From: a virus
Lineage: Duplodnaviria; Heunggongvirae; Uroviricota; Caudoviricetes
IMG/VR virus record: IMGVR_UViG_2718218128_000003
Location: 1 to 21,516 of that record
Direction: 5' to 3' (one strand)
Length of the DNA stretch: 21,516 nucleotides
In this document: piece after piece, positions 1 through 21,516 of the stretch
How the letters are laid out: each line of letters begins with the position of its first letter
Numbering within the stretch: the first letter of the stretch is position 1
Made by a program: the position numbers and the translations under genes
Notes under the pieces: generated by a model
Databases searched by the model: none
The model's input: only the letters and a program-made list of their open reading frames with translations
What the model was told of the DNA's origin: nothing

Positions 1-137
1 CACAACATCCGAGGACAGCATCGTCCGCTGGCCCACAGAAGTCCGGAAAGTCATGGAAGGTCGTTGTTGGGAGGAGGTACAAATTCTCTCATGCAAAAAA
101 TACGTAAAATCGATAATAGCTGGAAATAATTCAATAC

Positions 138-198
138 ATGCACTCTCGAAAGTGCATCAGCCAACCGCAGAACGTTATTGCATACAACGTTTCTGCGG
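138..198 (-). terminator. Two adjacent stem-loops downstream of tfa (ATGCACT/AGTGCAT at 138-157; CCGCAGAACGTT/ACGTTTCTGCGG at 165-198); possible transcript end
   Basis: Inverted repeats read directly from the sequence just past the tfa stop; U-tract is weak, so this is tentative. Confidence 0.3.
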
Positions 199-212
199 CA
201 TAATCCCAATGA

Positions 213-797
213 TTACTCCCTGACAGGGTTCGTAGGCCACTCAATATCAGGTGCAGTTGATGTATCAACACGGTTCAGCAACACCCGATACTTTTTCCAG
301 GCTTCCAGCAATGAGGTTTCTTCCTCCGTTGCAATTTCCAGATCTGCAGCATCCTGAAGCGGCGCAATATGCTCACTGGCTGCCTGCATCAGGCTGTTTT
401 TTGTTTCTTCCGCCTCCCGGATCCGGAACAGTTTTTCTGCTTCCGTATCCTTCACCCAGGCTGTGCCGTTCCACTTCTGAAACTCCCCTTCCGGGGATAA
501 CCAGGTGACATTTTCCGGTAATGAGCCGAGTTCAGAAATAAATAACGCGTCGCCGGAAGCCACGTCATAAACCGTTTTACCCCGATGATCTTCAACGAGA
601 TGCCACGATGCCTCATCACTGTTGAAAACAGCCACGAAGCCAGCCGGAATATCTGGCGGTGCAATATAGGTACTGTTTGCTGGCAGACCTGTATGAGGCG
701 GAATATATGCGTCACCTTCACCAATAAATTCATTAGTTCCGGCCAGCAGATTATAAATTTTTATGGTCCGTGGTTGTTCACTCATTCTGAATGCCAT
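213..797 (-). CDS. tfaR: Tail fibre assembly protein (Tfa chaperone)
   Basis: 194-aa ORF ([24 protein letters not shown]...) matching the Rac/lambdoid Tfa family as recalled. Its ATG overlaps the upstream stop (TAATG). Confidence 0.85.
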
Positions 798-2125
798 TAT
801 GCAAGCCTCACAATATAGTTAAATGCGATGTTTTTGACAGTGTTTTCCGCGTTACCAGCAGCGTTAACGGTGATGGTGTGTCCATGTGAGCCAATCGCAA
901 CAGAGTGCGTATGAGCACCAATACCGACAGTATGTGCGTGAGCACCTGCAGATGCAGCTGTGCCGCTGACACTATGAGTGTGCGCTCCTGCAGCACTTGT
1001 ATTCACACTGGCCGCAGACACTACCTTATGTACTGACCCATTTTGTGACCACTGGCTGACTGCTGATGCGCCTGTGACACTATGAGTATGGTTTCCGGCA
1101 CTTGCGGCTGTACCGCTCACACTGTGCGTATGCGCCCCGGTGTTATTCGTGGATTTAGTGCCGTAATCAAACGACGATGTGGTTTTCGTCCCCAAATCCG
1201 TACTGGATGCGCTGGCGCTGTGGGTGTGCGATTTAATGCCGTCCTGTTCCTGAGACAATACGGCCCGACCACTGGCAGGTTTGCCCTTAATCGTCCAGCC
1301 ACGCATATCAGGGATCACGCCTGACGGATAAGCGGTTGCAAGTTTCGGGTAAGCAGATTTGTCAAAAGTCTGCCCCTGCATCAGGGCATAACCAGACGGA
1401 ACGGTATCTGATGGCCACGGGATTGGTGCGCCAGGCGGATAAAACTGCTCTGATGGCGTATAGAGTGAATAAACTGTACCGTCCGTTAACCCTTCCGGCT
1501 TATTAGCAGAATATGCTGGTGACGTATGAATAGTCACGCTGGCATTACTGGTATAATCCCATTGAATATTTACACCAGTCGCATAATTTCCGATTGCAAC
1601 GTAAATATCGTAAGTATCACCAGATGTATTGACCCAGGCAAAATTTGTAAACCCTGTCGATGTGCGCTGCCATAAAGCACCAGTAATCCCCTTCGGATTA
1701 CCATTACCGGGCAAAACATCCGTCAACAGTTCATCAATTTCTGTCGGGATGAAGCCTGTCAGGGAGACATCAAAATCAGCATTGATTAGGTCCGACAGCT
1801 CCATCCGCAACAGATCTTCATCCCAGCCAGCATTCATCGGCAGGCGATTATCTGCCAGGCGGTACGCCTTTTTCTGCTCATCCGTCAGGCCAGACAGAAC
1901 AATGACCGGAACAGAATCCATTTTGAGCATTTCAGCCGCCATAACACGACCGTGACCCGCAATAATTTCGCCCTTATCGTCAATCAGCACCGGATTAGTC
2001 CAGCCGAATTGCTTAATACTTTCTACCAGTTGTGCCACCTGCTCAGTACTGTGCGTCCTGGCGTTGTGCGCATACGGTGACAATTCTTGTAATGGGCGAT
2101 AGACTATCTTTAATTTCTCGCTCAT
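797..2125 (-). CDS. Chimeric ORF: N-terminal ParB-like nuclease domain (aa ~8-115) fused in frame to a side-tail-fibre C-terminus (tail-collar-like motif and His-x-His repeats)
   Basis: The N-terminus ([18 protein letters not shown]...[21 protein letters not shown]...LADNRL) has ParB/Srx-type motifs. From about aa 140 the sequence is tail-fibre-like ([36 protein letters not shown], then GAHTHSVSG repeats). It is translationally coupled to tfa. Confidence 0.7.
875..1231 (-). repeat. Imperfect in-frame repeats encoding seven His-x-His motifs (SHTHS, AHTHS, NHTHS, AHTHS, AHAHT, AHTHS, SHGHT) in the tail-fibre C-terminus
   Basis: Repeated nucleotide and peptide units ([15 protein letters not shown]) read directly from the translation. 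Confidence 0.7.
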
Positions 2126-2262
2126 ACAGCCTTGCTTTATGAATAAAACGCACCCCAGCAGCCAGTGCTACTGGGGACGGAGGTGTTGCTGGTAAAGTTA
2201 GGTATTGGATCAATGAGTGAGTCAACATAATATTAAACTCACAATTATAAATCAGCCATATA

Positions 2263-3720
2263 TTAGGAGCGCCAAAAAAAACCTGAAAACAATATAATAA
2301 CAGGATAAATTTCAAGGCGACCAAGAATCATAGCTATGCACATTAAACATTTTGCAATGTCATTAAGCACTCCGAATGACGATGCAGTAGCCCCAAAACC
2401 TAATCCCATATTATTAATACATGCAGCCACTGTTGCAAATGATGTAAGAAAATCATATCCCATACCATTTAACACCAGTATAAAAAACACCGTGAAGAGA
2501 GTATAAAGAAAAAAGAAACTCCATACAGACCTCATTACACGATCTGTAACTATCTTCCCTCCTACATTTACACTCAACAACGCTCTGGGATGAGAAAGCT
2601 GATTTATCTCGTGTTTGCTTTGTTTGAAAAGTATAAGAAATCGAAGTGACTTAATTCCACCACAAGTTGAACCTATACATCCCCCAAAGAAACTTGACAA
2701 CAGCAAAAACACTATCGTGTGCGTGGGCCAACTTGCATAATCCTGCGTAGCTAAACCATTATCAGTGAGCATGGAGCTGGCAAGAAAAAACGAATGAATA
2801 AAACTTCCATGCAAGTCATACATACCTATATGCCAGACCTGGAAAGAGGTAACAATGATCACCCCTAAGGCTATTAACAGAAAGAAACGAAGTTCAATAT
2901 CTCTGATTAAAGGTTTTATCGTTTTCCTGCTAATAACAATATACCAAAGAGTGAAGTTGAAAGCCGATAGCAGGGAAAAAGAACCAGCCACCAGCTCAAC
3001 CAAATAGTTATTAAAATATCCGATACTCTCGCTATGAGTTGAGAAACCACCAAGCGAAACTGTGGAAATCCCGTGACAAATAGCATCAAACAAAGGCATT
3101 CCTGCAAGTCTATAACAGACAATACAAGCAATACCTAATAAAGAATAAGTTATCCACAGTGTCCGTGACGTATCGGCCAGGCGGGGAGTGAGTTTGTCAT
3201 CCTTAAATGGCCCCGGCATTTCTGACTGATAAAGCTTTGCACCACCAATACCCAATAATGGCAATACAGCAACCGCCAGAACAATAACTCCTAAACCACC
3301 TATAAAATTTAACTGTGACCGATAGTACAAATATGCCCGAGGTAATGAACTAACATCATCAATTACAGTTGCTCCTGTTGTTGTTATTCCAGAAACCCCT
3401 TCAAACAGAGCATCAATGAACGTTAAATTAAGTTCTGAGTCAATCCATAAAGGGAATGCACTAATAACAGAAAACAAAATCCAAAACATTACAATTATAA
3501 TAAACCCATCACGGGTACGTAATTGAATGCCAGATTTCTTAGTTGTATACCACGCTCCGCCACCAATGCAAAAAAATATAACGAAAGTTATAAAGAAAAC
3601 AAACAGGCTTTTTTCTTTATAAAACAATGCTACAACCATTGGTGGCAACATTGAAAGACTATAGAGCCAAACCAAGAACCCACACATATGAGTAACAACT
3701 CTTACATGAGATGTATTCAT
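2263..3720 (-). CDS. trkG: Trk-system K+ uptake protein TrkG (prophage cargo)
   Basis: 485-aa polytopic membrane protein from ATG MNTSHVRVV...; the track ORF begins 6 codons earlier at TTG. Sequence and length match Rac TrkG as recalled. AT-rich codon usage. Confidence 0.9.
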   Translation of the reverse strand: MNTSHVRVVTHMCGFLVWLYSLSMLPPMVVALFYKEKSLFVFFITFVIFFCIGGGAWYTTKKSGIQLRTRDGFIIIVMFWILFSVISAFPLWIDSELNLTFIDALFEGVSGITTTGATVIDDVSSLPRAYLYYRSQLNFIGGLGVIVLAVAVLPLLGIGGAKLYQSEMPGPFKDDKLTPRLADTSRTLWITYSLLGIACIVCYRLAGMPLFDAICHGISTVSLGGFSTHSESIGYFNNYLVELVAGSFSLLSAFNFTLWYIVISRKTIKPLIRDIELRFFLLIALGVIIVTSFQVWHIGMYDLHGSFIHSFFLASSMLTDNGLATQDYASWPTHTIVFLLLSSFFGGCIGSTCGGIKSLRFLILFKQSKHEINQLSHPRALLSVNVGGKIVTDRVMRSVWSFFFLYTLFTVFFILVLNGMGYDFLTSFATVAACINNMGLGFGATASSFGVLNDIAKCLMCIAMILGRLEIYPVIILFSGFFWRS

Positions 3721-3857
3721 ATCTAAATATTCTTTCAATTATAACCACCTTGCTGCAATATTATGATTATACTGTATAAAATTTAACTCCTCTTAGATCT
3801 TACTTCACTGTTCCTTATGAAACAATCATCAAAATGAATCATATTGTAGTTAAGATT

Positions 3858-4322
3858 TTACTTTAAACACTGCTCGGTTATGTATTGCTGAGCACCTTCA
3901 AGTTGGGCCTGCATCATTACCAGTCGTTCCCGGAGGGTGAAATAATCCCGTTCAGCGGTGTCTGCCAGTCGGGAGGAGGCTGCATTATCCACGCCGGAGG
4001 CGGTGGTGGCTTCACGCACTGACTGACAGACTGCTTTGATGTGCAACCGACGACGACCAGCGGCAACATCATCACGCAGAGCATCATTTTCAGCTTTCGC
4101 ATCAGCTAACTCCTTCGTGTATTTTGCATCGAGCGCAGCAACATCACGCTGACGCATCTGCATGTCAGTAATTGCCGCGTTCGCCAGCTTCAGTTCTCTG
4201 GCATTTTTGTCGCGCTGGGCTTTGTAGGTAATGGCGTTATCACGGTAATGATTAACAGCCCATGACAGGCAGACGATGATGCAGATAACCAGAGCGGAGA
4301 TAATCGCGGTTACTCTGTTCAT
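3858..4322 (-). CDS. Rz-type i-spanin (inner-membrane spanin)
   Basis: Start taken at [17 protein letters not shown]..., overlapping the endolysin stop (ATGA). N-terminal TM segment followed by a coiled-coil-like periplasmic region; last gene of the lysis cassette. Confidence 0.85.
3917..4102 (-). CDS. Rz1-type o-spanin lipoprotein embedded in Rz in another frame
   Basis: 61-aa ORF with lipobox (LVVVGC) and a proline-rich stretch ([15 protein letters not shown]), entirely inside Rz. Confidence 0.8.
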
Positions 4323-4816
4323 TGCTGACCCCACAAACAGATTTCACGCTCAATCTCACGACGAGTCATGAGACCTTTCCATTGCTTACCGCCAGCATAT
4401 GTCCAGCGACGTAGCTGATCACATGCGCCTTTGATATCGCCCTGGTTTATTTTGCGAAGAAGCGTCGATGTTCTGAAATTGCCAGCACCCACGTTGTAAA
4501 CGAATGAGTAAAGAGCGCCGCGCGTTGTTTCCGGTATATCGACTTTGATGTACGGGTTAATTTGTCTGGCGACCGTGGCAAGGTCTTTATTCAAGAGTGT
4601 TTTGCATTCTGCTTTGGTATACGTTTTACCGAGCATGATGTCTTTTCCTGTATGCCCGTGACATACAGTCCATACACCAACAATATCTTTGTATGGTATG
4701 TAGCTGACACCTTCCAGACCATCGTTACCACTTGGGCCAGTGATTAACACTGATGCTATAGCAATTGCTCCGCCACCAATAGCAGCAGCAACGACTTTTC
4801 GTAATGATGGAGGCAT
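4319..4816 (-). CDS. SAR endolysin (lysozyme, phage 21 R-like)
   Basis: 165 aa with an N-terminal signal-anchor-release segment ([18 protein letters not shown]) and a lysozyme core; near-identical to the phage 21 / DLP12 RrrD-type endolysin as recalled. Confidence 0.9.
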
Positions 4817-5031
4817 TATTCACCTCTCGCAGCCTTGCGCTTATCTTCTTTAATCTTGAAATAAAGGTTTGTCAGGTACGTCAGCAGGCCAAATACCAGA
4901 CTACCCAGCACACCGATTGCAGCCCACTGTGACGGAGTTACTCTATCGAGCAACTGTAAAAACCAGTAGCCAGCACTGCCTGCGGAGGTGCCGTAGGCAA
5001 TGCCTGTTGAAATTTTGTCCATGGATTTCAT
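4816..5031 (-). CDS. Class II holin / pinholin with dual-start motif (phage 21 S-like)
   Basis: [29 protein letters not shown]... with starts at Met1 and Met4, preceded by GGAGGTGAGG. The track ORF carries a 19-codon upstream extension that I trimmed. Confidence 0.85.
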
Positions 5032-5130
5032 AGCCTCACCTCCGCACGGAACGGATGGCATAGTTATTATGTGTAGGCTTTCAGACACATCAATCAGAGC
5101 CTTAATTGATATATATGCTGGAGACGATGC

Positions 5131-5157
5131 AATATAAAAAGCTCGCCGTAGCGAGCT
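5131..5157 (-). terminator. Intrinsic terminator between the lipoprotein cassette and the holin
   Basis: On the minus strand, stem AGCTCGC/GCGAGCT with a 4-nt loop, followed immediately by TTTTTATATT. Confidence 0.55.
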
Positions 5158-5282
5158 AATAAAATGTATTTCTCTGATATTATTTTTATTTGTATTAGCT
5201 CAGACTTGACATCACAGGTTTCGTATATAGAACATCATCAAATCTGTCAGTTTGCTATGAATGAGATATAGTAATTGAAGAG

Positions 5283-5678
5283 CTAACCTCGCATGTCAAA
5301 GCCAGATTTCTGAAAATCTCTGTAGACTTCCGGATTGTTGAAGGCCGGAAATTTGGCTTTATGAGCTGCGGACTTTATCGCTTCGCAATAGGCTTTATCA
5401 CCGTTACTGGTAGATATTTTTAACGCCGTGCCATCCTGAGAGAATTCCATATGCAACCTGCATTTTTTCCCTTTCCAGTTATGCGGCTCATCAAGTTTGG
5501 CATTAATTGCAGCTCTGATTCCCCGCGCTTGCGCCCCCCATTCATCCTGATCATCCCAGCGTCCTGAACTGCAACTACCTGTAGCAGTAGTTTTGTGGCA
5601 ATCTGAAGGGTGTAAAGGTGTGCATCCCGCAACAAAACCGACCCAAAAAGTCAACATAACGATTTTCTTTAATCCCAC
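5283..5678 (-). CDS. Lipoprotein with a diverged TolA C-terminal-domain-like region
   Basis: GTG start preceded by GAGGAG; signal peptide with lipobox (MGLKKIVMLTFWVGFVAGC). The C-terminus (GKKCRLHMEFSQDGTALKIS...CEAIKSAAHKAKFPAFNNPEVYRDF) keeps the Cys pair and spacing of TolA domain III. Confidence 0.6.
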   Translation of the reverse strand: MGLKKIVMLTFWVGFVAGCTPLHPSDCHKTTATGSCSSGRWDDQDEWGAQARGIRAAINAKLDEPHNWKGKKCRLHMEFSQDGTALKISTSNGDKAYCEAIKSAAHKAKFPAFNNPEVYRDFQKSGFDMRG

Positions 5679-5828
5679 TTCTTGCTCCTCAATCCATTAA
5701 AATCTCAGCAATAGTAGTTGTTACGTCCGCCACTGGCTCAGAGCTGACTATCCGCTAAATTTAGCTCAGTGCCGTAGCTGTGTCAGAACAAACCTAAGCC
5801 GAAACCGTTTATTACAAAACAATAAATA

Positions 5829-6257
5829 TCAGGGTTTAAAATCCAGCACCCCATTTTGAAATACTTTATATACTTCCGGCGAAGGGGGGGCAGGTATATC
5901 AGCATTCTTTATCGCATTCATCGCTTCACGACATAAATCGAGGTCTCCACTTTCTCTTTTAACCTCCAGTAGAAGGCCATTCGGGGCCATATGCATTCTC
6001 AGTGTACACTCTTTTCCTGAATACTTACTCGCATCCCCGAACTGTTTTTCGATGGCGCTCTTGATTTGATGGGCATACAGACGGATATCCTCACTAACAT
6101 CAGAAGTACGTTCAGATGAACTCACATACTGTGTCTCTATTGCTTTATCGGAGTAATATGATGTACGGTCATGATAATTTGTCGATACAGCATCAGTGCA
6201 CCCGATAATAATCCCACTAATAATCAACGTAAGAATTGATGCGCTACGAAAACCCAT
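5829..6257 (-). CDS. Lipoprotein with a TolA C-terminal-domain (domain III)-like region
   Basis: ATG preceded by GAGGA; lipobox (IISGIIIGC). The C-terminal ~85 aa (YAHQIKSAIEKQFGDASKYSGKECTLRMHMAPNGLLLEVK...PPSPEVYKVFQNGVLDFKP) aligns end to end with the E. coli TolA C-terminus as recalled. Confidence 0.7.
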   Translation of the reverse strand: MGFRSASILTLIISGIIIGCTDAVSTNYHDRTSYYSDKAIETQYVSSSERTSDVSEDIRLYAHQIKSAIEKQFGDASKYSGKECTLRMHMAPNGLLLEVKRESGDLDLCREAMNAIKNADIPAPPSPEVYKVFQNGVLDFKP

Positions 6258-7194
6258 TTTTCCTCACATATGTCATATAGTAAAGGATTATATATACCGT
6301 TGTTTTGGACGCTCAAACAGCGAATCAGATCAAATAAAACGCACATTTGTTAACATTTACACAAAGTCTGCGTGGGATATTCTGAAAGAATATCCATAAT
6401 GTGGAGAGAATCTATTGAAGTGCATGGTGCCGGGTGCCTCCCGGTGAACAAAATGTTCGTGATACCTGTCGGCGACAGAAAAGGTTAATGGTATCACCCC
6501 ACCGCACAGGGGGATTCACCATGCAGGAGTTTTCTTAGCAAACTCACTGCGCGCCCGGCAACTCCCAACCACATAAAATGCGGAGTTTGTGGTATTTATG
6601 CATATAACTCGCAGGAATTATCTTAAAAAACTGATGTCGATCCGGATTAAAAAGAAGCAGGTCATCATCAGATGACTGGAAAAAAGGAAAACAAAAAATA
6701 CTCATCATACAGTTTTGATTGCAGGGATGAGCCTGCTATGCACAATATGCAGAATATAAGCAAGATAAAAATATGCAGGCATATTATTTCGGATTTTGTT
6801 ATTAACACAACCTTTTTAATAATCATTTGGCATACAATAAACCAGCCCAAAAAGAACCGCCTAAACAGGCGGTTGGTCAATACAAAGGATGCTTCGTCTT
6901 TATTATAGTAATCTGAGGCGTCGGGTGTCTTGTATCAGACAACATATTGTCCCGCTAAACAGCGAATTACAAACCACCCTGCAATGATCTCTCATCTCAT
7001 TTTATATGAGTTGACGACATCAGGATAACGCATCATCAGCCCCTGCCAAGAAATATCAAAACTCCCGCCAGCAATGTGTTATCACAATATTGTAAAAAAA
7101 ACACAGCACCGAAACTATAACTGGTCTCTGTTATAATTTGGAGCAGAAAGACCAGTTGCCCAACTAGCAGCATTCTCCCCTGCTTTCCTGACGT

Positions 7195-7221
7195 AAAAAA
7201 ACCGCATTGAGCGGTTTTTTT
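7195..7221 (-). terminator. Bidirectional intrinsic terminator about 80 nt downstream of the Q-like gene (tR'-like)
   Basis: AAAAAA-ACCGC-ATTGA-GCGGT-TTTTTT hairpin with flanking A and T runs. Confidence 0.55.
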
Positions 7222-7301
7222 ACGATGTCCATGTCTGCAATTCGCCTCGCGATACAGCTTTGCGAAGCATAGCAAAATTGAAGCAGTTTATACGTAAGAA
7301 A

Positions 7302-7844
7302 TCAAGCCATTTTCTCAGCAAATGATTCACGCATGGGAATATATAGGGCATACTCAGCAACAGCTAACCAATTAGCAATCCGTTTTTCGCATGTGCTAAA
7401 ACACCACTCTGGGTGTGCATCATTTAGCAATTCAGCCATTTTGCGCTTAGTCATCCCCCGCCCTTCATAGCGTTGCCGGAGAATGCAAATCAATCCTGGA
7501 TGCTCTGCCAGCACCTCACTTATGACTCGATCAATACATAACGCCTCTGCATCAGTACAATGCGCCAGCCAGCTCTTTTGCTTGCCGTTGATCATCTCTC
7601 GCAAAAACGCTTCCAGCTCAGCTTTCTCTATTCCCGCTTTTTTCATTCTGCGCAGGGCTTCATTAATGGCTGTTTTCGTCAGTTTTTTGGATGCCAACAA
7701 CTGATTGAACATATTCCCTGACCTGCCACCGCCAATATACGACCAGCGCCCCCACATACGTAGTTTTCCCTGAATCCAGACACTTTCCAGCGTGGTGAGG
7801 CGAAGGTGTTCTCCGCTTTTTCCTGTATTCGTTGGGTAAATCAT
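7302..7844 (-). CDS. Putative late-gene antiterminator Q-family protein
   Basis: 180-aa ORF immediately upstream of the terminator and lysis cassette, start overlapping the upstream gene (ATGA). Has an RWG-W-like N-terminal motif and C-terminal Cys pairs. Family assignment rests on position and motifs only. Confidence 0.55.
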   Translation of the reverse strand: MIYPTNTGKSGEHLRLTTLESVWIQGKLRMWGRWSYIGGGRSGNMFNQLLASKKLTKTAINEALRRMKKAGIEKAELEAFLREMINGKQKSWLAHCTDAEALCIDRVISEVLAEHPGLICILRQRYEGRGMTKRKMAELLNDAHPEWCFSTCEKRIANWLAVAEYALYIPMRESFAEKMA

Positions 7845-8131
7845 AAATGACCTTTCTTTCTCCAGATTTCTTGTGTGCGAAAAACCCCTTCAGCATGCAT
7901 CAGGCGCAATTCTTCTTTGGTGTAATCGCTGGTTTTTACCCGCCCGTCGATTAGATCGTGGCATTAGCTACAGGCTATCGCCGCCTGCATATCGTGTGGT
8001 TTTGTCGCTGTTCCGCACGTCCCCGCCAGCCTGTAATGCGCCAGCACAGAGGTTTCGGGATTGTGATTGCAGTAGCCAGGGATTCTGATCTGGCACATCT
8101 GGCCTTTAGCCGCTTTACGTAAATTCACCAT
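7841..8131 (-). pseudogene. ybcO-like (DUF1364, putative nuclease) gene interrupted by an in-frame TAA at about 7964-7966
   Basis: A single frame of 291 nt (the size of the 96-aa YbcO family) reads MVNLRKAAKGQMCQIRIPGYCNHNPETSVLAHYRLAGTCGTATKPHDMQAAIACS-stop-CHDLIDGRVKTSDYTKEELRLMHAEGVFRTQEIWRKKGHL. Both ends are translationally coupled to neighbours. The ORF track lists no ORF of 61 aa or more in this frame, consistent with the interruption. Confidence 0.55.
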
Positions 8132-8730
8132 TACGCAAACTCCAGTAGTTGTGCGGCCACATTTTCAACTTCCTCCTGAGAGGAGAATTTACGGAACAGA
8201 ATCCAGTTCCACAGCACATTCAGTACAGATTTATAAACCTGCTGAAACTCGACTTCGTCCATATTCGCAAAAGCGATGGATTTTGCCCGACGCCCACGGC
8301 TACCGTCCGGATAAATATGCTCGGTGTAAAATCCGGCCTGAATGGTTACCCACTCGCGGAAAGCCTCAAACGACTTTAGCAACGCCGTATCCCGGGTTCT
8401 ACGAGTCGCAACGGTGTTAAGGTATTGCTCTGCGGCATCACTCAGGGCTGGCGTGTGTTCCCGACCAACTGATTCGCACAGGTAATCAACGAAACCAGAC
8501 AGCAGTTCTCGTTCGCGAGGCGTGATCGCCCCACCGACCGGAGTCCAGTAATCGAATCCCAGTTGCAGGAGTTTGAAAAAACGCTTGTGGAATGCGTAGT
8601 TACGCACACGCTTAAAGTCTGCGTGTATCCACTCACCTATTTTGATTTGATGCAGAAAATCGCAACTCTCCGGCGTCGCCGGGAGAAGTAAACCAGAAGA
8701 AGTTTGTTTGACCAGTTGTATATGCGCCAT
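8131..8730 (-). CDS. nin-region protein, DUF1367-like (function unknown)
   Basis: 199-aa ORF (MAHIQLVKQTSSGLLLPATPESCDFLHQIKIGEW...) with a start-stop overlap to the ybcO-like gene. Family name is recalled, not searched. Confidence 0.5.
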   Translation of the reverse strand: MAHIQLVKQTSSGLLLPATPESCDFLHQIKIGEWIHADFKRVRNYAFHKRFFKLLQLGFDYWTPVGGAITPRERELLSGFVDYLCESVGREHTPALSDAAEQYLNTVATRRTRDTALLKSFEAFREWVTIQAGFYTEHIYPDGSRGRRAKSIAFANMDEVEFQQVYKSVLNVLWNWILFRKFSSQEEVENVAAQLLEFA

Positions 8731-9193
8731 TTCTCAATCTCTCGATGGCGCAGTGCAGCAGATGCCAGTTGTTCAGGCTGACGTATAAAGTATAAATAAA
8801 CTGGTTCCAGTGTAAAGCCCCCACCTTAATGGAATAAAAACCAAACAACAGATTGCTGGGATACAAACAACGCTTATTATTAAAAGCGGTTAAACAAATT
8901 AAATTTTAATGTTATGCAAATTTGTCAGATCACCATAATATCTCATTTGAAAACCGCTGAAATAACAACCCTATCAGGGTTAATCATATTAAGGTGAGTA
9001 AATATGGAAAACAACAAATCTGTACATTACGTTCCTTTTTTATCTGTAATACTTTTTGTTTTATGCTGTGCGTGGGCATTATTTTTATAAAAATATTTAC
9101 AGATGAAGTAAACCCGCCAATCAGGTTAACTGTGGCTGCGTTGAGGATGCATAATACATCAGAGGTTGCGGGGATTTCTCCCCGCTGGTCCTC

Positions 9194-9349
9194 TTACTCC
9201 CCAAGTTCGTAAGCTGTGAAGACAGCGACCTCCGTCTGGTCGGTTCGGATTCGTACCTCGCAGAGGTCTTTCCTCGTTACCAGTACCGTCACTATAACGG
9301 TTAAACAGATGACGATCAGGGTGATTAACATCGCCTTTTGCTGCTTCAT
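9194..9349 (-). CDS. hok: Hok/Gef-family type I toxin (HokD/RelF-like)
   Basis: MKQQKAMLITLIVICLTVIVTVLVTRKDLCEVRIRTDQTEVAVFTAYELGE, 51 aa, near-identical to HokD as recalled. An in-frame upstream ATG at 9406 gives the 70-aa track ORF. Confidence 0.8.
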   Translation of the reverse strand: MKQQKAMLITLIVICLTVIVTVLVTRKDLCEVRIRTDQTEVAVFTAYELGE

Positions 9350-9520
9350 AGCCCGCTTCTTCTTGCCTTTCAGCACGTAAGAGACTAACCTACGTTTGTA
9401 AGGCATAGATTGGGCCCCAGATTAATGTTAAGCCTCTTGCCGGATGCGTAATATCAACTGGGACTTTTTCTATCTGCCTTTGGTTTTCATGCCCAAGGCA
9501 GATAGCCTCAAGTCCCCGCA
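9350..9520 (-). promoter_or_regulatory. hok mRNA 5' leader with mok-like upstream start and expected Sok antisense target
   Basis: The leader contains CTTGAGGCTATCTGCC and GGCAAGAAGAAGCGGGCT-ATG, which resemble the R1 hok tac and translation-initiation regions as recalled. The Sok gene itself was not delimited. Confidence 0.4.
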
Positions 9521-9559
9521 GCCATACTATTTAACCCCCTTTACTTCGCCAATATGAAA

Positions 9560-9649
9560 TCAATCAGAAAGGCGATTCATAAGAACAATAGCAAGACAAT
9601 AAATTGCCACCACAGCCGCAATAGCCAACGCACACTTGAGAACCAGCAC
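9560..9649 (-). CDS. Candidate 29-aa hydrophobic peptide (V/MLVLKCALAIAAVVAIYCLAIVLMNRLSD)
   Basis: GTG start 5 nt after a perfect AGGAGG; single predicted TM helix; no family recognised. Confidence 0.25.
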   Translation of the reverse strand: MLVLKCALAIAAVVAIYCLAIVLMNRLSD

Positions 9650-9923
9650 GATAACCTCCTGTATTGGACGTGCACCTGCCCTGATAAATATGAGGCTGTC
9701 TCGTCAGTGATTCAATACAACTATTGGGTATAGTTTCTGTGATTTTGTTCTGTAGAAATGGAATACAACAACCAGTCACTACCAGCACTTCTTTAAATAC
9801 GCCAAGTCCGACGGAAGCCAACATCTAGTCTGCTTTGAACGAGGAGCTAACTTTGGTGTATATAGAAACATAATCACTACAGGTAGTTCCGAAAAAATTT
9901 CTCTATCGTGATACTTGCTGGTT

Positions 9924-10973
9924 TTATTTTAATCTCTGTAATTTTTTACGCAGAGCATTAACTCGTCTCTGAACCCCTATTTTTGGATTAAAGCTCAAAG
10001 CTTTTTCATAGGCATCAAGAGCATCACTAAAGTTACCAAGTAAATCATTTGCTTCACCTTTGATGCGAAATGCGGCTGCAGCCCAGTCAGTTCGGTCTTT
10101 CGCTCCTTCATTAAGAGCCATTTCAATTGCTTTCAATGCTTTTTGAGCATTCTTCTCACTGGGATGTTCTCTTAAAAGCGCTCTCGCGGCCTCTACTTTA
10201 AGGTTGAAATTTCCTTTATATAGACAAGCATCTTTATACGCTTCCACGTCAATGGGAATACCGATGGCAGTGTATCTGAAGTATCCAATATTTTTGCATT
10301 TCACTTTCAGCGATCTTAGCTCCCCATTTTCATCGAGATCGAAGAAATAACTATCAGCCCATCCATACTCAGGTTTAATGGAAAATATTGTTGTTTTTGA
10401 CCACAGATTTATTACCTCAAGGATATTTCCATCTTTACCGGGCGCTGCGGCTGTCTGAACCGATGCGTATTTACCACAATGAGAAATTCCGATATTATAG
10501 ATATTTGCTTCATAATGACGTCTAAACTTTTCATTTCCTTCAACATCAATAGCAATCAAATCAGCTTGCAGCGCAGAACCAAATCCAGCGTCATGAACAA
10601 TATAATCACCTGTGTCAGCGACAGCAGCATTAAATGGTCGGGCAATAGTTCTGAGCTTATGAAGGATACGAAAAGTTGGTTTATTAACTAAAACAACTGT
10701 TCCAAATCCACTTTCCCGGTGCCCTCCCCTTCCATTGCCATCAAAGTCACTACAGCCTACAACCCAATGTTTGTTTGCAGACAGATACGCCTGTCCAAAA
10801 AAATAAGGAGAATCAATAGTAAGCCAATCGTTTTCGATTGATATATTTCCGTTTTGTTTCTTGAGTTTAGGAGTTATGTTAGCTGTTAACTCATGCAAAC
10901 TTGAAGGCGTCATTGTTTTTGCAGAAGTTATCCTGGAGGTAAGCAAATTGAATAGTTGTGAAATAAATCCCAT
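9924..10973 (-). CDS. Uncharacterised 349-aa protein: unassigned N-terminal domain with a C-terminal TPR-like helical repeat
   Basis: Long ORF with AGGAG upstream and AT-rich codon usage. The C-terminus (AQKALKAIEMALNEGAKDRTDWAAAAFRIKGEANDLLGNFSDALDAYEKALSFNP) is TPR-like. The N-terminus contains GCSDFDGNGRGGH and HDAGFG motifs that I cannot place. Confidence 0.8.
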   Translation of the reverse strand: MGFISQLFNLLTSRITSAKTMTPSSLHELTANITPKLKKQNGNISIENDWLTIDSPYFFGQAYLSANKHWVVGCSDFDGNGRGGHRESGFGTVVLVNKPTFRILHKLRTIARPFNAAVADTGDYIVHDAGFGSALQADLIAIDVEGNEKFRRHYEANIYNIGISHCGKYASVQTAAAPGKDGNILEVINLWSKTTIFSIKPEYGWADSYFFDLDENGELRSLKVKCKNIGYFRYTAIGIPIDVEAYKDACLYKGNFNLKVEAARALLREHPSEKNAQKALKAIEMALNEGAKDRTDWAAAAFRIKGEANDLLGNFSDALDAYEKALSFNPKIGVQRRVNALRKKLQRLK

Positions 10974-11299
10974 TTATAAATACTCCTGAGTAGCTTTTTT
11001 AAAACGTTGGCACTTATATGGCCCTCCGTGGACAAAGTGGATCCAAAAATGTCCATTCTATCTAAGGCCAGACGAACGTTCTGGTTGAAAATCTGAGTAT
11101 CGCTTCGTCGCTAATTCGCCGTTAGACATATTTAACCACTTTTAGCAAAAATATGCACATTTTTCATCCAAGAAAACAAAAAATCGCCATCCGCAACAAT
11201 CTGCTTGTTTTCGTTAAATTTTGACAATCACGCCTTTTTCTTCTCGGCAGAGCTGAAAAATGCTAAAGTCGTATCTGGGTGGATTAATCGTATACATGG

Positions 11300-11376
11300 G
11301 AAAAGTAGATACGGAAGAAAGGGGAAAAGTAAAAGGTAGATGCAAAAGAAAGGTCCGCTTTGAGCGAGGAGCGGAC
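11300..11376 (-). terminator. Possible terminator after the GmrSD-like gene (GTCCGC...GCGGAC hairpin followed by a T-rich tract)
   Basis: Hairpin at 11353-11376 with a long loop, then CTTTCTTTTGCATCTACCTTTTACTTTTCC on the minus strand. Confidence 0.3.
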
Positions 11377-11500
11377 TTGTTAATATCGAGCCTATCTCGT
11401 AATGATATAATTGAAGACATGTTGTAGGCCTAGCAGGATATCCATGACTCATCAAACTGTCAGTAAAACATCCCACTTACGCCTATGTTTTATTGATAGA

Positions 11501-13183
11501 TTAACCAACTTTCCATACATTTACTGCTTGTTCCGACATCCATTTTTGAAAATCATTGACAGCCTCTAAATTCCATTCAGGATACTGTGTAATCTTAGCC
11601 GCTAATTTATACTTTGATTTTCCATATTCATTTTTCTTCACTTCAAATGAAGCTCTTTTTAGATTATCTTTATCCATCAAAACCATATTTCCTAACCTAT
11701 CCTTTACGTCATTAACCCCCTCCCCAAACGAATTGCACCACCCTTTCTCTGGGTTAAATGGACAAATATGTTCGAGTGTAACTTTTTCATGATCGCAATT
11801 ATTACCAAGATATTGTTCAATTTCAGCCAAGAGAAATCTAATTTTTTTGGCTGTTTGTCTACTTGGCATTCGATGAAATTCAAAAGCATTAAAGAACACG
11901 TTATCATCAGGATATAACCTCTTAAACTCCTCCCCATTTTTCACATTGCTAGCTCTCTTGTATTCCTTATTGGAGATCTTAATCGCAATTTGATTATACA
12001 TGCTTTCTTGTTCACTTGGTGATAAATGACAAATAACATTGTATCTAATTGATAAAATATATAAATAACGAGTCAGGCTGACGAACTCATCTGGATTGAA
12101 TTGATTAAAAGCTGATAGCAATACTGTTAATGGCTGTCTAATATTAAAGAGTCTAATGCCGTTCAGATAATGAATGGCCTTCTTGTATTTAGTATCTTGC
12201 TCTGCCCACCATGAATCATTCGGGTTAATCAATGATGCATAAATAGGTGCGGAATTTATCAGTGATCTTAAATAATCGTATGCTTCTTTAGGGGTTGTAA
12301 TTACTTTTCTCATTGAAGTGTATAAATTATTTTTTGTGACCATTTTTCTATGAGAATTATGATGATACCTAATGTAATCAGAAACATTGCTTTCTCCCAA
12401 CTGATCGATAATCTCCGACCATTGCTCATCTAACTCATCTAATTCCTCATCTCCGATTTTCTCATCCTTAGTTACTATCGAAAACAAATAGTTTTTTAAG
12501 AGATCTGGCGTGGATAACTGGACTCCTCTCGCATTTAAAGTTTCAAATACTTTGTATGCATTTAAATCATCTTGAACAACTATTTTTGTAAAAACCATAC
12601 TCGAAGAAAAATCGGCAATAAACTGTGCGATCTCAGCGCCGGTATTACCGAACTCCTTCTTTTGGAAAAAATCAAAGCATTTCTTGAGTAGCTTATTTGT
12701 AGATGTAGTTCCACGAGTATTAGGAGCTTCTAAGTTTGAACAGATGCTTTGAAAATATCTTTTATTATTTCTATTTAAATCTAGCTTGCTAACCACCTTT
12801 AATGAAACGAAGTTTTTGTTACCCACAAATGTCTTTGTTATTGCATCAAGTCGCTCTGTGTTTTGTTCAACCTCCTCTCCTTTATCTATCAAGTTTTTAA
12901 TGGCTTTCATGGCTGCTAGAACTATAATCGACAAGGTTACTAATCGTTGTTGACCATCAATGACCTCATGTTGATACTGTTCTTTTTGTTGAAGAACTAT
13001 ATATCCCATATAATGAAAACCTTCATCATCAAGTGCTGTAACATCACTCCAAAGGTCCTCCCATTGTTCTACATCCCAAGCATAGTCTCGCTGGAATCTA
13101 GGAACAATGTACTTATTTGACCCTCCAATTAATTCATTGAAGTTCTCATTTTTTGGTTCCATTAACATAAACTGTTTGGCCAT
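11501..13183 (-). CDS. GmrSD-family DUF262-DUF1524 fusion protein (candidate type IV modification-dependent restriction nuclease)
   Basis: 560 aa. N-terminal DUF262/ParB-like motifs (IVPRFQRDYAWD, IDGQQRLVTL) and a C-terminal His-Me-finger-like DUF1524 motif (TLEHICPFNPE...LGNMVLMDKDNL). AT-rich. Confidence 0.8.
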   Translation of the reverse strand: MAKQFMLMEPKNENFNELIGGSNKYIVPRFQRDYAWDVEQWEDLWSDVTALDDEGFHYMGYIVLQQKEQYQHEVIDGQQRLVTLSIIVLAAMKAIKNLIDKGEEVEQNTERLDAITKTFVGNKNFVSLKVVSKLDLNRNNKRYFQSICSNLEAPNTRGTTSTNKLLKKCFDFFQKKEFGNTGAEIAQFIADFSSSMVFTKIVVQDDLNAYKVFETLNARGVQLSTPDLLKNYLFSIVTKDEKIGDEELDELDEQWSEIIDQLGESNVSDYIRYHHNSHRKMVTKNNLYTSMRKVITTPKEAYDYLRSLINSAPIYASLINPNDSWWAEQDTKYKKAIHYLNGIRLFNIRQPLTVLLSAFNQFNPDEFVSLTRYLYILSIRYNVICHLSPSEQESMYNQIAIKISNKEYKRASNVKNGEEFKRLYPDDNVFFNAFEFHRMPSRQTAKKIRFLLAEIEQYLGNNCDHEKVTLEHICPFNPEKGWCNSFGEGVNDVKDRLGNMVLMDKDNLKRASFEVKKNEYGKSKYKLAAKITQYPEWNLEAVNDFQKWMSEQAVNVWKVG

Positions 13184-13473
13184 ATAATTGGAATCCTCTA
13201 CTTTTTTAAAATTAATTTCATGCCTAAATTAAATGGGTTCTTGCATGATATATACTGCTAATAATTATCTTGACACTTCAGGGCCACTCTTTACCACCTT
13301 TACCGATAAAATAATACAGCATTTGTTTAAGTAATGTCCGCAGCTGGCACAAAGCAGGCAACCACACTAGTTCTACCCTGTACCATAAAAATGTCAATTT
13401 ACATATGAACCAATGCTATTTAAACTAAAAATACCTATAAATGCAGCATGATTCACTGATAAAATGCCAATAT

Positions 13474-13851
13474 TCACTGCATAACTTCACTCTTCAGGCA
13501 CTCGCGACAGATTATGTTCAGACGCCTGTCGTAACGGCGTATTTCTCCGTCTGGTAATGACCAGATAAGGTCAGGATCAACCACAACCGGTTTCTTCACC
13601 TTTGTCCTTGATAGTTTTTTGCGGGCGTTTTGCCAGTCTTTACGCGCCTGCTCAGACGGGAATAATCCGTAGCCTGAATTGTAAACATCACCACTGGCGA
13701 CTAGTTCTCTGGCGAGAGTGCTTATGTAATACCTTGATGCACCGGTTTTAGCCTCCAGAGCCCGTAACGTCTCGCGACCGCTCAGAGGTACAAGTTCAAC
13801 AACCTGTCCTTTAATTTTTTCTCGCTCTTCTGGTGTAAATACTTTTGCCAT
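13474..13851 (-). CDS. Hypothetical 125-aa protein with a helix-turn-helix-like segment
   Basis: ATG preceded by GGAGG (the track ORF starts 5 codons earlier at TTG). Contains SGRETLRALEAKTGASRYYISTLAREL. Family not recognised. Confidence 0.6.
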   Translation of the reverse strand: MAKVFTPEEREKIKGQVVELVPLSGRETLRALEAKTGASRYYISTLARELVASGDVYNSGYGLFPSEQARKDWQNARKKLSRTKVKKPVVVDPDLIWSLPDGEIRRYDRRLNIICRECLKSEVMQ

Positions 13852-14059
13852 AGGTGCCTCCGGCAATCACTTTTCCGATGCAACATGGCGGGAAGAATCA
13901 GTAATCTGTCGTACAATATCCCTGTGCTTGTTCAACTCACGCAGCGCGGCGCAGACACGCTCCCACTTCTGGACATGATTTTTCGCCCGACGCAGTTCGC
14001 GGTTTGCCATATGCAGTGATGGTAAAACCAGGTCACCCGGCGTTAAGGGGAGAGATAAG

Positions 14060-14194
14060 ATGGTGCATTACGAAGTAGTTCAGTATTTGATGGATTGTTG
14101 CGGTATCACTTACAACCAGGCTGTGCAGGCTTTACGCAGCAACGACTGGGATCTCTGGCAGGCAGAAGTCGCTATACGTAGCAACAAGATGTGA
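14060..14194 (+). CDS. Small 44-aa prophage protein (YdaG/YdfB-like position)
   Basis: MVHYEVVQYLMDCCGITYNQAVQALRSNDWDLWQAEVAIRSNKM with AGGGGAGAG 5-6 nt upstream. Too short for the ORF track. Confidence 0.45.
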   Translation: MVHYEVVQYLMDCCGITYNQAVQALRSNDWDLWQAEVAIRSNKM

Positions 14195-14204
14195 GATTCG
14201 CAAA

Positions 14205-14360
14205 ATGCAAAAAATCGACCTCGGCAACAACGAATCCCTGGTGTGCGGCGTGTTCCCCAACCAGGATGGAACGTTCACTGCCATGACGTATACCAAAAGC
14301 AAAACATTTAAAACCGAAACTGGTGCGCGCCGATGGTTGGAGAAGCACACAGTAAGCTAA
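14205..14360 (+). CDS. Small 51-aa prophage protein, YdaF/YdfA-like (DUF1391)
   Basis: MQKIDLGNNESLVCGVFPNQDGTFTAMTYTKSKTFKTETGARRWLEKHTVS; resembles Rac YdaF as recalled; convergent with sieB. Confidence 0.5.
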   Translation: MQKIDLGNNESLVCGVFPNQDGTFTAMTYTKSKTFKTETGARRWLEKHTVS

Positions 14361-14845
14361 CGATTAAAACGTCTACTCCTGCTGTTCCAGAATAACTTCA
14401 TAAAATGGGAGTATTTTTCGGTGACGAGATAATAAGAACAGTTTGCGCTATCACTCTGATGTTGAATGATGCCCTTCCGTTCTAATTTTTTCATAACCGG
14501 GTTACGGCAAGGAGAAGTGATAATAAGATTTCCTGTTTTAAGGAAATCTTTAAATACAGCGATTTCTTTCTCAGATAAACGAAGCAATACTCGTTGCTCT
14601 GGTAGTAATGAATAATGCTTTTGAATATGTGCTCGCAATCTTGAGAAGGAAATGGCGACCACGAAAGAAAAGGCAAAAACGATAATCTGAAAGAGCCAAG
14701 GTATTTCAGTATAAGCATTGAATGCGACAGTAAACTCTTTCGGTATCAGCCAGAGAGTGAGACCAAAAATGATAATCGTATACATAAGTCTTTCGAGTGG
14801 CTCGTTAGCAAAAAGTTTCAACGATGGAGTAAATACATCCAACAT
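14357..14845 (-). CDS. sieB: Superinfection exclusion protein B
   Basis: 162 aa from MLDVFTPSLKLF... with hydrophobic segments. Position between kilR and the ydaF-like gene in opposite orientation matches Rac. The track ORF has a 41-codon upstream extension that I trimmed. Confidence 0.75.
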   Translation of the reverse strand: MLDVFTPSLKLFANEPLERLMYTIIIFGLTLWLIPKEFTVAFNAYTEIPWLFQIIVFAFSFVVAISFSRLRAHIQKHYSLLPEQRVLLRLSEKEIAVFKDFLKTGNLIITSPCRNPVMKKLERKGIIQHQSDSANCSYYLVTEKYSHFMKLFWNSRSRRFNR

Positions 14846-15286
14846 ATCAATAACTCTCAACTGTAAGGGTATTGAAATGTTAACACAAGCTCTCGCTGTA
14901 GGGGTATAGCCGAGACCACCGAAGCCCGGAGGTGGTGAAATAAAACCGGGCACAACACGAAGGCGCATTTCCGATATCCATAAAGAGTCGGTCTTGTCTG
15001 TTAAATTTAAATGGTGGGAGTGCGCCTCCGGTTGTAAATAACGACATTGCTGTGTGTAGTCCTGGCGGCATCAGTTTTTTTCTTGAAGTTCGGCTGATGT
15101 CCGCCCTTTTTAAAGTGAATTTTGTGATGCGGTGAATGCGGCTAAGCGCACGTGGCACAGTTAAAAGTCATGTTAGTCCTTATTGGTTTGGGTGGGAAAG
15201 CCGACTGTAATTGTTAACTGGTTGCAGTCACCTGGAGGCACCAGACACCGCATCAACAAAGTTCATTTGTAAAAATGGAGATAATT

Positions 15287-15508
15287 ATGATTGCACATCA
15301 CTTCGGAACTGATGAAATACCACGTCAGTGTGTGACTCCTGGCGATTATGTTCTTCATGAAGGCCGGACATATATTGCCTCGGCAAACAATATTAAAAAG
15401 CGAAAACTATATATTCGTAACCTGACCACAAAAACATGCATTACTGACCGCATGATTAAAGTCTTCCTCGGTCGTGATGGTTTACCTGTAAAGGCGGAGT
15501 CATGGTGA
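15287..15508 (+). CDS. kilR: Kil protein (cell-division inhibitor) of Rac
   Basis: 73 aa, [29 protein letters not shown]..., with GGAG upstream; matches KilR as recalled. Confidence 0.85.
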
Positions 15509-15678
15509 TGACTAAGAAAATAAAATGTGCTTACCACCTTTGCAAAAAAGACGTTGAAGAAAGCAAAGCTATTGAAAGAATGCTTCACTTCATGCACGGG
15601 ATTTTATCAAAAGACGAACCGAGAAAATATTGCAGTGAAGCTTGTGCCGAAAAAGACCAGATGGCACATGAACTTTAA
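15508..15678 (+). CDS. ydaE: Small zinc-binding protein YdaE
   Basis: 56 aa, [14 protein letters not shown]...YCSEACAEKDQMAHEL; start overlaps the kilR stop (TGATG). Confidence 0.8.
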   Translation: MTKKIKCAYHLCKKDVEESKAIERMLHFMHGILSKDEPRKYCSEACAEKDQMAHEL

Positions 15679-15752
15679 TTAATTAACTATTCGAAACTGA
15701 ATTTATGCCAGAAATGGCAGGTATTCGCTCAACCTTAATTAAGGAGAAAAAC

Positions 15753-16028
15753 ATGATTACCAATTATGAAGCCACTGTTGTAACTACCGATGACATTGTT
15801 CACGAGGTGAATCTGGAAGGAAAGCGCATTGGCTACGTAATTAAAACAGAAAATAAAGAAACCCCATTCACTGTGGTTGATATCGATGGTCCATCAGGCA
15901 ACGTAAAAACACTTGATGAAGGTGTCAAAAAAATGTGCCTGGTGCATATCGGAAAGAATCTGCCCGCAGAAAAAAAAGCCGAATTTCTGGCAACTCTAAT
16001 TGCAATGAAATTAAAAGGTGAAATCTGA
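15753..16028 (+). CDS. racC: RacC protein
   Basis: 91 aa from MITNYEATVVTTDD... with AAGGAG upstream; the track ORF is extended upstream. Confidence 0.85.
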   Translation: MITNYEATVVTTDDIVHEVNLEGKRIGYVIKTENKETPFTVVDIDGPSGNVKTLDEGVKKMCLVHIGKNLPAEKKAEFLATLIAMKLKGEI

Positions 16029-16129
16029 AAGAAATAGCCTGCGTATGGCACAGGCTATGAACAGTGTGTATCCGGCAAGATCATTCACTGAACAAAACGA
16101 ATTTTAATCTGAGTTGAGGTTAAAAAACA

Positions 16130-18730
16130 ATGAGCACAAAACCACTCTTCCTGTTACGGAAAGCGAAAAAATCATCCGGTGAACCTGACGTCGTCCTGTG
16201 GGCAAGCAACGATTTTGAATCGACCTGTGCCACTCTGGACTACCTGATCGTTAAGTCAGGTAAAAAACTGAGCAGCTATTTTAAAGCTGTTGCCACGAAT
16301 TTTCCTGTCGTTAATGACCTGCCCGCTGAAGGTGAGATCGATTTTACCTGGAGTGAACGCTATCAACTCAGCAAAGACTCCATGACATGGGAACTAAAAC
16401 CGGGAGCAGCACCAGACAACGCTCACTATCAAGGCAATACCAACGTCAACGGCGAAGACATGACTGAGATTGAGGAGAATATGCTACTCCCAATTTCTGG
16501 CCAGGAACTGCCCATTCGTTGGCTTGCTCAACACGGCAGCGAAAAACCGGTAACGCACGTTTCACGCGACGGACTCCAGGCATTACACATTGCTCGGGCT
16601 GAAGAACTACCGGCTGTTACTGCCCTGGCTGTTTCCCACAAAACCAGCCTGCTCGACCCGCTGGAAATTCGCGAACTCCACAAACTGGTTCGTGACACTG
16701 ACAAAGTTTTCCCTAATCCTGGTAATTCAAACCTGGGACTGATAACTGCTTTTTTCGAAGCATACCTGAACGCTGACTACACCGATCGAGGACTGCTGAC
16801 AAAAGAGTGGATGAAGGGTAATCGTGTTTCACACATCACTTGCACGGCTTCCGGTGCTAATGCTGGCGGCGGAAACCTCACCGATCGCGGCGAAGGTTTC
16901 GTACACGATCTGACGTCACTGGCGCGCGACGTAGCCACTGGCGTACTGGCCCGTTCAATGGATCTGGACATCTATAACCTTCATCCGGCACACGCTAAAC
17001 GCATTGAGGAAATTATCGCTGAAAATAAACCGCCCTTTTCTGTTTTCCGCGACAAATTCATCACCATGCCTGGCGGGCTGGATTATTCCCGCGCCATCGT
17101 GGTTGCGTCCGTAAAAGAAGCACCAATTGGGATCGAGGTCATCCCCGCGCACGTCACTGAATATCTGAACAAAGTACTGACTGAAACCGATCATGCCAAC
17201 CCTGATCCGGAAATCGTGGATATTGCCTGCGGTCGCTCCTCTGCCCCGATGCCGCAGCGAGTAACAGAAGAAGGAAAACAGGATGATGAAGAAAAACCGC
17301 AACCATCTGGAACAACGGCAGTTGAACAGGGAGAGGCTGAAACAATGGAACCGGACGCAACTGAACATCATCAGGACACGCAGCCGCTGGATGCTCAGTC
17401 ACAGGTAAATTCTGTTGATGCGAAATATCAGGAACTGCGGGCAGAACTCCATGAAGCCCGGAAAAACATTCCATCAAAAAATCCTGTCGATGCCGATAAA
17501 TTGCTTGCTGCATCACGTGGTGAATTTGTTGACGGAATTAGCGACCCGAACGATCCGAAATGGGTAAAGGGGATCCAGACTCGCGATTGTGTGTACCAGA
17601 ACCAGCCAGAAACGGAAAAAACCAGCCCAGATATGAATCAACCTGAGCCAGTAGTGCAACAGGAACCGGAAATAGCCTGCAATGCCTGCGGCCAGACTGG
17701 CGGGGATAACTGCCCTGACTGTGGTGCGGTGATGGGCGACGCAACATACCAGGAAACATTCGATGAAGAGAGTCAGGTTGAAGCTAAGGAAAATGATGCG
17801 GAGGAAATGGAAGGCGCTGAACATCCGCACAATGAGAATGCTGGCAGCGATCCGCATCGCGATTGCAGTGATGAAACTGGCGAAGTCGCAGATCCCGTAA
17901 TCGTAGAAGACATAGAGCCAGGTATTTATTACGGAATTTCGAATGAGAATTACCACGCGGGTCCCGGTATCAGTAAGTCTCAGCTCGATGACATTGCTGA
18001 TACTCCGGCACTATATTTGTGGCGTAAAAATGCCCCCGTGGACACCACAAAGACAAAAACGCTCGATTTAGGAACTGCTTTCCACTGCCGGGTACTTGAA
18101 CCGGAAGAATTCAGTAACCGCTTTATCGTAGCACCTGAATTTAACCGCCGTACAAACGCCGGAAAAGAAGAAGAGATAGCGTTTCTGATGGAATGCGCAA
18201 GAACAGGAAAAACGGTTATCACTGCGGAAGAAGGCCGGAAAATTGAACTCATGTATCAAAGCGTTATGGCTTTGCCGCTGGGGCAATGGCTTGTTGAAAG
18301 CGCCGGACACGCTGAATCATCAATTTACTGGGAAGATCCTGAAACAGGAATTTTGTGTCGGTGCCGTCCGGACAAAATTATCCCTGAATTTCACTGGATC
18401 ATGGACGTGAAAACTACGGCGGATATTCAACGATTCAAAACCGCTTATTACGACTACCGCTATCACGTTCAGGATGCATTCTACAGTGACGGTTATGAAG
18501 CACAGTTTGGAGTGCAGCCAACTTTCGTTTTTCTGGTTGCCAGCACAACTATTGAATGCGGACGTTATCCGGTTGAAATTTTCATGATGGGCGAAGAAGC
18601 AAAACTGGCAGGTCAACAGGAATATCACCGCAATCTGCGAACCCTGTCTGACTGCCTGAATACCGATGAATGGCCAGCTATTAAGACATTATCACTGCCC
18701 CGCTGGGCTAAGGAATATGCAAATGACTAA
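16130..18730 (+). CDS. recE: Exodeoxyribonuclease VIII (RecE)
   Basis: 866-aa ORF whose length and sequence match RecE as recalled. Confidence 0.95.
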
Positions 18731-19532
18731 GCAACCACCAATCGCAAAAGCCGATCTGCAAAAAACTCAGGGAAACCGTGCACCAGCAGCAGTTAAAAAT
18801 AGCGACGTGATTAGTTTTATTAACCAGCCATCAATGAAAGAGCAACTGGCAGCAGCTCTTCCACGCCATATGACGGCTGAACGTATGATCCGTATCGCCA
18901 CCACAGAAATTCGTAAAGTTCCGGCGTTAGGAAACTGTGACACTATGAGTTTTGTCAGTGCGATCGTACAGTGTTCACAGCTCGGACTTGAGCCAGGTAG
19001 CGCCCTCGGTCATGCATATTTACTGCCTTTTGGTAATAAAAACGAAAAGAGCGGTAAAAAGAACGTTCAGCTAATCATTGGCTATCGCGGCATGATTGAT
19101 CTGGCTCGCCGTTCTGGTCAAATCGCCAGCCTGTCAGCCCGTGTTGTCCGTGAAGGTGACGAGTTTAGCTTCGAATTTGGCCTTGATGAAAAGTTAATAC
19201 ACCGCCCGGGAGAAAACGAAGATGCCCCGGTTACCCACGTCTATGCTGTCGCAAGACTGAAAGACGGAGGTACTCAGTTTGAAGTTATGACGCGCAAACA
19301 GATTGAGCTGGTGCGCAGCCTGAGTAAAGCTGGTAATAACGGGCCGTGGGTAACTCACTGGGAAGAAATGGCAAAGAAAACGGCTATTCGTCGCCTGTTC
19401 AAATATCTGCCCGTATCAATTGAGATCCAGCGTGCAGTATCAATGGATGAAAAGGAACCACTGACAATCGATCCTGCAGATTCCTCTGTATTAACCGGGG
19501 AATACAGTGTAATCGATAATTCAGAGGAATAA
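18723..19532 (+). CDS. recT: Recombinase RecT (single-strand annealing protein)
   Basis: 269 aa from [16 protein letters not shown]...; start overlaps the recE stop (ATGACTAA). Confidence 0.95.
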
Positions 19533-19588
19533 TTCAGCCTGGCGGTGTAATGCACCGCCAACTTGAAATATTTTTTATGAGAAAAATT

Positions 19589-19783
19589 ATGAGATATGAC
19601 AATGTTAAACCATGTCCATTTTGTGGTTGTCCATCAGTAACGGTGAAAGCCATTTCAGGATATTACCGAGCGAAGTGTAACGGATGCGAATCCCGAACCG
19701 GTTATGGTGGAAGTGAAAAAGAAGCACTCGAAAGATGGAATAAACGAACCACTGGAAATAATAATGGAGGTATTCATGTATAA
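19589..19783 (+). CDS. ralR: Restriction alleviation protein Lar/RalR
   Basis: 64 aa, MRYDNVKPCPFCGCPSVTVKAISGYYRAKCNGCESRTGYGG... Confidence 0.85.
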   Translation: MRYDNVKPCPFCGCPSVTVKAISGYYRAKCNGCESRTGYGGSEKEALERWNKRTTGNNNGGIHV

Positions 19784-19985
19784 AATTACCGCCACTATTG
19801 AAAAGGAAGGTGGCACTCCTACTAACTGGACAAGATATTCAAAATCTAAACTAACGAAATCAGAATGCGAAAAAATGCTCTCAGGTAAAAAAGAAGCAGG
19901 CGTTTCCAGAGAGCAGAAAGTAAAACTGATAAATTTTAATTGCGAGAAACTTCAGTCCTCGAGAATTGCATTGTATTCAAATTAA
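19776..19985 (+). CDS. ydaC: YdaC (DUF1187) small protein
   Basis: 69 aa, MYKITATIEKEGGTPTNWTRYSK..., with GGAGG upstream; overlaps the ralR end by 8 nt. Confidence 0.8.
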   Translation: MYKITATIEKEGGTPTNWTRYSKSKLTKSECEKMLSGKKEAGVSREQKVKLINFNCEKLQSSRIALYSN

Positions 19986-20063
19986 AACTTCATAGCTGAT
20001 TATTAATAATCAACATCGGGCGTCAATTTCAGTCTAACATTGGCGCCTGCCAGAGGTGATGCG

Positions 20064-20279
20064 ATGGCACAAGTAATCTTTAATGAAGAGTGGATGGTTG
20101 AATACGGCCTGATGCTTCGCACTGGTCTGGGGGCCAGACAAATTGAAGCATACCGCCAGAACTGTTGGGTGGAGGGCTTCCACTTCAAACGAGTATCTCC
20201 TTTAGGTAAGCCAGACAGCAAACGAGGGATTATCTGGTACAACTATCCAAAGATAAATCAGTTTATCAAAGACTCATGA
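20064..20279 (+). CDS. xisR: Excisionase
   Basis: 71 aa, [35 protein letters not shown]..., with GAGGTG upstream; immediately precedes int. Confidence 0.8.
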
Positions 20280-20280
20280 T

Positions 20281-21516
20281 ATGTCTAAATTACCAACAGG
20301 TGTCGAGATTAGAGGTAGATACATTCGCATCTGGTTCATGTTTCGAGGAAAACGATGTCGGGAAACATTAAAAGGCTGGGAGATTACAAACAGTAATATT
20401 AAAAAGGCCGGAAATTTAAGAGCGCTGATAGTTCATGAAATAAACTCCGGTGAATTTGAGTATTTAAGACGTTTTCCCCAGTCCAGCACTGGGGCAAAAA
20501 TGGTGACAACGAGAGTCATAAAAACGTTCGGAGAGCTTTGTGATATCTGGACAAAAATTAAAGAGACAGAGTTAACAACAAACACAATGAAGAAAACGAA
20601 ATCACAATTAAAAACACTCAGAATAATAATTTGTGAAAGTACCCCGATATCACATATTCGTTATAGCGATATCTTAAACTACCGGAATGAACTGCTGCAT
20701 GGAGAAACGCTTTACCTGGATAATCCAAGATCCAACAAAAAAGGAAGAACCGTGCGCACAGTTGATAACTATATCGCCCTGCTCTGTTCGCTGTTGCGTT
20801 TTGCGTATCAGTCGGGATTTATATCAACCAAACCATTTGAAGGAGTAAAAAAATTACAGCGAAACAGAATAAAGCCTGATCCGTTATCTAAAACAGAATT
20901 CAATGCATTAATGGAAAGTGAAAAAGGACAGAGCCAGAACTTGTGGAAATTTGCCGTTTACTCAGGACTTCGTCACGGGGAACTGGCAGCTCTGGCGTGG
21001 GAGGATGTGGATCTCGAAAAGGGAATAGTGAATGTCAGAAGAAACCTGACGATACTTGATATGTTCGGTCCCCCAAAAACAAATGCCGGGATCCGAACAG
21101 TAACACTACTGCAGCCTGCTCTTGAAGCACTGAAGGAGCAATACAAACTGACCGGGCATCATCGCAAAAGCGAAATCACCTTTTATCATCGGGAGTACGG
21201 CAGAACCGAAAAGCAAAAACTGCATTTTGTTTTCATGCCCAGGGTGTGTAACGGAAAACAAAAACCTTATTACTCGGTAAGCAGTTTGGGGGCAAGGTGG
21301 AATGCAGCAGTAAAACGTGCTGGTATTCGCCGCCGTAATCCGTACCATACGCGGCATACTTTTGCCTGCTGGCTGTTGACGGCAGGAGCGAACCCGGCAT
21401 TTATAGCCAGCCAAATGGGGCATGAAACTGCGCAGATGGTGTATGAAATTTACGGTATGTGGATTGATGACATGAACGACGAACAGATAGCCATGTTGAA
21501 TGCGCGCTTATCGTAG
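20281..21516 (+). CDS. intR: Tyrosine integrase
   Basis: 411 aa with C-terminal catalytic residues (...HTRHTFACWLL...YGMW...); the window ends at its stop codon. Confidence 0.95.
   Translation: MSKLPTGVEIRGRYIRIWFMFRGKRCRETLKGWEITNSNIKKAGNLRALIVHEINSGEFEYLRRFPQSSTGAKMVTTRVIKTFGELCDIWTKIKETELTTNTMKKTKSQLKTLRIIICESTPISHIRYSDILNYRNELLHGETLYLDNPRSNKKGRTVRTVDNYIALLCSLLRFAYQSGFISTKPFEGVKKLQRNRIKPDPLSKTEFNALMESEKGQSQNLWKFAVYSGLRHGELAALAWEDVDLEKGIVNVRRNLTILDMFGPPKTNAGIRTVTLLQPALEALKEQYKLTGHHRKSEITFYHREYGRTEKQKLHFVFMPRVCNGKQKPYYSVSSLGARWNAAVKRAGIRRRNPYHTRHTFACWLLTAGANPAFIASQMGHETAQMVYEIYGMWIDDMNDEQIAMLNARLS

Follow-up and report, generated by a model that had tools for sequence, protein, structure and literature searches.

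An in-frame fusion of a ParB-like gene to a side-tail-fibre gene in a defective Rac-like prophage, joined at a recurrent TA breakpoint

Genes and features of the locus

On the minus strand of the window, i.e. the whole stretch of 21,516 nucleotides of viral DNA analysed here, a chimeric open reading frame (ORF) lies between trkG and the tail fibre assembly chaperone gene tfa (Table 1). The earlier note on this DNA had read the ORF as an in-frame chimera of a ParB-like protein and a tail fibre, coupled to tfa. Its coordinates, strand and length of 442 aa agree exactly with our analysis, both halves are matched by Pfam as well as PHROG profiles, and the coupling is seen as a TAATG overlap at position 797, which is made up of the stop codon of the chimera (799-797) and the start codon of tfa (797-795). 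The same stf-tfa overlap exists in Escherichia coli S42, hence it is a native arrangement that is unchanged in the window. No promoter-like site was found between the terminator-like hairpin upstream and the ATG of the chimera. An ORF without its own promoter behind such a hairpin would be transcribed only via antiterminated late transcription.

Table 1. Features at the chimeric locus, with positions in the window
Feature	Position	Strand	Remarks
tfa, tail fibre assembly chaperone gene	213..797	minus	start overlaps chimera stop by 1 nt
Chimeric ORF	797..2125	minus	442 aa; ParB-like residues 1-140, then Stf residues 669-971
Segment derived from stf 3' end	797..1704	minus	Stf residues 670-971 and stop; 908/912 nt identical to S42 stf 3' end
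gp37-like His-x-His tip, residues 215-442	800-1483	minus	2XGF match
Collar domain, residues 232-279	1289-1432	minus	Pfam Collar
TA, recurrent join point at ParB-gene nt 420-421	1705-1706	minus	within shared GGTA
Deletion junction, 4-nt GGTA (ORF nt 418-421)	1705..1708	minus	common to both parent genes; alignment to S42
Segment derived from ParB/Srx gene (ORF nt 1-421)	1705..2125	minus	420/421 nt identical to S42 (L003 7168-7588)
Pfam ParB_N domain, residues 23-90	1856-2059	minus	profile match
Terminator-like hairpin	2153..2176	minus	10 pairs, 7 G-C, then T-rich tail; between trkG stop and chimera start
trkG, upstream neighbour	2263..3720	minus	placed as in intact Rac-like prophages; ORF listing extends frame to TTG at 3738

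The N-terminal part carries the ParB/Srx motifs which the earlier note had quoted. In the Pfam search ParB_N (PF02195) was assigned to residues 23-90 with 27.3 bits, just above its gathering score of 26.3, the PHROG profile search placed PHROG 620 (ParB-like) on residues 1-146 (E 1.5e-70), and residues 7-93 matched solved Spo0J/ParB N-terminal domains. The conserved arginine-rich GxxR nucleotide-binding motif is present as AGHGR at residues 56-60 and is invariant in 11 homologues. The likeness to the CTP-binding domain of ParB/Spo0J (e.g. PDB 1VZ0) comprises this GHGR motif and the match over residues 7-93, but this match is a weak one, the C-terminal module of the native phage protein is different, and its gene lies beside glycosyltransferase and terminase genes and not beside ParA.

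The claimed tail-fibre-like C-terminus with its collar-like motif and His-x-His repeats was likewise found. Pfam assigned Collar to residues 232-279 and Phage_fiber to residues 327-340, PHROG 295 (tail fibre) covers residues 156-442 (E 1.6e-143), and residues 215-442 match the receptor-binding tip of T4 gp37 (2XGF, E 4.3e-89). The whole solved gp37 fragment is aligned and its His-x-His repeats are also present in the chimera. However, the tip of the chimera follows on a ParB domain and not on a fibre shaft, and it originates from a lambdoid Stf that is served by Tfa and not by gp38/gp57. The ParB-derived sequence stops at residue 140, so that the chimera lacks the C-terminal module of the native 263-aa protein (approximately residues 147-263, ...AAERHTVFNFSRIADYYAH...), which is conserved and elsewhere also exists as a stand-alone protein. 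Stf residues 1-668, i.e. the N-terminal tail-attachment domain and the shaft, are deleted, and no N-terminal fibre domain was found by Pfam in the 442-aa ORF. Judged from the sequence, the ParB N-terminal domain and the gp37-like receptor-binding tip would both be complete in the product, and the ParB C-terminal module and the part that attaches the fibre to the tail would be missing.

Origin of the junction

The unfused arrangement is found in E. coli S42 (NZ_CP010236.1, 1257572-1285051), whose Rac-like prophage supplies both parent genes in the colinear order trkG, 263-aa ParB/Srx gene, terS, terL, portal, capsid, tail genes, J, lom, 971-aa stf and tfa, with approximately 24 kb of head and tail genes between the ParB-like gene and stf. 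According to the nucleotide alignment, the window corresponds to S42 minus one continuous segment of 23,972 bp, which S42 still holds, and both flanks are 99.5-99.8% identical. Aligned separately to the S42 genes, ORF nt 1-421 differ from the ParB-like gene by one mismatch and ORF nt 418-1329 differ from the 3' end of stf by four. The two halves share a GGTA, and the junction lies exactly between codons 140 and 141, well inside the range of codons 120-150 that the earlier note had guessed; its proposal of a deletion that fused the ParB-like gene to stf in frame agrees with this alignment. Since the junction TA stands at codon phase 3/1 in both parent genes, the reading frame was kept. The lost DNA comprises the 3' half of the ParB-like gene, the gene for a TET-associated glycosyltransferase, terS, terL, all head and tail genes, J, lom and the 5' two-thirds of stf. 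An ancestor with an intact Rac-like, headful-packaging lambdoid prophage underwent one deletion of 23,972 bp, from ParB nt 421 to stf codon 669. No substantial observation speaks against this deletion origin. The large terminase subunit belongs to the T4 type (Terminase_6N/6C), and its nearest phage relatives are Jersey- and Dhillon-like phages, which use the headful packaging route.

The layout of the cryptic Rac prophage of E. coli K-12 (trkG-ynaK-ydaY-ynaA-lomR-stfR-tfaR-pinR) agrees with the statement of the earlier note that ynaK follows trkG and is separated from stfR by several remnant genes. K-12 Rac belongs to the same prophage family, with the same gene order and integrase end, and it also lost its morphogenetic genes via internal deletions that truncate the ParB-like gene. 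In contrast to the window, the ParB-like gene of K-12 is broken at nt 254, a second deletion runs from the tape-measure gene to lom, both joins lie at non-TA sites, and a full-length stfR is kept. The window shows instead one larger deletion at the hot spot of nt 421 described below, which yields the fusion ORF, and DNA from the sitABCD side is found where K-12 has pinR.

Decay product or selected gene

With a probability of roughly 0.93, the 442-aa ORF arose as a by-product when the prophage decayed, via a deletion that fused the ParB-like gene to stf. The exact protein is absent among approximately 15 billion sequences, no full-coverage homologue was found among 5.8 billion clusters and none exists as a native gene in an intact phage or genome, and the junction of the window occurs in no complete E. 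coli genome. Because the exact protein and the junction are unique to the window and no native full-length homologue was found, we read the fusion as a recent by-product and not as a selected gene. Both Pfam domains occur together in only one other protein (P0001, 643 aa), which is also a deletion fusion, but a different one. By itself, the fusion is ordinary prophage decay. Both possible refutations considered in the earlier note, a native single gene of the same architecture in intact phages or an N-terminus without ParB-like character, are contradicted by these searches and by the domain assignments.

We give next to no credence to the alternative that the chimera is functional and under selection, be it as a receptor-binding protein re-used in combination with a ParB domain or as a two-domain protein of native origin. 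It could be argued in its favour that the ORF is intact and in frame, that the tfa chaperone gene was kept, that whole domains exist on both sides of the junction, and that other in-frame ParB-fibre fusions are found, e.g. the 643-aa P0001 on 5 contigs. Against this stand the uniqueness of the exact protein and the fact that sibling fusions differ in junction as well as partner, some being out of frame and some leading to lom, tfa, terL or capsid genes. Moreover, the ORF lacks its own promoter and follows a terminator-like hairpin, and the window has neither a tail-attachment domain in the product nor tail genes. Selection for in-frame products was rejected, because 12 of 21 events are in frame, which equals the expectation of 53% for TA-to-TA joins. 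As such joins are in frame 53% of the time, the in-frame state needs no special explanation and is no evidence of function. Most likely, the chimera has no function, since it would have no tail to attach to. Counter to this view, it can be noted that the ORF is undamaged, that its native tfa coupling is kept and that two complete folding units are retained.

A recurrent breakpoint in the ParB-like gene

The deletion found in the window is one of many. One identical nucleotide of the ParB-like gene, nt 421, is the breakpoint of at least 32 different junctions, and in seven other complete genomes, representing five distinct partner sites, the junction lies at this same nucleotide. Among the best 120 protein clusters, 96 break away from the intact protein, half of them (48/96) after residues 140-142, while 17 breaks are spread across the 120 codons that follow. 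A 60-nt window across nt 421 is truncated in 74 of the 1050 complete E. coli genomes with the site (about 7%), compared to only 10 of 1081 genomes for a control window 61 nt upstream, which corresponds to a seven-fold enrichment at the genome level. Other, scattered breakpoints are also present within the gene, and a second left-end site exists at nt 496. Comparison of these genomes and protein clusters shows that the left breakpoint is a recurrent hot spot and not random, with many independent deletions in other E. coli strains starting at the same TA. A literature search on Rac/ynaK, on a ParB-like gene with pac, on hot spots of prophage decay and on TET-associated glycosyltransferases with ParB found nothing relevant.

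The sibling fusions, such as the 643-aa ParB-Stf protein of F2_81, PE164 and E105 (P0001), the 229-aa protein of FDN-24, and the ParB-Lom and ParB-Tfa fusions, share with the window the left breakpoint after ...GCCCGGTA, the rightward deletion and the TA at the partner site. However, they differ in their right breakpoints and stf alleles, and several are out of frame. One ancestral fusion followed by allele swapping was rejected as an explanation, because it cannot yield new partners that abut the same base; moreover, the F2_81-type join lies 21 nt further into stf than that of the window.

At the join, TA is found in register at 25 of 29 partner sites compared to a background of 4.3% (p ~6e-28, computed on the first 27 partner sites, 23 of which have TA). 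The partner flanks loosely match CSGN-TA-YCGG, and CGG follows the join within 6 nt at 11 of 27 partner sites, compared to a background of 8% (p ~4e-6). A G at position -3 occurs in 8/27 partner sites, which is background, and homology past the TA is no commoner than chance. Where the partner site has TG, products read either TA or TG. With a matrix built from partner sites only, nt 421 ranks 20th and nt 496 ranks 18th of 1825 TA sites. As a consensus, the flank pattern is weak, and for many sites that fit it well no event was seen. The mapped events share one orientation, and all of them run rightward over 0.36-28.5 kb; no inversions were seen among them, no genome keeps the right flank only, and no protein was found that joins foreign sequence to residue T141. 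Strain TC24, initially a candidate for an inversion, turned out to carry a deletion that ends within the inverted cassette of a Pin-type segment. In strain YZ_2_2, two further TA-TA deletions start away from the site in the ParB-like gene, one of them in the early region.

Several features that could mark the site were rejected. Secondary-site recombination by IntR is not supported, as the Rac att core (TTGTTCAGGTTGTATTGTTCTTTCTT), derived from the ends of the K-12 prophage, is unrelated to it. A hairpin or cruciform was dismissed, as there is no significant inverted repeat and folding is unremarkable (z-score -0.7). An insertion-sequence-like pseudo-end was also excluded, since the window contains no inverted copy of the flank and no IS is located at any junction. 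To our knowledge, the site bears no convincing likeness to Hin/Gin/Pin crossover sites, Ter, Chi, gyrase or restriction sites. In its general behaviour it resembles hot spots with one fixed end, among which we count Ter, rolling-circle nick sites and in-situ cos cutting in lambda lysogens: one end is nucleotide-exact, the other is variable, and the process is polar. We know of none, however, that needs a TA at the partner site or acts in a ParB-like phage gene.

Possible origins of the breakpoint

It is very improbable that the breakpoint results from ordinary random illegitimate, i.e. microhomology-mediated, deletion without any special site or enzyme, being shared merely by chance or common descent. 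Spontaneous deletions typically occur with short microhomologies, the two Rac deletions of K-12 lie at 2-nt microhomologies (AA and CA) at non-TA sites, and scattered other breakpoints do exist in the ParB-like gene. But such a process is at odds with one identical left nucleotide for 32 or more distinct right-hand partners, with the seven-fold enrichment over the neighbouring control window, with the lack of homology past the TA above chance level (G at -3 in 8/27) and with partner flanks that are non-random on either side of the join; common descent cannot make new partners which all start at the exact left base. Hence, we regard this explanation as largely refuted. Conservative site-specific recombination is possible, if unlikely. 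The recombinase would have TA as its 2-bp crossover core and would use a good site within the ParB-like gene together with quasi-sites downstream; it could be a serine recombinase, such as a Pin-type invertase or a resolvase, or else a transposase that targets TA. The nearly obligatory 2-nt identity at the join (TA at 25/29 partner sites) fits such an enzyme, as does the mixed outcome at TG partner sites, which is compatible with a 2-bp overlap. The flanks (CSGN-TA-YCGG) show a loose dyad symmetry that includes the deleted arm, therefore the whole partner site is recognised, and a pin gene adjoins tfa in K-12, LR-64-1, FDN-24 and TC24. Nevertheless, a palindromic TA core within symmetric sites should equalise inversions and deletions, and likewise leftward and rightward events, of which neither inversions nor leftward events were seen. 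The site is, as far as we know, unlike the Hin/Gin/Pin crossover consensus, the Rac att core is unrelated, no inverted-repeat element end is nearby, and neither the window nor S42 has a pin gene at the locus. Conservative recombination, if true, would produce a reciprocal excised circle with the junction ...NTA directly followed by CAGGAAATG.

Improbable, too, is a replication arrest or nick site. In this case the fork would be stalled or broken by a protein that binds the quasi-palindrome CCGGTACAGG; this could be the ParB-like protein, with a parS-like site located in its gene. The nascent 3' end (...GGTA) would then switch template to a downstream TA. The left end is indeed nucleotide-exact, the left arms of the partner sites partly match the ...CCG-TA end, and the deletion hot spots known at Ter sites and rolling-circle origins likewise have one end fixed. 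The polarity also fits the travel of the fork through Rac in K-12 coordinates. On the other hand, template switching driven by annealing would need more than 2 nt, joins with longer homology are not favoured, jumps of 20-28 kb would be long for such a process, no hairpin or other structure exists at the site, and the CGG enrichment in the right arm of the partner sites is left unexplained.

We tentatively favour a polar cut by a site-preferring nuclease. In its widest form, to which we give less than even odds, this view makes nt 421 the point where a DNA-processing activity not described before, polar and specific for TA, enters or cuts; it could be the phage's packaging nuclease or a recombinase, and it would repeatedly strip morphogenetic genes from Rac-like prophages. 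The nuclease would cut the TA in the ParB-like gene, and the process would have rightward polarity; our best guess for the enzyme, and a doubtful one, is the terminase of the phage itself. It would begin in the late region, travel in the packaging direction and then make a second cut, after which the TA ends would be ligated. The process could occur in lytic growth, when the deleted genome would be headful-packaged and then lysogenise a new host. All events run towards terS and terL, and the site lies approximately 1.5 kb upstream of the terS start. Several points speak against a terminase: pac sites are usually found within terS, we know of no terminase that leaves 2-nt TA ends, and the unpackaged end is normally degraded after a pac cut, which here is the retained one. 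Among ten phage records with the gene, apparently arbitrarily started assemblies, no virion end was found at nt 421. The two TA-TA deletions of YZ_2_2, starting elsewhere than at the ParB-gene site, are a further observation against a terminase. As the ParB-like gene is paired with the gene for the TET-associated glycosyltransferase upstream of terS, it may be part of a module for DNA modification rather than of the packaging genes proper.

Implications

The chimera is a well-documented example of how prophage decay makes in-frame fusion ORFs; annotation pipelines treat each of these as two separate pseudogenes. Of greater importance than the chimera itself is the recurrent breakpoint, and nt 421 could mark the site of packaging or loading in Rac-like phages. 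Should an enzyme cause the deletions, the domestication of prophages in the Rac-like family would be partly directed and would have a testable mechanism. If a TA-specific activity is indeed at work, much of the apparent decay of this widespread family would be stereotyped and enzyme-driven, routinely yielding proteins in which the ParB N-terminus is fused to new partners.

Anatomy and origin of the chimeric ORF

The earlier note had described the ORF as a ParB-like N-terminus joined to a tail-fibre C-terminus and coupled to tfa, and this observation is confirmed in every detail. The ParB-like portion comprises about the first 140 residues, where Pfam ParB_N matches residues 23-90 (27.3 bits, gathering score 26.3), PHROG 620 ('ParB-like partition protein') covers residues 1-146 (E 1.5e-70) and residues 7-93 match solved Spo0J/ParB N-terminal domains; NCBIfam parB_part also matches, with a score under its cut-off. 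The tail-fibre part carries Collar (Pfam, residues 232-279) and a Phage_fiber repeat (327-340), belongs to PHROG 295 (tail fibre; residues 156-442, E 1.6e-143) and aligns, through residues 215-442, with the whole solved fragment of the T4 gp37 receptor-binding tip 2XGF (E 4.3e-89). The claimed coupling is seen as an overlap of the stop codon with the tfa start.

Features of the window around the chimeric ORF
Feature	Positions	Strand	Remark
Right arm	1-212		sitDCBA after tfa
tfa	213-797		start overlaps chimera stop codon as TAATG
Chimeric ORF	797-2125	minus	442 aa
Hairpin	1681-1703	minus	directly 3' of junction, in stf-derived part
Junction GGTA	1705-1708		common to both parent genes
Terminator-like hairpin	2176-2153	minus	between trkG and chimera start codon

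The window is the remnant of a Rac-like prophage with intR, recE, lysis genes and trkG. The unfused arrangement sought in related genomes exists in E. coli S42 (locus L003), in the order trkG, a 263-aa ParB/Srx gene, a TET-associated glycosyltransferase, terS, terL, portal, head and tail genes, J, lom, a 971-aa stf, tfa and sitDCBA. Compared base by base, nt 1-421 of the ORF differ from the S42 ParB-like gene by one mismatch and nt 418-1329 from the final 912 nt of S42 stf by four; with the GGTA in common, what separates the window from S42 is a loss of 23,972 bp. This shows that a single deletion, with TA joined to TA, made the chimera, in which ParB residues 1-140 run directly into Stf residues 669-971. 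Hence, the proposed in-frame fusion by deletion was right as an interpretation too, and the junction expected at codons 120-150 falls after residue 140.

The K-12 Rac layout given in the earlier note is correct. The K-12 deletions sit elsewhere, one joining the ParB-like gene at nt 254 to ydaY and the other the tape-measure gene to lom, both at non-TA sites unlike the window junction, and K-12 has pinR-ynaE-ynaM where the window lineage (the window, L001 and L003) has sitDCBA, an iron/manganese transporter, within the right arm of the prophage. The hairpin beside the junction reads GGTAATCC-GAAGG-GGATTAC; the F2_81-type junction lies 21 nt further on, at its other foot, possibly by coincidence.

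In intact prophages the ParB-like gene is followed by the glycosyltransferase (L003 7952-8884; PF20691, E 1.2e-34; PHROG 842), which is deleted in the window. Just upstream of terS, this pair resembles a DNA-modification module rather than a partition system. Homologues of the N-terminal domain are wholly divergent past about residue 135, so codon 140 marks a domain boundary. The C-terminal module (...AAERHTVFNFSRIADYYAH...) is found by itself, as a separate protein, in distant taxa and, in Yersinia similis, fused to a lysis protein (database proteins P0249, P0252, P0254 and P0251). The public record P0242 bears translated sequencing-adaptor letters (AVSYTHLDVYKRQ) at both ends, an assembly artefact.

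Gene or scar

A search of about 15 billion proteins found no copy of the exact 442-aa protein, and none of 5,426 complete E. coli genomes has its junction; the best match having both domains, P0001, is another fusion (643 aa). The event must be recent, because both halves are nearly undiverged from S42. With the terminator-like hairpin upstream and no promoter-like site found between it and the start codon, transcription would need antiterminated late read-through. The ORF has stayed undamaged, and each of the two retained parts is a whole folding unit. The chimera stands outside the intact ParB-like family, because the C-terminal module is missing, and is not a functional Stf, because the N-terminal two-thirds are missing; the tail-attachment part of the fibre and every tail gene are lost from the window. 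From the sequence we conclude that it is probably a scar, a by-product without demonstrated function. Its open frame says nothing about selection, since the TA spans the boundary between codons 140 and 141, a codon phase shared by 53% of the TA dinucleotides in the late genes, and 12 of 21 observed joins are in frame. It must be mentioned that RefSeq annotates each of the fusion ORFs at loci L002, L005-L007 and L010-L012 as a pair of pseudogenes, 'ynaK, missing C-terminus' (258 nt in every case, after K-12) and 'phage tail protein, missing N-terminus', which masks intact fusion frames of 229-643 aa.

A recurrent break at nt 421

The closest relatives of this deletion are sibling fusions at the identical nucleotide, nt 421 of the ParB-like gene. 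In F2_81/PE164/E105, STEC383/LR-64-1 and FDN-24 the gene is joined to a different place each time, always breaking after ...GTTTTGCCCGGTA, and the same nucleotide is broken in EC12 (partner sitA), 23CRST024 (partner lom) and TC24. Residues 1-140, used as a protein query, gave 575 matches; in the best 120 cluster representatives, breaks follow G140 in 33 clusters, T141 in 8 and G142 in 7, and are spread over the 120 codons of residues 143-263 in only 17. Breaks at residues 141 and 142 keep the same TA register in all mappable cases, and residue 141 of the fusions is nearly always I, M, N, K, S or T, i.e. a codon beginning with A, as a break after GGTA predicts. Moreover, a 60-nt segment across nt 421 was truncated in 74 of 1050 matched genomes, compared to 10 of 1081 for a control segment (nt 321-380), and among the matches listed for the former, four of five truncated copies stop exactly at nt 421. 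These data show a recurrent left end, exact to the nucleotide. Copies truncated there also occur in ECONIH5 (NZ_CP026206.1, 191 kb) and 0H24 (NZ_CP081775.1, 304 kb), on large plasmid-sized records, not chromosomes.

Joining rules and polarity

For 29 distinct partner sites, i.e. the right-hand DNA joined to the gene, we determined the position in unfused DNA. Every event is a deletion, and all share a single orientation, extending 364 nt to 28.5 kb rightward into the glycosyltransferase gene, terS, terL, head, tail, lom, stf, tfa or sit genes. A TA in register with that of the ParB-like gene occurs at 25/29 sites, compared to a 4.3% background (p about 6e-28, computed on the first 27 sites, 23 with TA), and homology past the TA is no more frequent than chance. 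Base composition around the partner sites departs from random on either side of the join, favouring C at -6, C or G at -5 and G at -4, then a pyrimidine at +1, C at +2 and G at +3 and +4; in 11/27 sites CGG is present no further than 6 nt past the join (background 8%, p about 4e-6). The ParB-gene site, CCGG-TA-CAGG, agrees with this loose dyad-symmetric pattern, and by a weight matrix from partner sites only, nt 421 comes 20th among 1825 TA sites. A minor left end at nt 496 (L003 7663; GGATA|TCAG; three partners), 18th by the same matrix, also obeys the TA-TA rule. Since strain YZ_2_2 (L001) has two further TA-TA deletions (junctions terS|stf and, in the early region, 812|4750), the rule extends beyond nt 421. 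We found no inversions, no genomes keeping the right flank only and no proteins joining foreign sequence to T141. Rightward polarity is thus strict, and site preference at the partner weak.

Possible mechanisms

The responsible enzyme can only be inferred. The Rac integrase was rejected, its att core being unrelated, and DNA structure or an insertion-sequence-like end at the site were excluded. Conservative recombination around a 2-bp core would explain both the TA rule and the symmetry of the flanks, but not why inversions and leftward events are absent. Fork arrest with template switching accounts for polarity and the exact end, and fits poorly with homology limited to 2 nt and with the preference in the partner's right arm.

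We tentatively favour, with a probability of about 0.3, an inherently directional, site-preferring nuclease, the phage terminase being the obvious candidate. Its large subunit is of T4 type (Terminase_6N/6C), nearest to Jersey- and Dhillon-like phages, which package by the headful route, and nt 421 is part of the late operon and precedes terS. The terminase would cut first at the ParB-gene TA, translocate rightward and cut again at another TA, and ligation of the ends would yield all observed features. If this happened in replicating phage DNA, headful packaging would bring the deleted genome into a new host, where it could settle as a defective prophage because int, att and immunity genes remain. 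However, pac sites usually lie within terS, a pac cut is normally followed by degradation of the very end that is kept here, the prophage has TA-TA deletions at other places too, and no terminase is known to leave TA ends.

Deletion hot spots with one fixed end occur at Ter sites, at nick sites of rolling-circle origins and through in-situ cos cutting; we take these to be the closest parallels. No description of the nt-421 site was found in the searchable literature. Statistical support for the recurrent, polar breakpoint with its TA-to-TA joins is solid. As a deletion fusion of a ParB-like gene and Stf, the chimera is ordinary in itself, and it is the breakpoint that more merits a dedicated study.

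Follow-up and report, generated by a model that had tools for sequence, protein, structure and literature searches.

A Two-Gene Cassette of TolA Domain III-Like Lipoproteins between the Antiterminator and Holin Genes of a Defective Lambdoid Prophage

Introduction

Why should a defective prophage of Escherichia coli retain, directly ahead of its holin gene, two small genes whose products resemble the tip of the host protein TolA? Domain III of TolA (TolAIII) is a periplasmic hub that is captured by group A colicins and by filamentous phages (Ff, IF1, CTXphi). The window analysed here, a stretch of 21,516 nucleotides, contains two adjacent genes of this kind, which we call L1 and L2. A first-pass annotation made from the sequence had described them as a tandem pair of TolAIII-like lipoproteins in the cargo slot between Q and the holin, and had proposed that such proteins could serve as decoys against colicins or Ff phage or could perturb the Tol-Pal system. 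Here we examine the setting, domain composition, relatives, and ligand surfaces of both proteins, and weigh the functions that these suggest.

Results and Discussion

The Cassette and Its Prophage Setting

The prophage is a defective lambdoid element of the Rac type in E. coli, and L1 and L2 together make up a two-gene accessory cassette within its late operon (table 1). The proposed location between Q and the holin is real. The upstream boundary is a Q-like late antiterminator gene (Pfam DUF1133, 356 bits; Phage_antitermQ, 26.1 bits at a cutoff of 26; PHROG 753 "anti-termination protein Q-like," E = 2e-79), and the downstream boundary is a holin gene of the P21 type, essD in RefSeq naming, identified by Pfam (Phage_holin_2_1, 120.9 bits) and by PHROG holin families. 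The prophage can no longer make virions and RefSeq marks pseudogenes near the cassette, such as a DUF1364 gene with an internal stop; the cassette itself is kept nearly unchanged in it, and about 780 genomes have it at 99% conservation or more. In the phage mEp460_ev081 the same cassette lies behind a different type of Q, and a variant of L1 is found alone in the same slot, beside AraC, TfpB, and nanS-p cargo. With the STnc100 flank joined to the holin flank as query, none of the 5167 matching genomes reached 80% coverage; since no genome had the two flanks adjacent, the boundaries of the cassette are not definable from an empty site.

Table 1. Features of the L1-L2 Cassette and Its Flanks, by Position in the Window.
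Feature	Position	Strand	Basis or remark
P21-type holin	4816..5031	-	downstream boundary of cargo slot
Intrinsic terminator at the end of the cassette, before the holin	5132..5157	-	scan match, fold
L2, 131-aa TolA_C lipoprotein	5283..5678	-	ORF with GTG start, Pfam, fold
Weak promoter-like site, L1-L2 intergenic	5758..5786	-	CTGACA-17-TAAATT, 9/12 matches (consensus scan)
L1, 142-aa TolAIII-like lipoprotein	5829..6257	-	ORF, Shine-Dalgarno, Pfam, fold
Candidate sigma-70 promoter for L1	6287..6316	-	TTGAGC-18-TATAAT, 10/12 matches (consensus scan)
STnc100-like RNA element	6368..6554	-	between Q and L1; Rfam RF02076, 86.6 bits (gathering score 47)
Q-like late antiterminator	7302..7844	-	upstream boundary of cargo slot

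The STnc100-like element ahead of L1 has its consensus 3' terminator replaced by an AU-rich hairpin without a U-tract (6366-6400, -9.5 kcal/mol, no T-run after it). Both promoter-like sites of table 1 come from a consensus scan that returned 11 such sites in the region against 7.2 ± 2.4 in shuffles. Conservation of the candidate L1 promoter is uninformative, because the mEp460 copy is more than 99% identical and the region upstream of the L1 variant is unrelated. The intrinsic terminator previously noted at 5131-5157, before the holin, is present: its stem (5157-5140; seven pairs, five of them GC) is followed by TTTTTAT, and it folds at -13 kcal/mol (z = -3.84), as well as which none of 200 shuffles folds. 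In L010, the L1 variant has its own terminator after the gene (-17.3 kcal/mol). With a terminator between it and the holin, the L1-L2 cassette is built like a moron expressed in the lysogen rather than like a lysis gene. In effect, lambdoid morons and lysogenic-conversion cargo (bor and lom of lambda; stx and nanS-p in the Q-to-holin slot) are likewise accessory and located in the late region, and the L1-L2 cassette also has its own terminator, variable presence among related phages, and different Q partners. However, those elements carry a toxin, a serum-resistance factor, or an esterase, whereas the cargo here mimics a domain of a host envelope machine, and the cassette's own promoter is a candidate consensus match only.

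Domain Composition of L1 and L2

Each protein consists of a lipid-anchored cysteine, a flexible linker, and a stand-alone TolA domain III fold, lipidation being predicted from sequence. As first annotated, each of the two minus-strand reading frames has its own Shine-Dalgarno and encodes a lipoprotein signal that ends in a lipobox cysteine (pattern applied: [LVI][ASTVI][GAS]C). In L1, behind the ribosome-binding site GAGGA (6265-6261), the signal peptide with lipobox IIGC occupies residues 1-20 (Cys20, positive residue R4), a disordered linker residues 21-54, and the TolA_C domain residues 55-142 (nucleotides 6095-5832). In L2, GAGGAG (5690-5685) lies 6 nt ahead of the GTG, and the signal peptide with lipobox VAGC (residues 1-19, Cys19, K4K5) is followed by a conserved Cys-rich segment (CHKTTATGSCSSGRWDDQDEW, residues 27-47) and by the TolA_C domain at about residues 44-131. 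RefSeq starts L2 at an ATG at 5657. We favour the start at 5678, because the Shine-Dalgarno and the start position are conserved across homologs: GAGGAG and a start codon at this position are kept in prophage, plasmid, Serratia, and Enterobacter copies, the plasmid codon being ATG. Across 16 homologs the lipobox cysteine is invariant and the preceding glycine nearly so, and 64 of 95 short relatives have a lipobox. The residue after the lipidated cysteine (+2) is Thr in L1 and L2 and Ala, Ser, or Gly in L2 homologs, never Asp; by the E. coli sorting rule, both proteins are therefore predicted to be anchored, through Lol-dependent sorting, in the periplasmic leaflet of the outer membrane.

The two computational checks proposed at the outset, profile search and structural superposition, both bear out the similarity to TolAIII. 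Against the Pfam TolA_C model PF06519 (cutoff 25), L1 scores 82.6 bits (E = 2.4e-23) and L2 54.6 bits (E = 1.3e-14), and phmmer searches of the PDB retrieve E. coli TolAIII at E = 5e-28 and 5e-9, respectively. The alignment of the L1 C-terminus with TolA given in the first annotation proved correct: it runs ungapped along TolA residues 334-421 to the last residue, with 52 of 88 positions (59%) identical. L2 is 33% identical to TolAIII, so that the greater divergence ascribed to the 131-aa protein holds, as does the shared cysteine spacing, since the 25-residue distance between the TolA disulfide partners (C363/C388) is kept in L1 (C84/C109) and L2 (C73/C98), whose paired cysteines are invariant in 16-24 homologs. 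The AlphaFold model of L1 (pLDDT above 90 in the domain, below 50 in residues 1-49) superposes in Foldseek on 2x9a_B with an rmsd of 0.7 Å over 88 columns (TM 0.96), and that of L2 (pLDDT 88-97 across residues 41-131) on 3qdp with 1.0 Å over 86 columns (TM 0.92).

Thus, both share with E. coli TolAIII (PDB 1TOL, 2X9A, 3QDP/3QDR, 1S62) the three-helix, three-strand fold and the disulfide pair. TolA proper, in contrast, has a TolQR-coupled transmembrane domain I and a long helical domain II, both missing from L1 and L2, whose N-terminus is instead a lipoprotein signal peptide with a disordered linker of at most 34 residues before the domain. The domain would consequently hang from the outer membrane and transmit no force. 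The genomic context differs as well: TolA belongs to the tolQRA-tolB-pal operon, whereas L1 and L2 lie outside it, on mobile elements, here between a prophage Q-like gene and a holin. The RefSeq name "tolA" for L1 is an over-annotation, because L1 falls short of a full-length TolA equivalog match, scoring 107.8 against NCBIfam NF007065 (cutoff 213) and 75.6 against TIGR02794, above the cutoff of 59.45 but over model positions 265-362 of 362 only. L2 is below both cutoffs (53.7 and 47.2).

Relatives and Distribution

L1 and L2 belong to a broad, uncharacterised family of small TolA_C lipoproteins. The term "tandem pair" is right about adjacency but not about two copies of one thing, as the proteins share 29% identity and differ in distribution; on the same grounds, a recent tandem duplication is rejected. 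L1 is E. coli prophage cargo, present in 898 of 5426 complete E. coli genomes. L2 is found in 1269 of them, and L2-type genes also stand alone on the chromosomes of at least four further genera (Serratia, Enterobacter, Citrobacter, and Klebsiella). About 600 plasmids carry them too, among them pO157 and, with the gene directly after nikAB, I-complex conjugative plasmids. Over four genera and two plasmid types, these genes are always single, without a conserved neighbour. Such solitary occurrence, with no partner gene, is consistent with a protein whose target in the envelope is universally conserved. For a third lineage (P0187), the homolog search returned the query alone, and its 2.8-kb contig was uninformative.

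The earlier statement that no phage protein of this type has been characterised agrees with the full-text literature, where we found no characterisation or functional study of L1/L2-type proteins; apparent matches were in fact to the host tolA gene or to author names. That the type is specific to phages does not hold, given the chromosomal and plasmid L2-type genes.

Ligand Surfaces

The β3 strand of TolAIII, which binds g3p-N1, colicin N, and TolB, ends TolA as APLDFKP and L1 as GVLDFKP, with equivalents of D418 and K420, whose replacement by proline in TolA abolishes binding of all three ligands (PMC4339652). Most of the colicin A site (PMC3365938) is kept too, LLDIKP with K368/K379/K396 in TolA corresponding to LLEVKR with H/K/K in L1. 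K368, regarded as the main contact for colicin A, is replaced across the L1 family by His, Tyr, or Asn. In L2 these surfaces are diverged (β2 ALKIST; E/S/H at the cation-π positions; β3 SGFDMRG). L2 keeps the fold, with changed surfaces and an additional conserved Cys-rich segment absent from TolAIII, and probably recognises a different set of ligands. Judged by these residues, a decoy or Tol-Pal-perturbing function is plausible for L1 and the case for L2 is weaker; in particular, a decoy role of L2 toward the known ligands is weakly indicated, because the surfaces they use are not conserved in it.

A Coreceptor Decoy and Its Alternatives

The best-supported mechanism, to which we give somewhat less than an even chance, is that L1 and L2 are outer-membrane-tethered, uncoupled decoys of the TolA tip, directed at invaders that bind TolA. 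Group A colicins and filamentous-phage g3p have to dock on TolAIII by β-strand addition before uptake, and a look-alike placed just under the outer membrane would meet them first and be unable to transduce force. A cell contains 500-2000 copies of TolA, whose Kd for TolB is 40-250 µM (PMC7066135); colicin N binds TolAIII at 1 µM, against 40 µM for TolB (PMC4339652). A decoy could thus outnumber TolA and, because invaders have the higher affinity (about 1 µM vs. about 40 µM or weaker), might soak them up while disturbing Tol-Pal only mildly. Transcription in the lysogen could start at the cassette promoter or come from read-through of the degenerate upstream hairpin, and would end at the terminator ahead of the holin; the cassette would also be included in the Q-antiterminated late transcript. 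The principle has an experimental counterpart, in that periplasmic g3p-N1 sequesters TolA and confers resistance to colicin A and phage (PMC10424213); in both cases, an uncoupled periplasmic partner would titrate the contact between TolA and its ligand. Nevertheless, such precedents, by expression of g3p-N1 or pIII or, reportedly, of soluble periplasmic TolAIII (Levengood-Freyermuth et al. 1993), are laboratory constructs or an inovirus's own exclusion, while L1 and L2 are natural, lipid-anchored, and carried on prophages, plasmids, and chromosomes.

Several observations count against the decoy. If it also bound TolB it could be costly to the host, K368 is replaced across the L1 family, and a location just upstream of lysis genes fits a role in the lytic cycle equally well. 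Neither the literature nor any defence model covers these proteins; among the PADLOC-DB 2.0 models, no family matched L1 or L2 at E ≤ 1. The site of L2-type genes after nikAB on I-complex plasmids deserves mention in this context, since TolAIII serves as coreceptor for the I-pilus phage IF1 (PDB 2x9a).

In the main alternative scenario, which we consider unlikely, L1 and L2 bind, at the outer membrane, the N-terminus of host TolB or another Tol-Pal partner and thereby damp Pal mobilisation and loosen the outer membrane, so that the cell sheds more vesicles or its envelope is disrupted more easily and at a better time when the cassette is transcribed, late in infection, together with the genes for holin, endolysin, and spanin. 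The position of the cassette within the Q-dependent late operon, with the holin next downstream, would suit such a role, as would the TolB-used β3 strand of L1. Levengood-Freyermuth et al. are said to have found, in 1993, that soluble periplasmic TolAIII makes wild-type cells leaky. Moreover, point mutants of TolAIII that lose TolB binding display a full tol phenotype (PMC4339652), and modulation of the TolB interaction has been proposed as a way to regulate vesicle production (PMC7391070). Yet a strong terminator parts the cassette from the holin, no lysis genes lie near the solitary chromosomal and plasmid L2-type genes, and the cassette has been kept nearly unchanged where no virions are produced. 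The weakness of the TolA-TolB affinity would in addition require high levels of the competing protein.

The remaining explanations are less probable still. Llp of T5 and Cor of phi80 and N15 represent an established class of phage lipoproteins, located in the outer membrane, that inactivate receptors from within the periplasm. By analogy, L1 and L2, and L2 more readily than L1, might use β-strand addition to hold an outer-membrane transporter or porin by a TonB-box- or Tol-box-like segment on its periplasmic side, locking this receptor and so blocking superinfecting tailed phages or bacteriocins that depend on it, a possibility that we regard as improbable. Cor (phi80, N15, HK022) and Llp resemble L1 and L2 in being small phage-encoded lipoproteins with a predicted outer-membrane anchor and periplasmic exposure, and all are candidate blockers of a path through the envelope by which phages and colicins enter. 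In support, TolA-TolB and TonB-TonB-box complexes share β-augmentation (PMC7066135), L1 passes the Pfam TonB_2 cutoff (23.6 bits vs. 22), and the models of both proteins match TonB C-terminal domains at lower rank in Foldseek. The surfaces of L2, unlike those of TolAIII despite very strong purifying selection (dN/dS 0.08-0.15), imply a conserved but different ligand. However, Cor and Llp act on the receptor FhuA, whereas L1 and L2 would imitate a periplasmic coreceptor, and we detected no relationship to Cor or Llp in sequence or fold, Pfam and PHROG giving only TolA/TonB-type matches and phrog_5772, a family of unknown function. No candidate receptor was identified, and L1 is far nearer to TolAIII (59%) than to any TonB domain (17-20%). 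Finally, the prophage is defective, pseudogenes lie nearby, and databases hold frameshifted L1 variants (e.g., P0010 and P0036), as might be expected if the two genes were non-functional tolA fragments acquired by illegitimate recombination and carried passively. This explanation is effectively refuted. Both genes are under purifying selection (dN/dS is 0.24 for the L1 domain), have a Shine-Dalgarno of their own, and are found in 16-23% of complete E. coli genomes, and each has gained a complete signal peptide and lipobox, absent from real TolA and invariant in homologs. Blastn (E ≤ 1e-5) likewise finds no similarity between L1 and resident tolA, matching 898 genomes and not all 5426; a recent capture from resident tolA is rejected, as the L1 DNA matches no native tolA in the 4528 genomes without the cassette.

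Implications

Extending the decoy mechanism to the whole family, we tentatively put forward, as a generalisation that is itself somewhat unlikely, that force-uncoupled TolA-tip "coreceptor decoys," tethered to the outer membrane, are spread among Enterobacteriaceae by mobile elements, namely by lambdoid prophages, by I-complex and pO157-type plasmids, and by single-gene chromosomal islands. Lying just beneath that membrane, they would catch group A colicins and filamentous phages specific for pili. An affinity gap of about 40-fold between invaders and TolB would spare Tol-Pal, and the specificity for invaders would differ among the lineages (L1, L2, a Klebsiella-plasmid type, and others).

Among complete E. 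coli genomes, about one in six carries L1 and about one in four L2, and TolAIII copies are likewise encoded by pO157 and by I-complex resistance plasmids. If the decoy reading is true, these copies would amount to immunity of a new class, acting at the envelope through mimicry of a host hub domain instead of receptor modification or masking, and to a simple, widespread determinant of sensitivity to colicins and inoviruses that current catalogues of resistance and defence have missed. Their presence would then affect how colicin- or phage-based antimicrobials perform on natural isolates, and research on Tol-Pal would gain natural variants in which ligand binding is set apart from the transduction of force. 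Should the proteins instead tune Tol-Pal, they would regulate outer-membrane stability and vesiculation from mobile elements.

Domain III of TolA as a predicted lipoprotein

The two proteins of the prophage cassette, L1 and L2, are predicted from their sequences to be stand-alone, lipid-tethered TolA domain III (TolAIII) proteins. Both exceed the 25-bit cutoff of the Pfam model for the TolA C-terminus (PF06519), L1 with 82.6 bits (E = 2.4e-23) and L2 with 54.6 bits (E = 1.3e-14). Among PDB sequences, L1 matches the E. coli TolAIII chains 1S62, 3QDP, 2X9A and 1TOL at E ~5e-28, and L2 matches E. coli TolAIII chains at E ~5e-9. The alignment of L1 with TolA given in the first-pass annotation is correct: it needs no gap as far as the last residue, and 52 of its 88 positions are identical (59%). 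L2 is more diverged, as had been proposed (33% identity over 81 positions), but the TolA disulfide pair is present with identical spacing in both proteins. AlphaFold models the domains confidently (pLDDT ~90 or more), with signal peptide and linker disordered in both, and Foldseek ranks solved E. coli TolAIII structures top for each (L1 against 2x9a_B, rmsd 0.7 Å, 88 columns, TM 0.96; L2 against 3qdp, 1.0 Å, 86 columns, TM 0.92). Given these matches, the resemblance to TolAIII is clear in both profile and structure.

Neither protein is TolA proper. In contrast to TolA, they have no inner-membrane anchor and no long helical domain II; both fall far under the cutoff of the full TolA model NCBIfam NF007065, and L1 passes that of TIGR02794 by a partial match alone (model positions 265-362). 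That partial match explains the RefSeq name of L1, "tolA / cell envelope integrity protein TolA", which is an over-annotation.

Both ORFs lie exactly where they had first been placed, each with its own Shine-Dalgarno sequence, and both N-termini have a basic n-region, a hydrophobic core and the lipobox Cys previously reported (L1 IIGC20, L2 VAGC19). Across 16 aligned homologs this Cys is invariant and the Gly before it nearly so. The residue that follows the lipidated Cys (+2) is Thr in L1 and L2; L2 homologs have Ala, Ser or Gly there, and Asp occurs in none of them. Asp at +2 is relevant to lipoprotein sorting in E. coli (the Lol-avoidance rule), and on this rule both proteins are predicted to reside at the periplasmic face of the outer membrane. 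For L2, RefSeq chooses an internal ATG at 5657, which drops the basic n-region; the longer ORF, starting at 5678, adds a Lys-Lys n-region, and its GTG lies 6 nt from GAGGAG. We prefer the longer form because this GAGGAG and start position are common to prophage, IncK plasmid, pO157, Serratia and Enterobacter copies (ATG in plasmid copies), the 5' leader and Shine-Dalgarno sequence being kept in differing contexts.

Prophage setting and transcription

The window is 100% identical to a Rac-type defective prophage of E. coli strain S3, bounded by ompN/sit and recET/ralR and including trkG and tail-fibre remnants. The cassette does occupy the slot between antiterminator and holin to which it had been assigned: a Q-like gene lies upstream, and a P21-type holin and a phage lysozyme gene follow downstream. 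The intrinsic terminator described before the holin is also real (-13 kcal/mol, z = -3.8; 0 of 200 shuffles fold equally well).

Features of the prophage and of comparison loci (window positions unless a locus is named)
Feature	Position	Strand	Remarks
Q-like antiterminator gene	7302-7844	minus	DUF1133; PHROG 753; Phage_antitermQ barely over cutoff
STnc100 element, between Q-like gene and L1	6368-6554	minus	Rfam match
Promoter-like site TTGAGC-18-TATAAT	6316-6287	minus	sequence scan
L1 Shine-Dalgarno	6265-6261	minus	GAGGA
L1	5829..6257	minus	142-aa ORF
L2 Shine-Dalgarno	5690-5685	minus	GAGGAG
L2	5283..5678	minus	131-aa ORF, GTG start
Terminator after L2	stem 5157-5140	minus	scan; 7-bp stem, then TTTTTAT
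Hairpin after Q-like gene	7195-7220	minus	spotted by eye
Terminator-like site	6874-6855		
Tetratricopeptide-repeat and DUF262 genes	~9924-13183 (L001 17125-20384)	minus	RefSeq
DUF1364 gene	7841-8131		RefSeq pseudogene, internal stop
sok antitoxin RNA with hok gene	9344-9517		
RalA antitoxin sRNA	19782-19960		adjoins ralR
IS009 RNA-family match	256-454		within tfaR
STnc100 counterpart, mEp460_ev081	L002 5700-5890		
Two tRNA genes between Q and TolA-like gene	L002 4751-5000; L009-L011 5566-5721		phage mEp460_ev081; L1-variant prophages
L2-type gene, IncK2/Z pMbl536	L013 and L015 5965-6396		directly after nikA/nikB
L2-type gene, pO157 of O157:H7	L012 7001-7432		beside nikB remnant
Second-family gene, Klebsiella pneumoniae IncFIB/FII pMR0617ctx	L014 5812-6246		immediately downstream of thioredoxin-fold gene
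L2 homolog with neighbours, Serratia marcescens chromosome	L003/L004 6001-8736		adjoins GmrSD_N (DUF262-type) and HEPN-domain genes

In these phages the STnc100 element may serve as the leader RNA of the late promoter. At the 3' end, where the family consensus has a GC-rich terminator plus U-tract, the window has an AU-rich hairpin instead, GGAUAUUCU-UUC-AGAAUAUCC, without U-tract. Because of this hairpin and the promoter-like site, L1-L2 transcription could start at the candidate site or arrive by read-through from upstream; without Q it would end at the terminator before the holin.

Several further elements were observed. About 85 nt after the Q-like stop codon, a hairpin (AAAAAACCGC-TCAAT-GCGGTTTTTTT) that is absent from the terminator scan list lies between an A-run and a T-run. 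The window's Q-to-TolA-like interval holds none of the tRNA genes found there in mEp460_ev081 and L1-variant prophages. In one of the latter (L010), a fragment like the STnc100 3' half, terminator intact, is located downstream of the L1 variant. The prophage may also carry anti-phage defence cargo: a protein with tetratricopeptide repeats and a DUF262 (GmrSD-like) protein of 560 aa, annotated by RefSeq in the interval from hok/sok to a DUF977 gene. PADLOC models gave no match to L1 or L2.

Two lineages on mobile elements

The genes had been described as a tandem pair. They are indeed adjacent, but with 29% identity and different distributions they represent two lineages and not duplicates. L1 homologs come almost exclusively from E. 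coli or Shigella; the variants range down to 65% identity and all have the lipobox. A 66%-identity variant is the sole TolA-like gene in this slot in EHEC-like prophages, where it follows a different Q (PF03589), lies amid TfpB, AraC-type and nanS-p cargo and has its own terminator behind it. The homologs of L2 form 368 clusters at ~70% identity or more, spread over Citrobacter, Enterobacter, Serratia, Raoultella and Klebsiella. It stands as a single chromosomal gene in Serratia, Enterobacter, Citrobacter and Klebsiella oxytoca, within mutually unrelated neighbourhoods that show no prophage context; the Serratia surroundings look like a defence island. Among 5426 complete E. coli genomes, L1 occurs in 898 (782 at >=99% identity) and L2 in 1269 (784 records at >=99%), the near-equal counts at >=99% suggesting that the cassette moves as a unit. 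The only sequenced phage carrying it is mEp460_ev081 (>99% identical), where a different Q precedes it.

L2-type genes (~88% protein identity) are also found on ~600 plasmids; in the complete E. coli genomes, plasmids account for 536 further L2 matches. On I-complex (IncK2/Z) plasmids the gene lies directly downstream of the nikA/nikB relaxase genes, co-oriented. PLSDB holds 917 plasmids with a match (488 predicted conjugative), a number that includes a second, distant TolA_C family of Klebsiella IncF plasmids, annotated "tolA", ~35% identical to L2 and present on ~300 Klebsiella and Enterobacter plasmids.

A profile built from L1, L2 and relatives returned 588 matches at E <= 1e-3 from 1.84 billion cluster representatives. 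Among the best 150 of these, 95 have at most 170 aa, 64 of them with a recognisable lipoprotein signal and lipobox, as against only 3 of 54 longer TolA-like proteins. The nearest relative of the L1 domain is enterobacterial TolAIII, L2 forms a separate clade, and other short lipoprotein lineages reach 68% identity to E. coli TolAIII. The short lipobox-bearing relatives and separate lineages make small TolAIII-only lipoproteins a recurrent, diverse class. Pairwise dN/dS among prophage, plasmid and chromosomal L2 copies is 0.08-0.15, and that of L1 against its variant 0.36 (domain 0.24, linker 0.59). L1 and L2 are functional genes under selection, and their identity, architecture and mobility are likewise established.

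Ligand surfaces and possible roles

The β3 strand of TolAIII receives an added strand from the N1 domain of filamentous-phage g3p and from the TolB N-terminus, while colicin A joins β2, at the other edge of the sheet (PMC7391070), its site comprising residues 375-380 and the cation-π lysines K368, K379 and K396 (PMC3365938). Colicin N binds at the β3 site with a KD of 1 µM (TolB, 40 µM), and with the TolA substitution D418P or K420P neither colicin N nor g3p nor TolB binds any longer (PMC4339652).

TolAIII ligand-contact positions in TolA, L1 and L2
Site	TolA	L1	L2
β3 strand 415-421	APLDFKP	GVLDFKP	SGFDMRG
β2 strand 375-380	LLDIKP	LLEVKR	ALKIST
K368 / K379 / K396	K/K/K	H/K/K	E/S/H

By the β3 alignment L1 has the D418 and K420 equivalents, and it seems able to bind the known TolAIII ligands, the K368 contact being possibly weakened (His, Tyr or Asn among L1 variants). 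L2 keeps an edge strand with side chains different from TolAIII, and has a strongly conserved extra segment, CHKTTATGSCSSGRWDDQDEW, absent from TolA.

On function our reading is entirely inferential. L1 and L2 could act as TolA-tip decoys, uncoupled from force, under the outer membrane. Soluble periplasmic TolAIII reportedly causes colicin tolerance and leakiness. Since TolA is scarce (500-2000 copies per cell), its binding to TolB weak (40-250 µM; PMC7066135) and invader affinity for TolAIII ~40-fold tighter than that of TolB (PMC4339652), modest lipoprotein expression could titrate invaders with limited Tol-Pal damage. In the reciprocal case, periplasmic g3p-N1 sequesters TolA and makes cells resistant to colicin A and to phage (PMC10424213). 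The L2-type plasmid copies lie behind nikAB on plasmids that make I-pili, and TolAIII is the coreceptor of the I-pilus phage IF1 (PDB 2x9a), an association that is no more than suggestive. Coreceptor mimicry would be a plausible principle here, different from that of known exclusion lipoproteins.

On rival readings, the proteins might instead modulate Tol-Pal, helping envelope disruption or vesiculation, or act as a Cor/Llp-like receptor lock through the β-augmentation mode shared by TolA and TonB, which is more attractive for L2. Inert debris is effectively excluded by purifying selection and by the acquired lipoprotein signal. The first-pass annotation is confirmed in its observation and partly supported in its interpretation.

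That the genes exist was known before, and databases already label the domain (RefSeq names; PHROG 5772, "unknown function"); the TolAIII domain is known, and the architecture and mobile-element setting are new. As the earlier remark that no such phage protein is characterised implied, our literature search found no functional study of these proteins. Members of the family are common and clinically placed, on pO157 and resistance plasmids, and lend themselves to simple assays.

Follow-up and report, generated by a model that had tools for sequence, protein, structure and literature searches.

Bacterial STAND/Avs (NLR-like) proteins combine TPR/WD40-type repeat scaffolds with interchangeable nuclease effectors and are carried in defence islands and prophages; the Avs repeats recognize phage proteins. 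The family described here resembles them in part, as a Serratia homologue lies next to a NACHT-like giant gene and rare members are fused to nucleases. It differs in having neither a STAND nor any other NTPase domain, in its small size (349 aa only), in a putative membrane anchor, in the usual absence of an effector and in matching no PADLOC Avs model. P22 SieA and T4 Imm are superinfection-exclusion proteins. The likeness to these two, and to SieB of the same Rac prophage, would be that of a prophage-encoded, non-enzymatic, inner-membrane-associated, lysogen-protecting protein, exclusion being hypothesized in the present case; SieB, SieA and Imm are integral membrane proteins of small size, lack both propeller and TPR and share no homology with the protein studied here. 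Functional selection in E. coli has yielded a single-gene defence protein that joins a beta-propeller to an Mrr nuclease (Vassallo et al. 2022, PMC9519451). It provides a validated example of a prophage- or mobile genetic element (MGE)-borne defence beta-propeller coupled to a DNA-cleavage domain, but its propeller has seven blades, its Mrr nuclease is N-terminal and it contains no TPR or membrane anchor. Outside bacteria, COPI alpha/beta' and IFT-A share only the arrangement of a beta-propeller followed by an alpha-solenoid (TM-scores around 0.25); they are eukaryotic, about ten times larger and have complete 7-bladed propellers.

The gene lies in a 21,516-nucleotide stretch of DNA, analysed whole and referred to as the window, which contains a defective E. 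coli Rac prophage. The features of the locus are as follows.

9924..10973, minus strand: propeller-TPR open reading frame from the ORF list, complete, 349 aa plus stop, ATG start
10983..10987, minus strand: Shine-Dalgarno AGGAG, 9 nt 5' of the ATG, read from the sequence
10974..11500, minus strand: AT-rich intergenic spacer of 527 bp, conserved with Pectobacterium only over its last ~35 bp
11501..13183, minus strand: GmrSD-type type IV restriction enzyme with DUF262 and DUF1524 (GmrSD_N, E = 2e-37; GmrSD_C, E = 2e-17; PADLOC HEC-06, E = 4e-221)

The open reading frame is a real gene, as the initial annotation had held in calling it long and well initiated. An annotated CDS in E. coli S3 is 100% identical to it, and RefSeq lists the product as WP_063084527, 'tetratricopeptide repeat protein'. 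The start codon is fixed by the N-terminus MGFISKL, which is conserved across homologues, and the AGGAG falls inside the sole upstream stretch shared with the Pectobacterium copy. A conserved promoter of its own was rejected: promoter-like sites in the spacer do not exceed chance (16 found versus 15.4 expected), and Pectobacterium homology starts only ~35 bp before the ATG. The standalone transcription unit suggested in the initial annotation was thus not borne out. The spacer also contains a weak terminator-like hairpin (11367-11355), downstream of the GmrSD gene.

The AT-rich composition and the neighbours noted earlier were borne out. At 39.0% GC (GC3 28%), the gene forms with the GmrSD gene (34.2%) an AT-rich island of 34-39% GC against flanks of 47-50%, the values for the DUF1367, DUF1133 and DUF977 genes (GC3 45-52%), and hok adjoins the island (Pfam HOK_GEF, E = 1e-20). 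The initial annotation had further placed the gene in a region that replaces the immunity module. That placement is imprecise. The island occupies the variable nin-region slot between DUF977 and hok/DUF1367, which holds different cargo in other E. coli strains, and the immunity and replication block of this prophage was deleted separately, leaving a DUF1627 remnant.

Structure prediction and fold search, proposed in the initial annotation for the N-terminal domain, were carried out on the protein. The confident AlphaFold (AF2) model (pLDDT 86.7, pTM 0.78) divides it into the following parts.

10938..10973, minus strand: conserved N-terminal amphipathic helix MGFISQLFNLLT, a proposed MinD-like membrane-targeting sequence (aa 1-12; modelled as a helix over aa 4-12)
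10845..10937, minus strand: disordered linker of variable sequence (aa 13-43; alignment columns variable and gapped)
10254..10844, minus strand: all-beta domain in which four 4-stranded blades follow an N-terminal hairpin (aa 44-240), a PD40/WD40-like partial beta-propeller
9930..10247, minus strand: six helices forming three TPR-like hairpins (aa 243-348)
9990-10091, minus strand: canonical TPR (aa 295-328)
9939..9989, minus strand: highly conserved basic C-terminal motif [ND]-P-K-[IV]-G-V-[KQ]-[RK]-[RK]-x3-L-[RK]-K-[KR]-L (aa 329-345)

Residues 1-39 are modelled with pLDDT below 50. The blades are repeated 4-stranded antiparallel units in radial arrangement, strands A and B being joined by [S/D]-x-x-G turns. 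The C-terminal region, recognized from the start as TPR-like, contains at least one 34-residue helix-turn-helix repeat that fits the consensus and adopts a superhelical fold. Within the basic motif, identity among 161 sequences reaches 90% for K331, 98% for G333, 89% for L341 and 79% for K343. Three fold searches with the model recovered the propeller and TPR parts. The best low-rmsd propeller matches were the partial propellers Ika4 and 6r60; ~195 residues also align to the 7-bladed Atg21 at 4.5 A, the query having four blades only. This suggests that the propeller is an open arc, which might be closed by dimerization.

As first observed, the N-terminal ~250 aa belong to no curated family in Pfam, NCBIfam, PHROGs or PADLOC, and the curated repeat families WD40, PD40, PQQ, NHL and FG-GAP gave no Pfam match at E <= 1. 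Neither the Pfam search nor the model contains a P-loop/NTPase domain, including STAND NACHT or NB-ARC, and the fold searches found no enzyme fold. The predicted structure is that of a non-catalytic, protein-binding scaffold in three parts: an anchor, a four-blade propeller and three TPR repeats.

A different function had been suggested at first, that of an abortive-infection effector in the form of a peptidase-like Cys-His enzyme guided by its TPR. The Cys and His residues in question are present in the E. coli protein, within VVGCSDFDGNGRGGH, HDAGFG and ISHCGKY, but they are not conserved among 161 family members: C74 is identical in 32% (Trp in 52%), H85 in 28%, H127 in 19% and H165 in 2%, and C166 in 41%, being otherwise Asp or Asn. 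With no conserved catalytic Cys or His and no papain-like, caspase-like or similar peptidase fold recovered, we regard an enzyme of this kind as extremely improbable and have removed it as a wrong lead. A calcium loop of EF-hand type in the E. coli copy (aa 76-87, D-x-D-G-N-G…E) was likewise rejected, as its liganding positions are not kept in the family: position 80 is variable and E87 is found in 37%.

The N-terminus of the family closely resembles the amphipathic membrane-targeting sequences (MTSs) of MinD and FtsA. The MTS of MinD has the sequence KGFLKRLFGG (PMC5471200), to which some family N-termini are near-identical (MNWLKRLFGNGG; further examples are MSWLKRLFGN, MGFIKRLLG and MGFISQLFNLL). 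The strict motif M-G-[LF]-[LIF]-x-x-[LI]-[FL]-G is present in 88/168 full-length relatives, and the short terminal helix follows the hydrophobic pattern of the MinD MTS. The hydrophobic moment of the helix, 0.45, equals that of the MinD MTS; the shuffle mean is 0.23 and 2% of shuffles reach 0.45. In MinD, the sequence is C-terminal, whereas in the present family it is N-terminal, on an unrelated protein, and membrane binding is predicted. In ~13 of the 168 relatives, a TM helix followed by K/R takes the place of the amphipathic motif. Because of the MinD-like motif and its substitution by a true TM helix, the protein probably sits anchored on the cytoplasmic side of the inner membrane, a reading drawn from sequence. 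The E. coli protein itself has no signal peptide or TM segment (highest 19-residue Kyte-Doolittle mean 0.53). N-myristoylation motifs take the form MGxxxS/T; this eukaryote-type modification was discarded, as the Ser of MGFIS is misplaced.

The family is sizeable, widespread and uncharacterized. We found 44 full-length homologues and 292 representatives at E <= 1e-30, or some 290 clusters at 50% identity; Pfam, NCBIfam, PHROGs and PADLOC have no curated entry for the family. Literature searches found no mention of WP_063084527 and nothing on the Rac prophage combined with tetratricopeptide and defense; the family does not appear in those portions of the DefensePredictor supplements that were available as text. 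Its distribution is patchy: it occurs on prophages, islands and plasmids, and 31/5426 E. coli genomes and 7 plasmid records carry it. Prophages of Morganella have a homologue in the same nin-region slot as the window; the Pectobacterium copy (81% identical) is on an AlpA island, and those of Pandoraea and contig P0002 are in prophages.

Could the protein instead be a cellular scaffold, for example in the envelope, in division or in signalling, that is unrelated to mobile-element conflict and is simply carried along with variable regions? Propellers and TPRs are generic folds, homologues in Aeromonas and P0005 lie amid housekeeping genes with no visible mobile element, and PGAP labels some identical copies 'YfgM family protein'. 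A YfgM protein should match the family model and join an N-terminal TM anchor to a TPR-like domain in the periplasm; we rejected the assignment, as no NCBIfam or Pfam YfgM model matches even at E <= 1 and there is no hydrophobic TM segment. The three-part architecture thus gives the protein a defined description in place of 'tetratricopeptide repeat protein' or the mistaken 'YfgM family'. The very patchy distribution in E. coli, the foreign base composition of the E. coli copy and a local enrichment of defence genes that holds under distance control also count against a cellular scaffold, and we judge that explanation distinctly unlikely.

This enrichment emerged from a survey of gene neighbourhoods, also proposed in the initial annotation. 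Within two genes of a homologue, 151 PADLOC families were recorded among 144 ORFs, compared to 5 among 100 ORFs at 6.5-10 kb, as raw counts with no formal statistics; the loci are not all phylogenetically independent, since L029/32/33/35/36 share one island and L015/17/19 another. Homologues turn up repeatedly beside known defence genes, across unrelated genomes and at more than the background rate. Their neighbours include MkoC (Mokosh), an SNF2 helicase, an LmuB-like (Lamassu-like) ATPase, a Cap4 SAVED nuclease (CBASS), a dGTPase and NACHT-like and Mrr/OLD genes. Of the earlier proposal of a peptidase-like defence or abortive-infection effector, the association with defence islands therefore survives and the Cys-His enzyme does not. 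No neighbour is conserved across the whole family, and a system logic can therefore not be deduced from an operon.

In several lineages, the homologue immediately follows a large gene for a helicase or nuclease, in the same orientation: MkoC at a distance of 18-24 bp (L019/L015), an SF1 helicase with REase across a 5-bp gap (L023) and a ResIII helicase with a 13-bp overlap (L027). Such arrangements, together with direct fusions to VRR-NUC and DEDD nucleases, would be expected of an accessory sensor, adaptor or regulatory subunit of a neighbouring nucleic-acid-targeting defence enzyme. That enzyme would be GmrSD in the window and Mokosh MkoC or a helicase-nuclease elsewhere, and the subunit would recruit it to the membrane or gate its activity. 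In E. coli, the gene shares its AT-rich island with GmrSD, and the two are found in exactly the same 31/5426 genomes. These genomes form a single clonal block at >=99% identity, however, and their co-occurrence therefore adds no independent evidence. Either gene has been struck by IS1 insertions or a deletion that left the other intact, and the 527-bp spacer with its terminator-like hairpin separates the two. A GmrSD gene is absent next to the Pandoraea, Morganella, Aeromonas, Serratia and Burkholderia homologues and also next to the 81%-identical one in Pectobacterium, and GmrSD enzymes, among them PADLOC HEC-06, are described as single-gene systems. GmrSD was therefore rejected as an obligate, two-gene partner; it was co-acquired in the same island, and the family as a whole does not keep it as a partner. 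Across lineages, the partner changes, and many loci have none. A dedicated subunit role is accordingly unlikely in our estimate, if somewhat less so than a cellular scaffold.

Taken together, the family is a credible new defence candidate, one among thousands of such candidate families. We give an even chance to its being a tethered, non-catalytic recognition scaffold that travels as mobile cargo of defence islands and has an anti-phage or anti-MGE role; the best reading of the protein in the window is a putative membrane-anchored phage-sensing or exclusion module. The MinD-like helix would anchor the scaffold to the inner membrane on its cytoplasmic face, and a flexible linker of ~30 residues would carry the propeller, the three TPR hairpins and the conserved basic C-terminal helix. 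Conserved propeller loops and the TPR groove may then bind, at the membrane, a protein of the incoming element or a host factor that it needs. The solitary form, as here, would act much as superinfection exclusion does, by blocking or sequestering its target, or would pass the target to a nuclease or helicase; in rare relatives, the same module comes with a nuclease of its own (VRR-NUC, or a DEDD exonuclease plus BRCT). The gene moves alone, as accessory cargo of prophages, islands and plasmids, and settles inside defence islands; in the window, it lies in the variable nin-region slot of the Rac prophage beside a GmrSD nuclease acquired with it. Of this account, the analysis shows the fold, the want of conserved catalytic residues, the exchange of the N-terminal motif for TM helices, the distance-controlled association with defence islands and the nuclease fusions; membrane binding, the target and any phage resistance are inferred.

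Several observations count against this recognition-scaffold reading. The protein matches no validated defence model in PADLOC (0 families of PADLOC-DB v2 at E <= 1), whose models presumably include the PD-T4, PD-T7 and PD-Lambda systems. No neighbour is constant across the family, and the Aeromonas and P0005 homologues sit away from visible mobile elements. The solitary form has no effector domain, and its route to stopping a phage is thus a guess.

The position in the nin region and the early-gene orientation would also fit a gene that serves the phage in lytic growth, namely a nin-region moron of lambdoid phages whose product binds, at the membrane, a host protein for takeover, cell-division inhibition or counter-defence rather than for host protection. 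Both in the window and in intact-looking Morganella prophages, the gene is co-oriented with the delayed-early genes of the nin region, its predicted fold is a pure protein-binding scaffold, and the Rac prophage already encodes host-directed genes such as kilR alongside SieB. Yet tblastn against 50,697 sequenced phage genome records returned no homologue, and many homologues belong to chromosomal defence islands outside phages, where some seem to share an operon with Mokosh or helicase genes. The nuclease-fused and TM-anchored variants are better accommodated by a cellular immune module, and a phage-serving role appears to us the least likely of the non-enzymatic alternatives.

A broader form of the recognition-scaffold reading is that the family represents a new class, an NTPase-independent, membrane-tethered phage sensor that serves by itself as a one-gene exclusion or defence system and has repeatedly been recruited by nucleases and helicases; we advance it tentatively, as possible and clearly short of even. 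Recruitment as a sensor or adaptor would have proceeded by fusion or operon linkage, with VRR-NUC, a DEDD exonuclease, Mokosh MkoC, SF1/SF2 helicase-nucleases and perhaps GmrSD as the recruited enzymes, and the module would place them where phage DNA enters. If the family is defensive, it adds to bacterial immunity a compact sensor architecture (anchor, partial propeller and TPR, with no NTPase and usually no effector) and opens a way to study how various nucleases can be linked to recognition at the inner membrane. The fusions seen to date join the module to VRR-NUC, in two cases, and to RNase_T (DEDD exonuclease) plus BRCT.

The propeller-TPR protein (WP_063084527) is encoded by the following elements:

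9924..10973, minus strand: propeller-TPR ORF, 349 aa, ATG start
10987-10983, minus strand: Shine–Dalgarno AGGAG, 9 nt before the ATG of the propeller-TPR ORF

The initial annotation had placed this ORF correctly in coordinates and length. Homologues from other genera share its opening residues (MGFISKL…), which makes the start codon secure. Its AT-rich composition was confirmed, with 39.0% GC and a GC3 of 28% compared to 47–50% GC and a GC3 of 45–52% in the flanking prophage genes DUF1367, DUF1133 and DUF977; the GmrSD gene has 34.2% GC. The named neighbours, a Hok/Gef toxin downstream and a GmrSD-type protein upstream, were likewise found, the latter with GmrSD_N and GmrSD_C domains and a PADLOC HEC-06 match (E = 4e-221).

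As first reported, the N-terminal 250 residues matched no model in Pfam, NCBIfam, PHROGs or PADLOC. The C-terminal TPR is real, though weak by sequence: Pfam TPR_1 scored 25.7 bits (cutoff, 27.8), and the family profile matched consensus TPR proteins with E = 1.6e-11. An AlphaFold2 model built from a 23-sequence alignment was confident (mean pLDDT 86.7, pTM 0.78). Residues 1–39 were disordered save for a short helix (4–12), residues 44–240 were all-beta, with an N-terminal hairpin and four runs of four strands, and residues 243–348 formed six helices. The peptidase-like N-terminal domain proposed initially was not what structure prediction returned; the domain was propeller-like. The lowest-rmsd propeller matches were partial propellers (an Ika4 four-blade fragment, 3.4 Å over 151 residues; a five-blade fragment, 3.3 Å over 163 residues), and seven-bladed Atg21 aligned with nearly the entire beta domain at 4.5 Å. 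From these matches we infer an open four-blade arc, whose closure may depend on a partner or on another copy of the protein. Identical copies in RefSeq (records H6–H8) go under two names, 'YfgM family protein' in some recent PGAP annotations and otherwise 'tetratricopeptide repeat protein'. Since no YfgM model in NCBIfam release 20 or Pfam matched the protein, the former name seems unfounded.

The proposed peptidase activity had been based on Cys/His motifs that looked conserved. When 161 family members were aligned, not one of the 12 Cys and His positions in the E. coli protein proved conserved: identity was 32% at C74 (Trp in 52%), 28% at H85, 19% at H127, 2% at H165 and 41% at C166 (Asp or Asn otherwise). 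This rules out a catalytic Cys-His site, so the most eye-catching feature proposed for the protein is not real, and we give a Cys-His peptidase next to no credence. What is conserved is a repeat signature, with [S/D]-x-x-G turns that join strands one and two of every blade (S65; D120/G122; S164/G167; D214/G217), and polar inter-strand loop residues are also conserved (D76, R112-P113, D128, N157, Q173-T174, D181, W205 and D242). One loop was noted separately:

10713-10748: EF-hand-like loop D-F-D-G-N-G-R-G-G-H-R-E, aa 76-87 of the E. coli copy

By sequence it resembles the 12-residue EF-hand calcium loop, for which the calmodulin loop DADGNGTIDFPE serves as a comparison. The loop lies in the one stretch of the propeller that was modelled with low confidence (pLDDT below 50 at residues 81–83), and the EF-hand liganding positions are not conserved in the family, whereas D76, G84, R86, G89 and G91 are.

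The N terminus carries a recurring motif. The strict form M-[GS]-[LF]-[LIF]-x-x-[LI]-[FL]-(G) opens 88 of 168 full-length relatives, and looser versions (for example, MWPFKKK and MKWLFGLKKKK) open many more. In 13 of the 168, a true hydrophobic TM helix followed by Lys/Arg occupies the motif's place; by the positive-inside rule of membrane topology, the propeller-TPR module is therefore cytoplasmic in those relatives. No signal peptide or TM segment was found in the E. coli protein. Its helix has a hydrophobic moment of 0.45, identical to that of the MinD membrane-targeting sequence and reached by only 2% of shuffles of the helix residues. That E. coli MinD sequence, KGFLKRLFGG (PMC5471200), is almost copied in family N termini such as MNWLKRLFGNGG, MSWLKRLFGN and MGFIKRLLG. 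By inference from these sequence likenesses, the protein would be anchored to the inner membrane on its cytoplasmic face, with a flexible linker of ~30 residues as the tether.

A word-indexed search retrieved 44 full-length homologues from Pectobacterium (81% identity), Serratia, Morganella, Burkholderiales, Achromobacter and Aeromonas, and an exhaustive profile search (E ≤ 1e-30) gave 292 representatives of 50% identity clusters, almost all 300–350 aa with the same architecture. Only seven plasmid records carried a homologue. The gene neighbourhoods were surveyed for defence-island enrichment, which had been suggested as a check, taking two long ORFs on either flank, those closest to the homologue, in 39 non-redundant loci. 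With PADLOC at E ≤ 1e-10, these 144 ORFs matched 151 model families, compared to five for 100 ORFs located 6.5–10 kb away in the same loci and processed identically; the counts carry no phylogeny correction, and loci L029/32/33/35/36 share ancestry, as do L015/17/19. The defence association is therefore local, and it recurs with at least ten defence types. Matches included RmrA-type XRE-M78 (four ORFs), MkoA/MkoC (three), CBASS SAVED-endonuclease effectors (three) and PDC-S05 (two), and Pfam identified HipA (three), SAVED (three), RhuM (two) and ResIII (two) among the same ORFs. Individual neighbours were MkoC (L019, E = 5e-257), an SNF2 DrmD/BrxH-like helicase (L024), an LmuB/PtuA-like ATPase (L030), a Cap4-type SAVED nuclease 46 bp away (L006, E = 5e-215) and a defence dGTPase 60 bp away (L008, E = 2e-68). 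In an alphaproteobacterial sub-clade (L029, L032, L033, L035 and L036), a convergent pair lies directly downstream of the homologue, encoding a ~163-aa PIN-like protein and a ~351-aa XRE-peptidase M78 protein (PADLOC RmrA and CapP matches).

Wider contexts were diverse, and no neighbour was conserved family-wide in those examined. Homologues were found at the edge of an AlpA/DUF6387/H-NS island (Pectobacterium), beside a SocA/Panacea gene in a prophage (Pandoraea), between a 2138-aa NACHT-like gene and an Mrr_cat/OLD-TOPRIM gene (Serratia), in a T6SS/H-NS island (Burkholderia) and in a prophage remnant on a Pantoea megaplasmid. The Aeromonas homologue was surrounded by housekeeping genes, as was homologue P0005 on the one side visible on its contig. 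These last two settings would suit a cellular scaffold acting outside mobile-element conflict; with the local defence association weighed alongside them, we regard that role as improbable.

We rate at about an even chance that the protein is a membrane-tethered, non-catalytic protein-recognition module, carried as accessory cargo and acting against phages or other mobile elements. Having bound a target at the inner membrane, it would either obstruct that target or link it to a nuclease. Its component folds are ordinary, while their combination (MinD-like anchor, four-blade partial propeller, three TPR repeats and conserved basic tail) is absent from every curated library. The family is large, and its architecture has no NTPase and usually no effector; we place it among the repeat-scaffold proteins that occur in defence islands and as prophage cargo. 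The literature search turned up no mention of the protein. Experimentally, the nearest precedent comes from another protein, a seven-bladed propeller with an Mrr nuclease that acts in defence (Vassallo et al. 2022, PMC9519451). The propeller-TPR protein is a candidate that is well defined, has a clear architecture and lends itself to testing, but it is one among very many such candidates in defence islands.

Links to nucleases were also found within the family. In each of three longer members, a single uninterrupted ORF places the module ahead of a nuclease: VRR-NUC with an intact D…E-V-K motif in P0122 and P0179, and an RNase T-type DEDD exonuclease plus BRCT in P0139. In P0122, two TM helices replace the amphipathic helix. 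Member P0148 has a Cys-rich zinc-ribbon-like tail fused to the module, and the extensions of P0135, P0111, P0176 and P0189 had no Pfam match. In several lineages, the homologue is co-oriented with a large defence helicase/nuclease gene, 5–25 bp downstream of it or overlapping it:

L019 6695-10909 and L015 30-1733: MkoC-linked homologue loci, Oxalobacteraceae
L023 4818-10867: SF1 helicase and MTES_1575 REase with linked homologue, Rhodopseudomonas
L027 6558-10855: ResIII/DEAD helicase with linked homologue, Brevundimonas

With gaps of 5–24 bp or an overlap in these four loci, the homologue appears to be co-transcribed with the MkoC-like or other helicase-nuclease gene, and the pairs may be an undescribed two-gene variant of Mokosh/helicase-nuclease systems. 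The fusions and close linkage keep open a sensor or adaptor role for nucleic-acid-targeting enzymes. Because the partner varies by lineage and is often absent, there is no obligate two-gene system. GmrSD was a neighbour only in E. coli among the contexts seen. The TPR gene is present in 31 of 5,426 complete E. coli genomes, each copy at least 99% identical, and exactly those 31 carry GmrSD; the two genes therefore form one clonal block. Each can be lost independently, as the TPR gene is interrupted by IS1 in PSJ-16, GmrSD is interrupted by IS1 in W409, and in LR-45 GmrSD is 71% deleted with the TPR gene intact. A dedicated partnership with GmrSD or another nuclease, which the fusions favor and the shifting neighbours do not, is unlikely, if slightly less so than the scaffold role.

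The window is the E. coli Rac prophage (intR, xisR, ralR, recT, recE, racC, kilR, sieB … trkG … tfaR), with 100% identity to strain S3. It was compared with other Rac-like/lambdoid prophages anchored on the DUF977 gene, which occurs in 2,100 genomes.

13867-14360: DUF1627 C-terminal remnant adjoining ydaF and a small phage gene, compared with L055–L058
9194-9517, minus strand: complete hok/sok type I toxin-antitoxin locus, immediately downstream of the TPR gene

In related prophages, the region upstream of DUF977 contains replication genes, immunity genes of the HTH/HTH/YdaT type and a complete DUF1627; the window has lost two HTH regulators, YdaT, ydaU/ydaV-like genes and most of DUF1627, and no repressor or replication genes are visible in its prophage. 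The island had been thought to replace the immunity module, but that module was lost in a separate event and the island fills the nin slot. This region, from DUF977 to hok/DUF1367, holds cargo that differs strain by strain, for example a Dcm methyltransferase accompanied by an O-methyltransferase and an ATPase; Ea22, HNH and DUF551 genes alongside a SAM methyltransferase; small hypotheticals; and DUF4406. The GmrSD and TPR island therefore sits in a variable cargo slot. The hok/sok locus (Hok/Gef Pfam E = 1e-20; sok Rfam match at 9344-9517, 93 bits) has 48.6% GC, like the prophage backbone and unlike the AT-rich island, and hok is kept at the same position in strains with different cargo.

Intact-looking Morganella prophages carry the gene in the same nin slot (DnaB-Dam-Lar-x-[gene]-DUF1367-Rus-like-Q), as a phage-serving early gene would be; no homologue was matched in 50,697 phage genomes, and we consider such a role the least likely of the three non-peptidase alternatives. 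Promoter-like sites in 9000-13600 were at chance level (16 found versus 15.4 expected), and a weak terminator-like hairpin follows GmrSD (11367-11355). Homology between E. coli and Pectobacterium starts only ~35 bp before the ATG of the TPR gene, which points to an exchanged unit of the ORF with its ribosome-binding site, with transcription signals supplied by the local context.

Further features of the prophage were recorded:

7841-8131, minus strand: DUF1364 (Rus-like) gene, between DUF1367 and the DUF1133 Q-like gene
5283-6257, minus strand: two TolA-like genes, between the Q-like gene and the lysis cassette
19589-19960: intact RalR/RalA type I toxin-antitoxin pair, RalA by Rfam and ralR annotated in an identical record
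256-454, minus strand: IS009 RNA, Rfam gathering-level match, 226 bits
6368-6554, minus strand: sRNA STnc100, Rfam gathering-level match, 87 bits

The RalA match spans 19782-19960 (225 bits). The DUF1364 gene is annotated in an identical RefSeq record as a pseudogene with an internal stop, a further sign of prophage decay. The TolA-like genes, annotated as 'cell envelope integrity protein TolA' and a TolA C-terminal-domain protein, could disturb Tol-dependent entry of colicins or filamentous phages.

Follow-up and report, generated by a model that had tools for sequence, protein, structure and literature searches.

A Rac-type prophage remnant carries a GmrSD-like nuclease gene that is essentially the known anti-phage defence gene HEC-06

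Introduction

HEC-06 (Hma-embedded candidate 06) was described as a defence candidate by Payne, Hughes, Fineran & Jackson (bioRxiv 10.1101/2024.01.29.577857). According to this preprint, the tested gene came from E. coli MOD1-EC1687, at 199,844-201,526 of NZ_NJUD01000007.1, and was assayed in MG1655 deltaRM together with about 150 bp of upstream DNA as a putative native promoter. HEC-06 alone protected this strain against several phages; the protection was abolished by Q79A, R80A, E471A and H472A, and was kept with S46A. The authors name only the HEC-03 and HEC-04 constructs as toxic upon addition of IPTG. They screened a broad BASEL panel and report a defence profile of HEC-06 that is unlike that of BrxU. 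A second preprint reports T4 as blocked by HEC-06, and also shows that a Bacteroides homolog with 22% identity restricts T-even phages and spares unmodified T4-GT7. In the accessible text of the HEC-06 literature we found neither a comparison of T4 containing hydroxymethylcytosine with T4 containing plain cytosine nor an in-vitro cleavage experiment.

Here we analyse a 21,516-nucleotide stretch of viral DNA (IMG/VR record IMGVR_UViG_2718218128_000003; hereafter called the window). An earlier note on this stretch, made from the sequence alone, had proposed that one of its genes encodes a prophage-borne DUF262-DUF1524 nuclease of the GmrSD family and is a candidate for modification-dependent restriction. 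The HEC-06 family is named for its embedding in Hma systems; the copy in the window is instead cargo of a prophage.

Results

The gene and its product

The gene is an open reading frame of 1683 nt with an ATG start, which encodes a single polypeptide of 560 residues on the minus strand (Table 1), exactly as the earlier note had claimed. A domain HMM check, which that note had called for, was run, and both Pfam matches lie over their curated cut-offs: GmrSD_N/DUF262 (PF03235; E 1.7e-37, 129.9 bits, cut-off 33.2) near the N-terminus and GmrSD_C/DUF1524 (PF07510; E 1.9e-17, 63.8 bits, cut-off 23) near the C-terminus. These scores are well beyond chance. The motifs on which the family assignment had been based were located by a script search: DGQQR occupies residues 76-80 (nt 12944-12958), EHICP residues 471-475 (nt 11759-11773), with L470 ahead completing LEHICP (470-475), and GNMVL residues 498-502. 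In NCBIfam no family scored over its cut-off for the 560-residue protein, and the RefSeq label of the product is just "DUF262 domain-containing protein".

Table 1. Features of the window that bear on the HEC-06 gene
Feature	Position	Strand	Basis and remarks
hokD toxin ORF (about 9194-9349) and sok antitoxin RNA (9344-9517), left backbone flank of the slot	9194..9517	-	HokD-like peptide; Rfam sok, 93 bits
Cargo cassette (TPR gene and HEC-06), about 3.5 kb, low GC	9791..13329		Fills the DUF977-hokD slot; bounds by blastn against prophages with other cargo
TPR protein gene, 349 aa	9924..10973	-	Weak TPR matches only; co-inherited, independent cargo
HEC-06 gene	11501..13183	-	GmrSD-like single-polypeptide nuclease; Pfam and PADLOC; same protein as SE11 WP_001118594.1
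DUF1524/GmrSD_C His-Me finger nuclease domain, residues 424-551	11531..11914	-	E471-H472 at nt 11768-11773; G498-N499
Alpha-helical linker/middle domain, residues about 235-423	11915..12481	-	AlphaFold2 model
DUF262/GmrSD_N ParB-like NTPase domain, residues 16-234	12482..13138	-	QR 31-32, DGQQR 76-80, FxxxN 213-217; Pfam 1.7e-37
Upstream region, cargo-specific, presumed native promoter region	13184..13329	-	Homology to the backbone of a prophage with other cargo stops at about 13330
DUF977 gene, right backbone flank of the slot	13474..13866	-	Pfam DUF977 1e-21; SE11 annotation
Deletion joint	14034..14039		3.7 kb of SE11 missing: part of DUF1627, ydaV, ydaU, ydaT, cro-like and racR-like genes
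ralR toxin gene (+, about 19590-19783) and RalA antitoxin sRNA (-, 19782-19960)	19590..19960		ORF; SE11 and K-12 annotation; Rfam RalA, 225 bits

In an AlphaFold2 model the middle region is wholly helical, with pLDDT values mostly between 75 and 96, and the DUF1524 domain contains β-strands at residues 469-472 and 500-503 and a helix at 513-522. The model and full-length structural matches to DndI show a ParB-like NTPase, a helical linker and a His-Me nuclease joined on one chain. Three features of the GmrSD family are present, namely an N-terminal DUF262 domain, a C-terminal DUF1524 domain and their one-chain fusion through a helical linker.

Sequence conservation was assessed in an alignment of 42 orthologs. 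Q31-R32, the stretch I75-D76-G-Q-Q-R80 and F213...N217 are invariant or nearly so, and E471-H472, N491 and N499 are conserved, either asparagine being a candidate metal ligand. Q79, R80, E471 and H472 are unchanged in all 42 sequences, whereas S46 is replaced by Ala, Gly or Asn in some of them, so that natural variation agrees with the published mutants. DGQQR is the nucleotide-hydrolysis motif of the DUF262 domain and E471-H472 the catalytic pair of the nuclease domain; the loss of defence upon Q79A or R80A substitution in the tested protein is indirect evidence that nuclease activity depends on, or is stimulated by, an NTP.

Identity with HEC-06

The best PADLOC match of the protein is HEC-06 (PDLC04154), with an E-value of 4.3e-221 over residues 1-559; the runner-up is 'Orf5' (4e-175). 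Over the portion of the tested HEC-06 printed in Table S2 of Payne et al., which spans residues 1-399 and leaves residues 400-560 outside the comparison, the window gene is identical in 399/399 amino acids and 399/399 nucleotides. The tested gene and the window gene also agree in length (1683 nt), in the EHICP motif and in the numbering of S46, Q79, R80, E471 and H472. Because the two proteins have different accessions (WP_096851903.1 for the tested HEC-06, WP_001118594.1 for the protein of the window and SE11), at least one substitution must fall somewhere in residues 400-560. This comparison indicates that the window gene encodes essentially the same protein as HEC-06, whose defence has been tested before, and is therefore a rediscovery. 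The proposal that the gene acts against phages is supported by this identity, as the protein with which it shares 399 identical residues is a stand-alone defence that needs DGQQR and EH and is reported to block T4. The earlier note missed that the gene had already been named and tested.

HEC-06 in the window is not embedded in an Hma system, a type I RM system or any other multi-gene defence operon; its flanks are the DUF977 gene and the TPR gene. Embedding in a defence operon was the route by which HEC-06 was discovered and is no requirement of the PADLOC model.

The prophage and its cargo slot

The prophage is a Rac-type lambdoid element, so its prophage-borne nature was correctly recognised; in SE11, intR adjoins ttcA. 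In the window it is a decayed, grounded remnant, which has lost its repressor and replication genes as well as its structural genes. The deletion joint was mapped by blastn against the SE11 locus (L001), where window position 14039 corresponds to 15539 and window position 14034 to 19208.

The GC content of the HEC-06 gene is 0.33-0.35, compared to mostly 0.40-0.50 in the flanks. K-12 Rac does not have the slot between DUF977 and hokD; in other prophages it holds either an alpha/beta hydrolase or a dCTP deaminase with anti-phage function. Two further compared loci (L002 and L003) have a hokD annotation at the corresponding position. A search for flanking repeats around the cassette returned only short two-copy matches, none of them meaningful. 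The sole promoter-like site for HEC-06 is CGGACA-18-TATTAT at 13340..13311. The consensus scan that found it was not above the shuffle background (16 sites against 14.0 expected), and thus no native promoter can be claimed.

HEC-06 and the TPR gene are linked in 29 genomes of E. coli. The TPR gene was considered as a partner of HEC-06 and rejected: it has no PADLOC match, it is absent next to the Klebsiella and Salmonella orthologs, and TPR homologs are found without any GmrSD gene in Pandoraea, on a Pectobacterium island and in a prophage of Morganella. The ralR gene, mentioned in the earlier note as a restriction-alleviation gene, is indeed present, but in annotated records it is the DNase toxin of a type I toxin-antitoxin pair. 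Classical ralR alleviation acts on type I restriction by EcoKI, so that its relevance to a type IV-like enzyme is not apparent.

Distribution

Of 5,426 complete genomes of E. coli, 30 contain the HEC-06 gene. The exact protein of the window, to which the SE11 protein is identical, occurs on 795 contigs and is the commonest allele. From these numbers it follows that natural Dam+/Dcm+ hosts tolerate HEC-06. Orthologs reside on a satellite-like integrative element and on conjugative plasmids, among them a Klebsiella element and a Salmonella plasmid. These other elements have just the ORF in common, with no conserved neighbour, which fits a single-gene function. Among deposited phage genomes there is no close homolog, the best match being a Listeria phage protein with 29% identity, and HEC-06 is not known from any sequenced free coliphage.

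Discussion

We think it likely that the window gene encodes HEC-06 acting as a stand-alone GmrSD-like anti-phage nuclease, modification-dependent in the type IV sense and carried as cargo by the Rac-type remnant. The DUF262 domain would be both an NTP-driven sensor and a switch, which would license the nuclease on incoming DNA containing hypermodified bases, such as the glucosyl-hydroxymethylcytosine of T-even phages. Dam/Dcm-methylated DNA of the host and the prophage would be left uncut. HEC-06 would then be a type IV, modification-dependent restriction enzyme. Modification dependence of HEC-06 is suggested by the reported T4 block and by the 22%-identical homolog, in which it has been shown; the low identity of that homolog counts against the proposal. 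Neither the ORFs of the window nor the SE11 annotation place a methyltransferase gene next to HEC-06. As the prophage has neither repressor and replication genes nor structural genes, any expression would have to start in the upstream region of HEC-06 itself or arrive by read-through. The beneficiaries would be the host cell and the resident element, from which virulent T-even-type phages would be excluded.

An unlikely alternative is a nuclease defence triggered by a phage protein, by a replication or recombination intermediate or by DNA entry, rather than by a hypermodified base, with direct restriction or abortive infection as the outcome. A ParB-like NTPase could serve as a general switch, and Payne et al., who screened a broad BASEL panel, report a defence profile that differs from that of modification-dependent BrxU. 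HEC-06 is also very distant from BrxU: the profile alignment comprises 68 columns around QR-DGQQR, with a probability of 84%. Against a general trigger, HEC-06 is cited specifically for blocking T4, a member of the HMM family shows the contrast between T4 and T4-GT7, and every characterised stand-alone DUF262-DUF1524 enzyme recognises DNA modification.

By sequence and fold, the closest solved relatives of HEC-06 are DndI and SspE, not BrxU. As these nearest structures belong to enzymes that sense phosphorothioation of host DNA and not base modification of phage DNA, the recognition rule should not be assumed. HEC-06 might operate like DndI or SspE, as the restricting partner in a modification-based system in which a mark on host DNA, phosphorothioate or similar, restrains or activates the enzyme and unmarked incoming DNA is nicked. 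We give this very little credence. HEC-06 alone defends MG1655 deltaRM, a host without dnd or ssp genes, which argues against a phosphorothioate-dependent mode. Without phosphorothioation DndI is toxic and SspE inactive, whereas HEC-06 is not among the IPTG-toxic constructs named by Payne et al. There is no dndBCDE or sspABCD linkage in the 21.5-kb window, the SE11 flanks or the neighbourhoods of the Klebsiella and Salmonella orthologs, and the genes adjoining HEC-06 include no methylase, whether on the Klebsiella element, on the Salmonella plasmid or within the Rac prophage. Furthermore, the residue at the sensor position is Phe, not Tyr: F30, invariant in the 42 orthologs, aligns with Y25 of DndI and Y30 of SspE. 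It is still aromatic, and P-x-(Y/F)-QR may be a general DUF262 motif. On the published behaviour and the absent linkage, the phosphorothioate dependence suggested by the structural ranking was rejected.

It is equally improbable that HEC-06 in the window is an intact but silent passenger, the early promoters and regulators of the prophage being deleted, and without a phenotype in this strain: the 3.7-kb deletion does take out the region of immunity and early-right control that lies upstream of HEC-06, the promoter scan is at background and an IS1 insertion inside HEC-06 in one genome, W409, indicates that loss is tolerated, but the window has an undamaged ORF of the commonest allele, found on 795 contigs, about 146 bp of upstream DNA specific to the cargo accompany it, and morons usually bring their own promoters.

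More speculatively, and we would regard this as doubtful, HEC-06 and its 560-residue orthologs may form a separate DUF262-DUF1524 branch of DndI/SspE descent that has been freed of host modification; the rule by which self is told from non-self might then be neither hypermodified cytosine, as for BrxU and GmrSD, nor absent phosphorothioate, as for DndI, but a rule not yet described. Separately, and with similar reserve, lambdoid prophages may generally trade single-gene defences through the DUF977-hokD slot, which contains HEC-06 here and a dCTP deaminase elsewhere.

The main value of this analysis is the correct label: a RefSeq DUF262 protein is the validated defence gene HEC-06. What we add is its status as Rac-type prophage cargo, in a variable slot where other prophages have different genes, among them the dCTP deaminase, the observation that HEC-06 travels as a bare ORF between three kinds of carrier (prophage, satellite-like integrative element and conjugative plasmid), and its structural nearness to DndI and SspE. 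For phage therapy and the prediction of host range, the roughly 0.5% of E. coli with HEC-06 may resist T-even-type phages.

Comparison with known systems

DndI of Salmonella enterica Cerro 87 (PDB 9JFL) is the nearest solved structure by both sequence and fold, matching HEC-06 over its full length with about 20% identity. The two proteins have the DUF262-linker-DUF1524 layout and the DGQQR motif in common. The gene for DndI is accompanied by dndBCDE/dndFGH; DndI detects phosphorothioate via Y25 and is toxic without phosphorothioation. HEC-06, in contrast, is solitary, has F30 at the Y25 position and works alone in a host lacking dnd genes, where no toxicity has been reported. SspE (PDB 6JIV, 7DRS, 7DRI) shares 10-16% identity with HEC-06, is larger (about 770 residues in 7DRS), and is a nickase that is active only with phosphorothioation by SspABCD.

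BrxU (also known as HEC-05; PDB 7P9K) and the prototypes CT596 and Eco94GmrSD resemble HEC-06 in being stand-alone fusions of DUF262 and DUF1524; they carry DGQQR and (D/E)H motifs and are active against T-even phages. The CT596 GmrSD prototype is flanked by phage genes and probably lies in a cryptic prophage, a further likeness to HEC-06. HEC-06 does not show the combination that marks the BrxU subtype, namely the RLFDS nucleotide-binding motif, embedding in BREX and close similarity to 7P9K. TgvAB and GmrS1-GmrSD2 are built from the same domain families and are likewise embedded or cargo genes, directed against Tevenvirinae. No second DUF262 gene is adjacent to HEC-06 in the window: TgvAB and GmrS1-GmrSD2 require a second, DUF262-only protein, whereas HEC-06 works alone.

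Identity and conservation of the gene

The earlier note described a 560-residue ORF with DGQQR, LEHICP and GNMVL motifs, and this ORF exists as described. A script placed DGQQR at residues 76-80, EHICP at residues 471-475, with L470 just before it, and GNMVL at residues 498-502. A Pfam search with the window protein returned both expected domains above their cut-offs (33.2 and 23 bits, respectively): GmrSD_N (DUF262; PF03235) at residues 16-234 (E = 1.7e-37, 129.9 bits) and GmrSD_C (DUF1524; PF07510) at residues 424-551 (E = 1.9e-17, 63.8 bits). No NCBIfam family scored above its cut-off. The gene is AT-rich, with a GC content of 0.33-0.35 vs mostly 0.40-0.50 in the flanks.

In PADLOC, the protein matches HEC-06 best (PDLC04154; E = 4.3e-221, covering residues 1-559 of 560). 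HEC-06 belongs to the nine 'Hma-embedded candidates' described by Payne, Hughes, Fineran and Jackson (bioRxiv 10.1101/2024.01.29.577857). The second family is 'Orf5' (best E-value, 4e-175), with far lower scores for the SspE and type IV models. Seventeen Orf5 HMMs (PDLC02686-PDLC02702) match the window protein; the name may perhaps refer to DUF262-DUF1524 genes attached to DNA-modification systems. The HEC-06 representative tested by Payne et al. is a 1683-nt gene of E. coli MOD1-EC1687 (WP_096851903.1; their Table S2). Over the stretches compared, the first 399 nt and the first 399 residues, there are no mismatches to the window gene, and the residue numbering of the published mutants is that of the window protein. 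The window protein is identical to WP_001118594.1 of E. coli SE11; given its different accession, the tested protein must differ from it by at least one residue within 400-560. Seven further full-length proteins from the 90% cluster were compared, and each carries one substitution relative to the window protein, for example N555K or D426E. Taken together, the identity, the shared numbering and the single-substitution cluster members indicate that the window gene is the known HEC-06 to within about one residue. It is an already described and experimentally validated defence gene, not a new one. The earlier reading of a GmrSD-family nuclease is supported. In Silas et al. (PMC12373910), WP_001118594 belongs to the five-member GmrSD cluster CLS_039, which is not among the 20 commonest clusters that supplied the synthesised and tested systems.

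The published experiments (10.1101/2024.01.29.577857) used the single gene with about 150 bp of native upstream DNA and an IPTG-inducible promoter in MG1655 deltaRM. Without a partner gene, HEC-06 lowered plaque formation by orders of magnitude for at least two phages. Payne et al. state the nuclease motif as EHICP; Q79A, R80A, E471A and H472A abolish defence, and S46A has no effect. We aligned 42 orthologs at 63-86% identity, almost all of them with a length of exactly 560 residues. Q31, R32, D76-R80, F213, N217, E471, H472, C474, P475, N491 and G498 are invariant in this set, and residue 46 is S, A, G or N. This pattern matches the mutant phenotypes.

In an AlphaFold2 model (mean pLDDT 76; the linker and nuclease domain score high, the N-terminal domain lower), an N-terminal domain of alpha/beta type is followed by an extended helical section and then by a nuclease region with a beta-beta-alpha arrangement. 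The sole PDB sequence match is DndI (9JFL), with E = 1.2e-17 for the single sequence and 5.8e-26 over the full length for a profile. In a profile comparison with the BrxU-type HEC-05, the alignment is limited to the surroundings of the QR and DGQQR motifs (68 columns, probability 84%). Conservation, model and both alignments establish the window protein as a true DUF262-DUF1524 superfamily member, closer to the phosphorothioate-sensing branch than to BrxU. In some sources, HEC-06 orthologs are called 'RloF', a restriction-linked ORF of type I RM loci.

A decayed Rac-type prophage

The prophage location claimed in the earlier note was confirmed by a Rac-type lambdoid gene set: intR (adjoining ttcA in SE11), xisR, rcbA, ralR/RalA, recT, recE, racC, kilR, sieB, DUF977, HEC-06, a TPR gene, hokD/sok, DUF1367, a Q-like antiterminator, lysis genes and trkG. 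The window lacks 3.7 kb that in SE11 hold the genes for a racR-like repressor, cro-like, ydaT, ydaU and ydaV as well as part of DUF1627. In SE11, a ParB/Srx gene is followed by terminase genes; set against this order, the ParB/tail-fibre fusion of the window looks like a second deletion joint with loss of the terminase-to-tail genes, and this deletion appears to have removed the head and tail genes. The window prophage is a grounded remnant that has retained its cargo genes.

Features of the window discussed in the text
Feature	Position	Strand	Remarks
IS009	256-454	-	Rfam gathering threshold; within tail-fibre-assembly gene
ParB/tail-fibre fusion ORF	797-2125	-	442 aa; ParB_N residues 23-90, Collar and Phage_fiber repeats
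TolA-like ORF	5283-5678	-	131 aa; Pfam TolA 1.3e-14
TolA-like ORF	5829-6257	-	142 aa; Pfam TolA 2.4e-23
STnc100 sRNA	6368-6554	-	Rfam gathering threshold; between TolA-like and Q-like genes
sok RNA	9344-9517	-	Rfam gathering threshold; adjoins intact hokD ORF 9194-9349
TPR gene	9924-10973	-	349 aa; one or two weak C-terminal TPR repeats, N-terminal about 270 residues uncharacterised
HEC-06 ORF	11501..13183	-	ATG start, 560 aa
Deletion joint vs SE11	14034-14039		alignments overlap by 6 bp

The ralR gene, also claimed earlier, is present together with the RalA antitoxin sRNA. Annotated records describe RalR as a type I toxin-antitoxin endodeoxyribonuclease toxin. Restriction alleviation by RalR is directed against type I EcoKI. 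We see no functional link to HEC-06. The stretch from the Q-like antiterminator (7302-7844) to the lysis genes contains two tandem ORFs for TolA C-terminal domains; Stx phages carry their Stx genes as cargo at this position. The TolA-like ORFs could encode decoys against TolA-dependent filamentous phages or colicins.

Cargo slot, TPR neighbour and distribution

Among 5,426 complete E. coli genomes, 30 carry the HEC-06 gene at ≥99% identity, in every case on the chromosome, and 29 of the 30 retain the complete DUF1367-TPR-HEC-06-DUF977 block. One carrier, E. coli W409, has HEC-06 split by IS1 (NZ_CP122499.1, 2559939-2562398) and annotated as two proteins, DUF262 and HNH. In K-12 Rac, ydaW is followed by rzpR and trkG, and the whole segment from DUF1367 to DUF977 is missing.

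Homology to the backbone of prophages with other cargo breaks off near 9790 towards hokD and near 13330 towards DUF977, which defines a cargo cassette of about 3.5 kb and makes the 146 bp upstream of HEC-06 cargo DNA. The DUF977-hokD slot holds an annotated anti-phage dCTP deaminase in E. coli SJC33 (L002, 3465-5102; same orientation as HEC-06), an alpha/beta hydrolase in FORC_044 (L003, 3348-4121), and KilA-N, ORF6N, DUF1971, DUF551 and DUF7167 genes in other genomes. It looks like a cargo hotspot of lambdoid prophages and may serve as a general exchange point for defence genes.

The TPR gene is inherited along with HEC-06 in E. coli (29 genomes) and is absent next to the Klebsiella and Salmonella orthologs. 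Its protein has no match among defence HMMs. The family is small (44 clusters); in Enterobacterales and Burkholderiales its members sit where prophages and islands carry cargo. Homologs are found on their own, one of them in the corresponding slot of a lambdoid prophage of Morganella. One homolog adjoins a SocA_Panacea gene. We treat the TPR gene as independent cargo, possibly another defence or exclusion gene.

The Klebsiella pneumoniae ortholog (L006-L009, 8001-9683; 80% identical) stands last in an integrase-AlpA-D5 primase integrative element, which is P4-type satellite-like. In one of these loci (L009), a second gene encoding GmrSD_N only (519 aa) lies about 3.7 kb downstream. The Salmonella ortholog (L010, 8001-9683; 86% identical) sits on a conjugative plasmid, with the nikB relaxase on one side and trb/DotM transfer genes on the other, and an 80% copy is found on three Salmonella plasmids. 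Nucleotide similarity to these mobile-element copies is limited to the ORF (window 11485-13197). Among the deposited phage genomes searched, there was no close homolog.

Mechanism and comparison with known systems

The best-supported reading of HEC-06 is a two-part one: the DUF262 NTPase, which needs DGQQR, would sense the substrate and switch the enzyme, and damage to incoming DNA would come from the DUF1524 His-Me nuclease, for which E471 and H472 are required. According to a second preprint (10.1101/2025.02.28.640651), HEC-06 blocks T4, and a Bacteroides homolog of 22% identity restricts T-even phages but never T4-GT7, which has unmodified cytosine. From the report on T4, the T4/T4-GT7 contrast of the distant homolog and the way in which all characterised stand-alone enzymes of the family behave, we infer that HEC-06 would be selective for hypermodified T-even DNA. 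A trigger other than base modification has a low but appreciable probability. In the literature surveyed, no experiment addressed the modification dependence of HEC-06 directly. Payne et al. give its phage range only as a figure. Its nearest structural relatives are DndI and SspE.

Dependence on phosphorothioate, as in these two enzymes, is unlikely: without phosphorothioation DndI is toxic and SspE inactive, whereas HEC-06 defends alone in a dnd-free K-12 host and Payne et al. (10.1101/2024.01.29.577857) report IPTG toxicity only for HEC-03 and HEC-04; moreover, no modification genes lie beside HEC-06 in the contexts examined (Rac prophage, Klebsiella element, Salmonella plasmid). The DndI sensor residue Tyr25 aligns with Phe30 of HEC-06, which is invariant and aromatic, yet not a tyrosine. 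For the location in a prophage there is a precedent in CT596, where tail-fibre-assembly and invertase genes lie alongside the prototype GmrSD enzyme.
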